40,435 nucleotides of DNA from a virus (taxonomy: Duplodnaviria; Caudoviricetes), in the IMG/VR virus record IMGVR_UViG_3300012172_000002, positions 1-40,435 of that record. One strand, 5' to 3'. The notes below the pieces were generated by a model. It was not told the origin of the DNA. It saw nothing but the letters and a program-made list of their open reading frames with translations, and ran no database searches. Both the position numbers and the translations under genes were made by a program. The stretch's first letter is position 1. Every line of letters starts with the position of its first letter. Positions 1-40,435 of this stretch are shown here, piece after piece.

Positions 1-123
1 ACATAAGATAGAAAATATTTTGAAATATTTTGATAAACTTGCTTTTTTAAATATAAGTGATTTTTAAGAAATGATGGAATGGATTAGCATTAAAGACAGA
101 CTTCCTGAAAATAAACAAAAAGT
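1..123. repeat. Terminal direct repeat, copy 1 (circular closure overlap)
   Basis: Bases 1-123 are identical to 40313-40435; the ORF at 40194-40379 and the start of the ORF at 71 read through the junction. Confidence 0.95.
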
Positions 124-271
124 GATTTTTTACGTAAAAGATCGCGATGAAATATTTTGCGGAAATTTCATTGATGGAAGATTTGAAGAAAATTTGGACA
201 GCTGGTTTTTTCTTGATGAATATATACCATACTGGATGCCTCTTCCAAATATTCCAGAGGATGATAAATGA
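71..271 (+). CDS. DUF551-like small phage protein
   Basis: MEWISIKDRLP...YWMPLP terminal motifs typical of the family. Confidence 0.75.
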   Translation: MMEWISIKDRLPENKQKVIFYVKDRDEIFCGNFIDGRFEENLDSWFFLDEYIPYWMPLPNIPEDDK

Positions 272-546
272 TACAAAAAGGTCTTAAGATAGGTTTGTTC
301 GATTGCAATAACATTGAACTTGCTCTTGGTGATAATGTAAGCTGCTTAAGAGAAACAGTATTGCCGAATTGGGATGGATGGGGAAGAGATATTCCTAAAG
401 ATGGCCCTACAACTTATCAAGTAGATTCTTATCATGGTCAAGTGGTTTATGAGCAAGAAACATATTCTTTTAAAATTGAAACGACAAGGGGATTGCGATT
501 TAGCCCATTCATGTTTAAAAAGATTGAAAAGGTTTTTGATAAATGA
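268..546 (+). CDS. YopX-like phage protein
   Basis: GLFDCNNIELALGDNV resembles the YopX GLxDxNGxEIYEGDIV motif; ATGA coupling at both ends. Confidence 0.5.
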   Translation: MIQKGLKIGLFDCNNIELALGDNVSCLRETVLPNWDGWGRDIPKDGPTTYQVDSYHGQVVYEQETYSFKIETTRGLRFSPFMFKKIEKVFDK

Positions 547-740
547 TCGAAGAAGGCTGGTACATAGTCGAAAACCAACATGGACAAAGCGGAAATGCCT
601 TTTGGGATGGCCAAAAATGGACGAATGTTAGCATGATCAAAGGCTCATGTATGTACTACGATAATCAAGAGATCATTAGTTGGATCGCTCTTGATCAGAA
701 AAGAGAAGTCAATACTAAAATGCATGATAGGTATAAATGA
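543..740 (+). CDS. Hypothetical protein
   Basis: ATGA-coupled at both ends in a run of small + strand genes. Confidence 0.6.
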   Translation: MIEEGWYIVENQHGQSGNAFWDGQKWTNVSMIKGSCMYYDNQEIISWIALDQKREVNTKMHDRYK

Positions 741-907
741 TTACCGATGACATAGACTATTTCCTTGAAGAAGTCTTCCCAAACATCACAAAGGAAGAAG
801 CCGACTTGATTGAGCAAGTGCTGCTATGGGATAATGAGAAGCAGGTAGCCTATAGGATGGCTAAGAGGATATTTGAGGAGAAAGATGATGGAATGGGTGT
901 ACGTTAA
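737..907 (+). CDS. Hypothetical protein, 56 aa (MITDDIDYFLEEVFP...), not in the ORF track
   Basis: Translated by hand; ATGA overlap with the previous stop; fills the gap in the operon. Confidence 0.55.
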   Translation: MITDDIDYFLEEVFPNITKEEADLIEQVLLWDNEKQVAYRMAKRIFEEKDDGMGVR

Positions 908-1094
908 GGAAAGACTACCAGATATTTCTAAAGAATGTTTAGTGGCCATACTTCAATTCCCTGATATGGGAAATGATGGTTACACCTATCTATTAGCTAC
1001 TTTTATCGATGAAGGATTTTTATCATTTGAAAATTCAAAGATCATTGATAATGTTACTTACTGGATGCCATTACCAGAACCACCGAAGGAATGA
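885..1094 (+). CDS. DUF551-like protein (copy 2)
   Basis: MMEWVYVKERLP...VTYWMPLPEPPKE; GAGGAG SD before the ATG at 885. Confidence 0.75.
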   Translation: MMEWVYVKERLPDISKECLVAILQFPDMGNDGYTYLLATFIDEGFLSFENSKIIDNVTYWMPLPEPPKE

Positions 1095-1095
1095 T

Positions 1096-1371
1096 ATGGA
1101 ATGGATCAGCGTTAAGAAAAGACTGCCTCCACTTAGCTACTATGAAAGCGATGATCCCGATTCCCCTTTTGAATCTTATAACGTATTGTTATATTGTGAT
1201 CCTGAAATATGCGTGGGCTATCTTGTCAAAAACCAGGATGAATTTGATTGGAATTTTGGAGATATGGGTTGGGAGTGTTATATACCCGATGATGGAGGCG
1301 GAACTATTAGAAAGATAGAATTCAAAAGCGTTACTCACTGGATGGAATTGCCTGAAGGGCCTAAAATATGA
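1096..1371 (+). CDS. DUF551-like protein (copy 3)
   Basis: MEWISVKKRLP...VTHWMELPEGP; start moved from 1009 to the ATG at 1096. Confidence 0.75.
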   Translation: MEWISVKKRLPPLSYYESDDPDSPFESYNVLLYCDPEICVGYLVKNQDEFDWNFGDMGWECYIPDDGGGTIRKIEFKSVTHWMELPEGPKI

Positions 1372-1399
1372 CAAATATCTTCCTTGTATGCTAAACCTA

Positions 1400-1416
1400 T
1401 GTAAAGCCGCTTTACA
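1400..1416. promoter_or_regulatory. Palindromic operator TGTAAAGC-N-GCTTTACA (copy 1)
   Basis: Perfect 8-1-8 inverted repeat, intergenic; the same arms recur at 31952-31968. Confidence 0.6.
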
Positions 1417-1427
1417 AGGGAGGGTCT

Positions 1428-1676
1428 ATGAACAGCATTAGCCCATTCGATAAGGCAATAATATGTACAGAGGACTCTAGGATATACTTTATCCGAGGGA
1501 TGGCACTTAGTGGCTATCGGACTATTTGCTTGATAGAATGCGAATGTGACTTATGGTATTTACTCTTTAGACCATTCGTGATGACTAGGAGCTGGCAAAG
1601 ACCAATTGTGAAGCAAAGAGCTTATGATCAAATTATTAATAGCATGTTTTTAGCTGCATTGAAGGGTAACTTATGA
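1428..1676 (+). CDS. Hypothetical protein, paralogue of 2031-2375
   Basis: GGGAGG SD; shares MNS, TExxRI, YLL(V)FRPF and PIxK blocks with 2031-2375. Confidence 0.6.
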   Translation: MNSISPFDKAIICTEDSRIYFIRGMALSGYRTICLIECECDLWYLLFRPFVMTRSWQRPIVKQRAYDQIINSMFLAALKGNL

Positions 1677-1999
1677 GTGATAAACAAGAGCAACTGGAAA
1701 ATAGATTCAGAAAGCATTTGAAAGATCTAGACTTAACACACTTGGAAGCTGTCATAACATTGGCGAGAACTTATCAGATCTTGGCTAATTTCTTGTTTAA
1801 AGTATATGGAGAAAAAACTTTGCAAGCTATAGCTAAAGCCCTAGATATGGACGAAGATAAAGTAAACATTATGCGCCAGTATTTCGATGCATCATCTTAT
1901 TTATTGATTCCATTTCAGAACATGACTCTGGATGAATACGAAAAAGGATTGAAATATTTGATAGATAAGGCTAACGAACAGGTTACCGACGCCGGCTAA
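1673..1999 (+). CDS. Hypothetical helical protein
   Basis: 108-aa ORF with ATGA coupling. Confidence 0.65.
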   Translation: MSDKQEQLENRFRKHLKDLDLTHLEAVITLARTYQILANFLFKVYGEKTLQAIAKALDMDEDKVNIMRQYFDASSYLLIPFQNMTLDEYEKGLKYLIDKANEQVTDAG

Positions 2000-2030
2000 C
2001 CGATCCACAATAGATCCACAAAGGAATAAA

Positions 2031-2375
2031 ATGAACTCATATACTATCCGAGATGTCATTGTTTACTCAACCGAGTTTGCTAGAATCGACCATATCACAG
2101 AGCAGTCAAATATTGGAAATAGGCTGATTAACCATAAAGAAATTGCTTTAGGTCAGTATTTGCTTGTTTTTAGGCCATTCAGCATATCAAAAGATCTTGA
2201 ACAACCTATCTGTAAAAGACAGATTAGAGATAAGCATGACTATCTAACGAAACTCTTTCAAGAAGCCATTAGACCAAGTTCTACCCATATGGCTGAATCG
2301 GCTCTGAAATGCTATCTAAAGAGACTGAGGGATTCAAGTGACGTTGATTCTAACTCATATTCTATGACTGATTAG
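2031..2375 (+). CDS. Hypothetical protein, paralogue of 1428-1676
   Basis: AAGGA SD; shared motifs; converges on the terL stop. Confidence 0.6.
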   Translation: MNSYTIRDVIVYSTEFARIDHITEQSNIGNRLINHKEIALGQYLLVFRPFSISKDLEQPICKRQIRDKHDYLTKLFQEAIRPSSTHMAESALKCYLKRLRDSSDVDSNSYSMTD

Positions 2376-2382
2376 ATTCTAT

Positions 2383-3972
2383 CTATAGGAACACGCTCTT
2401 GTAACCACGCATCGGGTCTTGATTAGATCGGAAGGTGTCAACGTCGTAAAGGTATGAACCGGGAAGTAAGCCTGATGAATCTCGCTTGGATTCTAGTTCT
2501 TCACGGGCCTTCTCGATTTCTGATTTCTGCCCTGTTATGAAATGTAATCCTGTGGCTAGAGTGCGGAAAGCATCCGAGCCGTGGGAGGCCCAATTATGCA
2601 AAGGGTCTTTGCGCCAACAACCGTTTTTATCGTCCCAATCTTTGCGGTAGTTTTCCAAAGCTTTGATACCTTTTTCACAGTTTTTTTCATCGAACCAACA
2701 GTTGTTAAGAAGGTTTCGGCACATATCAATCCCACGGATGACGTCGAACTTGGAAACCGGTGTCATCATCACGCCAAGGTTCGCAGCAACTGCTTGCCTA
2801 GACATACCAGAAGTTAGCTCTTTAACGCGAATGTCGTGTGGGGCTAAGTGCGTGCCATAGGTGTATGGCTTCTTCTTGACGAAGTTTAGCCAGGTTTCAA
2901 GAGAATCGCCTGAGCCCTCAGCGTATTCGATCAAGCGAATCTCTTTGCCATGTATCTGGAAAAACCATATGGCCATAGCATCATTGTAGCCTAGATCCCA
3001 AGCGGTATGGACTAGCAGGGCTTCATTGTATGGCAAGGATGTGATACGACGCTCTACGCGTGCCTGGACGATTAATTTGCCATAATATGTGCCTTGATTG
3101 GATACTTCCCAAGCTTCGGTAGACGTTGAAGGGAATTCGCGGCGCATGTCGTCGCCAAGCACGAGTTGCTTTTGAGCGTACCAATACTTTTGCTCTAGGT
3201 CTAACGATATGCCCTGAGCTAGCAGAGTCATGAAGTAATCGTGATGATCTTGGGTTAAATTGGCGACTGATCCTAATCTATATGATGGATCTCTCCACCA
3301 AGGAAAGAAATGAAACTTGAAGTCTAGTTGGGATAGCTTGGCTTTAGAATCAAATAGCTCCTTAGCCTGCTTGCACATGTCGAAGAAATAACCCTCTCTG
3401 CCTTCTGCTGTGCTCTCTATGAATACGAATTGCCCCGCGGCTAAAGTGTTTAGCGATCCAGTTATGATCTCTCTAGCCTTATCAGGATATTGAATACATA
3501 CCTTACCGAACTCACTTATGTGCAGGTATTGCAGCGTAGATGATCTAAGCGACGTGCCTACACGAATGCTAGACCCATTGCTAAACTTAAGCATTTGGCT
3601 AGTGTCATTGTCAGCCTTGACATGATCCTTAATAGCCTCTGGAAGATTATCGTAAGCGTACTTGATACGCCTAAATAGCTGTTGCCCGTCCTCTTGAGTG
3701 TGAGCAATGATACCTGCTGATACGTCCTTATTGAATAGGCATCTATCGAGATACAGGAGACATATATATGTTGAGATACCTAGCTGACGCGCTTTGAGTA
3801 CAATGTTGCAATACCAGGTATTTAGCCATAACTCTTGCTGAGCCCAATTGAGTTTAAAAAGGACACGTTGACCCTTCTTGTCCACAATCTGGTAGAGATT
3901 GTTTATCCTCCAGTAAGGGCTTGTCAATCTGCTCTTGACCAAGTTCATTTCCTCTGTCGTGTACTGTCTCAC
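2383..3972 (-). CDS. terL: Terminase large subunit
   Basis: Walker A KARQLGIST, Walker B LHISEFG, coupling motif ESTAEG, nuclease motifs AWDLG and HGSDAFR. Confidence 0.93.
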   Translation of the reverse strand: MRQYTTEEMNLVKSRLTSPYWRINNLYQIVDKKGQRVLFKLNWAQQELWLNTWYCNIVLKARQLGISTYICLLYLDRCLFNKDVSAGIIAHTQEDGQQLFRRIKYAYDNLPEAIKDHVKADNDTSQMLKFSNGSSIRVGTSLRSSTLQYLHISEFGKVCIQYPDKAREIITGSLNTLAAGQFVFIESTAEGREGYFFDMCKQAKELFDSKAKLSQLDFKFHFFPWWRDPSYRLGSVANLTQDHHDYFMTLLAQGISLDLEQKYWYAQKQLVLGDDMRREFPSTSTEAWEVSNQGTYYGKLIVQARVERRITSLPYNEALLVHTAWDLGYNDAMAIWFFQIHGKEIRLIEYAEGSGDSLETWLNFVKKKPYTYGTHLAPHDIRVKELTSGMSRQAVAANLGVMMTPVSKFDVIRGIDMCRNLLNNCWFDEKNCEKGIKALENYRKDWDDKNGCWRKDPLHNWASHGSDAFRTLATGLHFITGQKSEIEKAREELESKRDSSGLLPGSYLYDVDTFRSNQDPMRGYKSVFL

Positions 3973-4399
3973 AATGCCCCTCGATCAAGTTCTTATTGTC
4001 GCTTCCCTCTAGAGCAAAAGCAAGAGGGTTCACACTGTCACCTGATAGCTTCTGTTCTGTCTTCAAATGTATCTGGTGTCCATGAGATAATATTAATGCA
4101 CACATAGGATATGCATATTTCTTAGTTAATCCGCCTTCAAATAGCTTATATCTTTGTTTTATTTTAAGCTTTTCATAAGCCTTAGTAAACTTTTCGCATT
4201 TATTGATAAATCTTCTTATATCAGGCTCTGACAAATCTTGTTCGTAACAAAACTTTTCAAAGAAAATGTTTTTCTCATCTTTTTCCAACCAATATTCTAG
4301 TATATCAGCAATACCCGCTACGAATTGAGGTGTATATTTTGTAGGCCTTCCTCCATGGTTAGGCTTAAACATTTCTATTTCAGTATCTTGAGAGTTCAT
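3854..4399 (-). CDS. terS: Terminase small subunit
   Basis: GGRPTKY N-terminal motif; immediately upstream of terL. Confidence 0.75.
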   Translation of the reverse strand: MNSQDTEIEMFKPNHGGRPTKYTPQFVAGIADILEYWLEKDEKNIFFEKFCYEQDLSEPDIRRFINKCEKFTKAYEKLKIKQRYKLFEGGLTKKYAYPMCALILSHGHQIHLKTEQKLSGDSVNPLAFALEGSDNKNLIEGHCETVHDRGNELGQEQIDKPLLEDKQSLPDCGQEGSTCPF

Positions 4400-4472
4400 C
4401 TTTCACCTCTTTGTCATAAAGTTAGCAATATCAGCAATTTACGATCAAGGAAAAAATTTTGCATTCAATATG

Positions 4473-4502
4473 TTGACTTATTTAGTGAACATATGTTAAT
4501 AT
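4473..4502 (+). promoter_or_regulatory. Sigma70-type early promoter
   Basis: TTGACT-18 nt-TAATAT with extended TGn; divergent from terS. Confidence 0.6.
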
Positions 4503-4508
4503 CACATG

Positions 4509-4569
4509 TATCAAAGCAAGTTCCTTGGTGACTGGTTCATCAAGACCAGCAAGTCGAGCTACTTTGATA
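4509..4569 (+). promoter_or_regulatory. Long 5-prime leader hairpin
   Basis: Nested stems TATCAAAG/CTTTGATA, AGTTC/GAGCT, CTTG/CAAG and CTGGT/ACCAG starting at the predicted TSS. Confidence 0.55.
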
Positions 4570-4606
4570 GGTAAGACAAAAACAACAACGTTAAGGAGTA
4601 AGTATC

Positions 4607-4810
4607 ATGATAGTCAAAGATTACACACATGAGTTGATGATAAATGCCACAACGGGCGAGTTATATATGAGGCCATTAGATAAAGAGGAGATATTCGACT
4701 TTATCGATAGCAAGTTTAGTGATGAAGAACCCGTGGGCAAGCTTAATGCCTTAGAGAAAGCCGGGTTAACCCTAGATGATATATTAAATTTTGCGTTAAG
4801 GAAGGAGTAG
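4607..4810 (+). CDS. Small acidic early protein
   Basis: AAGGAG SD; first gene of the operon. Confidence 0.7.
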   Translation: MIVKDYTHELMINATTGELYMRPLDKEEIFDFIDSKFSDEEPVGKLNALEKAGLTLDDILNFALRKE

Positions 4811-4814
4811 AATC

Positions 4815-5237
4815 ATGAAATATAAACAATATATGGAATCAAGGCTATTCGGTGAAGAAGGTAACAGGCATTCACGATATTTCACCAAAGACAACGCCCC
4901 ACAAGATTTAAGCGACCTTATCCATGATATACACAATGAATTAGGACAGGGCCTTCCAACTGATTGGGTCTATGAGCAAGTATATGATGCTATTTACTCA
5001 TATGAGAAGGATGGAGTAACAGATTTTGACGATTTAAGCATAGAATCAGATATCTACAATCTTTTTGATTGGGCACGTGACTTTGTTGATATGATAGATG
5101 AAGCAAGCCAAGAGTTAGGAAGGGGAGAAGATATCCATTCAGAGATTGCGCAAGCAAATTGGTATTGCAAAGACCGTATCTATCGCCTAGTGTATGAGTT
5201 TTTGGATAAAGCCGAAGATGAGGAGGAAGAATCATGA
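4815..5237 (+). CDS. Highly acidic protein, candidate Ocr-like DNA mimic (anti-restriction)
   Basis: 140 aa, D/E-rich, EDEEEES tail, early-operon position; the CDS is solid but the function is inferred. Confidence 0.5.
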   Translation: MKYKQYMESRLFGEEGNRHSRYFTKDNAPQDLSDLIHDIHNELGQGLPTDWVYEQVYDAIYSYEKDGVTDFDDLSIESDIYNLFDWARDFVDMIDEASQELGRGEDIHSEIAQANWYCKDRIYRLVYEFLDKAEDEEEES

Positions 5238-5404
5238 GCATATATTTTTGTGTAGGCTGCGATCAGTACAAAGATTCGGACTATGATGGCTATCATGAGG
5301 GGCCTAATGAAGGCTATATCTGTGATGAATGTGAATGCAAGGCGCATGAGGAGTTTTTCAGGGATTCAATGGATCAGCTTAGAAAAATGATGAAAGGAGG
5401 ATGA
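5234..5404 (+). CDS. Small CxxC...CxxC zinc-binding protein, 56 aa, not in the ORF track
   Basis: Hand translation MSIYFCVGCDQ...ICDECEC; GAGGAG SD and ATGA coupling. Confidence 0.6.
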   Translation: MSIYFCVGCDQYKDSDYDGYHEGPNEGYICDECECKAHEEFFRDSMDQLRKMMKGG

Positions 5405-5407
5405 AGA

Positions 5408-5638
5408 ATGTATTATTTAGAAATTTTAGACAGCCCTACCAATTTGTCAAATGAAATAGGGGATCACAATAGCTTTGATAATATGGCGCAAGTTTATGAA
5501 GCCATAGGCGAGTTAGAGGAAAAAGCCATAAAAAGATCCGAAACCGTCTTATTTGTTTGGAGAGTTTTGGATGACGAAGGGGATTCGGTAGAGATAATAA
5601 GAAATAATTATGTGGGCCATTTCGAATGGTGTTTTTAG
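5408..5638 (+). CDS. Small acidic hypothetical protein
   Basis: AGGAGG SD. Confidence 0.65.
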   Translation: MYYLEILDSPTNLSNEIGDHNSFDNMAQVYEAIGELEEKAIKRSETVLFVWRVLDDEGDSVEIIRNNYVGHFEWCF

Positions 5639-5658
5639 GGGGTCAAAACCCCATTTTT
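5638..5658 (+). terminator. Possible intrinsic terminator
   Basis: GGGGT/ACCCC stem followed by ATTTTT after the stop. Confidence 0.4.
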
Positions 5659-5696
5659 ACGAGTGAGTCAAAAATTTACTTTACAAGGAAATTGAT

Positions 5697-5942
5697 ATGG
5701 ATGAATCGGATATACTTTGGGAAAAGGTTAAGAAAGTCATAGCTCAAGAGCTAAGGAAGCATTGCAAAGAGGAAGATATGAGCTTAATGGATTTTACCAT
5801 AGAGCTTCTTAGCTTCATGAATGCTATAAGAAAAAATGCATCATTCACGAAAGAAGAAAGAGAGGCATTTAATGATGTCTTAGAGTTGCTTGGATCTATA
5901 CAAGATAAAATAAACACGGAGTTTCCCGATGAGCAAGCCTAG
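5697..5942 (+). CDS. Hypothetical protein
   Basis: AAGGA SD; 81-aa ORF. Confidence 0.65.
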   Translation: MDESDILWEKVKKVIAQELRKHCKEEDMSLMDFTIELLSFMNAIRKNASFTKEEREAFNDVLELLGSIQDKINTEFPDEQA

Positions 5943-6114
5943 CCTTGAAGACCTGATCATTATGCTAGATGAGATGAATAAGAGCTTTGACAATCTTCCT
6001 TTGCATGCACAATGTGGCTATGTTACACACTGCGACTTAAACGCTTCAATGCTATTGATTGCGGAGATACTTAAGAACCTAGCTAACAACAAGGCTAGCC
6101 CTAACCCTGATTGA
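5929..6114 (+). CDS. Hypothetical protein
   Basis: Short overlap with the upstream gene; last + strand gene of the block. Confidence 0.6.
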   Translation: MSKPSLEDLIIMLDEMNKSFDNLPLHAQCGYVTHCDLNASMLLIAEILKNLANNKASPNPD

Positions 6115-6273
6115 TTCGGGCTCTGATCCGAAGTTCTTAAGGGTTTTCTCGATGCAATCCTTAATGATGGGATCTTCTTCTGTGAATTGGTAACTCTCAT
6201 AGAGTAGAAATTTCTCTGTGAGAGTTTTTTCTTCGTCCTTGATCGTTACCGATAGCTCACTTGCCGAGGTCAT
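6079..6273 (-). CDS. Hypothetical protein
   Basis: 64-aa ORF closing the minus-strand operon. Confidence 0.6.
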   Translation of the reverse strand: MTSASELSVTIKDEEKTLTEKFLLYESYQFTEEDPIIKDCIEKTLKNFGSEPESIRVRASLVVS

Positions 6274-6367
6274 CCTTAACCGATTTAATTAGGTTGAAAA
6301 TGACAAAACCAACGATCAAACACAGGAGGCCCGCGGCCGCAATATGGCAAAAGTTAATATCTAGCAT
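6257..6367 (-). CDS. 36-aa single-transmembrane peptide (MLDINFCHIAAAGLLCLIVGFVIFNLIKSVKDDLGK)
   Basis: Translated by hand; overlaps neighbours at both ends; hydrophobic core. Confidence 0.45.
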   Translation of the reverse strand: MLDINFCHIAAAGLLCLIVGFVIFNLIKSVKDDLGK

Positions 6368-6486
6368 TTCTTTTTCTTAGCCTTTTCAATGATTTTGTCG
6401 TGCTTCTTGTCCTCTTTCAGCAAGGCTGATTCTTCTTTCATGAGTTTTTTGGTGTTTTTCTGTAACTTCTTTATTTTTTTGTCCAT
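6361..6486 (-). CDS. 41-aa lysine-rich protein (MDKKIKKLQKNTKKLMKEESALLKEDKKHDK...)
   Basis: Translated by hand; AAGG SD; similar composition to 32160-32270. Confidence 0.55.
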   Translation of the reverse strand: MDKKIKKLQKNTKKLMKEESALLKEDKKHDKIIEKAKKKKC

Positions 6487-6578
6487 TTCTAACCTTTTTG
6501 GCTACGTATCGATCTATGTTTATCCAGTTGTGGGAGGGCATAACCCTTCCCACATATTGATTGTAATATGTAATCATA

Positions 6579-7136
6579 TTAAAAATTTCTTGCAAGTCCT
6601 AAGTTTACACTATGGTTTTTCTTATGTTGCTGGCCGATAAAGTACTTATAATCAGCGCTTATGGAATAGTTTTCATCTATTGGATACTTACCACCGACAA
6701 TCAGCTGATAGGCAATTCGATTATCTCTGAATTTTTCAGAAATGACCTCGATGGCCTTCACCTTTTGATGGTCGACGTTTTTGCAATAGCCGGCACCTAG
6801 ACCAACATATGGAGTGACAGTTTTAAAATTAAGTTGGGCGATATCATAGATAATGTTAGCCATGTAGGCCCATGAGTAGTTAGATTGGAACTGTTTAGAA
6901 TCATTTTGCTCATCATAAACCGTGCGTTTATGGCTTTGTCTGTAAGAAATTTCAAGTTCACCTCTGAGATTTTCGGAGAATCCATAGCCATAAGTTACAC
7001 CGGCTTTAAATCCTACTTTTTGCCCCGAGTTAGAAACATCGGTCTTGAATCCGTAATCCGTTCCTCCATGGAAGGAAACGTATTGACTTGCGCTTAGTGA
7101 TACAGGCAATAGGGCAAGAAACAAAAATTTTTTCAT
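6579..7136 (-). CDS. Outer-membrane beta-barrel protein (Opa/NspA/Ail-like, 8-stranded class)
   Basis: Signal peptide MKKFLFLALLPVSLSA; motifs RGELEISYR, MANIIYD, TPYVGLGAGY, AYQLIVG; C-terminal Phe. Confidence 0.85.
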   Translation of the reverse strand: MKKFLFLALLPVSLSASQYVSFHGGTDYGFKTDVSNSGQKVGFKAGVTYGYGFSENLRGELEISYRQSHKRTVYDEQNDSKQFQSNYSWAYMANIIYDIAQLNFKTVTPYVGLGAGYCKNVDHQKVKAIEVISEKFRDNRIAYQLIVGGKYPIDENYSISADYKYFIGQQHKKNHSVNLGLARNF

Positions 7137-7246
7137 AAATTCCTCTTAAGTAAAGTTAATTTACGCTCACAATATGTTTTAAAGGCATATTGAAAACATG
7201 ATCTTACTATAGCTTAAGGACTTTTTTTTGTCTCTAAAGAATTTTA

Positions 7247-7459
7247 TTACCTAGAGAGATCATAAGTCACTGAGTCATAGACTTCGTATTTTTTGATTAT
7301 CTTAAGTAACTGTGAGATATAAGACTCACGTTGCAGCATTGTGAGCCAGTGTTTTCCGGTTGGTTTCAGTTCGTAATTTTTTCTACCTCTTGCAGTGAGG
7401 AAGTTATTCCATTTTGTATCAATCTCTCGGATTGCCTTAGCGTCATCTTTTTTGATCAT
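7247..7459 (-). CDS. Hypothetical basic protein
   Basis: ATG directly after the stop of the upstream gene. Confidence 0.55.
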   Translation of the reverse strand: MIKKDDAKAIREIDTKWNNFLTARGRKNYELKPTGKHWLTMLQRESYISQLLKIIKKYEVYDSVTYDLSR

Positions 7460-7460
7460 G

Positions 7461-7775
7461 TCAAACCTTGGTAACAATTTTGATGTTTATGGGATAAATA
7501 GCTTCTACCATTTTTCTTTTGGCAATTGATATGGGTGTATCTTTTCCTTTAACGTCGATGACTTCCACCGTCCCATCTTGCAAAAATACAAGAAAGTCGG
7601 CGACATACTTAACTTCTCCTGGAAGATGAAAAGGGACTTGGCGCAAGAAAAAGAGAACATCGGCCTTCATTCTTACTTTTAACAATTCATAGTATCTTGA
7701 TTCAAGCTTTGAATCAAACCTAAACCCATCTCTTTCAGTGGGTTTGGCGTGGAATTTGTGTTTAACAACTCTCAT
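7461..7775 (-). CDS. DUF1064-like PD-(D/E)xK nuclease
   Basis: DGFRFDSKLE, RQVPFHL, YVADF, VIDVKG motifs. Confidence 0.85.
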   Translation of the reverse strand: MRVVKHKFHAKPTERDGFRFDSKLESRYYELLKVRMKADVLFFLRQVPFHLPGEVKYVADFLVFLQDGTVEVIDVKGKDTPISIAKRKMVEAIYPINIKIVTKV

Positions 7776-7844
7776 AAGAAATGGGTTTACATAAAATCGT
7801 GATTTTTGTAAAAATAAATTTGTCCTAGTTAACGTTTTGTTTTT

Positions 7845-7873
7845 CCCCCGGTTGTGAGCCGGGGGTTTTTTTT
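7845..7873 (+). terminator. Intrinsic terminator on the + strand, antisense to the flanking genes
   Basis: CCCCCGG/CCGGGGG stem followed by 8 T; on the minus strand the stem is followed by A. Confidence 0.7.
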
Positions 7874-8190
7874 CAAAATGGGACGTCTTCGGTTACTGCT
7901 TCAACGTCTTTTATATCCATTGATTTAGCTATGAATTCATCAGCTGCGGCCATGATAGCCTTCTTCAATGCGTCGTTAATGTTTCTGTCTTCATAGCAAA
8001 GGAATTCGAAATATTTCTTCTTTCCTTCAAGCTCATATTGCCTAGATGGAAGGGTGATCCATCGCTTGTCCCCGCTTTCGAAGAGGCAGCATTCCCGGAT
8101 GATCAGGCCACCCCACTTGTGGAACTTGCAATTGAACTTGGCGACTAATGCGCCCTTTCTTACGAACTCTAACTTTTGAATTTCTATCAT
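7873..8190 (-). CDS. SpoVG-like or phage single-stranded DNA-binding protein
   Basis: RWITLPSRQYE motif; acidic tail ending EDVPF; in the replication operon. Confidence 0.6.
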   Translation of the reverse strand: MIEIQKLEFVRKGALVAKFNCKFHKWGGLIIRECCLFESGDKRWITLPSRQYELEGKKKYFEFLCYEDRNINDALKKAIMAAADEFIAKSMDIKDVEAVTEDVPF

Positions 8191-8280
8191 ATTTGACCTA
8201 CAATTGATTTATTTATGTTATCCATGTAACTTGACCTATGGATTGTGTTATAAGCCTGACGGCCCGTTTCTGTGTTAATT

Positions 8281-9108
8281 TTAGGCATTCAACAATTCCG
8301 GGTGTTGTCTATAGTCTCCTCCAAATCGATATATAAACAAATTTCTTTTATCTAAAATCCTGCTAGCTGTCCTAGCGCCTACTTTAGATTCAAGCTCTTT
8401 AGGATGGCAGTTTGTTGTAATAAGCGTCTTTCTTCTGTCAGCATACCTTCTATCTACTAGATCTAAAATTTTTTCTATCTGCCAATCCGTACCCGTAGTA
8501 GATCCTAAATCATCCAATATAAGATACTTAACATCAGATAATTTTGCAATGATTTCATACTCGGAACGGCCTTCATGATTAGCTTTTTTCATTTCTTCCA
8601 AAGCCCTTTGTGTGGTGGTGTAGTAGACATTCTCCCCAATATCATCAAGATAATTTAACATGGAAGCACAAAGAGTTGTCTTCCTGCAACCAGTTGATCC
8701 CATCATGCAAAGAAATGTCCTTTCATCTCTTATCCAAGCCTTAATATCTTGCAAAATCTTTGGAGGGGCTTCATAATTTGCCATAGTCCAATTGTGAAAA
8801 TCACAACCCATTTGAAACTTTTCAGCCGCTGTTTTAACAGGCAAATTTTCATTAATTTGTACCTTTGGAGGAGGTACATGAAACTTTTCAGACTTAAATT
8901 TTGATAGGTCTACATGCTTTTTAGGTTTAGACTCCTCATGCTGACAGAATACAATCCATTTACCGTTAGGGTTTGTTGAATCTTCCCGCCCAACATGAAA
9001 AGTATTTCCTCCACATGAAACACATTCATGAGGGTAGTTTTTAATTATTTTTGCTCCATCTTTTTCTTCAAGTTGCTCCGCTTGAATACCAACCGGTTGG
9101 AATATCAT
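8281..9108 (-). CDS. DnaC/IstB-like AAA+ helicase loader
   Basis: Walker A-like GSTGCRKT, Walker B LILDDLG, TLITTN, RTASRI; start uncertain (frame is open to 9219). Confidence 0.85.
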   Translation of the reverse strand: MIFQPVGIQAEQLEEKDGAKIIKNYPHECVSCGGNTFHVGREDSTNPNGKWIVFCQHEESKPKKHVDLSKFKSEKFHVPPPKVQINENLPVKTAAEKFQMGCDFHNWTMANYEAPPKILQDIKAWIRDERTFLCMMGSTGCRKTTLCASMLNYLDDIGENVYYTTTQRALEEMKKANHEGRSEYEIIAKLSDVKYLILDDLGSTTGTDWQIEKILDLVDRRYADRRKTLITTNCHPKELESKVGARTASRILDKRNLFIYRFGGDYRQHPELLNA

Positions 9109-9853
9109 CCGGCCGTTGATTAATTGCCCCTTTATCTGAAGCTCTCCCTTTGAAGGGAAAAGCTGAGGATTTAGGATTTTTTTTGTCTCTTTTGATAAAA
9201 GTTCTGAAAGCAGCTTCATAATCTAAATATCCTTTTGGTCGGTTGTTTGTGCAATAGTCATCTATGCATTCAATCACGTCCTTTACCGTGTTGAATCCGT
9301 GTTCCTGGACAAGTTTGTTGTAAGATTCCTCCTTTAACCGTACGAATTTACCGTACAATTTGCGATCATCTGTCTTTTTCTCGCGCGCACGCGGTTTATA
9401 TATATCTTTTTCTAACTCAATATTTGGTAACTCATTAATTGGTATTATACCCCCATTATCCACGCGTGGATGATCCACGTGTGGATAAGAGGGTTCTGGA
9501 ATATTTTTTTGAATGTTTTTCTCAACAGGTTCAGAGTAAACATCATATCGATGAACCCAAAAACCTTGAGAATCTTGTGATTTAGAATAGGTGATGTAGC
9601 CAGCATTTTTCAATTCTTTAATCAAGGAAAGAACAGCCTTCTCCCCTCCACCCTTCTTTTTTCCTTCATAGAATCGTGACAATTGCCAAGTGTGAAGTTT
9701 CCAAGTTTTTGATCGGCTTAAAAGATATCCCAGCAACCCTTTAGCAGCCCAAGAAATGTTCGGATTTTCCCAAATTGAGTTAGGCAAATTCCTAAATGGA
9801 CCTTCATATTGATGGACATGTATGTTGTAATTTGCTGATTCTGTAGGACTCAT
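9068..9853 (-). CDS. Replication initiator (lambda O-like, N-terminal winged helix)
   Basis: LPNSIWENPNISWAAKGLLGYLLSR...LIKELKNAGYI; upstream of the loader; carries an internal ori-like palindrome. Confidence 0.8.
   Translation of the reverse strand: MSPTESANYNIHVHQYEGPFRNLPNSIWENPNISWAAKGLLGYLLSRSKTWKLHTWQLSRFYEGKKKGGGEKAVLSLIKELKNAGYITYSKSQDSQGFWVHRYDVYSEPVEKNIQKNIPEPSYPHVDHPRVDNGGIIPINELPNIELEKDIYKPRAREKKTDDRKLYGKFVRLKEESYNKLVQEHGFNTVKDVIECIDDYCTNNRPKGYLDYEAAFRTFIKRDKKNPKSSAFPFKGRASDKGAINQRPDDIPTGWYSSGAT
9456..9488. other. Putative replication origin: 33-bp palindrome of four DnaA-box-like 9-mers
   Basis: TTATCCACG CGTGGAT G ATCCACG TGTGGATAA; the last 9-mer is a perfect TTATCCACA on the minus strand; AT-rich flanks. 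Confidence 0.6.
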
Positions 9854-9939
9854 AGCAACCTTCTTTTTTGTGTTGGTTAAATAACCGAAGGCTGCTATAG
9901 TGATAGATATCTAGAGTCTATCATATATAGCGCCTTCGG
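9852..9939 (-). promoter_or_regulatory. Two-state leader of the initiator mRNA (anti-anti-SD, anti-SD, SD+AUG)
   Basis: 9885-9899 can pair with either 9926-9939 or 9852-9863. Confidence 0.65.
9873..9901 (+). promoter_or_regulatory. Antisense promoter
   Basis: TTGGTT-17 nt-TATAGT with extended TGn. Confidence 0.6.
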
Positions 9940-9970
9940 AGAGGCCCCATTCAACAGGTGGGGCCTTTTC
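9907..9970 (+). ncRNA. Putative counter-transcribed RNA (about 63 nt) against the initiator leader
   Basis: Bounded by the promoter above and the terminator AGGCCCCAT/GTGGGGCCT-TTT at 9942-9969. Confidence 0.6.
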
Positions 9971-10060
9971 ATTCTCATCAAACTAATCTTTCCAGCTGAT
10001 AAATACAAGAAGTTTTGAAATATTTTTCATCTCTATGAACTCTAGTGCTTTACGAACGAG

Positions 10061-10089
10061 TTGACAAAAAATAATTGTTTTCATAACTT
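10061..10089 (+). promoter_or_regulatory. Antisense promoter 2
   Basis: TTGACA-17 nt-TAACTT. Confidence 0.55.
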
Positions 10090-10094
10090 GAACT

Positions 10095-10163
10095 TGTTCA
10101 TCAATGTAATGATGACTCCTTTCGGTTGTGTTGCCCTCGGCGGATATCCGTCGGGGGTTTTTT
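10095..10163 (+). ncRNA. Putative small RNA (about 68 nt) with an exposed anti-SD sequence
   Basis: 5-prime hairpin TCATCA/TGATGA, then CTCCTTTC, then an 11-bp terminator at 10133-10158 whose G-U pairs form only on the + strand, then a T run. Confidence 0.55.
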
Positions 10164-10350
10164 ATCTCTTCCTAAGCTCCTCAGCTGTCACAGACCCTCC
10201 AGTGTATAGCTCAATGACCTTCGCAAGCTTTACGCTCGGTAGGATAATTTTTAGGGTAATTTGGTTTAGGTAAACACGGCTCACGTTGATGTCTCTTGCC
10301 ATTTGTGCGATTTTTATGCGTTGCTGGTGTAAATAGTCTCTCAGTTCCAC
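10162..10350 (-). CDS. Cro/YdaS-like HTH regulator
   Basis: LRDYL...AQMARDINVSRVYLNQI...PSVKLAKVIE.YTGGSVT; GTG start after AAGGAGG. Confidence 0.8.
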   Translation of the reverse strand: MELRDYLHQQRIKIAQMARDINVSRVYLNQITLKIILPSVKLAKVIELYTGGSVTAEELRKR

Positions 10351-10373
10351 AAGTCCCTCCTTGTTTTGACCAT

Positions 10374-10434
10374 ATGATAACACTTGTATGAATTTAAGTC
10401 AAGGCTTGACATAAATTAGGGTCTATGTTATCTT
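10374..10434. promoter_or_regulatory. Back-to-back symmetric early promoters with a central 27-bp palindrome
   Basis: Minus: TTGACT-17-TATCAT; plus: TTGACA-17-TATCTT; both with TGn; palindrome AATTTAAGTCAAGGCTTGACATAAATT at 10391-10417. Confidence 0.75.
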
Positions 10435-10481
10435 ACATAAGTATCAGCACAAAGCTGACAAAAACGAAAAAGAGGTACAAT

Positions 10482-10670
10482 ATGAAAGACTTAGAACTGT
10501 TGATAGAAACTGGAATCAGATTAAGCAATCGGTTAGCCACCATGGCAGATAACGAATATAAATTTGGTTTTGAGGTGGGACTTATGCTTGAAAGACTAAG
10601 CTATGACCAGTATGTCATAACAAACGAACTTAAAGCCATAAACGATCAAATGGTAGGGGGTCGAGTATGA
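10482..10670 (+). CDS. Hypothetical protein
   Basis: AGAGG SD before the ATG at 10482. Confidence 0.6.
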   Translation: MKDLELLIETGIRLSNRLATMADNEYKFGFEVGLMLERLSYDQYVITNELKAINDQMVGGRV

Positions 10671-10852
10671 TAGACCCCGATTCCTCCTTCTACCTAGAGC
10701 AATCTAAGTGGTGGGACAGATTAGAAAAACATAGAGACAGTATTTTAGATAGACTTTCTGAGGCGGATAAGGCTGCAATTTTTCAGAATTTAGATGATTT
10801 TATATACCACTACAAGCAGGAGAATGACTATGTCGAACTTGATGATTGCTAA
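10667..10852 (+). CDS. Hypothetical protein
   Basis: ATGA coupling. Confidence 0.6.
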   Translation: MIDPDSSFYLEQSKWWDRLEKHRDSILDRLSEADKAAIFQNLDDFIYHYKQENDYVELDDC

Positions 10853-11576
10853 TAATGACTTAAGCATTTTAGAGACAATTGCTCAATCAGCCTATAAATC
10901 CGGCCTCTACTCAGGGGTCGGAGCTAAGGAGAAAATCTTCATGGTGCTAATGGCCGCCTATGACCTGGGCATTAAGCCAACGATTGCCCTCAATGGGGGC
11001 ATTTGGAACATCCAGGGCAAAATTGAGATCTCTGCTCGGCTCATGACGTCAATGATTAGGCGAGCGGGTCACAGCCTGTCAATCAAGCAATGCGATGCAA
11101 CGGCCTGTATTATCAAAGGAAAGCGCGCTGACAACGGCGATGAGGCTGAGGCTAGCTTTACTATGGATGACGCCATAAAGGCCGGCCTAGCAAGCCGGGA
11201 TGTGTGGAAGAAGTATACCGAGGACATGCTTTATTCGCGGGCAATCTCAAGGCTTGGAAGAAGACTTTTCCCGGATGTGATCGGGACGGCCTATGTTGAG
11301 GGAGAGATTCGAGATGAGCAGGTGATCGACGTCACCCCAAATCTGGACATTCCAGAGCCAAAGCCAAAGAAAGAGACTCCCCCTGTCGAACTAATTGCAG
11401 AGGATAAAGTCGGAAGGCTTGTGTTGCTCTCGAAGGAATGCGATCCAAAGTATTTGGAAGCAGTAGAAAATCACCTAAAAGAAATGGGTGTCAACTCATT
11501 TTCCGAGATTCCGGTGTCACTGTACACCCGAATCGAAAAGGGAATGATGGAGAATATTAAGGTTAAAAAGGTTTAA
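10830..11576 (+). CDS. recT: RecT-family single-strand annealing protein
   Basis: AYDLGIKPTIAL..IWNIQGK and AIKAGL...VWKKYTEDMLYSRAISRLGRRLFPDVI; adjacent to an exonuclease; CAGGAG SD. Confidence 0.8.
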   Translation: MSNLMIANNDLSILETIAQSAYKSGLYSGVGAKEKIFMVLMAAYDLGIKPTIALNGGIWNIQGKIEISARLMTSMIRRAGHSLSIKQCDATACIIKGKRADNGDEAEASFTMDDAIKAGLASRDVWKKYTEDMLYSRAISRLGRRLFPDVIGTAYVEGEIRDEQVIDVTPNLDIPEPKPKKETPPVELIAEDKVGRLVLLSKECDPKYLEAVENHLKEMGVNSFSEIPVSLYTRIEKGMMENIKVKKV

Positions 11577-11609
11577 TTATGTTTAATTCATATTTTTGGG
11601 AAGTACCGG

Positions 11610-12191
11610 ATGAAGATTATTCAGGAGATGATTCAAGGTTCTACAGAATGGCTACAATGGAGAAAGAGCAAAATATCTGCCACAAATGCGGCCGTGATCC
11701 TAGACCTGAATCCTTTCCAGTCGAAGTTACAGCTATGGCAGGAAAAAGTTTTGGGCTGGGAAAAGGTTTTGTCCGATAAAGAACTCAAGCGCATGCAACT
11801 GGGCACCGATATGGAGCCCGTTGCACGCGCACTCTATATCGAACAGACTGGACAAGAAGTATTTCCTGTTTGCGCGGAAAGCTCTGTTTACGATTTTATC
11901 GCAGCTTCCTTCGATGGATTGACGGTAAATGCAAGTTCTGCCGTTGAGATAAAATGCGGCAAGAGCGCTTTCATGTCAGCCAGGAAAGGAGAGATCCCGC
12001 CCTACTACTACGCACAGATGCAACATCAAATGTACGTTGCAGAATTGGAATGGATTCATTATTTCACTTATTATGAATTCAGTCATATCCTCTTGACTGT
12101 AAATCGCAATGAGCAATTCATTGCGAACATGGTTGAAAAAGAAAAAGAATTTTGGCAATCTATTGTGGAACTTAAAGCACCTATGGATTGA
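11610..12191 (+). CDS. YqaJ-like (lambda exonuclease family) exonuclease
   Basis: QGSTEWLQWRKSKISAT, GTDMEPVAR, ASFDGL, VEIKC, YYAQMQHQM. Confidence 0.92.
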   Translation: MKIIQEMIQGSTEWLQWRKSKISATNAAVILDLNPFQSKLQLWQEKVLGWEKVLSDKELKRMQLGTDMEPVARALYIEQTGQEVFPVCAESSVYDFIAASFDGLTVNASSAVEIKCGKSAFMSARKGEIPPYYYAQMQHQMYVAELEWIHYFTYYEFSHILLTVNRNEQFIANMVEKEKEFWQSIVELKAPMD

Positions 12192-12397
12192 ATATGAAAC
12201 AATTAGAGCTATTTGAGACCACAAAAGATTATAATGATGAGTTGCAAGAGATTAGAAATGAAATGGATAAGCTCAGGAAATCATTGTTTGCCCGTCATGG
12301 CGATTTAAAGAAAAATTACAATGAAATTGCTCATGAGCTTATGGTGTTAAAAATAAATATCTGTCGAGGAAAAATCGCAAATGAGGCATTGCTTTAA
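12188..12397 (+). CDS. Hypothetical coiled-coil protein
   Basis: ORF coupled to the exonuclease stop. Confidence 0.6.
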   Translation: MNMKQLELFETTKDYNDELQEIRNEMDKLRKSLFARHGDLKKNYNEIAHELMVLKINICRGKIANEALL

Positions 12398-12608
12398 TTT
12401 GGAAGGGATGAAATTTGGTTTTTGGAAAGTTTTAAGCCAGGTTCCATGCCCTTCGCATATCAAGGGACATGTCACCGCTGCCTATTGGCTATGTGAATGC
12501 GATTGCGGCCACAAGTCAATTGTTAGAGGGACCGAGTTAAGAAATATGCGATCAACCTCCTGCGGATGCAGTACAATAAGGAAACTCCATGAAAGAAATA
12601 ATGTTTAG
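12381..12608 (+). CDS. Stand-alone N-terminal DNA-binding module of HNH/AP2-type phage proteins
   Basis: GMKFGFWKVL...YWLCECDCG...LRNMRSTSCGC; no nuclease domain follows. Confidence 0.7.
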   Translation: MRHCFNLEGMKFGFWKVLSQVPCPSHIKGHVTAAYWLCECDCGHKSIVRGTELRNMRSTSCGCSTIRKLHERNNV

Positions 12609-12828
12609 TATATTGATTTCGATGCCATGCTTTGGCTGCTTGAAGTGTAATGAGATCGAATATGAAGTTTTGTCTAAAATTACTCAGATTGTCCAGGAAT
12701 ATAATCAGGATCATGATGATTACGGAGCATTTGAGCAAGCTATTCTAACGGCTAAATTGCAGCCATACATTGAGTTGCATGAAAAGTTCTTTAAGCAAGA
12801 TTATTCAAGCCTAAATCTTTGCGACTAG
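12589..12828 (+). CDS. Hypothetical protein
   Basis: Last + strand gene; stop overlaps the convergent gene. Confidence 0.5.
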   Translation: MKEIMFSILISMPCFGCLKCNEIEYEVLSKITQIVQEYNQDHDDYGAFEQAILTAKLQPYIELHEKFFKQDYSSLNLCD

Positions 12829-13427
12829 GATATTAGCATAGAGTATGAGATAACAACGTTAGCCGGGTTTGAAGTGAAAGCAGGGGTTACAAACTGCATC
12901 TGAAAATAATCACCGGCTGATACTGCTATGCTTAATCCAGTGTATGTAAAACTTTTTGGTGAAGATGACCATGTGACGGATGTCGAAAGATTTACTGCTG
13001 CCCCACCATTGATTAAATATCTATGGGTAATATTCTCACCGGTTCCCAAAGTTCCTACTTGAACAGTCCCATATATAGTAGTAATTGTTCCAGCCGCAGG
13101 GATCATTACTTGTGATAAAGCATTATTAGCGGTCACAAGACCTGCCGCATTGTCCGCAGATACAAAATAGGTTGTAGAATCGTTTATAGTGGCTGTATTC
13201 CTTGTGTAAAAAGCAGTAACCTTTTTTGCTCCCCCTGAAAAAGCCTGAAAAGAAGGCAGGTTTGAAGCTCCATTAGAAGTTAACGCATTTGTAGATGATC
13301 CAAGAGATGCAACAGATTGCAACGCACCTGTTGCAGTTGTCCCTCCACAAATTGGAGTGTAGGCTGTAAAAGATGAATTACCACTACCACCTTCAGGAAC
13401 TGTCAATATTTTAGGTTTATATGCCAT
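12825..13427 (-). CDS. Tail fibre tip or adhesin, paralogue 3
   Basis: MAYKPKILTVPEGGSG N-terminus; T/S/G/A-rich beta domain. Confidence 0.7.
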   Translation of the reverse strand: MAYKPKILTVPEGGSGNSSFTAYTPICGGTTATGALQSVASLGSSTNALTSNGASNLPSFQAFSGGAKKVTAFYTRNTATINDSTTYFVSADNAAGLVTANNALSQVMIPAAGTITTIYGTVQVGTLGTGENITHRYLINGGAAVNLSTSVTWSSSPKSFTYTGLSIAVSAGDYFQMQFVTPAFTSNPANVVISYSMLIS

Positions 13428-13428
13428 A

Positions 13429-14025
13429 TTAGCTAAATGCCAGTGAAAATGTTGTTGTAACGGTTGTTGGATTTGTTGCCCAGGTTGGGGTTACGATTTT
13501 AATCTGAATATAATCCCCAGCCGATAATGATAGCCCAATCGATGTTGCCGTTATTAAGGTTGGATTTGTTGTCCATTGAGACGTTGTCGTTAAGGCTGTA
13601 TCGGTTGTGTTATTCACTCTCGCATATATGCTTACGTTCTCATTGCTTCCCAAAGTTCCAGCTATTACCACCCTTCCATAAACAGCATTTAGAGTACAAT
13701 TTATTGGAATATACAACCATGATTGGGGTCTGCTTTGAGTCGTCTCAAAAGTGTTTCTTGTCCCAGCATAATATGTGGTTGCATCAAGTGGTGCTCCAGC
13801 ATTGTCCACTCCGTTAAAGTTCATTATAAACGTTGAGGCTACAGTTTGAAAACTGGGTAATGATCCAGCACCATTTGACAATAAAACATTTCCAGAAGAT
13901 CCCACACTGATTGATTGCAAAGGTCCCGTCGATGTTGTTCCACCAAACAAAACACTATAAGCGGTATTTGAAGAAACTCCAGAACCACCTTCTGCGATTG
14001 CTAAAACTTTAGGCTTATATGACAT
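13429..14025 (-). CDS. Tail fibre tip or adhesin, paralogue 2
   Basis: MSYKPKVLAIAEGGSG; AGDYIQIKIVTP. Confidence 0.7.
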   Translation of the reverse strand: MSYKPKVLAIAEGGSGVSSNTAYSVLFGGTTSTGPLQSISVGSSGNVLLSNGAGSLPSFQTVASTFIMNFNGVDNAGAPLDATTYYAGTRNTFETTQSRPQSWLYIPINCTLNAVYGRVVIAGTLGSNENVSIYARVNNTTDTALTTTSQWTTNPTLITATSIGLSLSAGDYIQIKIVTPTWATNPTTVTTTFSLAFS

Positions 14026-14027
14026 GT

Positions 14028-14630
14028 TTATCCTGAAAAAACAAAATTAGCAATAATACGTACAGCAAGTGGATTTGTGGGGTTCCAAACCGGTGTTACA
14101 ATTTTTAATTGTATGTAATCACCAGCGGCAAGAGCTGTAGATAATCCGGTTACGCTAAAAGGAATACTTGCAACATCCCATGTTGAGGTTGTTGTAATCG
14201 TTACGTCAGTTGTGTTATTTACTCTAACATACATTGAAACTGCTTGGTTTGATCCGGCCGTACACTCAATAACACCATATACACCAGTTAAAGTACATGC
14301 GACAGGAATAAATGTCCAAGTATCAACATCTGTTTGAGCAGTCCCCATCGTTTGAATTGCGCCCACATAATAAGTTGTAGAATCTGCAGGTGTTCCATTT
14401 GCTGTACCTGACCATCTCAATATAGAAAATGTACCTCCAGGGGCATTTTGAAATGTAGGTAATGCACCAGCACCATTGGATGTTAAAACTTGACCAGATG
14501 TCCCAACTCCTGCTATTGACTGAATAGCGCCAGTTGAAGATGTTCCTCCGCATAAGACAGCATAATCTGTCGTAGAAGCAACTCCTGTGCCACCTTCTGG
14601 AACGGTTATAACTTTCGGTTTATATGACAT
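14028..14630 (-). CDS. Tail fibre tip or adhesin, paralogue 1
   Basis: MSYKPKVITVPEGGTG; GQVLTSNGAGALPTFQ fibre motif; AGDYIQLKIVTP. Confidence 0.7.
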   Translation of the reverse strand: MSYKPKVITVPEGGTGVASTTDYAVLCGGTSSTGAIQSIAGVGTSGQVLTSNGAGALPTFQNAPGGTFSILRWSGTANGTPADSTTYYVGAIQTMGTAQTDVDTWTFIPVACTLTGVYGVIECTAGSNQAVSMYVRVNNTTDVTITTTSTWDVASIPFSVTGLSTALAAGDYIQLKIVTPVWNPTNPLAVRIIANFVFSG

Positions 14631-14640
14631 ATTACCTTTT

Positions 14641-16065
14641 TTAGACTACGTTCCATTCCGTTCCATTATAGATAATGGTCACGGAGCCATAGTTCACATT
14701 AATCACAGAAGAAGCAGCGCCATCTATATTTTTTCCTGAAGGAGTCACCGTGATATTGTTTGCTGCGGCAGATCCAACACTATCTTTGATGATATGTCTT
14801 TGACCTGTGGTGGGTGAGGCTAGAGGAGTGATTGTCCTAGCTACTGAAGAATCTACCAAAATTAAACCATCTTGTGGAACGGTTGTATATGGATAGGCTC
14901 CGGGTGTTTTTATGACTATAGCATCGTTAGAGACAGGTTTTGGAACCTGAGTGGTGGTTGTCATCGCTGATGACGTGTCTCTGAAGTTAATCCCTGAATA
15001 ATTGATTGTTCCAGCTCCAGAGATTGCGGCAGCATTTGTAGACTTGACAACCACGTTTTGGACGAATCCGGAAGCTGTCATTACCAAAGCTGTAGCAGTT
15101 CCGGAAGTTAGATAGCTATCAAGGATATCATTTCCTCCACTTCCGCCTATTGTCAATGCTGTAGTGTTTATCCCTCCACAATCTATGATGGAATTTACCA
15201 TGGAAAAATTAGCTGTTCCGGAAGTGGTAATTGGAGTCAAAAATCTAGAATTATATAATTGACATTGACCGTTTGAAATAGTACTTGCAGTAGTGCTAGC
15301 AGATAGATTGTTGTCAAAAAAACAGTCTATGAAAATTAAACCACCGTTAAGAGATGTCAAAGAGGTATTTGTGACTGTGAATATGCTTGTGTTTACAGCT
15401 GTATTACCAGTGCATTCCTTTAACATTAACGAAGCGTTTGCGTTAGTGATGTGAATAGCATTACTATTAGAACAAGCCAGGAAACATTGAATGACTTTTA
15501 CTAGACAGATATTTGCACCTGTCATTTCAATGCAATAATCGCCATTTGTCGCCAAATATAATCCACAAATCGAATTCTGATTATTGGCATTGCTGGCATT
15601 ACATGTTATCTTTCCTTGTATAATTACATCACCGATAGCCCCATCACCATTAAAAGCCGTTAGAGAAATTCCAGCAGGCAAAGTTATATTCTCAACATAG
15701 GTTCCTGGCTGAATAAATATCATGCAGTTTACGCCAGTACCAGCAGCGGATGCAACGGCTGCATTAATGGTAGTAAAATTTGCGCCTGTCCCAACAGTTC
15801 CGGATGCCGCAACGATAAACCTTGCAACATGTAGGTCGCTTCCTGTGCTGGATAAATCAATTGTTCCCTGTCCGTTAGATATGTCGATTGATCCATCTAG
15901 TGAGGTAAGGTTACTGGGTCTAACAAATGGTGATACAGATGATCCAATCCATAACTGACCATCTTGATTCATGACAGTTGTTCGCTGTGTACCGTCAAAA
16001 CAACAGCTATCAGCGAACATAATCGTTTCTGGACTTTGGCCATCCCCCGTAGTAAATCCACCCAT
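14641..16065 (-). CDS. Tailspike-like protein with a pectin-lyase-type beta-helix
   Basis: ANFTTINAAV...IFIQPGTYVENITL cap motif, Asn/Cys-rich rungs, C-terminal IIKDSVGSAAANNITV...IDG module. Confidence 0.75.
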   Translation of the reverse strand: MGGFTTGDGQSPETIMFADSCCFDGTQRTTVMNQDGQLWIGSSVSPFVRPSNLTSLDGSIDISNGQGTIDLSSTGSDLHVARFIVAASGTVGTGANFTTINAAVASAAGTGVNCMIFIQPGTYVENITLPAGISLTAFNGDGAIGDVIIQGKITCNASNANNQNSICGLYLATNGDYCIEMTGANICLVKVIQCFLACSNSNAIHITNANASLMLKECTGNTAVNTSIFTVTNTSLTSLNGGLIFIDCFFDNNLSASTTASTISNGQCQLYNSRFLTPITTSGTANFSMVNSIIDCGGINTTALTIGGSGGNDILDSYLTSGTATALVMTASGFVQNVVVKSTNAAAISGAGTINYSGINFRDTSSAMTTTTQVPKPVSNDAIVIKTPGAYPYTTVPQDGLILVDSSVARTITPLASPTTGQRHIIKDSVGSAAANNITVTPSGKNIDGAASSVINVNYGSVTIIYNGTEWNVV

Positions 16066-16066
16066 C

Positions 16067-16657
16067 TTAACCTGCTATTGTTGTGATATAGGTCATTAGA
16101 ACTTTCCAATTTATTGTTTTTGCTGCTAGACCTGTTACGGTAAAAGAAACTGCATTTGCTCCTGCTACTTGTATGTCAATAGAAGTTCCAGCCATTGACA
16201 TAGGTACAAAAGTGCTTGCCACCTCTATACCCAATTCGGTAGAAGTTGCTCCATCTGTAGATGCTCCATATGTTGCTGTAAACACGGCACCTGCATTATC
16301 TGTAGTATTATAAGCAACAAAATCGGCTCTGAAAAAATATGTAGATGCAGTAGCATCCAATATAAAACTTAAAATTTGAGTTTCTGTACCGTCTGTTGTC
16401 GTAACCTCTCCGATAGATCTATTAGTTAAAACTGCCTGCACAAGATCAGTTGATCCGGTTCCCCCCGCTCCTGAATATAAAACTAAACCAGCGTCATTGT
16501 TTACATCTGTGTCATTTGGAGTTGCATCACTACCAAAAATTCTTATAACACCGGCATTTGGGGTTGCATTGGTTGATCCTGTGCCCTCAGATAAAAGAGC
16601 AGTTATAGGACCTCCGCCACCCCCTCCGCTTCCATTTATAGAACCTGCTTGGCTCAT
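16067..16657 (-). CDS. Virion tail accessory protein
   Basis: MSQAG/poly-Gly start, T/A/G-rich, within the fibre operon. Confidence 0.6.
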   Translation of the reverse strand: MSQAGSINGSGGGGGGPITALLSEGTGSTNATPNAGVIRIFGSDATPNDTDVNNDAGLVLYSGAGGTGSTDLVQAVLTNRSIGEVTTTDGTETQILSFILDATASTYFFRADFVAYNTTDNAGAVFTATYGASTDGATSTELGIEVASTFVPMSMAGTSIDIQVAGANAVSFTVTGLAAKTINWKVLMTYITTIAG

Positions 16658-16996
16658 TTAGAACCCCTTGACGTATTGAGTTACTAGATAGACTGAATCT
16701 GTCCCGCCGGCTCCCATAGTTCCTTTTACATAGAACTGAGTGCCTGCTGGCAATAATGGGGATGCCCCTGCTGCACCTGTCTTTCCTTCGTCATAAAGCC
16801 AAAAGGATCCAGCTGGACATACATCAACATCATTAACACCATCTATTGATATGGTTACTAAAGCTGTGGAGTTGTTGACCATCTTGCAAATGTAGGATGG
16901 ATGAACTAAAGGATCGCCTAGCTCTTGATATGTGCCATCAAAAGGACCAGCAAGAGATCTTAAAGTCTCCCATGCAATTCTTCCGTTAAAAGCCAT
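16658..16996 (-). CDS. Small virion-associated protein
   Basis: GAGG SD; abuts the next gene. Confidence 0.6.
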   Translation of the reverse strand: MAFNGRIAWETLRSLAGPFDGTYQELGDPLVHPSYICKMVNNSTALVTISIDGVNDVDVCPAGSFWLYDEGKTGAAGASPLLPAGTQFYVKGTMGAGGTDSVYLVTQYVKGF

Positions 16997-17067
16997 CTGA
17001 TACCTCTATAGCCGCTTCATGGCTATTTTGTTTTTCTTGTTCTTCTTTAATCTTAATATCATGCTCT

Positions 17068-19500
17068 TTATGTCGGACGAACAATAAAGTAGGCGTAAGT
17101 GCTCACGTCATTCGTTTGCGTGCTTCCGGGGGTCCCAAGAATAACGCTAGTGACCGTAAAGCTAGTCGCGTTAGTAATACTATACGTAAGTTCACCCAAA
17201 ACAGTAGAAGCCGCCACCCCTATACGAGTAAGGATTATAACGTCTCCCGTCGCGATGTTGGTATTCAAGATAGTCTGGGTACCGGCAGTAAGAACACCTG
17301 TCCCGATAAAGTCGGTAACAGCGCCTCCATTCACAAGCAACGTTCTGGCAACAGATGCAATAGCTAAGTGACCACCAGAAACATTGAAGTTACCAGTTCC
17401 AGTTGTTGCAGTAATACCACCTGCCGCATCCGATGCAGTCAATTGGATTGCTGTTGCAGCTGCTTGAGAAGACGCTACATTGATTTGCAATGCACCATCC
17501 ATGTCAATACCACCAGCTGCAGCCTCTAGATTAATGGCATCGGCTGAAGCTAATCCAGTTGCTCTTAAAGTGATACCACCGACATCTGACAATAGACCAA
17601 TTGATGAAACACCAGTACCCTGATCGGAATGAATTTGAATTGTTTCACTCGTTCCGCCGTTTGCATGAAGTCTAATGGCTAAAGCAGCGTCTTCAGTTGC
17701 AGACACAAGAACCGACCCTAATACTGAACCCATATTTAAATCAGCTCCGGCACCTGTAACAGTAACGTTAGAGGTTGCAGCTCCATCAATTGAGAAAGCA
17801 CCTGTAGTATCAACTGCGATACCTGTTGTTCCTGCATCAATGTCTATTCCACCACCTGCATTGCTTGCAACAATTCTAACAGCTGTAGCGGATGCCTGAG
17901 ATGAATCAATATTTATTTGTAGAGCTGCATCTAGGTCAAATCCACCTGTTGAATCTACGTTAACTGCATCAGCGGCGGCTTCACCGGCATTAATATTTAT
18001 AGATCCGGCCGTCGATTGCACTGTGATATCAAATGCGCCTGTGGCTGTGAAATTAGATGCTGCGGCAGCGTCTAAACTGATTCCGCCAGTTGTATCAACA
18101 ATGAAACCAGCAGTACCGGCATCTATATCGATACCACCACCTGCAGCAGATGCTACGATATTGACTGCATCAGCCGTTGCAAGACCACCGGATAAAGTCA
18201 ATCCACCAGCTGTTGAAGAAATATCAACGGAAGCTGCATTAGTACCTTGCTGGTTTCTTATTCTAATGGTTTCTGATGTACCACCATTAGTGTTCAATGT
18301 GATAGCTAGGGCGGCATTTTCTGTTGAGCTAATATTGACAGAGCTTCCTGTGGCTATAATATCAATATCTTCACCAGCACTTGCGCCAGATGCCAGAATA
18401 TCGATACCTCCAGCAGTTGCTTCAATAACAATTGAGTCAGCAGCGCTTTGTGAAGTGGCAATATTAATTTGACCTACTGCGTCGACATCAATACCACCGG
18501 CTGTTGCATCAATGTTAATTGCATCTGATACAGCTTCAGTAGCAGAAAGAACAATGGAGCTTCCTGTAGCAGTTAAGGAAATGTCTTCTGTGGCAGCAGC
18601 ACCGGTAGCTCTTAAACGTATACCACCAGCTGTAGAAATAATATCAACAGCATCCACCGCGCTTTCAGTGGCTTGTAAGACGATACTACCACCAGTGTTT
18701 GTGATGTTAATATCTTCTGTAGCAGCTCCCACAGCATCGATATCTATACCACCAGCAGAGGCAACGATTCTAATCGCATCTACAGCATTCTGTGAAGATG
18801 CTAGATTCATCTGCAAGGCTACGTCCACATCTAGACCACCAGCAGCTGATAGAACTCGTACAGCATCCGCCGCAGCTTCTTCACCGTTTACAACTACACG
18901 TCCAGCCGCAGAAGCCAGAGTTAGATCAATACCTGCTCCTGATACGTCAACGGTAGATGCGGCTGCTGCTGTAATGTCAAATCCAGTACCCGTTGCTCCA
19001 GTAAATGAAATAGTTCCTGTAGCTGTAAGATCAGTAAATGAACCAGCACCTGAACCACCAGCCACATATGTAGCAAGTTTTAGAGGTGTTACAATTGTTG
19101 TGTCATTAGTTCCTGTATTTGTCTCTGCTTGTGTTGCAAGTTCTGCAATACCAGCTTGTGTTTCAGTAGCCGGAGGAACGGCACCGGCAACGACACCAGC
19201 AATTACTGTTGCTACGTCGTTAGCTGTCGGAACATAAGCTCCAGCAGGGGCAGTTCCGGTTTGCAATTCAGTTAAAGTAGCTAATTGAACAATACCAAAA
19301 GTCGAAGTTGTAGCATCACCGTTACCGCCCAGCTCCCATGAAGAGCCGTTCCAGATATACTGTGTAAATGGAGATGTAGACCTATCAAAATATGACTGAC
19401 CTAAGTCAACTCCTCTTAAATTTCCAGATGGTGCTCCTTGTCCTTGGATTGCAGCTGAAAGTGAGTTGCTAAGACCTGTTAAACCGTATGTTCTTACCAT
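17068..19500 (-). CDS. Long repetitive tail fibre or needle (beta-solenoid)
   Basis: Fibre repeat ATETQAGIAELATQAE...IVTPLKL followed by many DA(I/V)xIxAxAGGIDID repeats. Confidence 0.75.
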   Translation of the reverse strand: MVRTYGLTGLSNSLSAAIQGQGAPSGNLRGVDLGQSYFDRSTSPFTQYIWNGSSWELGGNGDATTSTFGIVQLATLTELQTGTAPAGAYVPTANDVATVIAGVVAGAVPPATETQAGIAELATQAETNTGTNDTTIVTPLKLATYVAGGSGAGSFTDLTATGTISFTGATGTGFDITAAAASTVDVSGAGIDLTLASAAGRVVVNGEEAAADAVRVLSAAGGLDVDVALQMNLASSQNAVDAIRIVASAGGIDIDAVGAATEDINITNTGGSIVLQATESAVDAVDIISTAGGIRLRATGAAATEDISLTATGSSIVLSATEAVSDAINIDATAGGIDVDAVGQINIATSQSAADSIVIEATAGGIDILASGASAGEDIDIIATGSSVNISSTENAALAITLNTNGGTSETIRIRNQQGTNAASVDISSTAGGLTLSGGLATADAVNIVASAAGGGIDIDAGTAGFIVDTTGGISLDAAAASNFTATGAFDITVQSTAGSININAGEAAADAVNVDSTGGFDLDAALQINIDSSQASATAVRIVASNAGGGIDIDAGTTGIAVDTTGAFSIDGAATSNVTVTGAGADLNMGSVLGSVLVSATEDAALAIRLHANGGTSETIQIHSDQGTGVSSIGLLSDVGGITLRATGLASADAINLEAAAGGIDMDGALQINVASSQAAATAIQLTASDAAGGITATTGTGNFNVSGGHLAIASVARTLLVNGGAVTDFIGTGVLTAGTQTILNTNIATGDVIILTRIGVAASTVLGELTYSITNATSFTVTSVILGTPGSTQTNDVSTYAYFIVRPT

Positions 19501-19573
19501 AATAAAACCCTTGTAAAATTGTTCTCTTTTGACCTAAATATTGCATATTTAATCACTTATGGAAAGGTGCATC

Positions 19574-19602
19574 TTGCGCAAATTTACACATCCTCATACA
19601 AT
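19574..19602 (+). promoter_or_regulatory. Promoter giving a leaderless mRNA
   Basis: TTGCGC-17 nt-TACAAT; the ATG follows at 19609 with no SD; palindrome TAAATAT-TGC-ATATTTA at 19536-19552. Confidence 0.55.
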
Positions 19603-19608
19603 GCGAGT

Positions 19609-19836
19609 ATGGATGAGAAGTTTTATACAGTTAAAGAATTTGCTTACATCTTGATGGTTCATCCCTCAACTGTTAGAAGAGCGATCAAGAATGGACATAT
19701 TGCAGCGTTTCGAGTAGGATTTGGCAAGAAATCATCCCTTCGAATCCTCAAATATGAGCTAGAAAGGATGCAGGCTTTCAATCTTGAAGAGATTATCCAG
19801 AATAGGATTAAGGAGTTGGAGTCAAATAAATTGTAG
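19609..19836 (+). CDS. Excisionase/MerR-like HTH DNA-binding protein
   Basis: FYTVKEFAYILMVHPSTVRRAIKNGHIAAFRVG...LRI. Confidence 0.85.
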   Translation: MDEKFYTVKEFAYILMVHPSTVRRAIKNGHIAAFRVGFGKKSSLRILKYELERMQAFNLEEIIQNRIKELESNKL

Positions 19837-19926
19837 GGCTTATATTCAATGACTTAATGTGCTATACTGAAAGATAATGAGATTCACAAATGGCTGAATT
19901 ATATCAAAAAAAACAAGGAGTTGAAT

Positions 19927-20157
19927 ATGTATAAATTTTTAACATTAGTTGCTGCATCATTTATGGTGATTTCATCAGCAGAATGTATTCAGATAATTCA
20001 TGCACCCAGTAGAAATCGTTCATCAGAGGAAACTCATCGTTTGAATCAAGAAGAGGAACAGATGGAAATGAATAGAGAATCCTTGAGAATTCAAAGACAA
20101 ATGCTTAATGAATATCAAAGTCAAAATCTTAGAAATAGAATGAATTATGGTAGGTAA
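19927..20157 (+). CDS. Small exported protein
   Basis: AAGGAG SD; signal peptide MYKFLTLVAASFMVISSA; charged coiled region. Confidence 0.65.
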   Translation: MYKFLTLVAASFMVISSAECIQIIHAPSRNRSSEETHRLNQEEEQMEMNRESLRIQRQMLNEYQSQNLRNRMNYGR

Positions 20158-20159
20158 AT

Positions 20160-20249
20160 ATGATCATACTTGCTCCATCTTTCACATGTTTATTTTTTTG
20201 GATGATATTGTGTTGGATTGATAGGGATGAAAAATATGAGGATTTCTGA
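20160..20249 (+). CDS. 29-aa membrane peptide (MIILAPSFTCLFFWMILCWIDRDEKYEDF)
   Basis: Translated by hand; fills the gap before the convergent stop. Confidence 0.4.
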   Translation: MIILAPSFTCLFFWMILCWIDRDEKYEDF

Positions 20250-20252
20250 AAT

Positions 20253-21596
20253 TTATTCAAATTCTTTTTCATAATGATCTTGCAATGCTTTCGCATTCCT
20301 GCTTACCTGAGAAGCGTTTCCACTTGCTGCCCCCTTTAGGATATTTCCATAGAACTTTCTTAAAGTGGGGCTTTGAATTACTTGATGAAGAACTTTGTAT
20401 GCTTGATATGCAGGAATGCCTGGAACGGCGGCGATTGCTAAACCCTTACCTGCTATAGACAATCCGCCCAATCCAAGTAATGTTTTAATTCCTGGATTTC
20501 TTATCGAGTCTTTGACTGTCTTTTTTATAAAAGTCGCCATCTTATCACTGGATTCATATGCCCCATAGGCCTCATTTGCAGCCTTATTTAGCTTTAAGAA
20601 TTCGGGATTTTGTGTTTGACCATATTCGTTAAGACCTTCAATAACCTCTTTTTTCACTAAATCAAGATTTGCGCTAATTTTCTTTTTAATGAGTTTCGGT
20701 ATCTGAACTTCATATCCTCCTAATTCGGACTTGATCTCATTGATTGCCTTCCTGAAATCCATCAATTCTTGTACTTCTATTTCAGGATGAACAATTGTAA
20801 TCTTCTTAGCCCTTTTTGTACCTGCTTGTGCAACTTGATGAATAGTTCTTTTAAATTTTTTCTCAATTTCATTCACTTTTATCAATGCTTTTTCTGTGGA
20901 TGGTCTCGTTCCTCCGCTTTCCAATATTTTCTTTAGATTTATTAATGAAGTTTGAAGTTTTGGAGAAGTTGTTTTAGCACCCTTTGGAACAAGTTTTTCG
21001 CTTTCTTTGAAGAGATTTGATGCGAATTTCTTGGCGCCTCCTTGCTTCAAATTCATCAAATCAAGAGTGATCATAGTGCCAATCTTTGCGGCATCTGCTG
21101 ATTTTTCTCCACCAACATACTTAACTCCCTCTTTGACAAGATTAGCAACCACAGGGATTCCAATATTTCTTACCATATTATATTTTCCGGAACCAGGCAT
21201 CATAAAAGATGATATATCCTGAAGAACCTCATCGCTCTTTTCTTCTGCTTCATTTTTAGGCTTTGTGTAACCTAAAGTTGCTTTCTCAGAGAATTCTTTT
21301 AAGCTTTGGGAGGTTGGTAAGCTTGTTTCTGGATCAGCTCCAAATAGATATTTCCCAAATGAATATAAGTCTCCAGGTAGTCCTAAAGCTGTTTCTAATA
21401 CTCTAGATGTTCCCCTAGCGGTATGTCGTTCAATCTCACGTTCAAGATCATTCTCACCTTCAAAAGGAAATTCTTTAGAAACCGCTTTATTTGGTTGTTG
21501 CTTTGCCAATTTGTAGAATGGATTCTCAGATGGCTGTTCTGGAGCTTGTGGAGATCGACTTGAAGCTAGTTTATAGAAAGGATTATTGGGGGACAT
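20253..21596 (-). CDS. Putative DNA ejection (internal virion) protein 3
   Basis: Helical, Gly/Ala hydrophobic patch, duplicated NPFYKLA; last of three ejection-like genes. Confidence 0.6.
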   Translation of the reverse strand: MSPNNPFYKLASSRSPQAPEQPSENPFYKLAKQQPNKAVSKEFPFEGENDLEREIERHTARGTSRVLETALGLPGDLYSFGKYLFGADPETSLPTSQSLKEFSEKATLGYTKPKNEAEEKSDEVLQDISSFMMPGSGKYNMVRNIGIPVVANLVKEGVKYVGGEKSADAAKIGTMITLDLMNLKQGGAKKFASNLFKESEKLVPKGAKTTSPKLQTSLINLKKILESGGTRPSTEKALIKVNEIEKKFKRTIHQVAQAGTKRAKKITIVHPEIEVQELMDFRKAINEIKSELGGYEVQIPKLIKKKISANLDLVKKEVIEGLNEYGQTQNPEFLKLNKAANEAYGAYESSDKMATFIKKTVKDSIRNPGIKTLLGLGGLSIAGKGLAIAAVPGIPAYQAYKVLHQVIQSPTLRKFYGNILKGAASGNASQVSRNAKALQDHYEKEFE

Positions 21597-22806
21597 TGTA
21601 TCCGTCCTCAATAGCCATTTGGGTTGCAATTTCTGGATCGTCGTTTGCTATTTTCAGATACATTAATATTGTATCATCGCTTAAGGGGGTTCCTGGAGGC
21701 ACAGATCTTCTTCCGATCTTATTCAATTTATCCTTATCATCTGATAAACTTAAAATTCTTTGTTGATGATCTCTTATTTCATCACCATATCTTTCTTCGA
21801 ACTTTCTGTCTATTTCGGATTGGTAGTTAGCTGGACGATATCCTCCGTTTTCGCTTTTCAATTCATCTCCAATCTTTTTCTTAAGCATTGGTATTTCGTT
21901 TTCAAGTTTCATGAATTCGGCAATATATCGATTAGCCTGAGGATCTTTGCTAGCAGTCACAATTTTTTGCATAAGAAGACGAATATCTGAATCGCTCAAT
22001 ACGCCTCCAAGCAATTGCCTTTGACCTTCAAGTTGAGAAAGAGTATTGGCATCAAATTCTTGGGCTGTCTTAGATCTTAATATATCGGTCAGTGGGCCTG
22101 CAATACCTGTAGAAATGAATCTATCCCACCAGCCGATTTTATCCACGTTTGCCAATTGTCTATCTAATGATCGGTTTTTCTTCTCTGCTGCTTTGGCTTC
22201 TGTTGCTAGTCCTTCGTCATATTGTGATGATTCTTTATGAAAGAATTGCCTTTCTTGAACTTGTAACTTTTCTCGTCTCGCTTCATCGCGATCAATTTGC
22301 TTATTTTTTTCAATATATGATTTTGCTAGGTTTGGAGCTGCTATTGATGCTGCATCAATTCTTTCTTGAGGAATTCTCTGAGGACCTGTTTTGAGTTTAA
22401 CTTCTCCAAGATCCATAACTCCAGGCTCTTGCATCTGAGGCTGACCATCCGATGGTTCCATTCCTGGCTGTTGTTGGCCACCTTGACCACCTTGGGCGCC
22501 AAAAGTTCCACCTAAACCAAGATCTCCTAGCATTTCTTTCATGGCACCATATTTTGCTAATGGCTTTTGTTGCTCTTGATATCCTTTAAGTAGCTGCATT
22601 TGGAAGTCAGCAGGCAAGTTTGAAGCGCCTTCGATTCCTAAGGATTGTAAGAAATTACCCATTTGCTGTTGTTGAGCTTCTTGCTGCTGTTTCTGCTTCT
22701 GCTCTTGTTGGAACTGTTGAGCCATTGGCAAAACTTTTTCAAGACCGCCTGCAAGCTTTTGGGCAAATGTTTTCTTCTGCCTTCCAGGGGGTAACATTAT
22801 AACCAT
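21583..22806 (-). CDS. Putative DNA ejection protein 2
   Basis: Gln/Gly-rich N-terminus plus coiled coil; position after the nozzle gene. Confidence 0.6.
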   Translation of the reverse strand: MVIMLPPGRQKKTFAQKLAGGLEKVLPMAQQFQQEQKQKQQQEAQQQQMGNFLQSLGIEGASNLPADFQMQLLKGYQEQQKPLAKYGAMKEMLGDLGLGGTFGAQGGQGGQQQPGMEPSDGQPQMQEPGVMDLGEVKLKTGPQRIPQERIDAASIAAPNLAKSYIEKNKQIDRDEARREKLQVQERQFFHKESSQYDEGLATEAKAAEKKNRSLDRQLANVDKIGWWDRFISTGIAGPLTDILRSKTAQEFDANTLSQLEGQRQLLGGVLSDSDIRLLMQKIVTASKDPQANRYIAEFMKLENEIPMLKKKIGDELKSENGGYRPANYQSEIDRKFEERYGDEIRDHQQRILSLSDDKDKLNKIGRRSVPPGTPLSDDTILMYLKIANDDPEIATQMAIEDGYNVPQ

Positions 22807-22815
22807 ATAATCTCC

Positions 22816-23391
22816 TTAAAACATTCCGCCAAGTGTAGATCCTAATTGTGCACCAAGTACGGGCTGACCAAAGAAAGCCCCTCCTACTCCACCAGCCACT
22901 CCTCCCAATAATGATCCCCATCCAGAAGGTTCTTTCTCTGGCTTTTGCATTAGAGTTCGTTCGTATGGCCTTTGACCCATTAACATTTGGGAATAGTTCA
23001 TCATATCATTGAGAGCTTGTCTTTGTAGGTTTTGGCGATTAGCTGCTAGATCTTGAGCAAAGTTAGAGACTGCCGCTGTTCCTGTGTTCTGAAACCCGCT
23101 GCTTCTTCTTGTTCCTAGGGATCCCTGACCAGGAACTCCCCTGCTTGCTCCGCTAAATCTAGAACCTAAACCGCCAAGCATTTCCTGAAATTGCCTCATA
23201 GCTGGAGCTTCCATCTCGGCAAACATCTCTTCATCACCGCCAGCTAGTCTGCTTAAGTAACTGCCAGGCTTAAGTTGATTAAAACCTTGCTTATAGAGAC
23301 GCATTTGCTTAGGGTCAAACTGCTGAAGCTGCCCTGTCTTGTATCCTGAAGGGATAATATCTCCCGATCTTCCTGATGGCCCTTGTACCAT
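22816..23391 (-). CDS. Putative DNA ejection or pilot protein 1
   Basis: Gly/Gln-rich with a glycine-zipper hydrophobic C-terminus GSLLGGVAGGVGGAFFG. Confidence 0.65.
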   Translation of the reverse strand: MVQGPSGRSGDIIPSGYKTGQLQQFDPKQMRLYKQGFNQLKPGSYLSRLAGGDEEMFAEMEAPAMRQFQEMLGGLGSRFSGASRGVPGQGSLGTRRSSGFQNTGTAAVSNFAQDLAANRQNLQRQALNDMMNYSQMLMGQRPYERTLMQKPEKEPSGWGSLLGGVAGGVGGAFFGQPVLGAQLGSTLGGMF

Positions 23392-23422
23392 AAGTATCTC
23401 CTTTTCTATCAGTTATATCAAA

Positions 23423-23896
23423 TTATGGGTTAGCTATCCATTCCAAAGTTACAAGCCCATTAGTGCATGTTGGGGGTGCACCAGCTCCTTTAGTAATAAT
23501 GATCTGTGTGCTACTAACCTTAACGCCAATCTGATTGGTCACATTCACTACATCAACATAAGGTAAAGCTTGCCAATAGGTTCCATCGTAGAACGTGCCC
23601 CAAATCCTCACGAAATTGGTAAGTGAAGAGACGTTTATCCCATGAGTAATGGTTAAATTAGAATCATCCCATGTGTAGGTTTGCCTATACCCTGCTTGTA
23701 CCTTGTTTTGATAATATAACCATGTCTCGCCATTTTGCACCGAGCGATTGATTGTAAAGAACCCAATTGTTCGGTTATTTACATTCCTGGCTATGTCTAC
23801 ATAGCTTTTGTCGAGCTCCATTGAAAGCTGATGCAGATCTTCAGTGAAGTTTCTGGATGTTCGAAGGAATCCGCTTCTTGCAAAAGTGTCATTCAC
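23423..23896 (-). CDS. Virion structural protein
   Basis: GTGA-coupled to the nozzle gene; beta-rich. Confidence 0.6.
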   Translation of the reverse strand: MNDTFARSGFLRTSRNFTEDLHQLSMELDKSYVDIARNVNNRTIGFFTINRSVQNGETWLYYQNKVQAGYRQTYTWDDSNLTITHGINVSSLTNFVRIWGTFYDGTYWQALPYVDVVNVTNQIGVKVSSTQIIITKGAGAPPTCTNGLVTLEWIANP

Positions 23897-26637
23897 GATA
23901 ACATTCCTGACTGGCTAACATCTATAATAAATCCATGTAACTCAATCTCATCAAACTGAATATTTAGGTCTTCATCGTTCATCTGTTCGTTTGATAAAGT
24001 AAATCCAAGCTGAACGGTATCCCCTATCATACTGGTATTCATTCTATGCCAAATCTGAGCTGATGTTGATGTTCCACCAGTATTTGGAGCAGATCCTGGC
24101 TGTACAAGCATCTGTAGGTTCGTATTAAATGGAGTTAATCCCAAATTAGTGCTTTCAGGACATGTGTGGACTGTTTGACTAAAGATAAGAGCGCTATTTG
24201 TAGGATTAGGTGATGGAGGCACCGGCCCAACATTGTATGGTGTTGAGTTATCCTGGCTTAGATAAATCTCTACAGTGATCTCACCGTTGTCTGTCTTTGT
24301 CAGAAGATACTGCTGAGGGCCAATCCGTGTTTTTCTAGCTAGATCCCATGCGAGCGGGAATTGCTTCGTTTGAATGAATGGCCTGTACATTCTAGTGATG
24401 TATCCACCGCCTTCATAGGTCACAGAATCTGGTATTGGGGCCAATGTAAATTCGTTTGTGCTTCCAGATTGCACCTGGAATATCTTTCCATTGATATTGC
24501 TAACGTTTGTTCCAACAGCTCCTGATATGGTTATGAAGTCGCCGTTGTTCAAATTATGATTTGGTGATGTGACTACACCTGCCACAAGATCTTGTATGTA
24601 AAGGCTTGTTGCTTCGTCTGTTTGGCTGGTTTCCCTAAATAAAATAAATCCTTGCTGGTTACCTGCTATCACGTTTGGTTGATTGTAAGAAAGCTCTCCA
24701 GATCTCCAGATACTATCCCAAGTCTCCCAGGTAACATCTGTATATTGAGACCATGTCTTTCCATTGAAAGTTAGAAATTGACCATAAGTGGTATAACTTT
24801 CATAGAAAATAGCGAAAGATGCGTCTCTGTAATTGTAGAACAGTGTTTGATTAGGGAATTTCCATGAGATTGAATTTGCTGGGTAAGTGAAATAGACCCA
24901 TTCGTTTTGGAAGTCTCTTTGTGAGGTAAATCGTTCGTTTCCATTGTTAACATTTGTAACGTCGAATACTTGATCTAAGACCTCCAAATCGAACCTTGCA
25001 CAGCTTGTCTGATTGGTAATAACATAGCCTCTATTACCTCTTGAAAGCACACCCTGGTCTAAATTGACAGTGGAGAAGGTACTGGATGAGCCATATTCAG
25101 AATTAATGACAAAGAACTCAAATGGTATAACATCACCACCTGTTGCCATGAGTCTTGTTTGAAACTTAGTGAATCCAACAATTAAAGCATCCGAATCGTT
25201 ACCTATACTGGTAATGATATCAGATACACCGGCTTGAATATTTCCGCCAAATCCAACTTGATCCTCAAACATAGCTGTTGGCGATGCTGTTTGGTTGTCA
25301 GGTAATAAAATTGGATTAAATTGGTTTCCAATGCTTGTTGGAGTATCTACAGTAGCTGAAGGAGTATTTGTGTAAGATGCTGTATAATATGGGGTTCCAT
25401 TTTGTGTGTAGACTACAGTATCTGGAAGATAAATAGGAGATCCAGTTGATGTTTGCACGACTGGCCCGAAAAACAGCATCCTATCCTTAAATGGAAATAG
25501 AAGCTTACAGCCTACTAGGTAATATTGGTCTGGTGGAAGTTCAGATATAGAGAAATCCCCCTGCGATAAAGGAGGCATGTAATTGACCCACCCCTTTCCA
25601 GTATTATATGTAGGAGGAATTACACCATCTGAAGGATCGCCATCATACCAGCGGATACAGTCTATTGTTGTATCCGATCTACTAGTAAGGTATTGAACAA
25701 TCCCTCCACTTATCCATGCTCCAGCAATTGTTGCGTTGGGAAACGTCACTGTAATCTGGTTAACTGCTGGTACTGCCGTAACATATCCGGTCTGGAAGTT
25801 AATGCCTGTTATACCATTTATCTCATTGATAAATACAAAATCTCCAACTACAAGAGGGGTATTGCTCGTTGTTGTTATCGTAACAGATGCTGGAGGTCCA
25901 CCAGCATTTATGACAACTGCCGTGATTGTATCGAACTGCATTCCAATATTAGTGATAGAAAATGGAACGTTTACACCATTGGTTGCCCAAAGAGCCCCTT
26001 GATAGTTGGCCGTCCAGAATTGCTGGTAGTCTTGGCCATTCCAGGTAGTAGGAGTTAAAGTTGATTTTTGAGTATATCCTGAATATGTTCCCGTTGGAGG
26101 GTTCTTGTAGAAGCTGACATCGTTTATCTGAAATGGATATGTGGTAGAAATATTATAGGAATAGGTAGTATCAAAGGCTAATGTTCCAGGGTTAGAAAGA
26201 GCTGTAAATAGTAATTCTGCTATTCCCATGACAGGGAGTTGAGGGTAATGAAGAACTGCGGTATCCAAATTTTCATTATTTCCCACGATTGTCAATAATC
26301 CGCCTGCTGTCAATTCTGCTGTTGCAGATCCTGTAGTCAATAATGTAGATGGGAAGGCAATCCCTGGATCAGTGAATACGGTTGTTCCTACAGTGAATTT
26401 GGATGTGCCTAATGCAGGGGCTGGAACGATCGTAACAGAGAAGTTACCAGTTACTGCATCAGTTGTGCCGACGTATCTTGAAAGCTGACCCAATAGGGTG
26501 GTTCCGCGTTTTCTTTTAACGCGTCCTCTCCACTGATAGGCATTAACGATCACAGGGAAGCTATCATTGTCTATGTTGAATGGTAGCCTATCTGTTCTAA
26601 GACCTTTATTGACTGGACCAACGACTATTTTTGGCAT
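23893..26637 (-). CDS. Tail nozzle or tubular protein B (P22 gp10/T7 gp12-like)
   Basis: 914 aa, beta-rich, NAYQWRGRVKRKRG N-terminal motif, position in a podoviral tail module. Confidence 0.7.
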   Translation of the reverse strand: MPKIVVGPVNKGLRTDRLPFNIDNDSFPVIVNAYQWRGRVKRKRGTTLLGQLSRYVGTTDAVTGNFSVTIVPAPALGTSKFTVGTTVFTDPGIAFPSTLLTTGSATAELTAGGLLTIVGNNENLDTAVLHYPQLPVMGIAELLFTALSNPGTLAFDTTYSYNISTTYPFQINDVSFYKNPPTGTYSGYTQKSTLTPTTWNGQDYQQFWTANYQGALWATNGVNVPFSITNIGMQFDTITAVVINAGGPPASVTITTTSNTPLVVGDFVFINEINGITGINFQTGYVTAVPAVNQITVTFPNATIAGAWISGGIVQYLTSRSDTTIDCIRWYDGDPSDGVIPPTYNTGKGWVNYMPPLSQGDFSISELPPDQYYLVGCKLLFPFKDRMLFFGPVVQTSTGSPIYLPDTVVYTQNGTPYYTASYTNTPSATVDTPTSIGNQFNPILLPDNQTASPTAMFEDQVGFGGNIQAGVSDIITSIGNDSDALIVGFTKFQTRLMATGGDVIPFEFFVINSEYGSSSTFSTVNLDQGVLSRGNRGYVITNQTSCARFDLEVLDQVFDVTNVNNGNERFTSQRDFQNEWVYFTYPANSISWKFPNQTLFYNYRDASFAIFYESYTTYGQFLTFNGKTWSQYTDVTWETWDSIWRSGELSYNQPNVIAGNQQGFILFRETSQTDEATSLYIQDLVAGVVTSPNHNLNNGDFITISGAVGTNVSNINGKIFQVQSGSTNEFTLAPIPDSVTYEGGGYITRMYRPFIQTKQFPLAWDLARKTRIGPQQYLLTKTDNGEITVEIYLSQDNSTPYNVGPVPPSPNPTNSALIFSQTVHTCPESTNLGLTPFNTNLQMLVQPGSAPNTGGTSTSAQIWHRMNTSMIGDTVQLGFTLSNEQMNDEDLNIQFDEIELHGFIIDVSQSGMLS

Positions 26638-27287
26638 TAATTACCTATTGAGTACCAGTAAAAGCCTCTGTACTTATTTGAAGTTGAATTAAATTGCCAT
26701 TCAAATCCAGTTGTAGTAACTGAAGTTCCATTTGGAGTTGCTGAGCCAGCTACACTTGGTGCGGTTCCTGCTGTATTCCAATATGGAGTGCAAACTACCA
26801 TCCAAGCATTGTTAGGATAAACTAAAGGAAAAGTTACGGTTCCGGATGCACTACCACCTGCGAATGATCCACTAGAACCAGTATTTTCAAATCCCCACTG
26901 TATGATTGATCCTCCAGGCAAGAAACTGTATCCGTTCAAGGCTGAACTATATGCTTTTGGAGCAGTTATTTGGATTTCAGTATTACCTGCCAATGTGCTG
27001 CTTTGGTAAAATAGTGCACCATCTGTTTTTGCATTGAAAGTCACGTCATTGCTATAGACTTCACCAGTTCCAGCAACCTTTGGAGGTGTCACACCACCAT
27101 TATCTTTTAGGTGTATAACTGTATGCATCCCATCTGTTAATGCCCCTGTTGCAGCTCCAAATGTTAAATGGTCTGTAGACAATATCTGACTAACACTTGT
27201 AGTGTTTACCGCCATATTAGGTTGATCTTGTGCAGGCGTATTTGTTGCTACAGGAATCCCTGTTGTGTAAGTGTAGTTTGTTGCCAT
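26637..27287 (-). CDS. Tail fibre-related protein
   Basis: NGYSFLPGGSIIQWG...VTFPLVYPN...YWYSIGN C-terminal fibre domain motif. Confidence 0.7.
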   Translation of the reverse strand: MATNYTYTTGIPVATNTPAQDQPNMAVNTTSVSQILSTDHLTFGAATGALTDGMHTVIHLKDNGGVTPPKVAGTGEVYSNDVTFNAKTDGALFYQSSTLAGNTEIQITAPKAYSSALNGYSFLPGGSIIQWGFENTGSSGSFAGGSASGTVTFPLVYPNNAWMVVCTPYWNTAGTAPSVAGSATPNGTSVTTTGFEWQFNSTSNKYRGFYWYSIGN

Positions 27288-28532
27288 CTATACTCCGAAT
27301 GATGATTGGTTATAGTTGCTTTGTGTACTTGGTTGACTGTAAATCGTATGTGTTCTTGTGGCTGTGAATTGCCTTTGAGACCTTTTCCAGACTAGCATTT
27401 CTTGTTCTTGGAAAAGTGGCTCATAGAATTGGAATTGCTCTACATCTCCCACGTCTGATAAAATCTTTCTTGCAGCTCCCCTTGCGATGTATTCGCACAT
27501 ATAACCAAAAGGAACCATTTGGCTAGATGAGAAAAAGGCGGCTGGGCTTAAATATGCGTTTAATTGGACTAGATAAGCGGTATTTGGAGGTGCCCTGAAA
27601 GTAAGGGTATTGTTATGGAAAAGAACTGCTCTTGGAATGCCTGTCTGATAATATACACATTGAGCTTGAATCGGATTTCCATCAGGAATAGCTTTTGAAA
27701 ATGTCACACTGGTGGCTATTCCAGTAATGTAATTTATCGTATTTTGAGTTGTAGTATAGCCGCCTGCAAGAGTCGTATTTCCATATGGAGCAACTCCAGG
27801 AGTCATCAAAAGTCCATAATTTTGTGCATCGGCTGTTCCGTCATTTAACAAAATGCCTGTATCACAAACTTGGACTAATGAACCATCAGTGGCTATTGAT
27901 GTAAAATAGATTCCTGGGTAGATGCTGGTTGATTTGATTACTCCAACATTTACGCTGGCATCTTGAATGTAAGCTCCAGTACCTGTTGTATCTAAAGGAG
28001 GATCTTGATTGACTTTAGTATCAACAATCCCTGACATGTCTACATGGCCTCGAATAATACCGGATGTTACCTGTGTAGATGTATTTGGGTTATTTTGAAG
28101 AAAAGGCAATGTGAGAGTATACGGACCAGATGTGCCATCTCCTGTTCCTGCCTGCACAAGAATTTGGTTGTAATTAGGCCATACACTGAAGAATTGCTCT
28201 CTTTGCGTATAGAGAGGCGCATCTACTCCATTTATAGATACTGGCCCCATAAATCCCTGGTAAACTGGATAGAATGCTATATCGTCAGCGTTCGGTTGTC
28301 CAGCTGTTTGGGATTGAATTGAATACATAGGCATATTGTACTTATCAACTCCAGGAGTAGTCTGGAATTGATAAGTAGTCTTAAAGTCGAACAGTTGAAT
28401 CCGAGCGTCAACGTCCATAATCCAGAATCTGTTGATATAATCAATGATTAAGGCATCTGTTAAGACCACATTAGACGGGGTTTTAACGATGCGTCTGATG
28501 TAAGTGATTATATCTGAAAGATAGTTAGTCAT
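27288..28532 (-). CDS. Head-tail adaptor or tubular protein A with an inserted beta domain
   Basis: LSDIITYIRRIV...IIDYINRF N-terminus and EYIARGAARKI C-terminal helix. Confidence 0.65.
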   Translation of the reverse strand: MTNYLSDIITYIRRIVKTPSNVVLTDALIIDYINRFWIMDVDARIQLFDFKTTYQFQTTPGVDKYNMPMYSIQSQTAGQPNADDIAFYPVYQGFMGPVSINGVDAPLYTQREQFFSVWPNYNQILVQAGTGDGTSGPYTLTLPFLQNNPNTSTQVTSGIIRGHVDMSGIVDTKVNQDPPLDTTGTGAYIQDASVNVGVIKSTSIYPGIYFTSIATDGSLVQVCDTGILLNDGTADAQNYGLLMTPGVAPYGNTTLAGGYTTTQNTINYITGIATSVTFSKAIPDGNPIQAQCVYYQTGIPRAVLFHNNTLTFRAPPNTAYLVQLNAYLSPAAFFSSSQMVPFGYMCEYIARGAARKILSDVGDVEQFQFYEPLFQEQEMLVWKRSQRQFTATRTHTIYSQPSTQSNYNQSSFGV

Positions 28533-29110
28533 TAGAAAGCATTAGCTCCCATAAAGATTGATTTTCTAGATGATACTGGACGTGCATTAAGCCTTTGAAT
28601 TGTGTTGTCGACCACGATTGCTCCATAGTATTGGCCTGAGCTGTCCGATCCTGTAGGCTTAGTTTGGTCCATTGTTAGCCTGTGATAAGACCTGCTTCTG
28701 ATGTCTTCTGCAAGATATCTTGGGCCCCATACTGGCTTATTAACTGGAACTCTCCAGAATTCACAAGGCTGTCCAGGAAATTTCTTTGTCCAAATTTCGA
28801 TTGCTTCGCCGATAATTTCGTTGTTTTCTGCAATGAATTGAACATATTCTTTTTGAAAGTTATAGTCTTCACGGAACTTTTCATTGAATTTTGCTCTACA
28901 ACCAATGGTTCTTTCAGGTTTTAGATAGATGTCTTTTGATTTTTCGATATCTGATCTTGCCATTTTGGTCTGAGGCTCTGTTTCAAGAACGGGTGCTTTA
29001 TTCATCCTATCTTGAGTAAGTTCTTTGACATTTTGGTCAAATGCTTCGAATTGCTTTTCCAGCTTTTCGATTTCTGTTTCATTGATTTTTGGTTTTTTGG
29101 CTTCTGTCAT
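28532..29110 (-). CDS. Hypothetical morphogenesis protein
   Basis: 192-aa ORF coupled to the adaptor gene. Confidence 0.65.
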   Translation of the reverse strand: MTEAKKPKINETEIEKLEKQFEAFDQNVKELTQDRMNKAPVLETEPQTKMARSDIEKSKDIYLKPERTIGCRAKFNEKFREDYNFQKEYVQFIAENNEIIGEAIEIWTKKFPGQPCEFWRVPVNKPVWGPRYLAEDIRSRSYHRLTMDQTKPTGSDSSGQYYGAIVVDNTIQRLNARPVSSRKSIFMGANAF

Positions 29111-29116
29111 TTTTTC

Positions 29117-29542
29117 CTACCCTGGTGATATGTTAATAAAGCTGCCTGGTACATTCGTTTGTGTATTCGTCGTAAGAAGAGAATTTGTTAGGCCACTATT
29201 TACATCTCCTATCGCAACAATCTGAGGCTGTTGACGATACGACGAGGTTACAAATGTATTATATCCCACAGAATTGATATTTAACACAACTGAATTAGAT
29301 GCTGGAATCGAAAGGACATATCCAACTTGATTGTTGAGTTCAACCGGTCCATTTTGTGGCAACACTAAGAGTCTGCACTGCTGTCCCACCACATAGTTAT
29401 GATCAACCGCTGTTGTAACAGTAGTCGTCTGGCCTAGTGTGATACCCGAAATAAAGAACTGGCTTGGCTCATAAAAATCTGTTTCTACTGGCAGATTATT
29501 ATATAAAGCTACAGGGCCAGGGTAAGGGTAGGGAAATGTCAT
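29117..29542 (-). CDS. Virion protein with an FCCH-like beta domain
   Basis: ITLGQTTTVTTAVDHNYVVGQQCRL; shares the A(I/V)GDVNSG motif with the upstream gene. Confidence 0.65.
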   Translation of the reverse strand: MTFPYPYPGPVALYNNLPVETDFYEPSQFFISGITLGQTTTVTTAVDHNYVVGQQCRLLVLPQNGPVELNNQVGYVLSIPASNSVVLNINSVGYNTFVTSSYRQQPQIVAIGDVNSGLTNSLLTTNTQTNVPGSFINISPG

Positions 29543-29583
29543 TTTACCTCATAAGAAGGGGGGTTACCCCCCCCTCTAATTTA

Positions 29584-30771
29584 CTAATTCACAGAATAAT
29601 CATCATAATAGGCAACCCAGTAAATTACGTTACCTTCTGCTCCAACGAGCTTACCTGTGGTAAGTACCGTACCTGCCCCAGCACCAATGCTGAAACCTTG
29701 GCTTGTATTGTTGATATACGCGCCTTGGATTGCTGGACCATTAATAGTAGAAGCTGATAGCAAAGTTGTAGTAGTGTTGCCATATACAACTGTCGGTGAA
29801 GGATAAAGATTCTCACCGGCATATGGATAACCACCACTATTTACATCTCCTACTGCTTTAACTATTGCAAAGCCCAAGCCTGGGAAACTTGCAAATGCTA
29901 CACCAGCAACACTAAATGCATCCAATGATCCACTGTAATTGAATTTGAAATAATCTGAATATGAACTGTCTGATGCAACGCTTCCAACTTCTGTCACATA
30001 ATATGTATTAGGTGACGCAGGAATGACGTTATTTGGCAACTCATTGAGTTGAGATGCTCCATAATTAGATGGAATATTAAAAGCAATCTGTTGTCCTACA
30101 ACAAAGTTTGTTGGGGCAGTTGTTTTAACTGTCACAACACTACCAGATCGACTAATACTCCAAGGGAAAGCAATTCCTGGAACATATAGTTGAGGATACA
30201 AAATCTTTTTAACAGCTGCAGCACCTGTAGCTGCAAGGGTTAGAGCAGTTAAATTAGCTGCTGTACCATTCCACACTACAGTAAAGGTAGTAGTTGAACC
30301 TACAGCTTTAATGATAAATGGGATGCCAGCAATTTGCTGCATACCTGTTGTAGCTGTTTGGTAAAGGTTTTGGAATGTAACCCAGTCACCTACTTTTAAA
30401 CCGTGAGCTGATGTAGTTGTCACAGTCAAAGTAGAAGCATCTGTTTTTGCAATACCTGCTGCTGCACCTGCACCTAAAAGGATTTGTGATCCATATTGCA
30501 ATGAAAGGCCAGCTTGAAATGAACTAATACCATTTGATGTAACGGTATCGTAAATCAACGCTGGAGTAGCATTATACCCTTCAATTACAGCATACCCTTG
30601 TCCCATAGATACATCCCACTTAGCGGATGCTATATTTTGAGATGCGGCAGCTGAATTTGCTACTGTATAATTTGTCAATTCAACTCTTGTCGGGACAAAA
30701 GGCAAATTAATAAATTTACCAGCCCCAGTTGATGTGAAGTGACCTTTTGCTAATTTTGAATATTCAGCCAT
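29584..30771 (-). CDS. Capsid-associated or decoration protein with two FCCH-like domains
   Basis: Directly after the MCP; VTTTSAHGLKVGDWVTF and VKTTAPTNFVVGQQIAF. Confidence 0.65.
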   Translation of the reverse strand: MAEYSKLAKGHFTSTGAGKFINLPFVPTRVELTNYTVANSAAASQNIASAKWDVSMGQGYAVIEGYNATPALIYDTVTSNGISSFQAGLSLQYGSQILLGAGAAAGIAKTDASTLTVTTTSAHGLKVGDWVTFQNLYQTATTGMQQIAGIPFIIKAVGSTTTFTVVWNGTAANLTALTLAATGAAAVKKILYPQLYVPGIAFPWSISRSGSVVTVKTTAPTNFVVGQQIAFNIPSNYGASQLNELPNNVIPASPNTYYVTEVGSVASDSSYSDYFKFNYSGSLDAFSVAGVAFASFPGLGFAIVKAVGDVNSGGYPYAGENLYPSPTVVYGNTTTTLLSASTINGPAIQGAYINNTSQGFSIGAGAGTVLTTGKLVGAEGNVIYWVAYYDDYSVN

Positions 30772-30772
30772 G

Positions 30773-31741
30773 TTATACCCCCAAAGCTATTGAGCGTGTA
30801 CACAGAAGATTACGAATAGCAGTATCTTGAGTGATCGCTTGCGCTTGCGCAAACTTAACTGCTAAAGTAGCATTCTGAGCCAACATTCCGGAATAATAAG
30901 GGTCACGATAAATCAGGTTCATAGAGTAGCCATCCTGATTAATGTGAGTAATCGCCTGCTTTCCAAGGACAGTGTTGTAATAAACATCTGCGCCCAAAGC
31001 TGATACGCCTCTTGCAACAGGAGCTTCTGAGCTTGTCAGAACACGGATGTTGAATGCAGAGCCATATTCGCTTGGCAAAGCTGATGTGTTAGTTGGATAG
31101 TTCCACTGAGACAAGAATCCTTCGTCAACCAAACTATCAAAATCTGATTGAAGCTCAGTTGAAGACAGCATGAAATATGCTGACCTAACAGGGCCTGTAC
31201 CAAACTTCAAATCACCTTCAATACCTGACATAAATTTGTAGGCATTGTTGGTGTCCAAAGTTGTTGCAACCATGCTAAAATCAAGCATACCAAGAGCTGT
31301 TGGGTTATCCCCGCCAGTTCCGTTAGCTGCATTGATTTGAGAAGCAGCAGATACGATATAATCGCGTAGGATTAAGTCTTCGGCTTGTCTCATAGCAACT
31401 GCAAGTCTCTCAGATACCCAGGCTAAAACGCCTTCTTGGTCTTGGAGGATTACCTGTTCGTTGATAATACATCCAGTACCGAAGAATGCCATTTGAGCAT
31501 CAATGATGTCTCTTTGAGGAACTTGAGCTGGGGGATCAATCCCAGAGTTACCCAATTGAATAGTGGGTGGTTGCAGAGCGCGTGGGCGCATAAATCTGCA
31601 TGTAGTACCGCCGTGCGCTGGCATACTTACCTTATCGCAGACGGTAATATAGTTCATGGTAGGGGTAGGCACGTAAAGCATCGCGGGTGCTAGCGATTGC
31701 AATATCATCGGGCCTAAACTACCTGTTGTAGTAATAGCCAT
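30773..31741 (-). CDS. Major capsid protein (N4 gp56-like, HK97 fold)
   Basis: 322 aa; MPAHGGTTCRFMR, AMRQAEDLILRD, ALPSEYGS motifs; downstream of the scaffold. Confidence 0.85.
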   Translation of the reverse strand: MAITTTGSLGPMILQSLAPAMLYVPTPTMNYITVCDKVSMPAHGGTTCRFMRPRALQPPTIQLGNSGIDPPAQVPQRDIIDAQMAFFGTGCIINEQVILQDQEGVLAWVSERLAVAMRQAEDLILRDYIVSAASQINAANGTGGDNPTALGMLDFSMVATTLDTNNAYKFMSGIEGDLKFGTGPVRSAYFMLSSTELQSDFDSLVDEGFLSQWNYPTNTSALPSEYGSAFNIRVLTSSEAPVARGVSALGADVYYNTVLGKQAITHINQDGYSMNLIYRDPYYSGMLAQNATLAVKFAQAQAITQDTAIRNLLCTRSIALGV

Positions 31742-31747
31742 CTTTTA

Positions 31748-31900
31748 CCTGTAAATGAACGAAATTACATGCACTAAAAAGTGCATTTATTTGGATATGA
31801 TGATAGGTATGCGAACCCAACTACGCGGATTTTCTATCATATCAAGCGAGGCTGCGACTTCCCCTACGCTGACTACCACATTGACGCAAGTGGCTGCGAA
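31748..31900 (-). promoter_or_regulatory. Structured 5-prime leader of the capsid mRNA
   Basis: Four successive hairpins with recurring GCGTA and TCGCA words. Confidence 0.6.
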
Positions 31901-31905
31901 TCTTC

Positions 31906-31934
31906 AATTTAGGAAAAAACGGGATTATTGTAAA
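31906..31934 (-). promoter_or_regulatory. Capsid gene promoter
   Basis: TTTACA-17 nt-TAAATT on the minus strand. Confidence 0.55.
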
Positions 31935-31951
31935 GCCAGAAATTTTGATGA

Positions 31952-31968
31952 TGTAAAGCTGCTTTACA
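31952..31968. promoter_or_regulatory. Palindromic operator TGTAAAGC-N-GCTTTACA (copy 2)
   Basis: Arms identical to 1400-1416. Confidence 0.6.
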
Positions 31969-32089
31969 ACCCGTCTGTTATTTCAGGCGGAGGATAGGGA
32001 TAGGTCTTTTGACAATAGATGCAATAATAGACATCCGAATAGATTTCCATTGGCTCTATAGGATTATCGCAGATAGGGCAAATATTCAT
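31964..32089 (-). CDS. 41-aa zinc-ribbon peptide (MNICPICDN...YYCIYCQK...)
   Basis: Translated by hand; AGGAG SD; two CxxC pairs. Confidence 0.6.
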   Translation of the reverse strand: MNICPICDNPIEPMEIYSDVYYCIYCQKTYPYPPPEITDGL

Positions 32090-32100
32090 ATTACTCCTAG

Positions 32101-32134
32101 AAAACGCTACCTCAATGCCTATCATTGAGGCAGC
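32101..32134 (-). terminator. Intrinsic terminator
   Basis: 12-bp stem GCTGCCTCAATG/CATTGAGGTAGC followed by GTTTT on the minus strand. Confidence 0.6.
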
Positions 32135-32159
32135 CAAAGCAACAGATTCGCTATTTGCT

Positions 32160-32270
32160 TTATTTTTTCTTTTTCACTAGTGCCTTTTCGTCTTTTTTAA
32201 GATGTGACATTAAAGGCTTCAGAGCTTTCTTGTGTTCTTTCTTTTCTTCTTTTTCTTTCTTATGGGCCAT
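32160..32270 (-). CDS. 36-aa Lys/Glu-rich peptide (MAHKKEKEEKKEHKKALKPLMSHLKKDEKALVKKKK)
   Basis: Translated by hand; AAGGA SD. Confidence 0.55.
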   Translation of the reverse strand: MAHKKEKEEKKEHKKALKPLMSHLKKDEKALVKKKK

Positions 32271-32272
32271 GA

Positions 32273-32437
32273 TTATTTTCCTTTCTTTTTAGATTGTCCA
32301 CTTTCATGCATTGCGATCGCAATTGCTTGTTGTCTATTTTTCACAACAGGGCCTTTTTTAGACCCTGAATGAAGCTCTCCTTTTCCAAACTCTTTCATCA
32401 CTTTGTTGACCTTAGAGTTTTGATTCTTTTTTTGCAT
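32273..32437 (-). CDS. 54-aa basic protein, DUF6496-like
   Basis: KVMKEFGKGELHSGSKKGPVVKNRQQAIAIAMHESG; TAATG coupling to the scaffold gene. Confidence 0.75.
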   Translation of the reverse strand: MQKKNQNSKVNKVMKEFGKGELHSGSKKGPVVKNRQQAIAIAMHESGQSKKKGK

Positions 32438-33099
32438 TAAATCCTCAAGTTTTTCTTAAGTTCTTGCAGCTTGTCATAGGCGTTCTTTTGCCCCGATGGA
32501 CTAAAATCTCCTTGTGAGCTGTATCCAGGTGTTCCAACTCCGCTTGGCTGATAATAGGGGTTTCTTCGTTGGGCGTCGATTTTTCCCTGTATGGTTGATT
32601 CGGGAACTGCTGGCTTATGCACTCCAAGCGCTTTGATATTCTTGTACACAAGTTTCTGCCTTTCGAAAGTATCCGGCATTTCCAGAATCGTTTCAGCAAG
32701 CTCCGGATCTTTTTCCGCAAACTTTTGAGCATGCTGCATGATTTCGTAGAAGTCCGGGTTAGATTTGATCCAGTTTTGCTTCCTTTCTTCGTATAACGCC
32801 TCGGAGACCGCTTTTTTAATTTCCGTTTGAGTTTGTTCTCTGGTTTGTTGTCCAAATTTTTCTAACCTCTTGTTTAAACGTTTACGATCAACATATGGTT
32901 CAGAATCATCTTCTTCATCATCATTGCCAGATTGCTTAGCCCGCTCTTGCGCAAGCCTCTCAGCGTTTTCCCTGGCAGCTCTTTCTTCAGCAAGTTGTCT
33001 TTCATACTTTTGCTGTAGTGCTCGAAAGTTGAGCTCTTTGTCTCCCTCTTTCGGTGGTGTTTGTTCTTTATTTACTGCTTGATTTTCTTGATTATTCAT
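32437..33099 (-). CDS. Capsid scaffolding protein
   Basis: Charged coiled coil, KELNFRAL motif, between portal and MCP. Confidence 0.7.
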   Translation of the reverse strand: MNNQENQAVNKEQTPPKEGDKELNFRALQQKYERQLAEERAARENAERLAQERAKQSGNDDEEDDSEPYVDRKRLNKRLEKFGQQTREQTQTEIKKAVSEALYEERKQNWIKSNPDFYEIMQHAQKFAEKDPELAETILEMPDTFERQKLVYKNIKALGVHKPAVPESTIQGKIDAQRRNPYYQPSGVGTPGYSSQGDFSPSGQKNAYDKLQELKKNLRI

Positions 33100-33206
33100 A
33101 CTATCCTTTCCCGTGACGTGGGTATACGTTTGGATATAAGATCATTAAACTAAATGGTTTATAAAAATACAACATAATATTTGACCAAAACATAGGATTT
33201 GCTAGA

Positions 33207-33389
33207 ATGGCCATCCACAAGCTATCTCAGGACTATATTGATATGTTTATAAAGTTGCATAAAGAAGGAAGAACAGCATCGGAAATGGCAAGACGCTTTG
33301 ATATGTCACCTTCAAGAATAAGAAAGGCAATTCAGAAAAATTTAGGAACACCAGTAGTGAGAAAGAAACATGAAAGAAATTTCATTTGA
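33207..33389 (+). CDS. Small HTH protein
   Basis: LHKEGRTASEMARRFDMSPSRIRKAI. Confidence 0.7.
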   Translation: MAIHKLSQDYIDMFIKLHKEGRTASEMARRFDMSPSRIRKAIQKNLGTPVVRKKHERNFI

Positions 33390-33537
33390 AGAAGAAGATG
33401 TAAGAGAAATTCTAGAAGAGTTTGCAGAGTATCTACAACAGGAATTTTACGATGATGATATATACCGTGCCATCGTCTTAAAACCAGGTGATCTACATTG
33501 TGCTATTGATGATTTTATAGAGTCCATTGTTTTATGA
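33370..33537 (+). CDS. 55-aa acidic protein (MKEISFEEEDVREILEEF...), not in the ORF track
   Basis: Translated by hand; ATGA coupling to the next gene. Confidence 0.55.
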   Translation: MKEISFEEEDVREILEEFAEYLQQEFYDDDIYRAIVLKPGDLHCAIDDFIESIVL

Positions 33538-33791
33538 ATATTGATCGGATTACAGTCAAAGCTAATACCTGGGAGAGAAACGCTGTTGTACAGCAGTATT
33601 ATCATAAAGATTATCGACTAGTCAAAGAAGAAAAGATCACAGCCAGGAAAGTAGCCCTAGTTTTTGAGCCAATCGTTTTTAAGGTTAGTCCACCGCCAAG
33701 CAGGGAAGTAAGAGACAGATATTGGGAAGTGAAGAATGAAATCAATTCAATATCTAGAAATTCAACAGATGATCTAGAGTATTCAGAATAG
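33534..33791 (+). CDS. Hypothetical protein, probable paralogue of 39952-40197
   Basis: Colinear residue pattern with 39952-40197. Confidence 0.6.
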   Translation: MNIDRITVKANTWERNAVVQQYYHKDYRLVKEEKITARKVALVFEPIVFKVSPPPSREVRDRYWEVKNEINSISRNSTDDLEYSE

Positions 33792-33798
33792 GACATTT

Positions 33799-34329
33799 AT
33801 GAAAGTCAACATTCTAGAAGCCCATGACAGGCTAAAATATCTCATGAAATCCCAAGCTGATGCTGTTAGCCAGGGATGTGACGATTGCCTAAAGAGAAAT
33901 CCATTGTCTCTTAAGCTTCAAGACAAAAGCCCCTACATTTACATTTTCGCTCATGCTAGGACAGCAGACAATCAGTCAGATAAAAGAATATTATGGCAAC
34001 CAAGATTAACGAAACCCAAAGCACAGACTAACTCCTGTTTGTTTAGAGCAAAATCCCATACGGACATCTTAGAAGTATGCTGGCAAATACCTCCAAGAGA
34101 GCTTTGGCCTCAATTTAAAGCCGGAAACGTCACAGAGTGTGAAATAGCCGTTTGGTCTATTAATATGTTTATACATAATCGAGAGGAATTAGAAAAGAAT
34201 TATCCTGATGACCTAACAGACGAGCAGGTTAAGCACATATTAACCGAGATAATGATGGAGATGAAATCTCAAGAATGCCATGCTAATCTAATGAAAAATC
34301 TGTATGGAGATTTAGATGAGGGAACATAG
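33799..34329 (+). CDS. Hypothetical phage protein
   Basis: 176-aa globular-looking ORF with AGGA SD. Confidence 0.75.
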   Translation: MKVNILEAHDRLKYLMKSQADAVSQGCDDCLKRNPLSLKLQDKSPYIYIFAHARTADNQSDKRILWQPRLTKPKAQTNSCLFRAKSHTDILEVCWQIPPRELWPQFKAGNVTECEIAVWSINMFIHNREELEKNYPDDLTDEQVKHILTEIMMEMKSQECHANLMKNLYGDLDEGT

Positions 34330-34651
34330 GTTTATCGCTCCTGATGGCAAAGAGAGCTTCAAAGAAAAAGTAAATTTAGATGATCTGGACGATTGCAAAA
34401 AAAATGGAATGATATTCTTCAACATGTACACTCTGGACACTTCTAAACCATCTTTGCTTGATTCATTGTACGAGCAACTAGAAGAAATACCTGATCAAGA
34501 AGATCTAAATTTGTCTATTCGCCATATGGCTAAACTTTTACAGGAAAAAATTGAAGATGATGCTGATAAGATTCTCAAATCTGTAAGAGATGAGATTATA
34601 TCAATGATAAAACTTAAATACACACCAATAAATATAAATGATAGAATTTAG
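34316..34651 (+). CDS. Hypothetical protein
   Basis: GGAG SD; short overlap with the upstream gene. Confidence 0.6.
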   Translation: MREHRFIAPDGKESFKEKVNLDDLDDCKKNGMIFFNMYTLDTSKPSLLDSLYEQLEEIPDQEDLNLSIRHMAKLLQEKIEDDADKILKSVRDEIISMIKLKYTPININDRI

Positions 34652-34718
34652 TTCTATACTTTTTTGTATTGCAGCTTTTGTAATAGTCTGTCTATTAGCA
34701 GCCTTATTTGCCTATATA

Positions 34719-34895
34719 CTAGGCTAGACTTTTTGGAGGCTTACTAAGCTTCTTCTTGCCAAGAGATTCAAAACCCATCCCTTCCACCTGACGACCAATC
34801 TTAGCAGTTATTCCGGTTCCATAATAGTCACCCATCCCCTTTTGGCCTTCTGGGGTATGTGCATGCTTATAAGTGGGTTTTTTAGCCTTTATCAT
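34719..34895 (-). CDS. 58-aa basic protein (…QKGMGDYYGTGITAKIG…LSKPPKSLA), not in the ORF track
   Basis: Translated by hand; overlaps the upstream stop. Confidence 0.65.
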   Translation of the reverse strand: MIKAKKPTYKHAHTPEGQKGMGDYYGTGITAKIGRQVEGMGFESLGKKKLSKPPKSLA

Positions 34896-35208
34896 CGACT
34901 TGCTGCGTATTCATTCTTGTTCTTGGGAGGGCTGGAACATCTGATTTAGGGCTTCCTTTATGACCAATTGGCTGATTGATACCAACACCATAGTGAGTTC
35001 CTGCATTGACGAAATTAGAGGATCTCTGATCATATTGAGGGCATCTAAAATCCCATGGAGATTTTACTCCATCTTCTGGCTGACATTGTTTGTTCTGCTC
35101 TTTGATACGATCAGGCTGTTCAAAACCATGTTTCGTATTTTTTAGAGTCGAACGGTCTTTTTCGGCAGCGGTATTTTTATAACTCTGCACGGTCTTTGTG
35201 CTTTTCAT
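34882..35208 (-). CDS. Hypothetical hydrophilic protein in the portal operon
   Basis: GAGG SD; SPWDFRCPQYDQRSS...AGTHYGVG. Confidence 0.7.
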   Translation of the reverse strand: MKSTKTVQSYKNTAAEKDRSTLKNTKHGFEQPDRIKEQNKQCQPEDGVKSPWDFRCPQYDQRSSNFVNAGTHYGVGINQPIGHKGSPKSDVPALPRTRMNTQQVDDKG

Positions 35209-35228
35209 AAAACCTCTTTTTTAAATTA

Positions 35229-35267
35229 TGGGTGAAGGTATCCCTCAGAATAAAACACCTTCACCCA
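35229..35267. promoter_or_regulatory. Intergenic 11-bp hairpin
   Basis: TGGGTGAAGGT/ACCTTCACCCA. Confidence 0.45.
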
Positions 35268-35286
35268 AAACCTAGGACACCCTAGA

Positions 35287-35511
35287 TTAATTTCTGTAAC
35301 CAGACTTCATGGGTTTTTTGAGTGTCTGAGATTTATTTTCGGATTGCTGATGCTTAATAGCTGAATCAGTATCTTCATAATTCATAACACTGCCTACACC
35401 TTCAACTGAACGTGTATCTCTAACTTTATGAGGTCCATCTGGGAAAACACTGTTATTCCCCTTAGACCCTACCCATGAACCATGGTCGTCAATTCTTTGA
35501 CCGCCTGCCAT
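35287..35511 (-). CDS. Hypothetical hydrophilic protein in the portal operon
   Basis: GAGGT SD; first gene after the portal. Confidence 0.7.
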   Translation of the reverse strand: MAGGQRIDDHGSWVGSKGNNSVFPDGPHKVRDTRSVEGVGSVMNYEDTDSAIKHQQSENKSQTLKKPMKSGYRN

Positions 35512-35572
35512 AATTACCTCTCCTAACCCATTTAAGGTTTAAACATGTTTATAACATTGTACAAATATTGTT

Positions 35573-37696
35573 TCAAGAAATGTTTGCCGTTTGTCCTTGA
35601 CTTTGTGCAGGTTGCATCATGCCACCCATTATTTGCTCAAGGAACTTATTTGCTTCCGTTCTTCTGTGAACATCCTGCTTTTCCTGCTCTTCCTGATTTT
35701 GGATATTCATAGAATCAACTTTTAACTTGTTTTCAGCATAGGATGTCTCAATTTCTCCATATTTCTGGATGCTTTCCAAAAGTTGATTAAGGGCAGCTTG
35801 CTTTTCTTTCAATGTCATTGCACGGTTTCGCTCGATCATGCTCAAGCGCTCTTCATAAAGGCCTAGGTTAGATTCTGACCTAGAATGATCTTCTCTCGCT
35901 CTTGCAATATTAGCGGCAGTCTTACTCATCAATTCCTGCAATTTAGCAGTTTCGAAGGCCTGTTGGATATTTTGAGCTTCCGCTTGACCCGCTTGAGCTT
36001 GCTGCTCTTGCTGTTGAAGATATGGGATAATTTCGCCTTTTCCTGTGATATTTAGCTTTGGAATGATCATTGAGGGAGGGAAGACTTCTCTTCCGAACAC
36101 CTGATTAATCTCCATCATTTGCTGAGCCTGGAGATTCTGCTGTGTTGGAGTCAAATCGGCCTCTTCAACCACAACCTGATATTTAGAGAAGATTCTACTG
36201 TAGAAATAAGGCGTGGGCTCTTCGCCAATGTAAAGACTAACCTTAGCAGCATTCCAGTTGTTAAGGACAATCTTCATCATCTTATCGCCCAAAAGCCTAT
36301 CTGCAAAGTCCCATTGATCGTAATATTTTTGCAGGACCATCAAGTTAGCTGCTTGCTTGATCAAAGTCGTCAATGTAGAGGCGTTTTTATCCTGCTGAGC
36401 TGACCAGTTTTCTAAATCCACACCTGAAGTCTTGAAAACAAGGTCTGCCATTTGTTGTGCAAGAGCTAGATCGCTCTCAGGCACACCAGAAGCCATAATT
36501 TTTTCAACATCTCCCATTTCATAACCAGGATTAATAACAACATCCCAACCCTGACCGGATTTCTTAAGATTATCTTCGTTGGCAACTGCTCCAATCTTTC
36601 TTTTCCATCCGGCATTAATCGTTGCTTGCGCTATATCGTTGTTAGTAATGACCTTATAATTGAAAAGAAACTGAGGATCGCGCATAGTCCGCACAAGAGA
36701 GCGAACACGAAGATCATAGTAGTTATTATGTGGTTCATAATTCCAAAAATAGGGAATAAATGGACAGCCAAAGTCGCCTAATGGATTGTCCCCCTGGAAC
36801 ATTAACTGGTCGTTTAACACAACCGCCAGTTTCCAAACTGGAACTTTGACCGTCACGAGTTCTAAATCGGGTATTTGATAAAGAACCTGCTCTAGGTTCT
36901 CCATCCCTTGAGCAAAGTCAAAGAATTGGTTCCTTGACTTGCTATAGAGTCTTTTCTTTTCCCCAGTCCATTTGTACCAGACATAGGAAAGAACCATAAG
37001 GTCATTGCGGGCCATGTTATAGTTCTCTGGAAGGAAATAGAAGTTTCCATAACGCTGAGGTGTGCCTGCCATGGGAGTAATAGCAGAAACTTTGTCAGGG
37101 AATCGCTCCTCAGCTTCTTTCTTTGAAATGTATTCTTGACACCATACAAACTGAGCATCGGACATGTCAGGCGAGCGGAAATAGGGATCGACCAAGAAAG
37201 AATTATATTCCCAAACCTTCAACTTAAGCTCCCCTTGGGCCTGATCTTCACCAGTGTAATCAAGATAGGGCTGCAAAAGAACCATTCCAGATACTGCAGA
37301 AAGCTCTTTTGCCTTGGATTTCTGCTCATGAATTGCTCCCTTATTGGAAGCTGTCGTTATAATCTTGGTGTACTGATCAGCTGTTTTTGGATCGGAATTT
37401 TCAGTTGGAACGTATGTAAAGCCCTTTCGATGCTGCCTTTCATAGCCCGTGACCATGTTGACTGGCTGCTGCAATATATTGAAATAATACTGCTGGTGGC
37501 TACCTGTGGGGTTGAAATTGAAATACCGATTAACGAAAGTTTGGGCCCCGGCATAAAACATTGTATCTATATTACTTTGATTCCAACGGCTCTGTTCGAT
37601 CGGCTGAAATTTGGAATATAGATTGTCGAGCCACTGGCGAACGTTTCCTTGGCTTGGTTCCAAGGCATTGTTCCAGGGCGGAAAATAAAATGTCAT
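35573..37696 (-). CDS. Portal protein (P22-like, with C-terminal coiled-coil barrel)
   Basis: 707 aa; FNILQQPVNMVTGYERQHR, DPY, SLVRTMRDPQ motifs; Gln-rich helical tail. Confidence 0.85.
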   Translation of the reverse strand: MTFYFPPWNNALEPSQGNVRQWLDNLYSKFQPIEQSRWNQSNIDTMFYAGAQTFVNRYFNFNPTGSHQQYYFNILQQPVNMVTGYERQHRKGFTYVPTENSDPKTADQYTKIITTASNKGAIHEQKSKAKELSAVSGMVLLQPYLDYTGEDQAQGELKLKVWEYNSFLVDPYFRSPDMSDAQFVWCQEYISKKEAEERFPDKVSAITPMAGTPQRYGNFYFLPENYNMARNDLMVLSYVWYKWTGEKKRLYSKSRNQFFDFAQGMENLEQVLYQIPDLELVTVKVPVWKLAVVLNDQLMFQGDNPLGDFGCPFIPYFWNYEPHNNYYDLRVRSLVRTMRDPQFLFNYKVITNNDIAQATINAGWKRKIGAVANEDNLKKSGQGWDVVINPGYEMGDVEKIMASGVPESDLALAQQMADLVFKTSGVDLENWSAQQDKNASTLTTLIKQAANLMVLQKYYDQWDFADRLLGDKMMKIVLNNWNAAKVSLYIGEEPTPYFYSRIFSKYQVVVEEADLTPTQQNLQAQQMMEINQVFGREVFPPSMIIPKLNITGKGEIIPYLQQQEQQAQAGQAEAQNIQQAFETAKLQELMSKTAANIARAREDHSRSESNLGLYEERLSMIERNRAMTLKEKQAALNQLLESIQKYGEIETSYAENKLKVDSMNIQNQEEQEKQDVHRRTEANKFLEQIMGGMMQPAQSQGQTANIS

Positions 37697-37847
37697 TTAT
37701 CCTCAGAAGGTTAGGACAAACATGTTCATATGTTGCTTAAATTTAGAAACATACAAAAAAGAATGAATTAAAACAAGAAAGACTTGATGATATTGTGGGC
37801 CCTGTGTCATTATTTGCCTTATTAATTAGGTTAAGGAGGTATGCGGC

Positions 37848-38237
37848 ATGGAAAAGATGCAGATTATATATTGGCAACAAAACGATGCCATGGGTCAAGT
37901 TTTTTATGAATTTGAATCTGATAAAACATTATGGAATGATGTGTTGAATGATGGAGGATTTGCAAATCGAACAGACTATATACCAGACTACTTCCATGTT
38001 GATGATAATGATTTTATTGAATTATATTCATGCGAGTCATCAAATTCGATAAGATCAAATGATCCATCTATTGTTTTGCTTGGAAATTATAACGAAGGAC
38101 TTTTTTGTTATTATTGTAGAAATGATAAGGAAAAAAGAGAATGTGTAAAATACTTACTTGAAATGGCTAGGGATATCGTTCAGATTGAATATCACAGAAA
38201 GTTTTTAGATGTTCAGTGTAGGTTGGAACACCAATGA
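37848..38237 (+). CDS. Hypothetical acidic protein
   Basis: Strong SD TAAGGAGGT. Confidence 0.7.
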   Translation: MEKMQIIYWQQNDAMGQVFYEFESDKTLWNDVLNDGGFANRTDYIPDYFHVDDNDFIELYSCESSNSIRSNDPSIVLLGNYNEGLFCYYCRNDKEKRECVKYLLEMARDIVQIEYHRKFLDVQCRLEHQ

Positions 38238-38416
38238 CCATCGTAGATACATTGTACGCTAAATTTCTGGACATGGAAAGGATAAGCCCGTATCTTGTGA
38301 TGAGATATGCCAAGAGAGAGTACGACTTTTGCGTTGATATCTATGATGAGCTTAAGATGCGAAGGATTCGGAATGGGATCGAGAAGCCTAGGAAGAAATG
38401 GGAGAGGATTAAATGA
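38234..38416 (+). CDS. Hypothetical protein
   Basis: ATGA coupling. Confidence 0.55.
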
Positions 38417-38793
38417 ATGAAAATATAGATTTTTCAACCCTTAAGGGAAAAATTCTGAATCATATTGAAGTGATAAAAAATCATCCTGAAGAAGATAAAA
38501 TCTTATTTTTCACATCCGACGGACAAGCTTATAAAATGCATCATTACCAAGACTGTTGCGAGTCTGTTACAATTGAAGATATATGTGGAGAAATTGATTG
38601 GTTATGTGATAGCCCTATTTTAGAGGCAGAAGAGAGGACAAATTTAGCTGATTGTGAAAATTTAAAAAACGATGATTCGTTTACTTGGACATTCTATCAT
38701 TTGGCTACGATAAAGGGATCTGTTACGATAAGATGGTATGGTACTTCTAACGGCTATTATTCTGAATCTGTCGATTTTGAGAGGATTAAATGA
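38413..38793 (+). CDS. Phage protein of unknown function (QDCCESV...[12 protein letters not shown] type)
   Basis: Motif familiar from phage accessory regions; flanked by 15-bp direct repeats. Confidence 0.75.
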
Positions 38794-38993
38794 TAAAATA
38801 TAAGGTTATTACCGAGAGAGAAGATCAATACGTTGATGCTTGTGGTTTCGAAATTGACGGCAATGGAGACTTAATTTTGTTGGATGAAGATGAAATTTAT
38901 GTGGCTATGTTCCAAAAAGATTTCTGGAAAGCCATTAGAGTTGCTTTTGATTATGTCCCTTTAAAGGAAAACGAATTGCCTGTCAAGGATTAA
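38790..38993 (+). CDS. Hypothetical protein
   Basis: ATGA coupling; GAGG SD. Confidence 0.6.
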
Positions 38994-39082
38994 ATGTTTT
39001 TCTTGATAGCGTGAAGAAATTTGTTGTCACTTGTAGTTTTCAAGTAAATAGTTAACTTACAAATGGCGAAAAACCTCGATTT

Positions 39083-39111
39083 ACTTAACATAATATTTAA
39101 TTATCAGACGT
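39083..39111 (-). other. XerC/XerD dif-like recombination site
   Basis: Minus strand reads ACGTCTGATAA-TTAAATA-TTATGTTAAGT; the right arm matches the E. coli XerD arm TTATGTTAAAT at 10/11; intergenic. Confidence 0.7.
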
Positions 39112-39112
39112 A

Positions 39113-39310
39113 ATGAGAAAAATGACCAAAACATGCCCAGTTTGCGACACCGAAATAGACTTCAACGAATTCCATGATGCAGAATATTGTCCAAAATGCC
39201 TTGAATGGTTAGAAAAAAACTGCCAAGATAAAGAATGTAGATACTGCAAGCATAGGCCTAAGAAGCCTCCCTTGCTGAGGACTGGTAGAAGGATCCTAAA
39301 TGAAACATGA
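39113..39310 (+). CDS. Small Cys-rich zinc-binding protein
   Basis: CPVC...CPKC...C....CRYC. Confidence 0.6.
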   Translation: MRKMTKTCPVCDTEIDFNEFHDAEYCPKCLEWLEKNCQDKECRYCKHRPKKPPLLRTGRRILNET

Positions 39311-39506
39311 ATGTATTAGATCGTTTAAGACTAGAAAAATAGACGAATGCTCTGGTGAAGCATATAATCGCTGTCATGGAATTGAACCAATGATTTTCGA
39401 AATATGGTTTCAAGACAAGGACGGCACAGAAAGTTATTTCGATAACTGGATAGAAAAAGAAGTTAATTTTTGCCCATACTGTGGCTTAAAGGCAGAAAGA
39501 TTATAA
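39300..39506 (+). CDS. Small zinc-binding protein
   Basis: VNFCPYCG motif. Confidence 0.65.
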   Translation: MKHECIRSFKTRKIDECSGEAYNRCHGIEPMIFEIWFQDKDGTESYFDNWIEKEVNFCPYCGLKAERL

Positions 39507-39521
39507 GGATTTTAATAAGAA

Positions 39522-39683
39522 ATGAAAAAACAATCTAAATATACATGCATTGTGTGCGGTGAAGAAGAATATGGAAAAGCCCCATACTGTAAATGTGAAA
39601 GGGAATATGATAAGACACAAAAAGAAATTACAAGAAATGTTTTGACAGGTATTAATAAAATCTTAAATAAGGAGAAAAAATGA
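39522..39683 (+). CDS. 53-aa Cys-containing protein, not in the ORF track
   Basis: Hand translation MKKQSKYTCIVCGEE...YCKC; ATGA coupling. Confidence 0.5.
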   Translation: MKKQSKYTCIVCGEEEYGKAPYCKCEREYDKTQKEITRNVLTGINKILNKEKK

Positions 39684-39940
39684 GTCAAATTGACAACTTG
39701 GTGGATTCACATTGCGGTTTTTGTGATTATGAAAAAAGCAAACCATGTTTGAGTTGCATGAAATATATTATATATTTAGCCATAAAAGATGCGTATTCAG
39801 ATAACCTTGGATCAGCACCTATTGATTTTGAAGAAGCAATTTCAGAAGGAGTAAGTAAATCTTTTGGATATCTTGATTCTAGAGAAATGAAAGATGCAGT
39901 TATTTCGGGGGTATCTTTAAGTCATGGTCACGTAAGATAA
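39680..39940 (+). CDS. Hypothetical protein with two CxxC pairs
   Basis: AAGGAG SD. Confidence 0.6.
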   Translation: MSQIDNLVDSHCGFCDYEKSKPCLSCMKYIIYLAIKDAYSDNLGSAPIDFEEAISEGVSKSFGYLDSREMKDAVISGVSLSHGHVR

Positions 39941-39951
39941 AAAGGAGAAAA

Positions 39952-40197
39952 ATGAACTGCAACCATATCACACTAACAGTCCATAGAGCTCACCTAGAGC
40001 GTGTTATCGATAAGTACAGCGATAACAACTATCTCCTGATTCAATCGGCCGAGATAGGCGCCAATAAGCTTTTGCTTACTTTCGATAAGATAAGCGACTT
40101 GAAGCCGCCTGAACAACCTAAGCCCATCAAGGCTGTGAACCTGGATAGCAGTGATGAGATACCGGATGGCATGCTTGAGGAGCTTTTTAAGAAATGA
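39952..40197 (+). CDS. Hypothetical protein, probable paralogue of 33534-33791
   Basis: AAGGAG SD. Confidence 0.65.
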   Translation: MNCNHITLTVHRAHLERVIDKYSDNNYLLIQSAEIGANKLLLTFDKISDLKPPEQPKPIKAVNLDSSDEIPDGMLEELFKK

Positions 40198-40379
40198 ATT
40201 ATAAAATTGTGGAACAGCCTAAAAAAATTATAATCAACTTTGATAACTTTTCTAATTTGGACGAAAGGTCGTTTGAAATTATTATAAATGGTAAATCATT
40301 TTATTTTACAAAACATAAGATAGAAAATATTTTGAAATATTTTGATAAACTTGCTTTTTTAAATATAAGTGATTTTTAA
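40194..40379 (+). CDS. Hypothetical protein
   Basis: ATGA coupling; AT-rich. Confidence 0.5.
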   Translation: MNYKIVEQPKKIIINFDNFSNLDERSFEIIINGKSFYFTKHKIENILKYFDKLAFLNISDF

Positions 40380-40435
40380 GAAATGATGGAATGGATTAGC
40401 ATTAAAGACAGACTTCCTGAAAATAAACAAAAAGT
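40313..40435. repeat. Terminal direct repeat, copy 2
   Basis: Identical to 1-123. Confidence 0.95.

Follow-up and report, generated by a model that had tools for sequence, protein, structure and literature searches.

Control of phage replication initiators is usually ascribed to repressors acting at the promoter. The closest described counterpart of the locus reported here is the staphylococcal RepA_N plasmid pSK41, whose counter-transcript RNAI (∼83 nt, with two stem-loops and a dispensable 5′ tail) binds the rep leader ∼100 nt upstream and, as proposed in the source cited here, brings about a stem-loop in which the ribosome-binding site (RBS) is sequestered, without attenuating transcription; the origin lies inside rep (PMC5703833). 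In pT181 (RNAI) and pIP501 (RNAIII), a pre-emptor segment holds the 5′ arm of the RBS stem until the antisense RNA binds, and the stem then induced is, in those same sections, a terminator (PMC5703833). The repABC counter-transcript (55 to 59 nt), located in p42d just upstream of an initiator gene that contains the origin, likewise induces an intrinsic terminator, whereas the Shine-Dalgarno (SD) sequence is free without the RNA, as far as the cited portions describe (PMC3155836, PMC10194956). In phage λ, OOP is a self-terminating 77-nt RNA made just before gene O; it acts against cII, whose 3′ end it overlaps, via RNase III, and the cited parts of its literature describe no anti-RBS switch on O (PMC3349717, PMC12197685, PMC7067206). 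Within open-access papers, we found no report of an antisense RNA-triggered anti-RBS switch before a phage initiator gene.

The window (the whole stretch of DNA analyzed, 40,435 bp) is a complete virus record with direct terminal repeats, and its terminase, P22-like portal, capsid, and tail proteins are those of a tailed phage. A standard promoter scan lists divergent promoter-like sites at 10374 to 10434, from which a RecT/RecE-like module runs on the plus strand and, on the minus strand, a Cro-like helix-turn-helix (HTH) gene, a 309-bp gap, the initiator gene, and a gene encoding a DnaC-like helicase loader follow in that order (Table 1). Between 10162 and 9853, the minus strand holds no ORF of at least 40 aa, only frames of 15 to 33 codons. 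A previous sequence-only reading of this DNA had called the initiator λ O-like: a phage initiator it is, encoded before a DnaC-like loader, but "O-like" is too specific, since its matches are to generic phage initiator and DnaD-like families. The initiator model showed weak winged-helix fold matches to DnaB, RctB, and DnaD (best E, 0.011); Foldseek with this model returned nothing at E 0.001 or better, and PDB sequence (0 matches), Pfam, and single-protein locus searches with the initiator were likewise empty. The palindrome in its linker-coding region, with a DnaA-box match called by a pattern that we take to be that of the DnaA box, is a likely candidate origin of replication. The initiator and loader slot is occupied by several unrelated protein families within the one phage family (10 loci), one of them, as read by eye, with a DnaB-like helicase.

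Table 1. Features of the initiator locus (positions in the window)
Feature	Position	Strand	Basis
DnaC-like helicase loader, downstream of initiator	8281..9219	-	phrog_50, E 3e-37
Phage replication initiator, 261 aa, N-terminal winged helix	9068..9853	-	phrog_270, E 2.5e-10; DnaD-like phrog_186
43-bp palindrome, two 15-bp repeats, DnaA-box match (9480)	9451..9493		In initiator's linker-coding region
Initiator RBS and start codon, target of B	9851..9863	-	Sequence check, folding, covariation
Predicted antisense promoter, TTGGTT-17-TATAGT, extended TG	9873..9901	+	Positional conservation in relatives
Segment B (anti-RBS)	9885..9899	-	Folding, covariation, RNAalifold
Inner stem (9917-9923/9901-9907) and 9-nt apical loop (9908-9916), predicted toehold for antisense 5′ end	9901..9923	-	Folding
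Predicted antisense RNA, about 63 to 66 nt	9907..9972	+	Inferred from promoter and terminator
Segment A (pre-emptor), holding B in free mRNA	9926..9939	-	Folding; cognate A:B preference
Terminator-like hairpin for antisense RNA, stem 9942-9949/9959-9966, short U tract	9940..9972	+	-15.3 kcal/mol
Predicted sense promoter of initiator leader, TTGTAT-17-TAGTTT, +1 near 9973	9980..10008	-	Positional conservation in relatives
Second opposite-strand unit, TTGACA-17-TAACTT, ∼68 nt, terminator 10133-10165	10062..10165	+	Weakly supported
Small Cro-like HTH gene, upstream of initiator	10162..10383	-	Sole HTH_3 match in genome

The segment coordinates given by the sequence-only reading all agree with the sequence. 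In the initiator mRNA, segment B can pair either with the upstream segment A or with the RBS and the AU of the start codon (9852 to 9863, 12 bp including one G-U; start codon at 9853). These helices are mutually exclusive, as had been proposed, with z scores of about −5.5: the A:B hairpin reaches −27.7 kcal/mol (z, −5.38) and the B:RBS fold in the absence of A −19.8 kcal/mol (z, −5.59), and for neither was any of 200 shuffles as good. The inverted repeats of the plus strand fold better still (−56.2 kcal/mol; z, −6.93), so folding energy alone cannot assign the strand in use.

Read on the other strand, segment B forms the spacer and −10 box of the predicted antisense promoter (TTGGTT at 9873 to 9878, 17 nt, TG at 9893 and 9894, TATAGT at 9896 to 9901). 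Its −35 box matches the consensus at only 3 of 6 positions, which counts against the promoter. The antisense terminator has a G+C stem, and the complementary bases of the mRNA fold as its 5′ hairpin. Both plus-strand signals had been pointed out before; they are visible by eye and keep their positions in relatives, but the standard scan listed neither. That scan, moreover, found promoter-like sites at chance level (12 versus 12.3 expected). Promoter and terminator are therefore weak on the window alone, and their support comes from the relatives. A predicted sense promoter (10008 to 9980), absent from the earlier reading, faces the end of the antisense terminator; because it lies directly beyond it, the unit would be a self-contained pair of convergent promoters. 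This arrangement, together with an antisense 5′ end that faces the apical loop, is a predicted feature newly described here. A 25-codon frame on the minus strand (9972 to 9895), possibly leaderless, has its first codon at the predicted sense +1 and its stop codon within B.

When the mRNA leader was cofolded with the antisense RNA, the switch predicted by the sequence-only reading was obtained: the energy needed to open the RBS rose from 5.5 kcal/mol in the free mRNA, comparable to that of control genes (median, 5.1), to 17.4 kcal/mol, and the first 31 bases of the antisense RNA sufficed (17.3 kcal/mol). Part of the RBS is still paired with the coding region in the free-mRNA fold, which counts against the switch. 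By a rule applied identically to all leaders, which compares the cost of opening the RBS when either 62 or 200 upstream bases are included, the switch value of the window is 13.3 kcal/mol; shuffles averaged 0.1 and reached 7.4 at most (n = 200; leader bases shuffled, RBS kept). The predicted antisense +1 coincides with the 3′ edge of the apical loop, whose unpaired probability is 0.89 in the window. In 24 of 33 leaders, the first ten bases that the predicted antisense RNA would meet were more open than the leader average (P = 1.7e-4), with promoters chosen by us and the five leaders without a clear promoter excluded.

Our set of relatives (n = 33) comprises 23 distinct loci with initiator homologues at E 1e-20 or better and 10 RecT-linked phages in which other protein families fill the initiator slot; it leaves out duplicate contigs and 12 loci with no identified initiator slot (three of which were inspected). 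Four more distant loci were treated separately, and counts over 38 leaders refer to the relatives, the window, and these four. A switch was scored at a cut of 3 kcal/mol, and an antisense promoter at a score of 6.5 or more with the −35 box starting 15 to 35 bases before the start codon; all promoter calls rest on this score, our own weighted consensus of what we take to be the promoter hexamers. The 3-kcal/mol cut was reached by 23 of 33 relatives and by 5 of 136 controls, for which we took other genes of these phages. An antisense promoter in the −15 to −35 range occurred in 25 of the 33 relatives and 17 of the 136 controls, and both features occurred together in 17 of the 33 and in none of the 136. 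The other 10 relatives fell below the fixed cut; with each leader's own predicted RNA, the switch was ≥3 kcal/mol in 21 of 30 and lower in 9. Since the control genes are mostly intra-operon, we added composition-matched shuffles, and 11 of 21 lineage representatives did better than all 20 shuffles of their own leader. With one leader for each 68%-identity cluster, 13 of 21 had the switch, 15 the promoter, and 9 both; for 62%-identity clusters the numbers were 3, 4, and 1 of 7, at a threshold that chains nearly all leaders and is close to the background identity of 57%.

An opposite-strand hairpin with a U tract is present in 35 of the 38 leaders. When sense-promoter sites scoring ≥6.3 are binned by their +1 in 8-nt steps, the two bins next to the terminator stem on its upstream side hold 12 and 8 of 30 leaders, and no other bin holds more than 3; most relatives have a predicted sense promoter in this position. 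The design is kept before unrelated initiator families at six loci, and one relative, L200, lacks the element. The three-way complementarity of A, B, and SD, on which the earlier proposal had been staked, is therefore conserved in relatives when judged against controls. Among more distant initiator homologues (184 distinct leaders from 237 loci), 18 had the switch, 16 the promoter, and 7 both, so that the cassette, typical of this clade, occurs sporadically outside it. At three of the distant initiators (L082, L139, and L162), terminator, hairpin, promoter, and anti-RBS segment are laid out as in the window when read by eye; three others (L219, L059, and L262) also have this layout. Exact matches to segment B in viral contigs (n = 31) proved on inspection to be unrelated, chance sequence. 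Of three DNA sequencing runs compared with the locus, only the one that is probably its source has reads over the switch.

Leader identity to the window over the last 110 bases is 70% at most. Across 34 leaders, pairing of B was stronger with the cognate RBS than with foreign ones (median, −12.6 versus −7.3 kcal/mol; P = 1.8e-5) and likewise with the cognate A (−22.1 versus −16.1 kcal/mol; P = 3.8e-6); both preferences held in 22 cluster representatives (RBS, P = 1.1e-3; A, P = 6.9e-4). In shuffle tests of these 34 leaders taken singly, B:RBS was passed by 14, A:B by 15, both by 8, and the promoter by 21. In an alignment of 10 leaders, hand-picked for similar geometry and spacing and with A and the terminator left unaligned, 9 of the 12 B:RBS pairs have changed on both sides, and 74% of alignment cells pair at B:RBS, compared with 30 to 47% in slid registers; none of 500 shuffles reached its covariation score, in a control that ignores relatedness. 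RNAalifold picks the B:RBS helix unprompted. On the A5 alignment, both A:B and the terminator escaped it, a consequence of unequal lengths and poor alignment there.

On these sequence comparisons, the regulatory cassette is real and conserved, a variant of plasmid-type antisense control in a phage, with a predicted antisense RNA. The best reading, which we consider probable, is translational attenuation of the pSK41 type, triggered by the predicted antisense RNA and with a proposed feedback on replication. The sense promoter would yield an mRNA from near 9973 that, by computation, should fold A:B once ∼90 nt have been made, leaving the RBS as accessible as that of an ordinary gene. From the convergent promoter inside B, an antisense RNA would be made that ends at the hairpin at 9942 to 9966; both promoters are placed here by their conservation. 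The loosely folded 5′ end of this ∼63-nt counter-transcript would meet the apical loop and invade A, with 31 nt of 5′ pairing computed to be enough, and B would be freed to close over the RBS and AUG, so that initiator translation would drop without termination of transcription, as computation and covariation suggest. Since the amount of antisense RNA would rise and fall with the number of genome copies, negative feedback on replication would follow, and incoming phages with the same leader would be blocked, both by extension from plasmid models. The two transcripts, their path of binding, and the replication feedback are thus what we infer, and control of copy number by the antisense RNA is suggested by analogy.

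If this is true, phages without a repressor could sense their genome copy number and exclude close kin. The brake would be a plasmid-type, sequence-specific RNA acting on initiator translation, kept across lineages and swapped initiator genes, and it would account for a recurring intergenic pattern in phage genomes. The cassette spans a mere 120 bp, nature supplies numerous divergent versions of it, and it lends itself to reporter tests that need no host.

The sequence-only reading took pT181 and repABC as models. The counter-transcripts of those plasmids mainly induce terminators, as described in the parts cited (PMC5703833, PMC3155836), and no intrinsic terminator would form before the start codon here: all 38 leaders lack a U-run after the B:RBS helix (between −6 and +12, no stretch of 8 nt contains ≥6 T). 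This makes pSK41 RNAI the closer model. Here, a counter-transcript to the leader upstream of the RBS, and not to the RBS region, is predicted from a positionally conserved promoter and terminator. As in pSK41, its binding induces an RBS-sequestering stem-loop in silico, in agreement with covariation, and this stem is not a terminator. The phage, a tailed-phage genome rather than a plasmid, differs in its initiator, which has no Pfam match to place it in RepA_N, its shorter predicted RNA, its single terminator hairpin, its promoter built into the anti-RBS segment, and its predicted entry from 5′ tail to loop; we liken the two by description, not by sequence. From repABC it also differs in having no repAB partition operon and no Rfam match. 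Rfam gave no match at gathering score in the window, its counter-transcript models included, and in 20 related loci it gave only tRNAs; of 8 weak hits, none was above gathering. The element would work like pSK41 and is outside the pSK41, pT181, repABC, and OOP families. P4 CI and P1 C4 RNAs are transcribed from the strand of their own targets; membership of that group was rejected, with signals on the opposite strand and no Rfam match.

Among the alternatives, the one that survives best, although we judge it improbable, is an OOP-like mechanism in which the antisense RNA forms a 63-bp duplex that is cut by RNase III, destabilizing the initiator mRNA, with B:RBS pairing secondary. A short self-terminating antisense RNA is predicted directly before the initiator gene, a genomic slot that equals tO-oop-pO of λ as outlined in the cited parts (PMC3349717, PMC12197685); the full duplex is computed to be very stable, and about one-third of relatives, five loci among them, possess both promoter and terminator yet switch little at B:RBS. 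Yet such decay leaves the cognate B:RBS preference and the compensatory changes unexplained. OOP, moreover, overlaps the 3′ end of cII, whereas this phage has no cII, no conserved coding region lies within the span of the predicted RNA, and it is the initiator RBS that covaries as the target. RNase III decay and anti-RBS attenuation may act together.

We also think it quite improbable that the folds are switched not by a free antisense RNA but by a protein, by the two convergent promoters colliding, or by a ribosome that translates the 25-codon frame. The promoters do converge, over ∼65 bp, and the short frame exists, with its stop inside B; however, its start codon is missing in most relatives and frame lengths differ (read by eye), and the conserved terminator and loop-facing 5′ end fit a discrete RNA product. 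P4 CI RNA binds two sites, and an antisense RNA carrying a copy of B could bind the RBS directly in that style. Its 5′ part is computed to form a duplex of −14.8 kcal/mol with the RBS, but the perfect site A (−62.3 kcal/mol) and intramolecular B:RBS pairing (−20.6 kcal/mol) are stronger, so this would be a minor path, and as the main one it is very unlikely. That the B:RBS helix serves as a terminator, in transcriptional attenuation of the pT181, pIP501, or p42d type, is highly improbable given the T-poor leaders, even though the three-segment logic of pre-emptor, 5′ arm, and RBS-containing 3′ arm is shared with pT181 and p42d in the parts of the sources cited (PMC5703833, PMC3155836). Finally, the repeats can hardly be a DNA element (protein site or cruciform) or chance, for although the mRNA strand folds no better than the plus strand, their fixed geometry to the start codon and a pairing that tracks the RBS across lineages are RNA-level signatures.

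Beyond the preferred reading, that of RNA-triggered translational attenuation, one can imagine a wider picture that we regard as unlikely: these would be tailed phages of environmental Chlamydiae, extrachromosomal without CI, integrase, or partition genes, in which the antisense switch is the sole copy control and immunity (an RNA-only dormancy), its fast-changing sequence sets incompatibility groups, and the cassette is general before phage initiators in other phyla. No tyrosine integrase, resolvase, ParA, or CI was detectable in the complete 40-kb genome; a tyrosine recombinase is present in 2 of 5 relatives tested, and ParA in 1 of five genomes that partly coincide with these and count the window among them. 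With no ParA in the genome, a stable plasmid state that would need copy control is conjectural, which counts against the preferred reading.

A chlamydial host is weakly hinted at by RecT, whose best plasmid match is a Criblamydia sequanensis plasmid (35%; E, 4e-27; next best, 2e-9). In a stretch of this plasmid (NZ_LK031773; L302, 5552 to 13369) that looks like a prophage remnant of hypothetical genes, 5 of 15 genes tested match early and tail genes of the phage family. Unclassified viruses predicted to infect Chlamydiales are mentioned in the part of PMC12644861 cited here. A gene for an outer-membrane beta-barrel protein (PF13505; 6579 to 7136, minus strand), which points to a Gram-negative host, is also present in two relatives and has a possible role in entry exclusion or at the host surface. 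Counting against a chlamydial host is L283, the one locus of 24 taken from species genomes that is closely related. It belongs to a low-GC block of 42 kb (36 to 48% GC; L327 to L329; G006:C68, 1 to ∼42,000), a related phage with four tRNA genes, which terminates a metagenome-assembled Acidobacteria contig of 55 to 64% GC with an abrupt junction; it is possibly a prophage or a mis-join. A RecT profile search, run without a positive control, matched none of 401 Acidobacteria genomes, and searches with the outer-membrane, SpoVG-like, capsid, and portal proteins indicated no host.

Elsewhere in the window, three tandem paralogues of ∼200 aa each (12825 to 14630, minus strand) adjoin the tail genes and have near-identical N termini; those scanned gave no family match. 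The second opposite-strand unit (Table 1) ends at the HTH stop codon, and its spacing to a 15-codon minus-strand ORF (10030 to 9983; 33 codons from a start at 10084) matches that of the initiator unit. The leader of the first gene after the HTH gene in relatives has a switch value of ≥2.5 in only 3 of 8 cases; that of the 15-codon ORF has a value of 4.7. Eight relatives carry one or two small genes (∼95 to 110 aa), absent in the window, between the HTH and initiator genes.
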